A stretch of 64,000 bases of DNA from the NCBI RefSeq assembly GCF_963506605.1, contig NC_083288.1:32364001-32428000 (forward strand), in the 5' to 3' direction. The first letter of the stretch is position 1. Each line of letters begins with the position of its first letter. Below are positions 1 to 64,000 of the stretch, piece after piece. The notes beneath the pieces were generated by a model that did no database searches, had not been told where the DNA came from, and saw nothing but the letters and a program-made list of their open reading frames with translations. A program made the translations under genes and the position numbers. Source of the DNA: Zootoca vivipara. Taxonomy: Eukaryota.

Positions 1-592
1 GTTGTAAAGTCTTTTCTATATATCAGATACATCTGATGTGAAACATTGGTGTTATACGCAGAATAAGGTTGGGGAAGAAGAAAAGAGGGGGTAGGGGGTA
101 GTGGTAAACTTATATTTTTATACTTAGTGTGTATGTGGGGTTTTTATGTCAGCCTCATTTGGGTAGGTTCTCTTTCTGTTTGTTTATTATCCTTCCTTGG
201 TAGTGAGAAAGGTTGGGTGTGGGGCCCAGGGGATGGTTGATTGTGTTTAGCTGCCTGTGGTGAGATTTGTTTGTGGGGGAGGAATTGTTGGGTTAAGTTA
301 CCCAGATTGATTCATAGGCTGTCAGTGGGTTCTTGTTGCTGTCTTGTTGGGCTGTGATGTGATAAAGGGGAGCCATACTGGGGTGAAGACACCCTCTTTT
401 ATCTGTCCCCATGTCAGTTTCAGACTATTGGTTAGTTTTTCTAATGAGGTTGTTTCGCATAGTTTAATACCACTGGCCCATGTTTACTCCTGACAAGTCT
501 CTTCAGTGTCTGGCTATGATGCTTCTGGCTGCTGAGAGTAGGTGGGTTATGAGCTCTTTATAGTGTGCATTGGCATTATTATCTTGGAAGAT
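1..592 (-). mobile_element. L1-type LINE 3' fragment in gene A intron 2
   Basis: Minus strand gives a degenerate ORF2 C-terminus (IFQDNNANAHYKELITHLLSAARSIIARH). Confidence 0.6.
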
Positions 593-824
593 CTGCCTGA
601 TTGTTACATATACACCCCAGATGTCTCAAACCAGCCATTGTATGTGTATATTGCCTTTATATGAACTATTATAGTGGTAGTGATTTGGAGAGAAGTTCCA
701 TACTCAGGTCCCCCAATAACTGCAAAAAAGATGTCAAAAATCTCCCTGATTACTCACATATCCATACTTGTCGATAGATCAACAAGACACTTCTTAAATT
801 CAATTGTATATGCGCACTGCCTAC

Positions 825-2937
825 CTGTGGAATATTATAGATCCGTATGATAGTAGCAATATGCAGAGACGTTTCAGATTCAAGTCCCCCAATGACTGCA
901 ACCAGATTGTTCCAGGTGTCACATTTGTAGTTGGGGATAAGCCTTCTGCTTGTGCTCAGAAGTTTTAAGGTGGCATGATAGGTCTGCCTTGTACTGAAAG
1001 TGGTGTCGTAGATATGGAAGCCCAACGTGACATTGGGTAGGAGGTGGCTGTTTTTGTTGATTTGCTTTACGGCAAATGCCAAGGCCAGGACATGCTGGTA
1101 GTTCTTAGTCAGTACACTGCAATGAGAGTTGCATGTGGTGTCACTATGTCATATGCCAACCATGCTATTCTTGATCAGGAGGCCCTGAATCAAAATGCAA
1201 TGCTCATTTCACCATACAATATCAAACAGATTGTTATTATTATTACATGCGATAAAAACAAATGCTATAGATTTGTTTGTGTTTTGGTTGTATTATGCAG
1301 ATGAACGGTGTTATAATAATTTAATAAATACTATAATTAATAATAATCCCTGGAAGTCTGCAGAAAGTTTCAAAATGAGCTGTATATCCTTTCCGCTATA
1401 TCCCCAAGTTTTCCATGATGAATGACCACGATTCTATCTGTCTACAGAGAAGCATATTTCTAACATGAGTTCTACCAATAAAATTAATTCAACACCACAG
1501 AGCTGAAGTTAATATTTACAAGTATTCAAAATTCACAAAAGCTTTTTATTTTTAGTCTGCCCAGGAATTAAGAATTCTGAATTAGTCTTTATAGTGTGAA
1601 ATGTATACTGCTTTCAAAGATATTTTTAAAATGGTAACAGCTACATCAATAAATAGAGATACATGAACAAGTGTTTCTGAGCTCATATTACTAGGGGTGA
1701 AAAGAAATTTTAATCCACGTTTAAAGTTGAATGTACCAAATTCATGCTGTGTGAACCAAAGCAAAATCATTCTCCAAGATTTGCAGTTTTCAAAATTTTG
1801 CAATGCATTTCTCCAGTCAAGTAATGTGTTCAAAAATGAATCTACAGGGGTAAAGTGTGCATTAAAATTCATTTATTAGTGAAAATAATGGACACAAATG
1901 CATTTTATTAAGGGAAATTGGTCTACAAAAATTAGTTTCTTAGTGAAATTGCATACAAACCTGTATGTTAAGAAAAATTTGCACTAAAATTCTGATGAGT
2001 TTTAATGAGAGCCCTTTACTTTTAAAAAATAAAATACACACAAATGGATGCGGAAATGTGGAGAACTGAACTTAAGATGGGAAAAAATGAGGAATAGAGA
2101 GAGAGAATATTAACAAATTTATCCATTCCGACATATCTGATATACAACAGTTATTGAAAAATGCCTTGTATATATGTGAGTATTGTACTTCTTCAAGTAG
2201 GTAACAATTTTAGATTTAAAGCCTAATGCATGACATACTAGTCCGTCAATAATCCGTAGAACGTCTCCTGAAGGACTAGGGGGTGTTTAAGGTCCCCTGG
2301 ATTATAATAAATATAACAGAGGAAGGGTGTCCTATCATTAAACCTTCATTCAATGTCAAAACAAAATCTGTCAAAACAAAATATAGACTCTAGATCATAT
2401 GTGTGTCTTTGGTGTCACATGTAGTGTGTATAACATGCCCAAACAACCAGAGGCTGAAAACACTAATTCAGAGAAGGTAGTTGTTGTTTATGTCTGTGCA
2501 GTAAACGTTTGCTCCTGCCTTTCTGCATATTGAGTAAAGTGTTCTGACAATATTGTAAACTATCAAAAAAAATACTTTATTGCAACTGAAAACTAAACAG
2601 TGTGGAGAAGATTCGGCAATATTCACAAGAAAGTATTTTGAGGATTTAAAAATAAATTAAAATAATCCACCAGACTGAACTGACACTAATAAAAAATCAA
2701 GCATGCAGTTGTACAATTGTATGAAGTATGTTGGGGGGGGGGGACTTACACAGACTCTTCAATCACTGCCTCACTGGGATGGTGCTTGAAGGAAGTCAGC
2801 TCTGAAAGGATAAGTGAATGTGACACAATTCCACCAACAATGAAGTCTCCTGGTTGATAATATTTGTGAAGAATTGGAAGACGATCACTGATGGTGTGTG
2901 GCAGCAGCAACAGTGCCAATGCCACTAATAAAATCAT
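825..2937 (-). CDS. V2R gene A, 5' part (exons 1-2; remainder lies left of window)
   Basis: Exon 1 2937-2750 (188 nt, signal peptide then LHKYYQPGDFIVGGI, GTAAG donor). Exon 2 1116-825 (292 nt, [14 protein letters not shown]...[20 protein letters not shown] ends). Phases match the other copies. Confidence 0.9.
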
Positions 2938-3161
2938 CCTGCTGCGAACTTCTGCTTTGCCTCAGGTTTTCCTTTTAAGAAGTCACATTGCTGAAAATGA
3001 CACTGAGGAATCCTTTGATTGGTTTCCAAGCTTCTTGCCAGCAGTAAATGAGGTTAGATGTTTGCAGAGACATTGAGGAGGGCTTAATCATATAAAAGAA
3101 CAGATTGGTATGGTCACAGCTCCCTCTAATCTTCTGTTCCAACTCAGAATTCCATGGGGCA

Positions 3162-3171
3162 CTTTTATATA
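3162..3171 (-). promoter_or_regulatory. TATA box candidate of gene A
   Basis: TATATAAAAG 225 nt upstream of the ATG; AT-rich equivalents about 190-200 nt upstream in B and C. Confidence 0.4.
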
Positions 3172-4307
3172 ACATCCTTCATAGACATAGCTATTAATTT
3201 TGCTAGCAACCACTAGAACTCTCTAGGAGTTTTGGCAAGATTAATTATAGCTTTTTGATTATTACAGGGCAGACAATCAATGACTAAAATTGAGATTTAA
3301 TTATGGTGCTGTTGAAGAAATCATGTTTGCCACATCTTTAGTAGAAGGACAGAGAACACATGAACAGGAAATAAAACTCCACCAGAAAACACTGTAGAAA
3401 AATCAAGACCTAACTCGTGTGAGTCATGAGAAACCTAACTCTACTATGCACACAACACAACAAAAACAATCAGTTTCTGGGAATCTTTTCAGAGACAATA
3501 TCACAGCAAGAGATGTGAAGGTATGGGGGGGACTGAATAAGATAAGGAATGGACATTTTAATTTTACATTTTAAAAAAAATCTGAAAAAAATTGGAGGGC
3601 AACAGAAAAATGGGGGGAATAGGGGTTTATCCCCAATTATTCCAGGTCTTGACAATACTTAGCACAGCCCACTTTGAGTGCCATCACGCTCAGAATATGT
3701 TTGCACCTCTTGCATTCAGTACTGAATAGGTTTACACCTCTGTGGTTTCTGTAAATTGTTGGACCTCATATTTCATTAGTCCTAGCCAGCATGGACAAAG
3801 GCCAGAAGTTACAGAAGTTGTTGTTTGACAACATCTACAGGGTCACATGTTCCCCACCCCTGCCCATCAGTCTGCCTTTACAAGATTGCCATGCTTTTTG
3901 TACACTTTGAACCCATAAAATAAAGTAGGAAGGCCTAGGCTATTCATTCTACCCTGCTCATCAGTGTGAACATATCTATTTCCTGTTTTGCCAATATGTG
4001 TGTTACTCTATTTCTTTTAGTCTTATTATTTAATCCGTTTACATTCCAAGATAATATTTTAAGATTCATTCTAGTATGTTAAGATGTTTATTCAGTTCTG
4101 CACGAGCCACTTCAGGTTTTATTCATTCATTCATTTATACTCCTTTTCTTCCTCCTCTTTCTCTTCTTCCCCCTCCTGTTGAACTTCCCCAAATTCTTTT
4201 TCATACAGTATTTTGTGGGAAATAGCAATATGGTGCAGTTCCAGGCTAGGATAGTTCAAACAGAAAATAAAGTCCATGTAAAACATCACTTTTGTTACAT
4301 TACCTGA

Positions 4308-5608
4308 TTATTTGAAATTTTTACTGATTAGTAGTTCCCTTTTGTTCAAATGAGGCTTTATTACAATGACGTAACATTTTGGGGAAAAGATGCAGCCCAT
4401 CACCCCACTACTGGAGGCTAAGATTGAGAAGATCTGCACAGCTACTGTATATTTCCCCTTGGAACTCAGGTAGGTTGGAACAAAAGAGAACCAAACACTG
4501 CAAAATCCTAACATGCTGAAAGTGATGAACTTGGCTTCATTGAAACTATCTGGTAGCTTCCTGGCATGGAAAGCCACAGTGAAGCTGGCAAGTGCCAGGA
4601 AACCCATGTAGCCCAAAGCACAGAAAAACATGGTACTTGAACCCTCATTACATTCCAATACAATTTCATTAGGCATTGAATGTTTACCAACATTTGGGAA
4701 TGGGGGAGAGATTGCCAACCATGTAATACAAATAGCTGTTTGGATAAAGGAGCAAGAAATCACAACAGAGGTGGACAGTTTTCTACCCACCCACTTCCTC
4801 ACCCTGGATCCTGGCTTGGTGGCCATGAAAGCCAGAACCACAGTCAAGGTTTTTGCCAGCATGCAAGAAACAGCCACTGAGAAGATGATGGCAAAAGCAG
4901 TTTGCCGGAGAAGACACATTACCTTCTCAGGTCGGCCAATGAATAGCAATGCAGACAGGAAGCAGAACAAAAGAGAGATAAGGAGAATGTAGGAGAGAGA
5001 ACGGTTGTTGGCTTTGACAATGGGAGTGTCATAGTGCTTTGCAAAAATGCCTAGCACCAGAGCTGTGATCAAAGAACATGAAAGAGCAGCAGTAGCTAAA
5101 CTGATCCCCAATGGTTCTTCATATGACAAAAAGGTTACAAGCTTAGGAATGCATGTCTTTTTATCCTTGCTTGGATAATGATCTTCTTGATATTGAAAAC
5201 ATTCAGCCATGTCTGGAAGAGAAGATGAGATAATATTTCTCTGAATTATGTACACATTTTTTATAGTACTCTACAAAATCATTCTCACCATTCTTATCAG
5301 ATATCCTCTCTTCTGGACATGGAAAGCAATCATAGCAGCAGAATGGCTCCCCTTCCTTCTTTTTCTTGCTATAACCAGGAAAGCAGGAATCAGTGCATAC
5401 AGAAATGGGATGTGTCTAATGCGGCAAGGAAATAAGAGGGTGTTAATTTTTGTGTCACTTTAATGGCTGTTGTTTGTTAAGGAAGCTTAGCATGATTCAA
5501 ATAGAATATGGAGAAAAATGTGAGCATTAAAAAGTGCAACAATTGCCTCTCACTATAGCCTAAAGTGTGGAAGTTACCCACTGAGATACAGCTATTTATT
5601 TATTTACT

Positions 5609-5643
<35 letters not shown>

Positions 5644-8600
5644 TTGAATTTGGATACCGTCTTTCATCTGAAGATCTCAGGACAGTTCACAACATAAAAG
5701 TACAGAATAAAACCACAAAGTACAAAATGAAAACAAGAAGAGCAACATAAATCAATAACCTCCACCCTCCCACATCTAAAATGACATTGACTGTTAATCA
5801 GCCAAATCCCTTGTTGAAGAGAAACTTTATTGCCTGGCACATAAAGATATATAATGAAAGTGCCAGACAAACCTCCCTGGGAGAACATTTGCCAAACATG
5901 GAACCACTGCAGAAAATGCTCATTCTCATGTTGCTACTTTCCAACCCCTTGTGGATGAGGCACATGAAGAAGGGCCTCAGATGATGCTCACAGTCTTGGT
6001 CAGTTTATATGGGAAAAGAAGGTCTTGAGGTGAGCTATTTATAGGTCAAAACCAGACCCAACCAGACCAAGGCACCACCACATAGAATGTATGGCAGTAA
6101 TCAAGACTTGCATCTCATGAAGTACACAGTGATGGGGGTACAGAGGTGCCTTGCTAGACGAATGCCCTGTAAGACGAATTTTTCGCTTAACGAAGAGATT
6201 TTTCGAGTGGAGGTTGCCTCGCAAGACGAATTCATTTTGTGAAAAATTCGTCTAGTGAATTGCAGTTTCCCATAGGAATGCATTGAAATTCAATTAATGC
6301 GTTCCTATGGGCAAAAAATTAAAAAAAATTCAATGCATTCCTATGGGATTCGCTAGACGAATTTTTCGTAATACGAATTGACTCCCAGAACGAATTAAAT
6401 TCATCTAGCGAGGCACCACTGTACACAGTCCATTCATTGTCTAGTCAGCTTTCTCACTGTGTGTCACGTATTGTAAGTCTTATAATATTGCCATTTAATT
6501 GCCTCCTGGAAAGATAAGGGAGAGCTAGAAGATGTCTCTACAGTTCCAGTGGCAATTTTGTGATTAGTGATGGCGTTCCTGTGCACCAAATGGCTATACA
6601 CAATACAGCATTTCATATATGAAAAGTTTCTTTGGTGCCCCTGTGAAAATTCAAAATGAGGTTACTTCATTAACTATTGTATTTAAATCCTACCTCATTA
6701 AAACATCTGTGCCACACAATGGCATCTTCTTTAATGCTGATTGCTTGGTCTTCACTTGGAGCTTTGAGGTGAATATTTCCAACTTTCACTCTAACAAAAG
6801 ATTTGTTTGGGAATGTGACCCAGTTTACAATATCAAATCCTGCCACTAATACCCGATTCTGGTCAAAGGAAACCACATCCCCAGCACTGTTGTTAAACAA
6901 GCCTTGTTTCAGAAAGTTGTGGACCTAGATTGAAAAGGCAAATACTGACATTTAATAAAATGGTGTTAATGTACAACAAGAAGCTGAACCTTTCTCTCTT
7001 AAACAGTAAATAATACAGATATAATAACCCACACTTTTTCATTGCAGTAAATCACCTTTTCCAAAGTTAAGGGAATTATTAAAAACAAACTTTAAGAGAA
7101 GTAGAGAGGGAATATAGGACATTTTCAAATTCACCCATGCACCAAAAAGTATAGACAGGATAAGATGGGTTTCTTTGCAACTTACAACCAAGCAAACACA
7201 GTTAAGGACTTCATCACATAACATTTGAGGGGAGTAGCTAGGAGAGCGAGCTGTCCTTAAAAGGTAGTACTTTCCACAAATGCTTCCTTATGCTACTTTT
7301 TGGGGTTGAGTAGAAATGTTGGGGTACATTTTGATTGGGCATTTCATGTTCATTTTCTTAATTGAATAGGCTTGCAGTGACCTGGTTTATTTGGCATTTA
7401 CTGTGGGAAGGTAAGCATAACAACACATGGTGAGTGAAAAGTGGCATAGAAATATAATAAATGAAATGAACCTTTCTACCAGTTATTATTGTCAACTCTT
7501 CATTCTAGGTGTAGGGAAATGTATACAGCTCCCATTTTCAGCTTCCTCGCGTTGTTGGGCTTCAAATAAGATTAGCTGCAACCAGCATTACTAATGGTCA
7601 GGGATCTCACAAGCTGGAATCCAACAACCTCTAGAGTGCCAGCTTCCCCATTCCTGATGTACACTCTTTGCAACAACACTATACCTGGTTTTCCATCCCT
7701 AGTCCTTGTCCTATATACATCCCATGTACATCCTATGAACAGCAGCACCCAGGAAATTATTATGAGAGTGGCCCAGGGCATTATGAGGACTATTATCACC
7801 AAGTCTTCTGTATACAACTTCATCTGGGTTAGAGAATACCATAGGTCACTAGGAAAAGTTTGGGCAAATGCAGAAAATGTGAAAGGAAATGACATTGCCA
7901 GCCATTACCTGCCATGGTTGATTCCTCTGAAGTTTCTTTCTTTCTCCCTCTGCCATTGTTCTGTGTTTGGATGTGGATGAAAGCATATGCAGCGCATGGG
8001 CCACTGCATAGACAGCATTGTAGATACAGTAGCTGTGACCAGTCATGCTCATTTCAAAAATAGGTCCAGGAAGATTCTCCAGACTCTCATCTCCAGTACA
8101 GATATCACCCACCACATCATCCAAAGCAGAGCTTGGGAAAACACAGCCAAATGCCTGTCCCCAGAAATCTCTGATAAAACCATCATCTGTTGTACTGGAA
8201 GGGTTTCTGCCCTGAAGAAATTCTCTGAATCCCTGTACCTCATTGGAGTGGATTGAAAAAGATATAGCACCATGGAAGGCTTGGATATCCCAATCTCGTT
8301 GGTAGGATAATGTCTTGAACTCTATCTGTGCTGTCAGGATCCAGACTATACCTCTTGGCATTTGTGTTGTATATTCCACTTCTGGTAGATATAGCACCCA
8401 TCTCAAAAATATTATGGAATCTGCTTCTCCATAGCAAACAAGTGCATTGGCTGTGATGCTCATAACTCTGTCAAACAGTTCAACTCCTTTTTTTATTATG
8501 TCTCCATTCTCATCATCAAAGCTGAGGTTTTGGAGACACGTTTCTACAAAAGCTAAACATATGCCACTCTGGGATAATAAGGGAAGCATGTGTTGCAGAA

Positions 8601-11600
8601 ACATTTCTACCTTTTCATTGTCATCAGCAATGAATCCAATCCATATCCATTTGAAATGGATGAGTAACTGGAGAATCCCCAGGAACTGAATGCTATCATT
8701 TGGGACCATCTGATAGGATGAAAGGAATTCAGTGATATATGTCCTCTGAGGAGTGGAGCCATACAAAAGCTAAAAGTTTATTGGCAGAGGAGTGGGTGGA
8801 ATACCAAAAAGAAAAAGAAAAGAAATAAGATTTTTATATATATTAAAAGAAAACATATATATATAATGAATTCAAGTCAATTCATTCCTTTCAATGCTAT
8901 CTCAAATGGATTTAATTAGGACAAAGGTTTGTTTGTTTTTTAATTACACTATATGCTTCAATAGTCTTATCAATTCTGGGCAGACTGTCATTCCAAAAGC
9001 CACTGTTCTGTAATGAATCTGTTGATAGTACACTAATGTGCTTGTTTTGGAGATGTTGAATTTGGTACTATGGCATGATAAAGTTTTCAGTCATAATTTT
9101 GGGAGTATGAACAGGTATACTTCTTTTTCTTAATGGAGAAACAGGAAACTTTGGGTCCTTCCTGCTGCTCTGGCATTAGACCTCACTCCTATAGGCTGGA
9201 AAAGTACCACCATAATCAAGGAGTAGAAATGATTTGTGGCTAGAATAAAGAATCCCTTCTCCATTTCAGGTCAGACCAGAAAAATGTTCTGATTAAGTTT
9301 AAGGTAAAGGTAAAGGGACCCCTGACCATTAGGTCCAGTTGTGACTGACTCTGGGGTTGAGACGCTCATCTCTCGTTATTGGCCGAGGGAGCCGGCGTAC
9401 AGCTTCCAGGTCATGTGGCCAGCATGACAAAGCCACTTCTGGCAAACCAGAGCAGTGCATGGAAACGCCATTTACCTTCCCGCTGTAGCTGTACCTATTT
9501 ATCTATTTGTACTTTGACGTGCTTTTGAACTGCTAGGTGGGCAGGAGCTGGGACCAAGCAATGGGAGCTCACCCCATCGCAGGAATTCGAACCGCCAACC
9601 TTCTGATCAGCAAGCCCTAGGCTCTGTGGTTTAACCCACAGCGCCACCTGCGTCCCTGATTAAGTTTACTACATTCCCTGATTACATTACTAAATGGGTG
9701 GGGGGAACAGGATGACTTGATTATGTCATTCAAATGGGTTACATTATTTCTAGTTAATAGCAATTGTGGGCAAATAGTAGGAAAGACACCAGGACAATGG
9801 GAAACTAGGAGTTCCTTATGCAGATTTTGCATGGATCACCAATTAGATGTCATGTGTAGTTCCTTCTGATAATAACAATAAACAACTCTTTGTGGCTTCC
9901 AGCACATATAAAAACATAATAAAATGTCAAACATTAAAAACTTCCTGATACAGGGCTGCCTTCAGATGTCTTCTTAAAGTTGTGCCGTTCTTTATCTCAT
10001 TGACATCTGATGGGAGGGCGTTCCACAGGGAGGGCCTGGTTCCCTCTAACTTCACTACTTGCAGTGAGAAAACTGCTCGAAGACCCTCGGAGGTGAACCT
10101 CAGTATCTGGGCTAAACAGTGGGGGTCCTTCAGGTATACTGGGTTTTCCGTTATTTTATTTTTAAAATAAAAATGGCTGGTCAATAGTTCAATTAGGTGA
10201 TTACTACAAATGGTCTTATATGAGGTTCACTATAAATATTATCCTCACATACATCCAAGTGTAATAAAATGAATTGTGTTACCCTTGACAGCAAGCTTGT
10301 GGTTATTATTAACATCTGTACATTTCTCCTGTTGTGTTTACGTCCAGTAAACAGGCCATAACCTGGTGCGTTATGGGCTTCCCCAGTGCGATCATGCACC
10401 AAAAGTCCCAGGATCTGCAATGGCGTCTCTGTGTGTCTCTGCTATGCCTTACAGCGACTCCCGGATCCCGCAGAGTTTCTTCACAGCGTGTGTGTCTGCA
10501 GAAGGTGTCGGCACAATAATGAATCTCACGGACACAGCTACTTCTGTTCTAAGAAGCATTTATTTACAGCAGCAATAAATCAGCCGGGAGAGAGATCAGG
10601 CATGATGTTTCTCCGCTCGTGACCAAAAACGAAAGTAAAGAACCATTCACATAACAGACAATGCACCCCAGCGACAGGACGTCACTTCCACAAAGCTATT
10701 AACCCTGTAAGCTCTGGGTCTCCTCACATCTTTTTTGTCACTAAATAAAATGTCCTTCCTTGGTAAGAGTAGGGCTATGGCAATGGAAGTTGTGATCCCA
10801 AACCAGAACAGAATTGTACTTGCATTGTACTGAGCATTGTAATTACTCAGCAGCAGAATACTTCCTTCTAAAATATTATAAAGGAGAATGTGAGATCCAA
10901 ATGCAAAAGGATAGCAAATGGATCCAGGAATGTTTGAAATGTCCCTCACAATGAACAATAGGCTAATTAATGGCCCTAAAGAACTTTAAGCACTTTTGAA
11001 TAACTCTTCTTTATGGCCTAAAAGTATATTTTGGTCTTTTCATCCACCATAAATGATTTACTGTTTTCCCTTATCTGCATATCTTCTTCTTCTTCATTTG
11101 GCAATCACTCATAGCTCAGTAAGATTGTCTTCCATAAACCTGGTTTTAACAGTTGGCCCATAAGTGACTGTGGAGACAATTCTGGATCCCCGCATCCTTC
11201 CACAGTGGGGACATAGGTCTCCAGGAGGGAGTTGATCATGGTGAGGGTGTGTCAAGCATGCCTTGCTCTTAGCACATTTCTCCCTTGCGTTCTGAGTACT
11301 AGCATCTTCAAAACCCATGACACTTTTGATAAAGGTTGTTCTCCAATTGGAGCACTCGCAGGTGAGTGTTTCCCAGTTGTTGGTGTATCTGCATATGGCA
11401 TTCATATAAATGGTAAGGTCTACATGTTTCCATGAAATGTACCTATTTCTGTCTTTCAAAGATTAGGCTACATCTGGTAAAAAAAGAAAAAAAGGGGGAA
11501 AACAACAACCGTACATTTCTAAACTCTGCACACACATCCTACCTGTGGAATCTTGTAGATACTCAAAACATTAGCTATGTGGTGAGACGTTTCTGAGTGA

Positions 11601-13367
11601 AGTCCCCCAATGACTGAAATAAGATTATCCTGGAAGTCACATTTATAGTTGGGTATAAACCTGTCTCTTGTTGAAAGAAGTTTCATTGTAGCATGATAGG
11701 TGAATGCAGCACTGGAATATATGTCATACATATGAAATCCCAGGGTGACATTTGGTAGGATCTTGGGGTTTTCGTTGATCTCGTTTATAGCAAACACCAA
11801 GGCCAGGGTGTGCTGGTAGTTCTTAGTCACTACACTATGAAAAATAAAAAAATTCCTTCAGTAGCACCTTAAAGACCAACTAAGTTTATATTTTGGTATG
11901 AGCTTTCGTGTGCATGCACACTTCTTCACTTCTTCTTCTGAAGAAGTGTGCATGCACACGAAAGCTCATACCAAAATATAAACTTAGTTGGTCTTTAAGG
12001 TGCTACTGAAGGAATTTTTTTATTTTGCTTCGACTCAGACCAACACGGCTACCTACCTGTAACTACACTATGAAAAGATTTGCATTTTGTGTTATATTTA
12101 TTTTCTAACTTTGTAATAATATTTCTATTGCATCATGCACATTTCTCATTATTATTAAGTTATTTATTGTTGTTGGCTTTGACCAGTACAGTACTGGAGT
12201 CCAGCACTTCATAAAGTAATCCTTTTTTCAGGTGCTCAGCATTATGTTAGCATATCAAATATACATCAACAAGTAAGGTACCATGTCACCTGGATTAAGA
12301 ATGAGTTCAGAACTGTAGACTTCATAATTTATCTTATAATCCCGTTGCTTGGTCCCAGCTCCTGCCAACCTAGCAGTTCGAAAGCACGTCAAAATGCAAG
12401 TAGATAAATAGGAACCGCTACAGCGGGAAGGTAAATGGCGTTTCCATGTGCTGCTCTGGTTCGCCAGAAGCGGCTTTGTCATGCTGGCCACATGACCTGG
12501 AAGCTATACGCCGGCTCCCTCGGCCAATAATGCAAGATGAGCGTGCAACCCCAGAGTCGGTCACGACTGGACCTAATGGTCAGGGGTCCCTTTACCCTTT
12601 ACCTTTATCTACTTATTTAGCCTTCTTTCCCATACCTTATCAGCAATAAAATAAAACAGATCACAAAATTCTATTTTCAAATGCCTATTTATTCTATTTT
12701 CAATTGCCACATTATCTCTATGTGGAATATTTCCAGGGTGTGTTGTATTGAGACTCTATATTCAAGTTCTAAGCTTAAATATTTCCTGTCCCATAAAATG
12801 AAAAAGTACTTAAAATGCCTCTCTCTTTCTCATTTATTTTGCTACGACTTGGGTCCATCCTTCTGCAATTGATGGTCATGCAACTCCAAAGTAGCAATGA
12901 AGCTGGATTACAATACCATATCAATATTAGGCAATACCACTGATGCATAAACATCATGCTTGCTAAAGCTGTGGCCCTTAACAGCTGTACTTTCTTGTCA
13001 TCTTGGAGTGTGGGTCAACATAGAAATACCTTAACACATCATGCTAAAAGGTTTAGTAATGAAAATACATCTTTCATGCACTGCTACAGAACAAATTTGC
13101 CAATTCTATTGGGACCTTGTAAGTACACGGTAGAAAAATTTTTTTTTCTTACATTGATTCTTCAGATAGTGTCTGGGGAGGTTGCTGGTCAAAAGCCTTT
13201 GGACTGGAAAGGATTATGCTCTGAGAACCAATGCTTCCAAAGATGATGTCTCCAGGCTGATAATACCTGTGAAGAATATCAAAGGGTTCCTGCATTCCAT
13301 ATTTAACAACAGAAGTGGCCAATATTTGGGACAGTAGGAGCATATGCAATACCACTGATGCAGGCAT
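4308..13367 (-). CDS. V2R gene B, complete 6-exon model, 876 aa
   Basis: Exons 13367-13153, 11834-11543, 8769-7909, 6924-6694, 5415-5289, 5212-4308; all GT-AG, total 2631 nt open. Venus flytrap, Cys-rich domain (CCYDC.PC) and 7TM ([27 protein letters not shown]). Confidence 0.9.
5592..6030 (-). mobile_element. L2 LINE 3' end with (ATTT)n tail
   Basis: (ATTT)n 5593-5643 followed by degenerate L2 3' sequence similar to the other L2 copies here. Confidence 0.55.
6141..6421. mobile_element. Tc1/mariner (Tigger-like) MITE
   Basis: TIRs cagaggtgccttgctaga / tctagcgaggcaccactg, TA on both sides; same family as 57526-57813. Confidence 0.85.
9302..9656 (-). mobile_element. Full-length Sauria SINE (lacertid type)
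   Basis: 5' gggacgcaggtggcgctgtgggttaaacc with tRNA-like boxes, 3' (acctt)n tail, 12-bp TSD tgattaagttta (9290-9301 / 9657-9668). Confidence 0.92.
9900..10143 (-). mobile_element. L2 LINE 3' fragment
   Basis: [24 protein letters not shown] matches the end of the L2 ORF at 35040-35528. Confidence 0.8.
10330..10728 (-). mobile_element. Possible solo LTR
   Basis: CpG-richer block with TG..CA candidate ends and minus-strand AATAAA; TSD not convincing. Confidence 0.3.
11083..11385 (-). mobile_element. RTE-clade LINE 3' end
   Basis: C-terminal CPHCGR..GSRI motif, (GAA)n tail, 11-bp TSD tatctgcatat (11072-11082 / 11386-11396). Confidence 0.82.
11844..12061. mobile_element. Penelope-derived palindromic mini-element with hammerhead core
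   Basis: 88-bp perfect inverted arms 11841-11928 / 11939-12026; core ctgaaga-a-gtgtgcatgcacac-gaaa-gctc at 11938-11967; 15-bp direct repeat actacactatgaaaa on both sides. Confidence 0.8.
12340..12606 (+). mobile_element. 5'-truncated Sauria SINE
   Basis: Reverse complement of the 9302 element body, ending ggggtccctttaccctttaccttt. Confidence 0.9.
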
Positions 13368-14091
13368 CCCGAATACTAATCTTTAGTAGAGATCTTGCTC
13401 CCTGTCTTCAGATGTAACATAATAATCAATGTTCCTTCATTGTCGAGCCTTGTAGGTCCCTGCTCCCTAACATTGGAGTTTAAGATCTTGCATCTGAAAC
13501 AGGAAACTCATGGAGCTTTATCTCTCCCAAATTATGCTCCTTAGTTCAGAACTGTATGGGATTGGGTTATATTTATTCCAAAGTTGCAGTATTTAAATTA
13601 GTTCTGTTCTTGACTATGCTACTATAGTTCTCAGGGGGATTCTGCAAGCAGCAGAATAATTTGCAGTTTGTTAGCTAATTACAGGGGACTCAGATGAAAG
13701 ATGTATTAACTCTGGAGAACAATGAAATAAATACATGATTGTCATCTCTGAAGGGAAGTATTATCTCTTACTCAGTTGGGTAGCCTTGAGTAACAAGAAG
13801 AAAATGGCGCTAGTAGTTAAAGAAATTGATCTGGATCCAAATTTGGACCCAAAATCAGAAACATGAGAAGCTGCCTTAAACTAAGTAAGACAATTTGTAC
13901 ATCTAGCCCCATATTGTTTATTATGCTGACTGGCATGGGTTATGCACCTTTTCAAACAGGGGTCTCTGAATCCTACCTGCAGATACCAGGATTTGAACCT
14001 GGTACCATCACTATTGTTAGCTGAAGCTCTACCACTGAACTATGGCCTATCCCCCAAATTGGTAGATGAAAGCAGTGCTAGATGAAAGTGG

Positions 14092-14181
14092 CATAGCTGC
14101 CAAGTTATCCTCCTTTTTAAGGGATTTTCCCTTATGCTGAATAGGCTTCCTCGCGAGAAAAGGAAAAACTTGGCAGCTATG
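14092..14181. mobile_element. 90-bp hAT-type MITE
   Basis: 15-bp TIR catagctgccaagtt, perfect 8-bp TSD gaaagtgg. Confidence 0.9.
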
Positions 14182-14874
14182 GAAAGTGGTGACAATACGT
14201 TGGAGGACAGGACTGTATGTGTTCATTAGCTTGCAATGTAGTTTCCAAGTTGGTCAATTGGAGTTGGTCAGAGCAGTGTTAAAGGGTGATTCCACTCTCA
14301 CTCCAGTCACCTTCTGTAGTTGGAATGGAAAGGGGGCTGCAATTTAGTTCTTCACCTCAACAATAAAATGTATTGGGCTGGCCCTGCTACCTTCCCTTAC
14401 GTGTTTTCTCCACACTTCGTGGTTATGATGGTAGAGGGCTTGGTTATGATTACCAGCCTACTTCTGTTTGTGGATAGCTTTGCATATAGAAGCATTTTGA
14501 TGGCCTTGAATTCTTGTAGTGAAGAAGAAGCTGAAGAAGTTTAGGAGAGATGGACAAAGATCTAAAAAGAAGGTGGCAATGAGGAAGTGCTATGTTGAAA
14601 AAGGTATTCAGGTAGAGGAAACTAGTATACTGATTTTCAAAAACTGTTTACCACCTTGGATATCTATGGATTAAATAAATTAAGTGCTGCAGGACCACAG
14701 CCATCCCTCCCCAGCCCCCCACATTATATCATATGAGAAAAATGGTGGAGAGAAAATGGCAGTCTTGATGTCATGTCAGTATTATGAATCAACTAGATGC
14801 TCCCCAGAGGTCTGGAAAAGTCTGTTTCCCCTAGAGACTGCATCAATGATACCATCAGTATTTCTCAAGACTAA

Positions 14875-15850
14875 ATAATAATAAATAATAATAATAATAA
14901 TAATAATAATATTTTATTTATACCCCGCCCTCCCCAGTCGAAACTGGGCTAAGGGCAGCTGACACCAGTAAAATTACAATAAGACATAAAGAAAGAAAAA
15001 CAATTAGTTAAAATACAGATTAAAATACAATTTACATTTAAAATTTTAAATGCAGCCTCATTTTTTAAAAGGCCCAAGTCAAAAACCATAAGGGAGGAAA
15101 ACATAGGGGTCAGACTGAGTCCAGGCCAAAGGCCAGGCGGAACAGCTCTGTCTTGCAGGCCCTGCGGAAAGATGTCAAATCCCGCAGGGCCCTAGTCTCC
15201 TGTGTGAGAGCGTTCCACCAAGTTGGGGCCAATACTGAAAAGGCCCTCACCCTAGTTGAGCACAATCTAACCACCTTATAGCTCGGTGTGGTGAGGTTAC
15301 CCAGTAAAGGCCCCCAGACGTTTCATGGTCTATTGACCCAGTTCCTCCCTCGTCTATATTCTTCCTTGCTGCCACCAACCAGTAAGTCTGCGTACTGGTA
15401 CACAGTATTGGATTCTAGTCAGGTGAAAGGTAAACCAAACAATTAAGTTTATTAAGGTGATGATCTTACAAGCATATAAATTATTCACGGTTTCTCAGGT
15501 ACTTTTGCTTAAACTTAACCTTTAGTGCTAGTTCCTCCCTTTTCCTCCCTGACTGAAGTTCCCTTTTTATTACTCTCTCAGATTCAGCACCACAGCTCAC
15601 CTCACTAGCTTCTCTAACCCTCTCTCTATCTCAAATCCTCTCCACCTCACTCATCAACCACACCCTTCTGACTGACTGCTTCTCCCTGTATACCCCTGCT
15701 TCTTCCTGAAGAACTCCTATTGGCTATTCACATCCCATACAACTTAACTCTTGCTGGTCCCCTAGAGGTGAAACGCCACACTCGGGATCTCCAATGTGTT
15801 GTTATTTGTAGACCTTAGGGTCCTCCGCAGGGCATACCAGGAGAGGCGTG
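14875..15850 (-). mobile_element. L2 LINE 3' fragment with (AAT)n tail, split by a solo LTR
   Basis: tttatttataccccgccct end and gcgttccacc L2 motif; sequence resumes after 15785. Confidence 0.7.
15287..15780 (-). mobile_element. Solo LTR (494 bp)
   Basis: tgtggtg...cgccaca termini, 5-bp TSD ctcgg, minus-strand CCAAT and AATAAA. Confidence 0.88.
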
Positions 15851-15899
15851 AGGTAAAATGAGCTCATTTTAGAAGCTGCATGCTGGGTCATGTAAACGA

Positions 15900-16032
15900 G
15901 CCGGACTGAAGTTGGTTGGCAGCAGCTGGGACTGAGCAATGGGAGCTCACCCTGTCATGGGGATTTGAATCGCCGACCTTCTGAATGGCGAGCCCAAGAG
16001 GCTCAATGCTTTAGACCATAGCGCGACCTGCA
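15900..16032 (-). mobile_element. Degenerate Sauria SINE 5' fragment
   Basis: gggagctcaccc..gatttgaatcgccgaccttctga matches 9562-9650. Confidence 0.75.
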
Positions 16033-16430
16033 TTGTGTTACTGACTACTGAAAAAAAAGGTCTCCAATGATACGGAAAGAATGTCAGTTTGCGATCAAAT
16101 ATGTATTAACAACATTTTTAAAACTCTGGAACATATACAGAGAAGAAAACAAAATCTATCGCATGTCACTGAGATTCATTTCCATGGAAAGATGTGCCAC
16201 AACATAATTCTAAATTAATAAATATGAACCTAAGGTATGCAAGCTTCTATAAGTCAGTGAAAAGAAATTTATCTTTATTATGTTGTATTATCCTGTTATG
16301 TAGAACCCAGAACATCCTTAATTGCATTATTTATATTTTTCCTTGTTCAAAATCAATATGCCACAGCTTTCAGTATTCAGTGAAAGAAACTAAGAAAAAC
16401 AGAAAGAGATAAAGAAAGAGCAACTCCTTA

Positions 16431-16528
16431 CGCAAGCTCTTCGGGCAATGCCTGTGGGGGTTCTTTGGTGAAAGCGAATGCATTGGAAACAATGAAGCTG
16501 TGAGAAGCTATGCCAACAAGGATGAGTC
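16431..16528 (-). pseudogene. V2R exon-1 relic (3' half), with intron-1 homology back to about 16025
   Basis: Near-identical to the end of exon 1 of C/D/E ([27 protein letters not shown] plus GTAAG). 5' half and promoter missing; fused to an L2 fragment. Confidence 0.85.
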
Positions 16529-16800
16529 ACAAGGACTGCTTATCCCCAAATGAACTGACCCAGACCAAGGACTGCTTATCCCCAAATGAACTGACCCAGA
16601 CTGCTTATCCCCAAATGAACTGACTCATAACCTGAGGCCCTTCTTCCTGTGCCTGCTCAACAAGAGGTCAAGAGGGTGGCAAAATGAGAACAGGCCTTTT
16701 CTGCAGTGGAGAAAAGCCCCTGATTGTGGAGTGCTCTCCCCAGGGAGGCTCGCATGGTACCGTCATGATATATATTTAGGAACCAGGCAAAATCTTTCCT
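16528..16800 (+). mobile_element. Old L2 fragment downstream of exon 6; paralogous copies at about 32590-33000, 43165-43555, 54365-54790
   Basis: Paralogous copies encode YVGLPLK..KLQLVQN.VARLL; same position in each duplication unit. Confidence 0.75.
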
Positions 16801-17173
16801 ATATAACCAAGCCTTTGGTCTCTATAACATGTTTACTTTGTAATAGGTCATGCACATTTATTGTTTGGCTAAATTCTCTTAGAGTATACAAGTTGCACAG
16901 CTCTCATCAAGATGTGTTATAGGCTCATGGGTTTCAAGATGACTTGCTCTAAATAATTCAGGTTTATGGTCACATGTATGTACATAATGAGATCTAGCTA
17001 CAGAGTGCAATGATTTTTTTTTTAAGAAGAGAGAGTATGTATACATGTTTAAAAGAAAGAGAGGTCCAAAGAAAATTGAGATAGAACAGATTTAACAAGA
17101 GAATAATTCATAAGCAACCAAACAACCAAATAACCATTGGTTATGCAGACTAGAGCAAAACATACCCACACAT

Positions 17174-19431
17174 TCATTCAGCTTTTCGTCTTATAAGCTG
17201 TTCCTTATCATTCAGTTCAGGCCTTAAAACAATGATATAACATTTAGGGGAAAAGATGCACCCCAGCACCCCAGCACCGGAGGCTAAGATAGAAAAGATC
17301 TCCACAGCTACCATGTACTTCCCCTTTGTGCTCAGGTAGGATGGAATAAAGGATAACCAAACACTGCAAAAGACCAACATGCTGAAAGTGATGAACTTGG
17401 CTTCATTGAAACTGTCAGGCAACTTCCTGGCAAGGAAAGCCACAGTGAAACTGGCAATAGCCAGAAAACCCATGTAGCCCAAGACACAGTAAAACATAGT
17501 TACAGAACCCTCATTGCATTCTAGAACAATTTCTACATAAGTTGAGTGCTTATCGACATCTGGGAATGGGGGAGAAAAGGCCAACCACATAATACAAATG
17601 GTTGCTTGAATAAAGGAACAGGAAAAGACAATGGAGTTGGCCAGCCTCTTCCCCACCCATTTCCTCATCCTGGATCCTGGTTTGGTGGCCATGAAAGCCA
17701 GAATCACTGTGATAGTTTTTGCCAGCACACAAGAAACAGCCACTGAGAAGATGATGCCAAAAACAGTTTGTCGCAGAAGACATGTCACCTTCTGAGGCTG
17801 TCCAATGAATAGCAATGCACAAAGGAAGCAGAGCAGGAGGGAGAGGAGGAGCATGTAGGTGAGATCCCGGTTGTTGGCTTTGACAATGGGAGTCTTGTGG
17901 TACTTCAGAAATGTCCCTAGCACCAAAGCTGTGATGGTTGAAGAGGAAAGAGAAAAACAGGCTAAACTGATCCCCAAAGGTTCTTCATAAGACAAGAAGC
18001 TTACTTCCTTCAGAATACATAAATCCTGTATTTTGTTGGGATAATATTCATCTGGACATTTAAAACAGTCATTCATATCTGAAGAGGAAGCAAAGAGTTA
18101 TGAGGTTTATATTGGTGTGCCAAACAATAAAATAAATGTTAATCTCATAGATTAAGGTTATGTAATCCTGTCATCCCAAGCAATGATTTTCCTATGAGAA
18201 TTTATCTATGAGATTTGGGCATTTTTGAATATATACAACAAAACCTCAAATATAGTGCTTTACCAAGGACAATGTTACACCAGGTCCTGATTTTCCTCTG
18301 CCAAGGCCTTTTATCATGAATGTTCAAGACATTTCATTAAAGCGTTCTGCTGGTTTTTTTTTCTTTACTCTTTATGCTTTGATTTAAAAATTCTTAATCA
18401 AAGGTGAATTAAAATGTAAACTTTCTTCTCAATGAATACATTGTGTTTTCTTCTCATTCCACACTCCTCTCTCTCTCTCTCTCCCTCCAGCTTTTGGAGA
18501 AGGAGAAAAGGACAGAGGTTGAAGAAGGATGAAGGCCGCTCCCTGAAAGGCCCTTTCCACCTGCCCTAGGGGGCGGGGTCCAGACTCACCCAGCCCTACT
18601 ATGTTAAATATGTATTCTTCAGTTGACCTCCTTTGTAATGTTTTCTTTGAAATCTTTAATATAATATTTTAGTTTTCTGTTATGTTTCTTTGACTGCATA
18701 CTCTATATTTTACTTTCTTCAAAATGTTTTATTTATGTTTTATTGATTTAATAAGTTGTAAACCACTTCAAGATTTTTCTTAAAAATATAAAGTGGTATA
18801 GAAAAAAAATAAGAAAGAGACCTCTGTGTATAGAGCGGTATATAAATTCAAAAAAATAAATTAATAAAGAATAATAATAATAAATTAAAAGGCCCGTAAG
18901 TGAAGAAGTGCCCTTTCACCAACCTTTGGACCACGTGGGAAACTCAACAAACCTGCTGCTCCTGGAACTGGATGTGCAGCTGAATGGGACACAACTGTAG
19001 ACAGCCTGAGGTAGTACCACGCCCTCATTCCTTGTTATCAGGAACTCTTCTCATTGCAAGGCTTTTGTGGTTGAGCTGAGAGTTTGTTTAGACCCTAGGT
19101 AAGAACCCAGAGACTGGAAGGCAGTCATACCTTGGTTTGCGACCACCTCCGTTTGTGACCGCTTCCGTTTCTGACCACCGTGGAACCCGAAGTGTTTTAC
19201 ATACGGGTTCCGTGACACTCAGATGTGCAGAAGCGATCTGTGCAGCGCGCGCATGTGCAGAAGTGATCTGCACAGCACATGTGTGTGCAGAAGTGCTCTA
19301 TCGGTGCTTCGCGGACGCGCAGAAGTGTGCATCGGGGAACGACCGATTTGGGGAGCAACCGGGGAACGACCGATTTGGGAAGGAACAGATTGCGGTTGCA
19401 AACCAAGGTATGACTGTATGTCAGAAGGAAA

Positions 19432-19471
<40 letters not shown>

Positions 19472-22400
19472 TAAATGTAACATTTTTATATGCAACTGTG
19501 TATCTTATATAAAAAAAGTTTCCAGAAGCCAAACCCCTTGTTCTCCTATTATGAGAAAACAGGATAGGGGAAGCAGAATATGTAACACAGACGGCATAAG
19601 CTTCCAAACCTATCTCAACTTCGCTATTGTTGAACCAATAAACAATTAGTCACACTGCAGTTGTGGACATGAATGAGACTTCAAGGAGGAGATTGCTTAT
19701 AATCACAGAAACTCATACAAGGATGACAGGTAAAACCCACTCCTCTTTTTGCCTCTTCTGAGGTCCTGGGATGAAGTTGACGCAAAGAGGCCATGGGCCG
19801 ATCAGGTCACATTTGACACAAGGGCAATTTTTTCCACCAAGAAAACCAGATTGGATTTTTGCATCTTCAACAAGGCCCTCTGCATCACTCGGATTTAGCA
19901 TCCCCCCCATTTTTTTTAAAGAATAAAACCGTAACCATATTGTACACACATATTTATGCCTATTCTTATTCCTCTGAATTACTGGCCATCTGCTTCCTAT
20001 TTCTGTATGTGATATTGCTTACCTATCTGGTCTGAAACCTTCCCTTCTGGACAGGGAGTGCAATCGTAGCAGCAAAATGGCTCCCCCTCCTTCATTTTCT
20101 TGCTTGAACCAGGACTGCAACTCTCACTGCACACAGAAATAGGCCTTGCCTAATCCATGAAACAAAGGAAAATATAGAGCTGGAAATCTTTATGGTTCCA
20201 GTAGAGGAGGCTCCTGTTACTGGAAAACTGGGCAGAGACCTGACAGGAATCCAACTCCCTCCCCAATCACCAAGGATGGCTCAGGCTTTCTCCTATTACC
20301 CACAAGCATATTAATACATTTTCTGCAACTGAGATGTTTTCTAGAGGTTTGGGTCCATCGTCCAGTCATAAAAACCACTAGCAGCAGATTCCAACCTGGT
20401 CTGCAGAGAGGGAAGACACTTAAAGAAAGGAAAGTCCTTAAACTATGACAGGCATAGCAATTGTCCATTCCTTTTATTCCCTTAGAAGCTAAAGCAGGAG
20501 AAGCCTCAAAGGCACACAAACAAACAAAAAAGCAGTTGCATGGCAGGCTTTTGACTGCCCACCATAAGCAAATAAGGACAATGTGTTCTTCAGATGATTG
20601 CTGCTCTTTGCAAATTTGCATAGATCATCCCATCCCTAGCTTGTGTTTGTGTCTGAGAGAAGAGAGAGAGAAATAGAGAGAAACAGGGGGGGGGGGGGAG
20701 AGAAAGATTTTATTTCTTTTTCTTAACCAAAAGGTACAGGACAGGAAAATTCTAAATGGGTTTCTTGTTTGAAGAGGAAAGAAGTAAAAAGAAATGCTTA
20801 TAGTTGCATTTTTAAATTGGCCATTAGTGAGGTGGTAGAGTTAGTGTGCTAAAAAGTGAAGTTCTGGTTTGATAAAGGCAAGCAAGAAATAAAGTTTTCC
20901 ACTTGGTGAAAACTTTGGGAACAAAAGAGGAGATTCTACCTGGTTTTCTCACTTCCTTCATTTTCACAGAGCTGGTTTCAACCACACTGCCGAAGATTAT
21001 TTCATAAATAAAATGAATAAAGGTTACATATACAGTGGTACCTCAGGTTATTAACTTAATTCATTCTGGAGGTCCGTTTTTAACCCGAAACTGTTCTTAA
21101 CCTGAAGTGTGCTTTCACTAATGGGGCCTCCCACTGACGCCGCAACACCGGCACACAATTTCCGTTCTCATCCTGGGGCAAAGTTTGTAACCCGAGGTAC
21201 TACTACTGGGTTAGTGGAGTTTGTAACCCAAAGCATTTATAACCCAAGGTACCACTGTACTTTGGTCCTATTGGTGGAATTTTGAATGTTTCGAATGAAA
21301 ACAATCATAAGTGATATTCAAAGATGGAGTGCTCTGGGCTGACTCAATGAAATAAACGTGCATGACTAACTTTGGACTGAACCTCAACATCAAAAAACCC
21401 AAGATCATGGCCACTGGTCCCATCACCTCCTGGCAAATAAAAGGGGAAGAAATGGAGGCAGTATGAGATTTTACTTTCTTGGGCTCCTTGATCACTGCAG
21501 ATGGTGACAGCAGTCACAAAATTAAAAGATGCCTGGTTCTTGGGAGAAAAGCAATGACAAACCTAGACAGCATCTTAAAAAGCAGAGACATCATCTTGCC
21601 GACAAAGGTCCATATAGTTAAAGCTATGGTTTTCCCAGTAGTGAGAGCTGGACCATAAAGAAGGCTGATCGCCGAAGAATTGATGCTTTTGAATTATGGT
21701 GCTGGAGGAGACTCTTGAGAGTCCCATGGACTGCAAGAAGATCAAACCTATCCATTCTTAAGGAAATCAGCCCTGAGTGCTCACTGGAAGGACAGATCCT
21801 GAAGCTGAGGCTACAATACTTTGGCCACCTCATGAGAAGAGAAGACTCCCTGGAAAACACCCTGATGCTGGGAAAGATGGAGGGCACAAGGAGAAGGGGA
21901 CGACAGAGGATGTGATGGTTGGACAGTGTTCTCGAAGCTATGAATATGAGTTTGACCAAACTGTGGGAGGCAGTGGAAGACAGGAGTGCCTGACGTGCTC
22001 TGGTGCATGGGGTCACGGAGAGTCGGACACAACTAAACGACTAAAGAACAAAAACAACAACTTTGGATCTCAACCAAAGATCATCATTTGACATCAATGT
22101 TCTTTCCAAACTGGAAGTCTCCCTACCTTGTTAAACCGCCTTTGCCATGTTATAGCATCCTCATGAATGGTGAAAACCTGATGTGAAGAAGTCTGGGGAT
22201 CCATCCTCCCAACTTTACTTTTATGAAAGGATTGGTTTAAGGAAGCAATCCAGTTAATAACATCCAACCCAACTTTCAACTCCCCATTCTGGTTAAAGGA
22301 AACCTCCTCTCCAGCACTATTATTAAATAATACACCTCTGAGGAAATGATGGAACTAGATTTTAAAAAGGAAATGAGAAGAAGAGGATGTGCATCAGTGT

Positions 22401-25400
22401 TACAAATATATTCAGTGTCAACGGTAGCACAGAAGAACAAGCAAGCAAACAAAAATCAAGGAGATAATATATTAAATGAGTCATGGACTATTTCGGCACC
22501 CATTATATGGGGCGCTACTGCAAGAGAAAATTAGCTTCATTACCTGCCATGGCTGTTGATTTTGAAATGACAACTGCCCTTGGTCCTTTAACATTCTTGA
22601 TTTGAGTCTCCATGAGAACATGTCCTGAACAGCATGTGCCATGGCATAAACAGCCATGTAGATACTGTAGCTGTGGCCAATCATGTTCATTTCGAAGAAA
22701 GGCCCAGGAAGAGTCCTAACATTCTCATCTCCAGTGCAGATATCCCCATCCACATCTTCTGCACCTGCACTTGGGAATGAGCAGGCAAAGGCTTGCTGCC
22801 AGAAGTCCTTGATGAAATAATCTTCTTTTGATGTGGCAGGTTTTCTGCTGGCAGTAAATTGCTGAAATCCTGATATATCATTGGAGTGAATTGCGAAGGA
22901 CAGAGCCCCATGGATTATTTCGTTATCCCAAGTCCTTTGATAAACGAGAGAAGTCAGCTCCACTTGGGCTGTCATTATCAACACTGTACCTTTTGGCTTA
23001 ATATTCACATGTTCTTGCTCAGATAAATATGGAAGCCATCTCAGAAATATCATTGCATAAGATTCTCCATAGAGGACTATCACATTTGCTTTGCTACTCA
23101 TTACTTTATCATATATTTTTGCACCCTGCTGTAATAAGTCTTTAAGATCAGTGACTAGAGATAATTTGGAAACTCTTTCTATAAAGGCAAAACAAATGCC
23201 ACTAGAAGAAAACATTGGAACCACAGTTTGCACAAATCTTTCTCCGTTCTCAAGATCCATAGTAAGGAGTCCAACCCATGTCCACCTGAAATGCAGAAGT
23301 AAGAAGAGAATCCCCTCATACTGAAGGGCTTCCTGTGGGACCATTTGGTAGAACGAAAGGCCTGGAGTCTTATCCTTCATGACTGGAGCAGGGCTATATA
23401 TGAGCTAAAAGGGATTTCAGAAAAAGAAAGAAAGAACAGGAATGGTTTTATGGATATATTCAGTCATTTTTATTCAACGTTTCAAGTTACCTTGTGAGGA
23501 AGGACCGTGTTGCTCCATTATTCAACACAAGATGCAGAAAATAATAGTACTGAAATACTTCTTGAGTCTTATGTGTTACTATAGCCAATTAGGCGTACGC
23601 CCCAAATAAAACAAGATTGGGGGCTCTCGACTGTCACTATAAGAAAGAGGAAGAAGGGTACCATGTTTCCAAGAAAAGCAGTGTCCTAATGTATTTAAAC
23701 CCTGGACACTCTTCATTGCTGTATCTTTCTTTTTCAGTCAAAACACACTTCCCAGCTTTTCTTATAACATGGACTTGTACTCCCGGCATAAAGGTACACA
23801 GACACCCTTCTGCTCACATTTTGCATGCCCATGTTGATCCTATACTATGGCACCACAAATCCTTAGCAAATGCAAAATCCCTTCATAAAGACATCAATAC
23901 ACCCTTCTGCCTGCATTCCTGTGAACAAAATGTGGGCATTAACATCAACTTTATGTAGTACAGTCTAGTAGATACTCAGTACCATTTGTGGTTAATTTTA
24001 GCATAGTCCAAAGAATACTCATCAAAATGTTCCTTCAATGAGATTTATGTTCCACAACTTTTCACTCCATTTCTAAGAAGAACAATCCAAAAGCTGCCAT
24101 TTTCAATTCCCATTCCATCGCCATCATTTCAATCTCTTCGGACTAAATTTGTGAGGCAATGATATTTACATCCCTGAGACTTTTTTACATTTCCCCGCAA
24201 AAGATTGGTGACTGAATGGGAAACAACCTGCATCATTAGCCCCTCTTCAAATTAAAAGTATTTATTTGCCCCCCCAATTGTATCAATAAATTCAAAACTG
24301 CATCCCCTATAGAAGAGTCTTGCTGAGGTATTTAAGCTTATGCTTTATTCACCACACCAGTTCAAATATTGTGGCCCACTCGCTGAACCAGAGAGTGAAA
24401 TGCAGTCATACCTTGGTTTAAGTACACCTCGGTTTGAGTATTTTCAGTTTAAGTACTCTGCGGACCTGTCTGGAATGGATTAATCCACTTTTCATTACTT
24501 TCAATGGGAAAGTTCTCTTCAGGTTAAGTATGCTTCAGGTTAAGTATGGACTTCCAGAACCAATTACACTCATACCTCGGGTTAAGTACACTTCAAGTTA
24601 AGTACAGACTTCTGGAACCAATTGTGTTTGTAAACCGAGGTACCACTGTATGGCAGGCAATGGAATCATGGAAGGAAAACAACAACCTTAAATCCATGGT
24701 GCTCAGCACAGAGATGGATAAAGTATACCTGTGGAATTTTATAGATATCCAAGACGGTTGCAGCATGAAGAGAGGTTAGGGGGTCCAGTCCCCCAATGAC
24801 TGCTATCAAATGATGATGGATGTCACATTTGTAGTTGGGGACCAATCTGTCTGGGCTGGACGTTAGCAGCATTGTAGCATGATAGGTCCCTTTTGCAATG
24901 AAATAGCTGTCAAATATGTGGAAGCCCAAGGTGGTATTGGGTAAGATCTGAGGGTTGTCATTGATCTCCTTCACTGCAAATGCCAAGGCCAGGATGTGCT
25001 GGTAATTCTTAGTCACCACGCTGAAATGAGAATTACATTTTGTACTAAAAAGATATCTCTCATTTTATAAATCACTATTATTGCCTTCTCATCATTGTTT
25101 GCATTATGAAATAGTACAGTATTTTAAGCCACATTTGTGGATGCAGTCCAGGGTGGTGTAGAAAATTGTGTGGTTGTTTTGTTTTTTAGTAAACATTATA
25201 AGAAGCCTGGAACATATAAAGGAAGAAAACGAAATCCATATGACTGTGATCTTTTTCCATGATAAGATTGACAACAACAGATTTCAAAATTAATAGATAT
25301 GAAACTATGCTATGCAAGCCTAGTCAGTGAAAGAAATTTATCTTTATTATGTTCGCTTATCTTGTTATGGGGAACCTGGAACATCCTTAATTGCAATATT

Positions 25401-25719
25401 TATACTTTCCTATGTTGAAAAATCAGGATTCCACAGCTTTCAGTATTCAGAGAAAGAAGCTAAGAAAAACAGAAAGAGATAAAGAAAGAGCAACTCCTTA
25501 CGCAAGCTCTTCGGGCAATGCCTGTGGGGGTTCTTTAGTGAAGGCTAATGCATTGGAAATGATGAAGCTGTGAGAAGCTATGCCACCAAGGATGAGGTCT
25601 CCTGACTGGTGATACTTGTGAAGTGGAGGGTGTGGCTCATGGATATGACACTTCACAATGTGAGTCTTGCATGTCATTTCAGGAAGCAGTGCCAGCAGCA
25701 AAATAACAAAAGTTGCCAT
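17174..25719 (-). CDS. V2R gene C, complete 6-exon model, 876 aa
   Basis: Exons 25719-25502, 25020-24729, 23404-22544, 22354-22127, 20149-20023, 18078-17174 (218/292/861/228/127/905 nt); GT-AG, no stops. Confidence 0.93.
19122..19416. mobile_element. Tigger-like MITE specific to gene C
   Basis: TIR cagtcataccttggtttgc / gcaaaccaaggtatgactg; absent from D and E. Confidence 0.85.
21033..21257. mobile_element. Tigger-like MITE
   Basis: cagtggtacct..aggtaccactg with TA TSD; empty site in D (about 37815) and E. Confidence 0.88.
21377..22058 (+). mobile_element. Bov-B (RTE) LINE 3' fragment
   Basis: [41 protein letters not shown], ends agtcggacacaact..(caa)n; TSD aactttgga; empty site at 37923. 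Confidence 0.93.
24403..24648. mobile_element. Tigger-like MITE specific to gene C
   Basis: cagtcatacct..gaggtaccactg; empty site gagtgaaatatggcagg in D and E. Confidence 0.85.
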
Positions 25720-26192
25720 CCTGAGTGGGAAAGCAAATCTTCACTTGAGAAACATGACATTCTATGCACAGAAAACTCCCTTATTTCAATGTCAGCAGTT
25801 GCAGAGGCTGATTTAAATGTTTATTCAGTTTTTAAATAGACCAGAACTCTGAAGTATAAACACCACTAATCTCTAATGGTAGTTATAAATTCTAGTGTGT
25901 AGATTTTATAAATAACAACTTTCAATCCCCCCCGTTTGAATTTCACAGGGGGTTCAGCATGCAATGTAATTAATTATAGTCATTGCTATAATGACAGAGG
26001 GAAATAATTACAAAGTCATGTTTGGGGTTCCTCTGTGAAATTGCAGAAGGAAACTTGTTTGTTACATCTGAAGATTCCCCTCGGCATCCACCTACCTGAG
26101 TGTCAAAGGATGCTTTGGCTTGGATGAGAAAGACAGGAATGCTTTAGATGTATAACATCATAGTTTGGAGTTAATGTACACTGAAACATGTA

Positions 26193-26379
26193 CACTCAAA
26201 CCTCTGTTTACGTAACCCTCTGGTTACATAAACTTCAGGATGCACACACGGCAAACCCGGAAGTATTTTACCGGCTTTCGCTGCGTGCGCATGCGCAAAA
26301 GCAGTACTCAGGTTATGGAAACCTCGGGATCCAACCAGACCTCCGGAATGGATCCCGTCCGCAACTGGAGGTACCACTG
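26193..26379. mobile_element. Tigger-like MITE, one end decayed
   Basis: Ends gaggtaccactg+ta; absent at the paralogous D site (about 42115). Confidence 0.65.
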
Positions 26380-26388
26380 TATTAGGAG

Positions 26389-26560
26389 ATTCGGGTAGCT
26401 AACCGTGTTGGTCTGACACTGTTGAAATAAAAATAAAATAAAATAAATTGTCCACTAGCACCTTATAGACCAACTATGTTTGTTCTGGTATAAGCTTATA
26501 CGAGAACAAACTTAGTTGGTCTATAAGGTACTACCCGACATATTCTTATTCCTATTCTTA
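26389..26560. mobile_element. Second Penelope-derived palindromic element, hammerhead core deleted
   Basis: Arms tagcaccttatagaccaacta.. / ..tagttggtctataaggtacta centred on tataagcttata; flanked by tgtattaggag repeats. Confidence 0.75.
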
Positions 26561-26588
26561 TGTATTAGGAGCACTGTGCTGAAGATTT

Positions 26589-39300: not shown

Positions 39301-41653
39301 CCATAGTAAGGAGTCCAACCCATGTCCACCTGAAATGCAGAAGTAAGGAGAGAATCCCCTCATACTGAAGGGCTTCCCGTGGAACCATTTGGTAGAAGGA
39401 AAGGCCTGGAGTTTTATCCTCAATGATGGGAGCTGGACCATATATGAGCTAAAAGGTATTGCAGAGAAAGAGAAAGAATAGGAATGATTTTAAGATTTAG
39501 TGAATCATTTTTCTTCAACATTATAAAATGTACACCAGCACAATAAACAAAAACTACAGACTCATGAATTACAGATTAAGGGCCTGTTGCTCCATTACTT
39601 AATACAAGATGCAGAAAATGGTTATGGTATACTGAAATACTTATGCAGTCATTGACGTTACTCTAGCCAATTAAGGATACCCCCCCCCCAAAAAAAAACC
39701 CTGAAAATTGGAAGGTGAGGACCACACCATCCCCATCATTACAATCTCCCCAGACTAAATATGTGAGGCAATGATGTTTACAACCTTCAGACTTTTGCAC
39801 ATTTTTTCCCAAAAGATTGGTGACTGAATGGGAAACAAACTGCATCACTAACCAAAAAGTATTTATTTGGTTCCCCCACCCCAAATTGTATCAATAAATT
39901 GAATACATTCAAAATCACATCCCCTGTAGAAGAGTCTTGCTGAGGTATTTAAGCTTATTCACCACATCAGTTCAAATATTTTGTCCTCTGAACCACAGAG
40001 TGAAATATGGCAGGCAATGCAATCATGGAAGGAAAACAACAACCTTAAATCCATGGTGCTCAGCACAGAGATGGATAAAGTATACCTGTGGAATTTTATA
40101 GATATCCAAGACGGTTGCAGCATGAAGAGAGGTTAGGGGGTCCAGTCCCCCAATGACTGCTATCAAATGATGATGGATGTCACATTTGTAGTTGGGGACC
40201 AATCTGTCTGGGCTGGACGTTAGCAGCATTGTAGCATGATAGGTCCCTTTTGCAATGAAATAGCTGTCAAATATGTGGAAGCCCAAGGTGGTATTGGGTA
40301 AGATCTGAGGGTTGTCATTGATCTCCTTCACTGCAAATGCCAAGGCCAGGACGTGCTGGTAATTCTTAGTCACCACGCTGAAATGAGAATTGCAGTCTGT
40401 ATCGGAAAGGTATCTCTCGTTTTAAAAAATTACAATTACTGTACCCTCATCATTTTTTGCATTATGAAATAGTACGGTATTTTTTTTGGGGGGGGGAACA
40501 TTCGTGGAAGGAATCTAGGATGGTGTACAAAATTCCTTGGCTTTTTTAATGTAATTATTTTAGTATGTACGTATTTGTGTGGGCAATTAACCTCTTCAGT
40601 CAACCAACCTAGTGCAGAATGTAACTGTACTGGAGAGAGCACATTCATTGTTTAAAGCTGTGATTCTCCCCACTATATAATAAATTTTTTAGGGGAAAGT
40701 AGTTCTTGTTAGCAAACCATTACGGGTCATAAATCAGCATTTAACAAAGGAGTTAAAGGTAAAGGTAAAGGGAACCCTGAACATTAGGTCCAGTCGCGAA
40801 CGACTCTGGGGCATAGCTGCCAAGTTATCCCTTTTTTACAGGGATTTTTCCTTATGCTGAATAGGCTTCCTCGCGAGAAAAGCGAAAACTTGGCAGCTAT
40901 GCTTTGGGGTTGCGGTGCTCATCTGCTTTACTGGCTGAGGGAGCTGGTGTTTGTCCACAGACAGCTTCCGGGTCATGTGGCCAGCATGACTAAGCCACTT
41001 CTGGTGAGCCAGAGCAGCGCCTTCTCACTTGGAGCAGTACCTAGTTACTGCCAACTTAAAAAAAAAGTCTCCAATGATAGGGAAAGGATGTCAGTATGCG
41101 ATCAAATATGTATTAACAACATTTTTAAAACTCTGGTACATATACAGAGAAGAAAACAAAATACATCACATATCACTCATATTCATTTCCATGGAAAGAT
41201 GGACTACAACAGATTTCAAAATTAATAGATATGAACCTAGGCTCTGCAAGCTTATATGTCAGTGAAAAGAAATTTATTTTTATTATGATGTATTATCCTG
41301 CTATGTAGAACCCGGAAAATCCTTAATTGCATTATTTATATTTTTTCTGTTCAGAATCAATATGCGTCAACTTTCAGTATTCAGTGAAATAAACTAAGAA
41401 AAACAGAAAGAGAAAAAGAAAGAGCAACTCCTTACACAAGCTCTTCGGGCAATGCCTGTGGGGGTTCTTTAGTGAAGTCGAATGCACTGGATATGATGAA
41501 GCTGTGAGAAGCTATGCCACCAAGGATGAGGTCTCCTGACCGGTGATACTTGTGAAGTGGAGGGTGTGGATCCTGGACATGACACTTCACAATGTGAGTC
41601 TTGCATGTCATTTCAGGAAGCAGTGCCAGCAGCAACATAACAAAAGTTGCCAT
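33364..41653 (-). CDS. V2R gene D, complete 6-exon model, 876 aa
   Basis: Exons 41653-41436, 40377-40086, 39448-38588, 38401-38174, 36623-36497, 34268-33364; GT-AG, open; close paralog of C and E. Confidence 0.93.
35013..35640 (+). mobile_element. Young L2 LINE 3' end specific to gene D
   Basis: Open 162-aa ORF ([42 protein letters not shown]), CpGs retained, (TAAA)n tail. Confidence 0.92.
37165..37369. mobile_element. hAT-type MITE related to the 90-bp family
   Basis: TIR catagctgtcaacttt / aaagttgacagctatg; imperfect 8-bp TSD; absent in C and E. Confidence 0.8.
40755..41020 (-). mobile_element. Sauria SINE 3' part with nested 90-bp MITE (40812-40901)
   Basis: aaaggtaaaggtaaaggga tail; MITE TSD ctctgggg/ctttgggg. 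Confidence 0.88.
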
Positions 41654-42301
41654 CCTGAGTGTGAAGGCAAATCTTCACTTGAGAAACATGACATTCTTTC
41701 CACCAAAAAACTCCCTTATTTCATTCTCACCAGTTGCAATGACTGATTTAAATGTTCATTCAGTTTTTAAATAGGCCAAAACCCTGGTATAAATATCACT
41801 AATGCCTGGCAGTAGTTATAAATTCAAATGAGTATATTGACTAAATACCTACTTTCTTTCTTTTTTCCTGTTCAAATTGCCAATTGCACATCATGCAATG
41901 TAACTAATTGCTGTAATGACAGAGCGAAATAATTACAATTCAAGTTTAGGATTCCTATGTGTAATTGCAGAAGGAAACTTGTTTCTTACATCTGAAGATT
42001 CCCCTTGGCATCCACCTAGTTGAGGGTCAAAGGATGCTTTGGCTTGGATGAGGAAGCCAGCAAGGTTTCAGACATAAACAACATCATAGTTTGGAGTCAA
42101 TGAACACCTAAGCATGTATTATGGTAGGAGCACTATGCTGAAGATTTAAAGGCAACTTACTAGCACATACTGCAGGTTGTGGGAGGGGGACACTTTCTAA
42201 AGAGGGGATGTGGCAGAAATGTGGTGGGAGGGTTCATTAATGAATTTGGAGGGCAGAGTGAGTCCTTTACTTTTAGAATAGCAAAGCCTAATTGGCAGCA
42301 A

Positions 42302-42607
42302 CAGGGGTGGAGCAAGAGAGGGCGGGGGCGGCAGCAAGCCCCGGGTGAGGGCCCTGGGCAACGCCCTGGAGGGGTGTCAGTCGGGGCCGCTGGCCCGCCC
42401 CTCGACTCCATCGATAGTGCACATCGGCCGAGGGAGGAAGCCGCTTACTCCCTCGGCCGATGCATGCTCTCCCTGCGCTCTCCGCGCCCCAGGGAGAGTG
42501 CATGGGGCGTCAAACGCAGCGGGTCAGCAACAGGCGTCACGCCCACGCCTCTGGGGGTGCTGCCGCGTTTGACGTCCCAGGTGTCAAAGCGGCTAGCAAT
42601 GCCCCTG
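42302..42607. mobile_element. GC-rich hAT-type MITE
   Basis: cagggg..cccctg ends, TSD ggcagcaa/gacagcaa; empty site at 31744. Confidence 0.82.
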
Positions 42608-43921
42608 GACAGCAACCCTGCTGCTGAGTCCTTTCAATCTGTAGCCTCAAATCCCTCCTTTGCCACTTGTTTCTTCTCTTGCTTCTGAATGCCAGAGCAG
42701 GAACCCCTTAGCCTTTGGGAAGAAAGAGAGGGACTGATCCAGGGTCCGCAGAAGGTTGCCTATTCCAGCAACATTTGAAGGGTTTTGCTTGTTCCTGTTA
42801 TTACCATAATTTATTTTCTGTCCTTCATTCTAAGGTCCCAGGGGTGGTTTACTACAATTGAAGTAGTATTTAAACTTAGCATTTGATAAATATGGGGGTA
42901 ATAGAAATTGTCATATCAAGTGTTGAAAGCCAGGGCATATAGGTGACATTTAAGCAATTGCTGAAGGTTGTACAATGAAGTGCCCTCTCTGTTTCAGTTG
43001 GAACAGTTCAGGGATTTGGCACTGGGCACCATGCACAAGTTAATGAGGATTCCACCAGTGCTCTGGAGCCATGAGAGTTGACAACCCAGCAAGTAACAGT
43101 GTTTGCCTTAGTGTGTACCACCAGGGGATTACACATCACTTACTCTATGAATTTGAGACCTTCTGTCTATGCTCTGGTAACTTGTAGGTTAGATTATGGC
43201 AATGTGTTATACGTGGGGCTGCCTCTAAAGATGCTTTGGAACCTACGGCTGGTGCAGAATTCAGTAGCCAGGTTGCTCACCGGTGCAAGAAAATTTGAGC
43301 ATATAAAACCAATCCTGGCACAATTGCTTAGGACCACAATGTCACAAGGACTGCCTCTCCCCAAATGAACTGACCCAGACCGTGTGCTCATCACCTAAGG
43401 CCCTTTTTCCTGTGCCTGGTCAACAAGAGGTCAAGAGGGTGGCAACATGAGAACAGGCCTTTTCTGAAGTGGAGAAAAGCCCCTGTTTGTGGAGTACTGT
43501 CCCCAGGGAGGCTCACCTGATACCGTCATTATATATTTTAGGCACCAGGCAAAATATTTCCTATATAACCAGGCCTTTGGTCTTTATAACATGCTTACTT
43601 TGTAATAGGTCATGCACATTCATTATTTGGAAAAATTCTCTAACCTCTTACTCTTACAGTATAAGTTGTACAACTCTGCAGAAGATGTGTTCATAGGTTG
43701 CAAGATGACTTGCTCTTCAGGTTTATGACATTTATACAAATAAGGAGATCCGCCTACAGAGTACAAGCGATAATATATATATATATGGAGAAAGAGTGTG
43801 TATATATGTTTAAAAGAGGTTCAAAGAAAATTGAGATAGAACGGATGTACCAAGAGTGTAATTTATAAACACCCAAACAACCAACTATCCATTGGTTGTG
43901 CAGACTAGAGCAAAACACACC

Positions 43922-44160
43922 CAGTGGCGGAGCTTCATGCTCTGGCACCAGGGGGCAGAGAGCAGGCGGGGGAGGGCTGGCGCACATCCTGGGGTAATGG
44001 TGTGCCACCCCTAGGTGTGTGACACGCATCCTGAGGGCGTGGCCCACCACCTGCAGGAATGTAGCGCCCATGGCAGGCAGGGCAGCCATGATGGCACCCC
44101 ACCGAGATTGCGCTGCCGGGGGTGGTGCGCTCCTGCCACACTCATCTTCCTCCGCCACTG
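43922..44160. mobile_element. hAT-type MITE 15 bp downstream of the gene E stop
   Basis: TIR cagtggcggag / ctccgccactg, TSD aacacacc/aaaacacc. Confidence 0.85.
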
Positions 44161-44175
44161 AAAACACCCACATAT

Positions 44176-47100
44176 TCATCCAGACTTTCGTCTTATAAGC
44201 TGTTCCTTATCGTTCAGCTCTGGCCTTAAAACAATGATGTAACATTTAGGAGAAAAGATGCAACCCAGCACCCCAGCACTGGAGGCTAAGATAGAAAAGA
44301 TCTCCACAGCTACCATGTACTTCCCCTTTGTGCTCAGGTAGGATGGAATAAAGGATAACCAAACACTGCAAAAGACCAACATGCTGAAAGTGATGAACTT
44401 GGCTTCATTGAAACTATCAGGCAACTTCCTGGCAAGGAAAGCCACAGTGAAACTGGCAATAGCCAGAAAGCCCATGTAACCCAGGACACAGTAAAACATA
44501 GTTACAGAACCCTCATTGCATTCTAGAACAATTTCTCCATAAGTTGAGTGCTTATCGACATCTGGGAAAGGGGGAGAAAATGTCAACCACATAAGACAAA
44601 TGGTTGCTTGAATAAAGGAGCAGGAAATGACAATGGAGTTGGCCAGCCTCTTCCCCACCCATTTCCTCATCCTGGATACTGGCTTGGTGGCCATGAAAGC
44701 CAGAATCACTGTGATAGTTTTTGCCAGCACACAAGAAACAGCCACTGAGAAGATGATGCCAAAAACAGTTTGTCGCAGAAGACATGTCACCTTCTGAGGC
44801 TGTCCAATGAATAGCAATGCACAAAGGAAGCAGAGCAGGAGGGAGAGGAGGAGCATGTAGGTGAGATCCCGGTTGTTGGCTTTGACAATGGGAGTGTTGT
44901 GGTGCTTCAGAAACGCCCCTAGCACCAGAGCTGTGATGACTGAAGAGGAAAGAGAAAAACAAGCTAAACTGATCCCCAATGGTTCTTCATAAGACAAGAA
45001 GCTTACTTCCTTCAGAATACATAAATCCTGTTTTTTGTTGGGATAATATTCATCTGGACATTTAAAACAGTCATTCATATCTGAAGAAGAAGCAAAGAGT
45101 TATGAGGTTGATATTGGTGTCCCAAACAATACAATCCATGCTAATCTTGCATAGATTAAAATTTATGTAGTCCTGTTATTCCAACAGACTCCAAGCAATT
45201 ATTTATCTATGGGATTTGGGCATTTCTGAATATATACAAGAAAACCTCAAATGTAGTTCTTTACCATGGACAATGTTACACCAGGTCCTGATTTTCCTCT
45301 GCCAAGGCACTTTATCATGGATGTTCAAGACATTTCATTAAAGCGTTATGCTGTTTTTTGTTTTGCTTTACTCTTTATGCCATTTAAAAATAAATAAAAC
45401 TTAATCAAAGGTGAATTAAAATGTAAACTTTCTTCTCAACTAATACATTGTGCTGTCTTCTCATGTCACACCTCTCTCTCTGTCCCTCCAGCAGCTGGTG
45501 GAGGAGAAAAGAACAAAGGGTGAAGAAGGCGTGAGGCGTGAAGGCCGCACCCTGCAAGGCCCTGGGCTAGCGGGCAGAGCTCACACTCACTCAGTCCTAC
45601 TGTGTTAAATATGAACTCCTTTGTAATGTTTTGTTTTGAAATATTTAAGATAATATTTAATTTTCTCTTATGTTGCTTTGACTGTACCGTGTTTCTCACA
45701 TTTTAAGACACCGTCTTATATTTTTTTCTCTCAAGAAAACAAGCCTATGGCTTATTTCCGGGGTGTGTGTGTGTGTGTGTCTTATTTGGGGGCTGGATCA
45801 TAACAGGGAAATGATTTTTTTATATGAATTTTACAGATGCTGTACAATTGGCTGTGTTTATTTCTCTATTTAGAAATCATGTTTCTCTCTCTCAGGACTG
45901 ATTAGCCAGATGCTGCCTGAGATCACAATTGGCTTTACCAAATAGCTGTTGAGTTCTTTCCTTTGATGCCCGGATCTCATGGCTACCATAAGGTTTCTAC
46001 CTTTCAGGAAAAAGGCAAGGTGATAATAGGAAGTTGTCTTTATCTGTCTCCTTAATCTCTTTCATATGCATAACCTTTGAAGTCTAGGAATGCAAGTTGT
46101 CTGTGTCTCTCGGCAAAACGAGAAGGGAGGGGATGTCAGTTTTTTAAAAACCGCCCACGTGTCTGCGAGAGCTCTGCACTTTCCTACCGGTTAGCTGCAG
46201 TTTTAATTTCTGTTTGCCTGCCTCGCTCTCTGTCTTGGCCATCAAGAGGAAATCAACAGGCAACTCATGGCTGGGCACCTAGAATGGAAGGGGGGAAAGG
46301 TGGGGGGNNNNNNNNNNNNNNNNNNNNNNNNNNNNNNNNNNNNNNNNNNNNNNNNNNNNNNNNNNNNNNNNNNNNNNNNNNNNNNNNNNNNNNNNNNNNN
46401 NNNNNNNNNNNNNNNNNNNNNNNNNNNNNNNNNNNNNNNNNNNNNNNNNNNNNNNNNNNNNNNNNNNNNNNNNNNNNNNNNNNNNNNNNNNNNNCGAGGC
46501 AGCGTCTTTAATCGCCCCCTCTTTTCTTCTTCGTGCCTTCCTCTCCTCCCCACCGCAAATGCCACTTTTTGTGCTTTAGCTTGGCTAAAAATATATTTTT
46601 GAATCCTTTTATTTTTAAAAAAATGCTCTCAGAAACGGGGAGGGGAAATCACGGGGCTTCGGCAGCCAGCAGCTACGGCTCTTCAGTGCATTTTTACAAG
46701 CTTTTCTGTGGAGCGACAGCAAAATGGGGGGAGATTTTTAAGGGGGGGAGTTGGCTGGCGGGAGGGGGGTTATTGCTAAAGGGTCTTTCACTATGTCTTA
46801 TTTTCAGGGTATGAATTATATCGCGCAATTGCCTAGAAATCCTGCTATGGCTTATATTATGGCTACATCTTAAAATGTGTGAAACACGGTATCCTATATA
46901 ATAATGTCCAAGATGTCCCTGCGTCCAGTTGTCCCGTGTGTCCCTGAGGTACTGCGCATGTACCCCAGAGACACAGGGATTGGACAGCAGAGACTGCCCG
47001 CGCGCACTCTCCCCCCCCTCTGCCTCCTCCAACCGCCGCTCCCGCCGGACACCGCCTCACTGCAGGGCACGTCAGGGAAGCGAGGGTGGAGGCCGGCGAA

Positions 47101-50100
47101 GGCCTCCTCACAACCCTCCCTGGCCCGTGAGGAGCGGCGGTTGGAGGAGGCAGGGGGGAGAGTGCGCGCGTCCTTCCTGTCGGCGGCTGGGGGAGAGGAA
47201 GGAAGGAGAAAGCGCTCCTCCATTCCTGTCCCCCTGCCGCCGACAGCAAGGACGGGTCCCAGGGTTCGGAGAAGCAGCGCTTTCTCCTCCTCCGTTCCTG
47301 TCCCCCTGCCGCCGACAGCAATGACAGGTCCCAGGGTTCGGAGAAGCGCTGCACAAGCGCTTCTCCGAACCCTGGGAGGTCTCCTTGCTGACGGCGGCTG
47401 CGGGAGAGGAACGGAGGAGGAGAAAGCAGCGCTTTTTCCTCCTCCGTTCCTGTCCCCCTGCCGCCGACAGCAATGACAGGTCCCAGGGTTCGGAGAAGCG
47501 CTGCGCAAGCGCTTCTCCAAACCCTGGGATGTCTCCTTGCTGTCGGCGGCTGCGGGAGAGGAACGGAGGAGGAGAAAGCAGCGCTTTCTCCTCCTCTGTT
47601 CCTGTCCCCCTGCCACCGACAGCAAGGACAGGTCCCAGGGTTCGGAGAAGCGCTGCGCAAGCGCTTCTCCGAACCCCAGGATTCTAGCGCCCGTTATTAA
47701 ACGGGCTGAAAACCACTAGTACTCTATATTTTACTTTCTTCAGATTGTTTTATTTATGTTTTATTGATTTAATATGCTATAAACCGCTTTGAGATCTTTA
47801 TGAAAAATATAAAACAGTATTGAATTTGTTTTTAAAAAATAAAAAAGAAAGAGACCTCTGGGCATAGGGCGGTATATAAATTCATTAAATAAATAAATAA
47901 ATAAAAATAGAATAAAAGGGCTGTGCGTGAAGAGGTGCCCTTTCCCCACCCTTTGGACCACCTCGGGAACTCAACAAACCTGCTGCTCCTAGAACTTGGT
48001 GTGCAGCTGAATGGGACTCAGCTGTGGACAGCCTGAGGAAGTACCACCCTGATTTTGCCTCCCCATAAGAAACAAGAGACTAGGGTGATGTCCGCTGTTT
48101 CCAGGAACTCTCTTTAATTACAAGACTTTTGTGGTTGAGCTGAGAGTTTGTTTGGACCCTGGGTGAGAACCCAAGAGGCTGGGAGCCAGAGCGTGCCAGA
48201 AGGAAAATTTGTGTATGTGTGTGCGCGTGCGCGCATGAAATGTAACATTTTTATATTCAACTGTGTATTTTATATAAACATAGGTTCTAGAAGCCAAACC
48301 CCTTGTTCTCCTATTATGAGAAAACAGGGTAGGGGAATGTGAATATGAACCAAGGAGGCCATAATCTTCCACGCCTATCCCAACTTCCCTTTGTTGAGCC
48401 GATATAGAATCAGCCACAGGGGTGTAGCAATGGGGGGGTGGGGGACCCGGGCTCCACTCTGCAGGGGGCTCTGGGGGCCACCTCCACCGACGGCAGCAGC
48501 ATCTCTGTACAGGGCTGAGGTTTCCCAGGCTGGTGGCTCACCTCTAGCACTTGGATCCTCCGCTCGCGATCCCAGCGCTAGAGCTGAGCCGCCAGCAAAC
48601 CTCAGCCTCATACGGGGATGCTGCCGCCTGGGCTCCTCAAGCGGAGCGGAGGATCCCAGTGCTAGAGCTGAGCCGTTGGCAAACCTCAGCCCCGTACGGG
48701 GATTCCGTCGCCCGGGCTTCTCTGTGAGCGGAGGAGCCCAGACAGCAGCATCCCCATATGGGGCTGAGGTTTGCCAGCGGCTCCACTGTGTAGCCACTGC
48801 AAACAGCGCATGCATCGTGCACGGCACATGCATCGTGATGCGCGATGCACGCCCCGCCCCCTGGCGGGGTCCCATCTGGTTTGCCCCTCCGGGCAGCCAG
48901 AAGGCTAGGAACGCCACTGATTAGCCACACTGGATTTGTGGTCTTGAATGAGACTTGAAGGAGGAGATTGCTCATAAACACATAAACTCATACAAGGATG
49001 AAATGTGAAACCAACCCCTCTTTTTTCCTCATCTGAGGTCATGGGATGAAGTTGAGGGAAGGAGCCATTGGCTGACCAGCCAACATTTGACACAAGGGCA
49101 AATGATTCCACCAAGAAAACCACATTGGATTTTTGCATCTTCAACAAGGCCCTCTGCATCACACAGACTTGCCCATCACAACTCCCCCAAAAATCTTTTT
49201 TTTAAAAAAGAAAAGAAAAGAACAAAACCGGTGGCATATGTATGCTTATCCTCATCCCTCTGAATTACTGGCCTCTGAATTTTCTTTGTGGAATCCCAGA
49301 TTCTTACTTTTGACAGCTTCCATTTCAGACCCATCATTTATAAGCAGTGGTGAAATGGTAACCATATTGTACACATATATTTATGCCTATTCTCATTCCT
49401 CTGAATTACTGGCCATATGCTTCCTATTTCTGTATGTGATATTGCTTACCTATCTGGTCTGAAACCTTCCCTTCTGGACAGGGAGTGCAATCGTAGCAGC
49501 AAAATGGCTCCCCCTCCTTCATTTTCTTGCTTGAACCAGGACTGCAACTCTCACTGCATAGAGAAATAGGCCTTGCCTAATCCATGAAACAAAGGAAAAT
49601 ATAGAGCTGCGAATCTTTATGGTTCCAGTAGAGGAGGCTCCTGTTACCGGAAAACTGGTACCGGAAAGCTTTTGACTGCCCACCATAAGCAAATCAGAAC
49701 AATGTGTTCTTCAGATGATTGTTGCACTTTGCAAATTGTATAGATCATGGGTAGGCAAGCTAAGGCCTGGGGTTTGGATTCCCCCCCCCATCGCCTTCTA
49801 AATCTGGCCTGCATATCTGGGTTATTTGTGGGGCAGAGGAATTCATTCATAGTCTGGGCCCCCACAAGGTTTGAGGGACAGTTTGCTGACCCCTGGCATA
49901 GATCATCCCTTCCCTAGCTTGTGTTCGTGTCTGTGAGTGAGAGGGAGAGAAAGATAGAAAGAGGTTGATTTTATTTCCCTTTTCAACCAGAAGTTGGAGG
50001 ACAGGAGAAGAATTCCGAATGGGTTTCACTGCTTGAGGAGGAAAGAATAAAAAAAGAAATGCATATAATGTCTTTTTTATTGGCCATTAGTGAGGTAGTA

Positions 50101-53100
50101 GAGATAGAGTGCTAAAGAGTGAAGTCCTGGTTTGATAGCTGCAAGCAGGAAATAGAAGTTCTCCATTTGATGAAAAGGTGGAGAACAAAAGAGGTGATTC
50201 TACCTGGTTTTCTCACTACCTTCATTATCACAGAGCTGGTTTCAGTCAATTGCTGAGGATTATTTCATAAATAAAATGAATAAAGGTTATATATACTTTG
50301 GTCCTATTGGTGGAATTCTGAATGTTGCGAATGAAAAAGATCTTAAGTGATATTGAAAGATGTGGTGCTCTCAGCTGACTCAATGAAATCAATGTGCATG
50401 ACTAACTTTGGATCTCAACAAATGATCATTAGTTGACATATTCAAACCAAAGTATGAATATATTTAGCTCATCCAACAATTTCTCAATAAATAAAATCTA
50501 GAACACTGCCCCAGTGAATAACTTCAAGAAGTGTAATTTCCCTAACCAGCTCAAGAATTATTCATAAATCACAAAATCATTGTGGTCAAGTGAAATGATC
50601 TTTACAGACTGTACAGAAATCAAGGTTCATTTCAAACTAGAAATCTCCCTACCTTGTTAAACCGCCTTTGCCATGTTATAGCATCGTCATGGATGGTGAA
50701 AACATGATGTGAAGAAGTCTGGGGATTCATCCTCCCAACTTTACTTTTATGAAAGGATTGGTTTAAGGAAACAATCCAATTAATAACATCCAACCCAACT
50801 TTCAACTCCCCATTCTCATTAAAGGAAACCTCATCTCCAACACTATTATTAAATATTACACCTCTGAGGAAATGATGGAACTAGATTTTTTTAAAAAGGA
50901 AATGAGAAGACAAAGATGTGCATCAGTCTAACAAATATATTCAGTGGCAACAGTCCACAAAAGAACAAGCAAGCAAACAAAATTCAGGGAGATAATTTAT
51001 TGAACAAACCATGGACTATTTCAGCACCCATGATATTTTGCACTACTGCAAGAGAAAATTGGCTTCATTACCTTCCATGGCTGTTGATTTTGAAATGACA
51101 ACTGCCCTTGGTCCTTTAACATTCTTGATTTGAGTCTCCATGAGAACATGTCCTGAACAGCATGCGCCATGGCATAAACAGCCATGTAGATACTGTAGCT
51201 GTGGCCAATCATGTTCATTTCGAAGAAAGGCCCAGGAAGAGTCCCTACGTTCTCATCTCCAGTGCAGATATCCCCAGCCACATCTTCTGCACCTGCACTT
51301 GGGAATGAGCAGGCAAAGGCTTGCTGCCAGAAGTCCTTGATGAAATAATCTTCCTTTGAGGTGGCAGGTTTTCTGCTGGCAGTAAATTGCTGAAATCCTG
51401 ATATATCATTGGAGTGAATTGCGAAGGACAGAGCCCCATGGATTATTTCTTTATCCCAAGTCCTTTGATAAACGAGAGAAGTCAGCTCCACTTGGGCTGT
51501 CATTATCCATACTGTACCCTTTGGTTTAATATTCACATGTTCTTGCTCAGATAAATATGGAAGCCATCTCAGAAATATCATTGTATAAGATTCTCCATAG
51601 AGGACTATCACATTGGCTTTGCTACTCATTACTTTATCATATATTTTTGCACCCTGTTGGAACAAGTCTTTAAGATCAGTGACAAGAGATAATTTGGAAA
51701 CTCTCTCTATGAAGGCAAAACAAATGCCACTAGAAGTAAACACTGGAACCACAGTTTGCACAAATCTTTCTCCATTCTCAAGATCCATAGTAAGGAGTCC
51801 AACCCATGTCCACCTGAAATGCAGAAGTAAGAAGAGAATCCCCTCATACTGAAGGGCTTCCTGTGGGACCATTTGGTAGAAGGAAAGGCCTGGAGTTTTA
51901 TCCTCCATGAAGGGAGCTGGACCATATATGAGCTAAAAGGGATTGCAGAGAAAGAGAAAGAATAGGAATGATTTTAAGATATAGTGAGTCATTCTTATTC
52001 AACATTATAAAATGTACACCAGCACAATAAACAAAAACCACAGACTCATGAATTACAGAGTAAAGGCCGTGTTGCTCCATTACTTAATACAAGATGCAGA
52101 AAATAGTTGCGGTATACTGAAATATTTATGCAGTCATTTGTGTTACTCTAGCCAATTAAGGATACCGCCCCCCCCCAAAAAAACCCTGAAAATTGGAAGG
52201 TGAGGATCACCATCATTTCAATCTCCTCAGACTAAATACGTGAGGCAATGATGTTTACAACCCTGAGACTTTTGTAGATTTCCCCCCAAAAGATTCATGA
52301 CTGAATGGGAAACAACCTGCAACATTAACCAAAAAGTATTTATTTGCCCCCCCCAAATTGTATCAATAAATTGAATAAATTCAAAATCGCATCCCCTGTA
52401 GAAGAGTCTTGTTGAGGTATTTAAGCTTAGGTATTTAAGCTTATTCACCACACCAGTTCAAATATTTTGTCCTCTGAACCACAGAGTGAAATATGGCAGG
52501 CAATGCAATCATGGAAGGAAAACAACAACCTTAAATCCATGATGCTCAGCACAGAGATGGATAAAGTATACCTGTGGAATTTTATAGATATCCAAGACGG
52601 TTGCAGCATGAAGAGAGGTTAGGGGGTCCAGTCCCCCAATGACTGCTATCAAATGATGATGGATGTCACATTTGTAGTTGGGGACTAATCTGTCTGGGCT
52701 GGACGTTAGCAGCATTGTAGCATGATAGGTCCCTTTTGCAATGAAATAGCTGTCAAATATGTGGAAGCCCAAGGTGGTATTGGGTAAGATCTGAGGGTTG
52801 TCATTGATCTCCTTCACTGCAAATGCCAAGGCCAGGATGTGCTGGTCATTCTTAGTCACCACACTGAAATGAGAATTGCAGTCTGTATCAAAAAGGTATC
52901 TCTCGTTTTATAAAATTGCAATTATTGTACCCTCATCATTGTTTGCATTATGAAATAGTACAGTATATAAAACTACATTTGTGGATGAAATCTAGGATGG
53001 GGCACAAAATTGTTTTGTGTTCTTTTTTAGTAAGTCTCTTTGCCTCTGTCGTTGGCAGCCAGCCTTGTTTGTGGGCCCCACACCTCCACAGTTAACCTGC

Positions 53101-53937
53101 CTATTGGAGAAACTATATTGGAGAAAGCACATTTATTGTTTAAACCTTAGATTCTCTCCACTATTGATTGTTTAGAGGAAAGTAGTTATTCTTAGCAAAC
53201 CAATACAGCTCATTAATCAACATTTAACCTAAAATGGAGTTTTTGACAACTAAAAAAATAAAGTCTCTGATGATAGGGATAGGATATAAGTATGTGATCA
53301 AATAATTGTAGATGCAATCTAGGGTAGTATACAAAATCATTTCGCTTTATTTTAAAAAATAATAATAATAAGTCCATTCGCCCCCTTTTATGTGTTTAAA
53401 AACATTTTTAAGACTCTGGAACATATAAAAGAGAAGAAAAGACAAAATCATATCACTGAGATTAATTTCCACGGTAAGATGAACCACAACAGATTTCAAA
53501 ATTAATAGATATAAAGTTAGGCAATGCAAGTTTATATTAGTCAGTAAAAGAAATTCATCTTTATTATGTTCGATTATCTTGTTATTGGGAACCAAGAATA
53601 TATCCTTAATTGCATTATTTATACTTTTCTATGTTGAAAATCAGTATGCCACAGCTTTCAGTATTCAGAGGAAGAAGTTAAGAAAAACAGAAAGAGATAA
53701 AGAAAGAGCAACTCCTTACGCAAGTTCTTCGGGCAATGCCTGAGGGGTTTCTTTAGTGAAGTCTAATGCATTGGAAACGATGAAGCTGTGAGAAGCTATG
53801 CCACCAAGAATGAGGTCTCCTGACTGTTGATACTTGTGAAGTGGAGGGTGTGGATCATGGACATGACAGTTCACAATGTGAGTCTTGCATGTCATTTCAG
53901 GAAGCAGTGCCAGCAGCAACATAACAAAAGTCGCCAT
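44176..53937 (-). CDS. V2R gene E, complete 6-exon model, 876 aa
   Basis: Exons 53937-53720, 52863-52572, 51932-51072, 50880-50653, 49576-49450, 45080-44176; GT-AG, open. Confidence 0.93.
45687..46889. mobile_element. Non-autonomous pogo/Tigger-like DNA transposon (contains assembly gap)
   Basis: 22-bp TIR ccgtgtttc(t/a)cacattttaaga, TA TSD. Confidence 0.85.
46308..46494. other. Assembly gap (N run)
   Basis: Run of n. Confidence 1.
46892..47719 (+). mobile_element. Non-autonomous Helitron
   Basis: 5' TCctatataataa, 3' CTAG, subterminal hairpin gcccgtt-atta-aacgggc (47689-47706), inserted between A and T, no TSD. Confidence 0.88.
47222..47680. repeat. 152-bp GC-rich palindromic tandem repeat inside the Helitron
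   Basis: gcagcgcttt recurs at 47274, 47426, 47578. Confidence 0.9.
48417..48919. mobile_element. GC-rich hAT-type element with internal repeats
   Basis: cag..ctg ends, TSD atcagcca/attagcca; absent in C and D. Confidence 0.8.
49746..49895. mobile_element. hAT/Charlie-like MITE
   Basis: TSD gtatagat/gcatagat; deletion derivative of the 54904 family. Confidence 0.78.
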
Positions 53938-54903
53938 CCTGAGTGTGAAGGCAAATCTTCACTTGAGAAACATGACATTCTATCCACAGAAAATCCCTTA
54001 TTTTAATGTCGCCAGCTGATTTAAATGTTCATTCAGTTTTCAAATAGGCCAGAACCCTGAAGTATAAATGCCAATATTCCCTAGCAGTAGTTATAAATTC
54101 TAATGGGTATATAGACTAAATAACAACATTCAATTTCTTTCTTATTCAAATTCCACAGAGGATTCAGCATGCAACATAATTAATTATAGGCATTGCTGTA
54201 ATAACAGAGGGACATAATTACAAAGTCATGTTTGGGGTTCCTCTGTGAAATAGCAGAAGGAAACTTGTTTGTTACTTCTGAAGAATTCCTCATTCCTTCC
54301 ACCTAGTTGAATATCAAAGGATGCTTTTGCTTGAATGAGGTCTTGGATGGTAACTTTTAGGTGAGATCACGGCAATGTGTTATATGTGGGGCTGCCTCTG
54401 AATATGGTTTGGAAACTATAGCTGGTGTAGAATTCAGTGGCCAGGTTGCTCACCAGTGCAAGAAAGTTTGAGCATAAAACACCAAAGCTGGCACAACTGC
54501 CCTGGCTGCACATTGGTTTCCAGGCCAAATAAAAGTGCTGGTTTTGAGCTATTACGCCTTCAGTTGCACCGAACCACAATTTCACAAGGACTGCCTCTCC
54601 CCAAATGTACTGACCCAGACCATGTGCTCATCATCTGAGGCGCTTCTTCCTGTGTCTGCTCCACAAGAGGTTCAGAGGGTGGCAACACGAGAACAGGCCA
54701 TTTCTGTGGTTATTCCCTATTTGTGCAGTGCCCTCTCCAGGGAGGCTCACCTGCTACCATCATTATATATCTTTAGGCATCAGGCAAAATCTTTTCTATA
54801 TAACCAGGCCATTCACATTCATTATTTGGCTAAATTCTCTAAGCCCTTACTCTTAGAGTGTAAGTTGCACAACTCTGATCAAGATGTGTTTTAGATTTTA
54901 AGG

Positions 54904-55153
54904 CAGGGTTTCCCAAACTAAGGCCCGGGGCCCGGATGTGGCCCAGTCGCCTTCTCAATCCGGCCCGCGGATGGTCTGGGAATCAGCATGTTTTTACATG
55001 AGTAGAATGTGTCCTTTTATTTAAAATGCATCTCTGGGTTATTTGTGGGGCATAGGAATTCGGTCATTTTTTTTTCCAAAATATAGTCCGGCCCCCCACA
55101 AGGTCTGAGGGACAGTGGACCAGCCCCCTGCTGAAAAAGTTTGCTGACCCCTG
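54904..55153. mobile_element. hAT/Charlie-like MITE
   Basis: cagggtttcccaaact / agtttgctgacccctg, perfect TSD ttttaagg. Confidence 0.88.
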
Positions 55154-55413
55154 TTTTAAGGGTTTGCAAGATGACTTGCTCTAAATAATTCAGGTTTATG
55201 GCCACATGTATATAAATAAGGAGATCTAGTTACAGAGTGCAAGGGTTTTGTTTTTTCGGAGAGAGCGTGTGTATATATGTTTAAAAGATAGAGAGGTCCA
55301 AAGAAAATTGAGATACAACAGATGTACCAAGAGAATAATTCAAAAACACCCAAACAACCAAATAACCAAATAACCATTGCTTATGCAGACTAGAGCAAAA
55401 CACACCCACACAT

Positions 55414-56001
55414 TTATACAGACTTTCGTCTTATAATCTGTTCCTTATCATTCAGTTCAGGCCTTAAAACAATGATGTAACATTTAGGAGAAAAGATGCA
55501 ACCCAGCACCCCAGCACTGGAGGCTAAGATAGAAAAGATCTCCACAGCTACCATGTACTTCCCCTTCGTGCTCAGGTAGGATGGAATAAAGGATAACCAA
55601 ACACTGCAAAAGACCAACATGCTGAAAGTGATGAATTTGGCTTCATTGAAACTGTCAGGCAACTTCCTGGCAAGGAAAGCCACAGTGAAACTGGCAATAG
55701 CCAGAAAGCCCATGTAACCCAGGACACAGGAAAACATAGTTACAGAACCCTCATTGCATTCTAGAACAATTTCTCCATAAGTTGAGTGCTTATCGACATC
55801 TGGGAATGGGGGAGAAAATGCCAACCACATAAGACAAATGGTTGCTTGAATAAAGGAGCAGGAAATAACAATGGAGTTGGCTAGCCTCTTCCCCACCCAT
55901 TTCCTCATCCTGGATCCTGGCTTGGTGGCCATGAAAGCCAGAATCACTGTGATAGTTTTTGCCAGCACACCAGAAACAGCCACTGAGAAGATGATGCCAA
56001 A
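55414..56001 (-). pseudogene. V2R gene F: truncated exon 6 only
   Basis: Near-identical to the C/D/E 7TM exon from [10 protein letters not shown] to the stop. The first ~320 nt of the exon and its acceptor are replaced by L1. Intron-5 homology only 56826-57052; no exons 1-5 found before gene G. Confidence 0.88.
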
Positions 56002-56810
56002 TGGATTTGGGAAATCCCATTCAAATGGAAAGATGGGAAATGTCTGGAAAACATCATGGAAATTTATGGCGTCAGAGGGAATTAGAGAAAATTCGATCAA
56101 GATGTTTTATAAATGGTACCTGATGCCAGTCAAAATCCATAAAATGTATAAAACTAAAGACAATCGTTGCTGGAGATGGCAAAAGGAGGCAGGGACCTTT
56201 CTACATGTATGGTGGCATTGCGATAAAATAAAACCCTTTTGGAATGAGATATTAGAGGAATTTTTTAAAAAATATTTAAATATATTTTTTTTTTTTTAAA
56301 AAAAACCCCCTGTCTTTCCTATAAGTAATGATAGAAATAGATGAAGAGAAAACCAAACAGGATGAAAAGGATTTTCTGTATGCGGGGGCAGCGGCGAGAA
56401 TTTTAATTGCCAAATTTTGGAAAAAAACAAAAAATCCTGAGTGTTAGAGATTGGCAAGAAAAGGTAATTAGTTATATAGATCTGGCCAAATTGACAAATT
56501 CAATCGGGGGGGGGGGTAGTAATAAGAAATTTAATTACAATTCGGAAATTTTTGGAGAGTATCTGAAAAGAGTTGGGTTTAATTCAAATATTCTGTAGAG
56601 AATCTAGATGAAAAGTAAGGGAAAGCAGTATAAAGGTAGGCAAACCAGTAGCCGAAGACAAGCGGAAGTCGATTTATAGAAGAATCTGCAAGATATTAAA
56701 AGACGGTATTTTATTTACAAGTATTAAGATATGATTTATTTGAATTAGGTATACGAGCTTGATATTTGTTAGTAGATTTCGATATTCGTTAGTAATGTTT
56801 TGTGTTGTCT
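56002..56810 (+). mobile_element. L1 LINE 3' end disrupting gene F
   Basis: [29 protein letters not shown] motif. Confidence 0.9.
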
Positions 56811-57368
56811 AATGAGTTATGAGGCAATGAGTTATGAGGTTTATATTGGTGTCCCAAACAATACAATCCATGCTAATCTTGTATAGATTAAAGTTTATGT
56901 AATCCTGTCATTCCAACAGACTCCAAGCAATGATTCTTCTATGAGATTTGGACATTTTTGAATATATACAACAAAACTTCAAATGTAGTGCTTTACCAAG
57001 GACAATGTTACACCAGGTCCTGATTTTCCTCTGCCATGGCAGTTTATCATGAATAACCATAGGAGGTATGATTGCTCATCTACTGTTCTCACCTGTTTCT
57101 GTGTGATGTTGATTATTGCCAGATTGGTACATAATAAAGTTTTCATTAATTTATGGTTTGGTTGTGGACGAGGGTTCCTGTTTTGCTTGCATAACTGAAA
57201 CCTGAGTATGTGCAGCATTTGCACCGACTTTAGGGATCAGGTGGGGCAGGGCTATGATCCACAGGAGTCCCATCTCCAACACCAGGAAACTCCAGGTGTC
57301 AGGCTGAGAAGAAAGTATCATTCTAACTCCATATCCTGTTTTCAACCAAGTGTAAGAGCAAAGTTTTA

Positions 57369-57905
57369 CAGTGGTACCTTGAGTTAAGAACTTAATTCAT
57401 TCTGGAGGTCTGCTCTTATCCTGAAACTGTTCTTAACCTGAGGTACCACTTTAGCTAATGGGGCCTCCTGCTGCTGCCACACCATTTCTGTTCTCATCCT
57501 GAAGGAAAGTTCTTAACCCGAGGTACAGTGGTACCTCGCAAGACGAATGCCCTGCAAGACGAATTTTTCGCAAGACGAATGCGTCTTGTGATCTGATGGT
57601 GACTCGCAAGACGAATTCGTTTTGCGAAAAATTCATCTTGTGAAACACGGTTTCCCATAGGAATGCATTGAAATTTAATTAATGCGTTCGTATGGGCAAA
57701 AAAAAAAGAAATTTCAATGCATTCCTATGGGAAACCGCGATTCGCAAGACGAATTCTTCACAAAACGAATTGGCTCGCAGAACGAATTAAATTCGTCTTG
57801 CGAGGCACCACTGTACTATTTCTGGGTTAGCAGAGTCTGTAACCTGAAGCATCTGTAACCTGAAGCGTCTGTAACCTGAAGCGTCTGTAACCCAAGGTAC
57901 CACTG
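57369..57905. mobile_element. Tigger-like MITE with nested MITE (57526-57813)
   Basis: Two pairs of cagtggtacc / g(t/c)accactg ends, each with TA TSD. Confidence 0.88.
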
Positions 57906-58559
57906 TATTTAGATGTTACAGATTTCCTTCAGCAAGTCCACAGAGAAATGCAATTTTAATGGTGCATGGCAATCTGAACTAGTTTATAGAGAGAGACACT
58001 CAATGAACGATCTTGAACCTGGTACTCGTCTTTATGCTAATCCTGACCTGGAAGTCTTAACTTGATATCTTGACCTCTTAATACCTGCAGCACACTGATC
58101 CTCTGTTATCAGTAAAGTTTCCTGTAGGAAAGAATGGAGTTTTGCACCTTCCTAAAGTAAAATCATGATTCAGGAAACATACAGATAACCAACATTCCCC
58201 CCCACCCCCCAGTTACTGAATGTATTTTCACTGGTTCCTATATGGCTTCGAAATTCTATTTTCAGTTTTCTTGCTATGTGTATAACAGAGGGGGAATGAA
58301 GAATGAATGAATAAAACCTGGTTTGAGTGATTTCAACATTCATGCTGAGGCTAGTGTCTCTGGAGTAGCTAAAGTCTTAATAGATTTCACAACAGCCTTC
58401 TTTTTTCATTGTATGTGTTTATGTTTGCATTTAAGCCGTGCCAACTCCCCATATACATACATGCATACTTTCACACAAAGTTTTGGATAGTGACAGGATT
58501 ATGGGTGACTTTCAAACATTCACATGCAATTTGATTCATTATATATTTATCTTAGCTTT

Positions 58560-58591
<32 letters not shown>

Positions 58592-58592
58592 G
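58560..58592. repeat. (TTG)n microsatellite
   Basis: Directly visible. Confidence 0.95.
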
Positions 58593-58609
58593 AAATGCCA
58601 CTTAACAGC

Positions 58610-59679
58610 TGTGGTGTTCGCACAGAGCCCCCGGTCGTTCCACAGACTCTTGACCCTGCACTACAACGTCTATTTTCTTCCAATGCCACCAGCCAGGTTT
58701 CCCTGGTAATATATTCAGACTCAGTCAGGTTGTAACGTATTAACAAATATTCCAGTTTATTGTGAACCCAAACAAGTTTTAAATACTTTGAAACACTCTG
58801 GTCCAAGTCACTCTCTCTGTCTCTAACTCACTCTGACTCCTATGCCTCCCACCCACAAGAAACCAACTGAAGGTAGCTGATTTCTGGAATAAGATATACG
58901 ATAAAATGAAAAAAAGTGTTGAAATGCACATTTGAAAAAAGCCCTGAAATTATTCTGTTAAGCTTAATTCCACCTAATATACCAAAATACAGAGTAAATA
59001 TCCTACTTTATGCATGTGCAGCAGCTAGGATCCAAATTGCAATGAAATGGAAAGGAGATATATTACCAATGGTTCAAGAGTGGCAGGAAAATTAGATGGC
59101 GAAACTAATGGCTATAATAAGAAATGTACCCAGGCAAAAAATTATGGAAGAATGGAAATATGTGCAAGAATATTTGGAGAAAGAAAATTTAGGAAATAGT
59201 CTAGTGATGTGCTTAGAATAAAAATATAAGAGGAGAAATTAGTATTTTGTTTAAAATTATGGAAAGATCTACAAATAGGCAAAGTAGGAGATACAGCAAT
59301 GGAGAAAGATTATACATAAGTGTGTTGTAAATAATAGGAAGTAATTCCCCCCCCCCTTTTTTCCTTTTTCCTTTTTTCCGTTTGTGCATATGTATTTTTG
59401 TGTTTATATGTGAATGTGCTTTTCTTTTTTTATGTTTCTTTGACCTTTTATTGTATTCTTGATTTTTGTAATTTTTTAAAATTATTCGAATAAAGTATTT
59501 TAAAATCTCAAAAAAGAAACCAACTGAACTGACTGTCTCTCTATTTCCAACTGTCTAAACCTCTGACTAAGCCTTTTAAAAACAGGTATGCTCCACCTCT
59601 AGGCTTTTCTATTGGTCTACCTATTAACCCTTCCTCTTCCCCTGTACAGAGATTTCCGAAAGAATGGGCAAACGCCACA
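58610..59679 (-). mobile_element. Solo LTR with nested L1 3' fragment (58872-59513, + strand)
   Basis: tgtggtg...cgccaca ends, TSD acagc/tcagc; L1 flanked by 15-bp TSD aagaaaccaactgaa. Confidence 0.85.
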
Positions 59680-59714
59680 TCAGCAAACAGCAAAGACTCA
59701 GAAATATACATTCT

Positions 59715-62700
59715 TCAAGGCTTCCTTCTTATTAGCTGTTCCCGGTTGTTCAGCTCAGGTCTCAGCAAAATAATGTAACATTTGGGGGGAAAGATGCAAC
59801 CCAGTAACCCAGCACTGGAGGCTAAGATAGAAAAGATCTCCACTGCTACCATGTACTTCCCCTTAGTGCTCAGGTACGATGGAATAAAGGATAACCAAAC
59901 ACTGCAAAAAAGTAACATACTGAAAGTGATAAACTTGGCTTCATTGAAACTGTCAGGCAGCCTCCTGGCAAGGAAAGCCACAGTAAAGCTCACAAAAGCC
60001 AGGAGCCCCATGTAGCCCAGAACACAGTAAAACATAGTCACCGATCCCTCATTACATTCTAGTACAATTTGTTCAGTCAATGAGTGCATGTCAGCATCTG
60101 GGAACGGAGGATTGGTGACCAGCCACATGATGCAGAGGCCTACTTGAACAAAGGAGCAGGAAAAAACAATGGTGTTTGCCAGTCCTTTCCCCACCCATTT
60201 CCTCATCCTGGATCCTGGTTTGGTGGCCAGGAAAGCCAGAACTACTGTGATGGTTTTTGCCAACACGCAAGAAACAGCCACTGAGAAGATGATGCCAAAA
60301 GCAGTTTGCCGGAAGAAACATGTCACATTGTGAGGCTTGCCAATAAATAGCAGAGCACTCAGGAAACAGAGCAGAAGTGAAATAAGAAGGGTGTAGGTGA
60401 GGTTCCGGTTGTTGGCTTTGACAATGGGAGTATCCTTCCACTTTACAAATATTCCCAGCACCAAAGCTGTGATCAAAAAAAGGCAAACAGCAAAAGAGGC
60501 TAAGATGATCCCCAAAGGTTCTCCAAAAGTCAAGTAGCTGATGCGCTTAGGAATGCAGAGATCCTGATTTTTATTTGGAAAAGTTTCAGCTGTGCATTCA
60601 TAGCAGTCGCTCAGGTCTGAAAAATAAATCTCACTCTTAGATATGTGTATTGAATTTATTCAAAATACCCTAACTGTTCATCATGCACAGATACAAGGGA
60701 TTTATTCATCATTTGTATTCCACCTTTCAATTTAAAAAAATGTTAAGACAGATACTAGCAAAAAATGGGGAACAATAAATTAGATTCTTATTAAAATGAA
60801 ACTTACCATTTTGCATTTGAGTATGACATTTATTTTCATCAAAAATATTTGAAGACTTAAAAAAAGTCATAGCTTTTGCAAATGGCATGACTCACTTTGT
60901 TAGTGGTTGCAAAAAAAGAAGAAGTCAAAAGTGAAACTGAATGTGAAATATTGAGCAGAGGTGCCTCCAATCATTACCCAACATCCCTCTTTTGGTGTCA
61001 ACTTACCAATGTATCTCAGCAACCATCCAAAATGGCTAAGAAAGAAAACAAGGAATGAATTCTTTGACCTGAATCCAAATTGAAATAGTATGGGACTTTT
61101 TGTACAGTTGGTTAAGGTTTTAATTTGAAATTGTACTCTGTCCTCAAATATCACCAGAATAATATTTTTCTTTAATTTGCCATCCAGACCTACCAAATCA
61201 TTCTAACTGAACAAAGATTTGTATGGAACTTGTAAATTAGGGCTGCCAAATGTCCAGGTTTTCCCTATGTATGGCAACCCTATGTAAATATCAAAGAAAA
61301 GCAACCCCAGAATTCATGTTTTCCCAAATTACATCCATCCTTTGTAGATTGTATTTATTACCCTCACGGTCTGAAATCTTCCCTTCTGGACATGGAATGC
61401 AATCATAGCAGCAAAATGGTTCCCCCTCCTTCACTTTCTTGCTAAAACCAGGGTGGCAGCTGTCAGTACAAACTGAGAGTGGACGAGTCTAAGAAGGCAA
61501 ATGAAAGAGAATAGCAGTTTTGAGAACAATGCACTTTGGTAAGCCCAAAGTGCATTGTTAAATTCTGAGCAGGTAAAAGCACTAATGCACTCTTTCTTTG
61601 ATTATATTTCTATGCAGCTTTTCATTGAAATGAATCAGAAAGTGGCTTACAAACCCTAAATAACAACAACATGATAGAACATAATAGAACACCACAACTG
61701 CAACATAAATCATATAGAATAATTATCATCTGTGAAAGACTTAAAAAAGCAACAACTAAAAAATAAGCTAAACATTACAATTAAAGGAAAAGTCATATTA
61801 TATGATTAACTAATCAATATAACATTAATAGCAGCCAATAATAAACTAAGCACTAAGCACTAAGTTCATATACACACACACACTCCAAACCATGATGACT
61901 CATAATCCTTCAATCTATTCATCTCATTAAGATACACATAACATCCATGGCAGCAACTCCCTTCTGAAGGTTTCCTGCCCTGGTGGTAGGGCAGCACTGG
62001 TGATGGCCAACACAGAATCACTCTCCATTTACAATTCTTCCTCTGGGAATATCTCCCTTATGAAGGATTCTAAGGCTGGAGGATGGGGGAAAGCCATTAC
62101 CTACTGGCCAACACACAGTCTCGTTCTCCTCTGGAAAGAGCTCCTACCATGGTATTTGATATAATAACCAGTGTAAATTTGTTCTCTTGCAACAAAAACA
62201 CCAAAGTACCTTTCACACCTTAAACATTAAAAAAAATGTATTTGAGGACAAACTTTTGTGGACTTATTTCACAAAAGGCTTGAACAGTTATCACAAGTTG
62301 CTGGAGGCTGGGGAATTATAAAATGTTACTTCAGAGATAAATGAAATGCAGAAAACCCCCAAGAAATTCACATTACACAGGAGGGCAGCAGCCATATAGG
62401 GATCAACGCTCAGTTTCTAAACTGTTAACAGCAGCAATTTACCTGGTTAAACCAGCTGTGCCAAATTATGGCATCTTCATTGATAGTGAACACTTGGTCT
62501 GGAGGAGCCTCAGGATCTAACTGGCCAATTTTCTGTTTAGTTTGGTTTGATGAAAAAATCCAGTTGATGACATCAAATCTAGCCATTAGCTCCCCGTTCT
62601 GGTTAAAGGAAACTGTGTCCCCAGCACTGTTGTTAAATGAGACAGTTCTCAGGGAATGATGGACCTAAATTGAAAAAGGAAAGGGTAGATTGGGAGAAAT

Positions 62701-64000
62701 GCTGTTACTTATCTTCATTGCAAATTCATACACGATTATCTAAGACTATGTCCAGGGGCAAACTTCAGTAATATGGCAGCGTGCGCAAGGGCAAAATTCA
62801 GTGCTCCCAAAATATTTCTTGTTTTAACAATAATTCATTCTTATTCATTATTCTTTTGTGCCCCCGTCGGCTTGGTGCTGTGTGTGGGAACCGGCTGCAC
62901 TGCCCTAAATTCAGTGCTGCTATGTCCCTTTGAACTAAGTAAAATTGGCCGCTCTATGTATAGTTTTGATTGCCTCATATTCAACTGATCACTGTGCTCC
63001 CTCCAATGACACACACTAGAGAGGTGCAGGAACTGTATTCCAGTGAGGTTCTGCTGGGGGGAAAAGCCCTGTGCAGACATATATACTGTGCTTATGTTAC
63101 ACGCAGAGATTGTGGAGAAAAAATAATTTAATTGTAGAGAGTGGAAAGAGGGTGAAAATGTGAACACTGATATAGTTTGGGGAGACATTTAGTACATGGA
63201 TTAAGGTATAGTTGGACTGAAAAAAGTGTGCACTGCCATATGAGCATGTTAAGCATTTGGTTTTGATTATTACATTTATACACCACTTTTCCTCCCAAAA
63301 TAGCTCAAGCTGGCAAAGAATTCCTACATTACCTGCCATGGATGTAGATTCTGAAGCTTCAGTCTCCCTCCATTCACCAACTCCATGAGTCTAGAGGAGG
63401 ACATGGCATGCAAAGCATGGGCCACTGCATAGATAGCATTGTAGATGCTGTAGCTGTGGCCAATCATACTCATTTCAAAAAATGGTGCCGTAAGGCTCTC
63501 CACCTTCTCTTCCTCAGTGCAAATGTCCCCTTCCACCTCATCCATATCTTGATGCAGAAACACACAGCTAAAGGCATTTCGCCAGAAGTTCCTGATGAAG
63601 CCATCCCCTGCCGTGTTAGAGGGTTTTCTGCTCTCCACAAATTGGTGAAAATGTGGAAGATCACTGGAGTGAATTTGTAAGGATATGGCCCCAGGGAAAA
63701 TTTGCATATCCCAATCCTTCTGAAAAACAAATGAAGTGAGCTCCACCTGGGCTGTTCTGATCCACACTTTGCCTTTTGGATAAGCTGACACCTGCTTTTC
63801 TTCTGACAAAAATGGGAAAAATCTAAAAAATGCCATGGAATAAGATGGCCCATATGCCACCATAGCACTGGCTTTGCTGGCCATGACTTTGGCATATATT
63901 TTTGCCCCATGGTCAAGAATCTCTTTAACATTGGGGACAAAAGTTAGTGTGGGGATTCTTACTATGAAATCAAAACAGACGCCATTCTGGGAAAACATTG
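59715..64000 (-). CDS. V2R gene G, 3' part (exon 3 partial to exon 6)
   Basis: Exons >64000-63333, 62664-62443 (222 nt), 61488-61362, 60616-59715; GT-AG, in frame, CRD cysteines and 7TM motifs intact. Confidence 0.92.

Follow-up and report, generated by a model that had tools for sequence, protein, structure and literature searches.

The present analysis shows that the V2R gene B in the window, i.e. the whole stretch of 64,000 nucleotides that was analysed, carries at its exon-2 splice acceptor an insertion of a Penelope pLTR. Our data indicate that this young and polymorphic insertion landed there by chance and is probably a loss-of-function splice mutation of gene B and not a switch. All positions given are those of the window.

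The insert and the family it comes from

The sequence-only reading had described a perfect 88-bp inverted repeat with a 10-nt loop lying between two acceptor-bearing copies of a short sequence, and this description was borne out. The arms (11841-11928 and 11939-12026) are 88 nt each with 100% complementarity, the loop is 10 nt, and the hairpin fold has a z of -23, with none of 100 shuffles being equally stable. The 15-nt direct repeat lies at 11829-11843 and 12062-12076 (offset 233), and the net extra sequence from the insertion is 233 nt. On the minus strand each copy of the repeat carries an AG preceding 'V-V-T', and both read as an acceptor AG followed by an exon start, at 11834 and 12067; gene B does possess the two acceptors that had been proposed. 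Left arm and TSD have 3 nt in common, and an unpaired 35-nt tail (12027-12061) separates the right arm from TSD copy 2. Since the ends of the element share 3-4 nt with both TSD ends, the true TSD would be 11-15 nt long. The insert consists of the last 128 nt of the terminal repeat plus an 88-nt inverted arm, without an ORF. The 40 bases upstream of 12067 look like the exon-2 acceptors of paralogs, which marks the distal acceptor as native. The parts of the insert, and the putative native branch-point region next to it, are as follows.

11829..11843, unstranded: TSD copy 1, with the proximal in-frame acceptor AG at 11836-11835 (minus strand); exon 2 from 11834
11841..11928, minus strand: untailed, inverted, 5'-truncated pLTR arm; gives the pre-mRNA U-tract 11852-11841, inside the stem
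11862-11856, minus strand: branch-point-like site of the proximal acceptor, in the stem, by likeness to the consensus
11900..11929, minus strand: pre-mRNA-strand hammerhead copy, C3 changed to G, without stem I
11929..11938, unstranded: 10-nt loop at the head-to-head junction, standing in place of the family's stem-I 5' strand
11938..11971, plus strand: minimal hammerhead core (CUGAAGA, bulged A, palindromic stem II, GAAA, palindromic stem III, stem I 3' strand)
11939..12026, plus strand: tailed pLTR arm, pairing with 11841-11928
12027..12061, plus strand: Penelope tail of about 35 nt, at one end only; antisense donors at 12056 (strong) and 12052 (weak)
12062..12076, unstranded: TSD copy 2, with the distal native acceptor, exon start 12067
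12090..12096, minus strand: putative native branch-point region, placed by position and by the paralog acceptors

The suspected Penelope-type origin was supported by copies of the family that adjoin an ORF encoding a CX4CX2C linker and a GIY-YIG domain. At two loci (L054 and L069) the same core follows about 200 nt after the end of the ORF; its GIY-YIG domain scores 25.4 bits in Pfam against a cut-off of 22.6, and the linker, CNKPRCQLC, lies ahead of the endonuclease. GIY-YIG matches were found at 8 of the 30 loci L051-L080, two of which overlap one place. As for the reverse transcriptase, within the 1.5-kb flanks covered the piece upstream in L069 gave no Pfam match. The CX2-5CxxC linker motif and the Neptune/Nematis layout are defined in passages of PMC8557442, and from the GIY-YIG ORF together with the linker the element is assigned to a Neptune/Nematis-type (EN+) Penelope-like family.

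The genome of 1.44 Gb contains the 34-nt hammerhead core 11938-11971 exactly 17,230 times without mismatch (control 0), and a tight pattern search returned 695 head-to-head hairpins with short loops genome-wide (control 0). When 40 of 440 candidates for the 128-nt tailed arm were scored, all 40 matched at 98-100%, 20 had an adjacent inverted partner and three other loci were identical over 128/128 nt; on this identity the insertion is dated as young. For sibling anatomy 40 loci were examined, and 21 of them, the gene B locus included, are palindromic, with a one-sided tail in 18/21, a TSD of 11-15 nt in 14/21 and a net insert of 192-272 nt; that no TSD was found for 7/21 is partly because arm extension halts at mismatches. 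The family normally produces inserts with head-to-head arms, a one-sided tail and a TSD. As the hairpin, the U-tract, the tail donor and the size are family-wide, nothing is special at gene B except the target. Passages of PMC3846280, PMC8557442 and PMC11167929 describe an inverted truncated pLTR, a one-sided 30-40-nt tail, a TSD and junction palindromes as the norm, and the origin of the Penelope-like element tail is treated in part of PMC11167929. Other arrangements of Penelope repeats were also observed. At L052/L053, L061/L062 and L063/L064 terminal-repeat copies in inverted orientation are separated by 0.5-1 kb of sequence that is either foreign or internal and rearranged. Within the window, 28201-30228 (minus strand) is a different Penelope-like element with three ORF pieces, an RVT_1 match (E 3.8e-6, just under the cut-off) and a GIY-YIG-like end, and without the core of the gene B insert; 26394-26534 holds a related Penelope repeat as a head-to-head palindrome that is older and has diverged, and exon 1 of the next V2R gene lies about 0.7 kb downstream of it.

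The hammerhead had been read as intact in its plus-strand core with the stem-I partner lost, and as lacking the first C in its pre-mRNA-strand copy, and both observations stand. The plus-strand core (11938-11967) agrees with CUGANGA / GAAA / UH with helix II, and the minus-strand copy has G at C3. On the plus strand helix I is reduced to 1 bp, on the minus strand to 0 bp; in the unbiased set L051-L080, TGTAT precedes the core in 30/38 matches, giving a 4-bp helix I in 24/31 distinct copies. The predicted fold pairs both cores within the 88-bp stem. In an Rfam scan the hammerhead models were unmatched at E up to 10, and the 31 matches below the gathering score were headed by microRNA hairpin models because the stem is perfect. 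As reported in passages of PMC11167929, the anole PLE ribozyme, which requires protein as well, no longer cleaves when it carries C3G, and whole monomers likewise gave no cleavage; passages of PMC4209133 report no cleavage by single minimal hammerheads. With stem I lost and the cores locked in the hairpin stem, the ribozyme is predicted to be unable to fold here, and the hammerhead is probably a dead remnant without a role in the splicing question. Elsewhere in the genome, four tandem exact hammerhead cores with a period of 598 nt (G000:C1:2777825-2779652) form a candidate retrozyme-like array of the same family, a concept set out in part in 10.64898/2026.07.22.740005.

Distribution of the insert and state of gene B

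A comparison across individuals, which had been suggested as a check, found the insertion present in two samples (X1 and X2) and missing from two (X4 and X6). Five DNA runs, drawn from 10 that contained at least half of the words, represent five samples under one species label; the DNA comparison did not take in X8 or the second run of either S1 or S4. In X1 and X2, contigs 11333-11864 and 12040-12368 enter the element from both sides. The junction contigs have depths of 57.5 and 42.1 in X1 (flanks 53-55) and of 33 and 32.4 in X2 (flanks 29.5-31), and the insertion is apparently homozygous in both; X1 may be the source of the assembly itself. In X6 the right-flank contig fits exactly from 12062 and its preceding 20 letters are non-element; taken as left flank, these letters give an overlap of 30 nt with the contig that ends at 11838, as much as other neighbouring contigs in that table share. 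X4, from another study, has 32 non-element letters beyond 12062, and here the overlap is 22 nt and needs a short contig outside those listed. In X4 and X6, then, the element is missing at the right junction, which points to an empty site. In X3 a junction contig is absent among the contigs listed, and there is a hole at 12118-12204. Thus the insertion is not fixed, being found in two DNA samples and missing from two of the four resolved, and it is usable as a presence/absence marker.

Intron 1 of gene B contains a second presence/absence polymorphism, a high-copy SINE at 12340-12605 that is presumably of Sauria type. It is absent from the X6 contig, and contigs of X1-X4 enter its right end. 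Since X4 has the right junction of the SINE and X6 is without the SINE, the Penelope insert is likely the younger of the two. Near the native branch point the empty-site samples also differ, with A>G at 12094 in X4 and a 13-nt deletion at 12108 in X6.

The exons of gene B are listed below.

13153..13367, minus strand: exon 1, ATG at 13367, Tyr at codon 23
11543..11834, minus strand: exon 2, ANF_receptor domain, above the Pfam cut-off
7909..8769, minus strand: exon 3, ANF_receptor domain, above the Pfam cut-off
6694..6924, minus strand: exon 4
5289..5415, minus strand: exon 5, NCD3G cysteine-rich domain, above the Pfam cut-off
4308..5212, minus strand: exon 6, 7tm_3, above the Pfam cut-off, Tyr for a conserved Cys

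By domain architecture and position in a tandem array, gene B is classed as a V2R class C GPCR. When the six exons are joined through the proximal acceptor they give 876 codons with zero stops and canonical GT/AG. The earlier description of an otherwise open receptor gene therefore holds for the reading frame (876 aa, no stop), but two near-invariant cysteines have been lost. Codon 23 of exon 1 (13301-13299) is Tyr in gene B and Cys in 23/24 neighbouring paralogs, and early in exon 6 (about 5192) gene B has Tyr against Cys in 44/44 paralog exons. In addition, Val stands at a Gly kept in 42/42 and Gln at a Glu kept in 48/49 neighbouring paralogs; the departures in exon 6 number 8, which is high but not extreme, being exceeded by 4/41 full exons. 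The loss of the cysteines, the Gly and the Glu, together with broken neighbouring genes, makes weak constraint on gene B plausible. The codon 23 variant is absent among those listed for the empty-site samples, so that the Tyr is likely older than the insertion. In X6, 4/6 of the listed exon-2 differences are synonymous, and there is no stop among the listed exon 1-2 variants. ORFs 11109-11462 and 10647-10985 were considered as a broken exon 3 and rejected, exon 3 being 8769-7909. A paralog of gene B close enough to provide an internal empty site was not found among 40 of 301 candidates, the best reaching 75%. Intron 2 contains at about 11074-11460 a high-copy repeat fragment, presumably RTE-type, whose translation resembles a LINE ORF C-terminus, and a T-run with an AG near 11472, at the edge of this fragment, is a possible cryptic acceptor.

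The cluster region that was surveyed comprises 658 kb around the window, with 45 exon-2 hits and about 43 genes, and a stop or split exon was seen in at least 4 of these about 43 V2R genes. Passages of PMC3590772 describe squamate V2R repertoires as large and with putative pseudogene transcripts; the size of the V2R array and the nature of the repeat point to a lizard as host. The window also has, at 55414-56106, a 5'-truncated V2R exon-6 copy without the other exons adjoining. The 33 element hits in the cluster resolve into 24 units (9 adjacent inverted pairs and 15 singles), none of which is exonic against 4.0 expected (P = 0.013, target bias ignored). The chance of a TSD spanning an acceptor in the cluster region is about 0.004 per insertion and 0.09 among 24, so that such a hit is to be expected somewhere in a genome scan. 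If a genome has some 200,000 acceptors, TSDs spanning one would number about 30 among the 17,230 copies before selection.

Splice-site choice at gene B

It had been proposed that the distal acceptor keeps its native context at the cost of the frame, and that the proximal one is in frame with its pyrimidine tract inside the stem. Both points were upheld and could be refined: the distal route meets a stop 15 nt into the element, at codon 78, and the sole branch-point-like site of the proximal acceptor is buried in the stem as well. By translation, the acceptor 12067 leads to a stop at codon 78, 12062 at 75 and 12056 at 73. The donor CAG/GTAGGT lies 11 nt past the distal AG, as had been pointed out; the 11-nt micro-exon it defines leads to a stop at codon 77, and skipping of exon 2 shifts the frame with a stop at 126. 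The frame is kept by 11834, by 11855 and by the micro-exons 12062-12057 (6 nt) and 12067-12053 (15 nt) when joined to 11834. All in-frame routes depend on a branch point and a U-tract that lie within the predicted stem.

The probability of being unpaired is 0.000 for the proximal U-tract and 0.036 for the branch-point-like site, which lies 20-30 bp inside the 88-bp perfect duplex. Opening of the branch point, U-tract and AG is predicted to cost 40.6 kcal/mol at the proximal and 4.8 at the distal acceptor, and 6.0-14.9 kcal/mol in 42 paralog exon-2 acceptors (43/45 exon-2 hits were scored), all of these being equilibrium predictions that take neither proteins nor editing into account. At its U-tract end the stem has A-U pairs only, and 15.0 kcal/mol is predicted to open that part. 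An acceptor matrix, built from 159 local exon 3-6 acceptors that are paralogous and non-independent, gave 1.4 for the proximal acceptor (above 28/41 paralog exon-2 sites) and -4.6 for the native one (above 5/41). The antisense AG/GTAGGT at 12056 in the Penelope tail, a candidate ratchet point, exceeds 34/41 paralogs as an acceptor and 78/91 distinct local donors as a donor, matching the U1 consensus at 8/9 positions; the donor at 12052 is weak (above 4/91 local donors). There are seven AGs between the native branch point and the stem. Three RNA runs of unknown tissue, sampled at about 6 in 100 of each read, showed depth only on two repeats and zero depth on exon 1, the element-free exon 2 bins and the unique intron, and are uninformative on expression; RNA reads on the hairpin arms derive from other element copies.

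In the reading that we regard as probable, the two arms would pair during transcription, and the proximal branch point and U-tract would become hidden. The spliceosome would then turn to the native branch point, which is open, and to the AG it meets first, at 12067, or else 12062 or 12056, all of which give early stops; alternatively exon 2 would be skipped. In either case the mRNA would go to nonsense-mediated decay. The predicted costs of 40.6 and 4.8 kcal/mol point to this outcome of native-site use or exon skipping, followed by mRNA decay. It is consistent with passages of PMC3219598, where NF1 acceptors with an Alu in the AG or pyrimidine tract gave exon skipping in 4/4, and of PMC3976383, where a 238-nt SINE at the FAM161A acceptor led to skipping. 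The insertion allele likely rose by drift in one lineage, and we propose that it could do so because gene B was already weakly constrained. On the other hand, site sequence taken by itself favours the proximal acceptor (1.4 versus -4.6), the stem is built of A-U pairs alone at its U-tract end, no stop has closed the frame, the allele is apparently homozygous in two samples and the family avoids coding exons in the cluster.

Several of these points are what would be expected if the insertion were tolerated, with the element's U-tract making a better acceptor, splicing going mostly and directly to the in-frame 11834, the A-U-rich stem end being opened by splicing factors or editing, and the allele near neutral. 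The proximal score above the native one and the open frame agree with this, as do the apparent homozygosity of X1 and X2 and a cluster without exonic insertions of the family, since such avoidance suggests that null V2R alleles are usually removed. However, the branch-point-like site is deep in the duplex, at a predicted 40.6 kcal/mol far beyond the 42 paralogs, and with seven AGs before the stem, looping out of the hairpin would not bring in the proximal AG; a tolerated insertion is thus considered rather unlikely, though worth keeping in view. That the insertion changes nothing, gene B having been non-functional or untranscribed before it, is improbable. The two near-invariant cysteines and other conserved residues that were lost, a codon 23 change that likely predates the insertion among the variants listed for the empty-site samples, and the stops or split exons of neighbouring genes speak for it, but the six open exons with canonical GT/AG, and the predominantly synonymous listed exon-2 differences of X6 with no listed stop, speak against it.

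Splicing could also proceed in two steps that mask the element, exon 1 joining the AG at 12056 and regenerating a donor there, or the 6- or 15-nt micro-exon being included, after which the remaining element would be excised as an intron of 218-222 nt with the TSD-derived AG at its 3' end. The strong AG/GTAGGT serving as acceptor and donor, the in-frame micro-exons 12062-12057 and 12067-12053, and the introner geometry of an element donor with a TSD AG (described in passages of PMC11282704) would fit such a course. It is made quite improbable by the second step, which still uses the buried branch point and U-tract, and by the obvious 11-nt micro-exon, which stops at 77, and the weak 12052 donor. 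A further version, in which the terminal hairpin acts as an accidental introner-like cassette and the 12056 ratchet restores the exact exon 1-exon 2 junction under the gating of editing, is very doubtful; in it the antisense tail would bring AG/GTAGGT, the untailed arm the U-tract and the TSD the AG, and the buried branch point would be required here too. If true, a retrotransposon would have created a recursive splice site that is observed in a vertebrate while still polymorphic.

The strong form of the sequence-only reading was a structure- or editing-dependent splice switch that had evolved to tune the receptor. The required parts exist, and intronic inverted Alu pairs can be edited and turn a constitutive downstream exon into an alternative one, according to PMC2533698. 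But no part is tailored to gene B, the alternative outputs are nonsense and the ribozyme is predicted to be unable to fold. An evolved RNA switch would be expected to be fixed and conserved and to show locus-specific or compensatory changes; instead the parts are family-wide, the insert has zero divergence from its sibling copies and it is missing in 2/4 resolved samples under the same species label. An evolved switch is therefore hardly credible. What survives of the proposed switch or silencer is passive silencing, which is plausible because the hairpin is predicted to hide the in-frame acceptor.

As a probable loss-of-function mutation the insertion is a clean and unremarkable case in which a large receptor family may lose one of its members to a young retrotransposon. 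It also offers a natural experiment, one gene having alleles with and without a hairpin over a duplicated acceptor, and this allele pair directly tests sequence strength against RNA structure in the choice of a 3' splice site. A greater importance would follow only if the element proves to splice itself out.

Comparison with known systems

The insert resembles introners, as described in passages of PMC11282704 and PMC12130899, in its inverted ends, element donor and TSD-derived AG. The layout of an introner or recursive site is found at gene B, with the element donor and TSD AG in place and AG/GT juxtaposed. In contrast to introners, the gene B insert sits at an existing acceptor and not in an exon; the introners in those passages are mostly DNA transposons, and neither text contains the word Penelope. 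With the metazoan PLE minimal hammerheads in passages of PMC4209133 the family shares the core boxes, the bulged base between 9 and 10.1, a long helix II and the palindromic 15.2-16.2, whereas the gene B cores are without a plus-strand helix I and paired with each other.

Its likeness to EN+ Penelope-like insertions such as Pen2a_Av (passages of PMC3846280 and PMC8557442) lies in the unequal head-to-head arms, the tail, the TSD and the hammerhead; the gene B copy differs in having no ORF and in lying on a host splice acceptor. In this last respect it is comparable to the NF1 Alu (PMC3219598) and the canine FAM161A SINE (PMC3976383), where, in the passages concerned, a short element with a TSD likewise sits at the AG or pyrimidine tract and pushes the branch point away, the outcome being exon skipping. 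Unlike these, gene B keeps a complete native acceptor upstream by way of the TSD, and its element, which pairs perfectly with itself as a hairpin, contributes a donor of its own.
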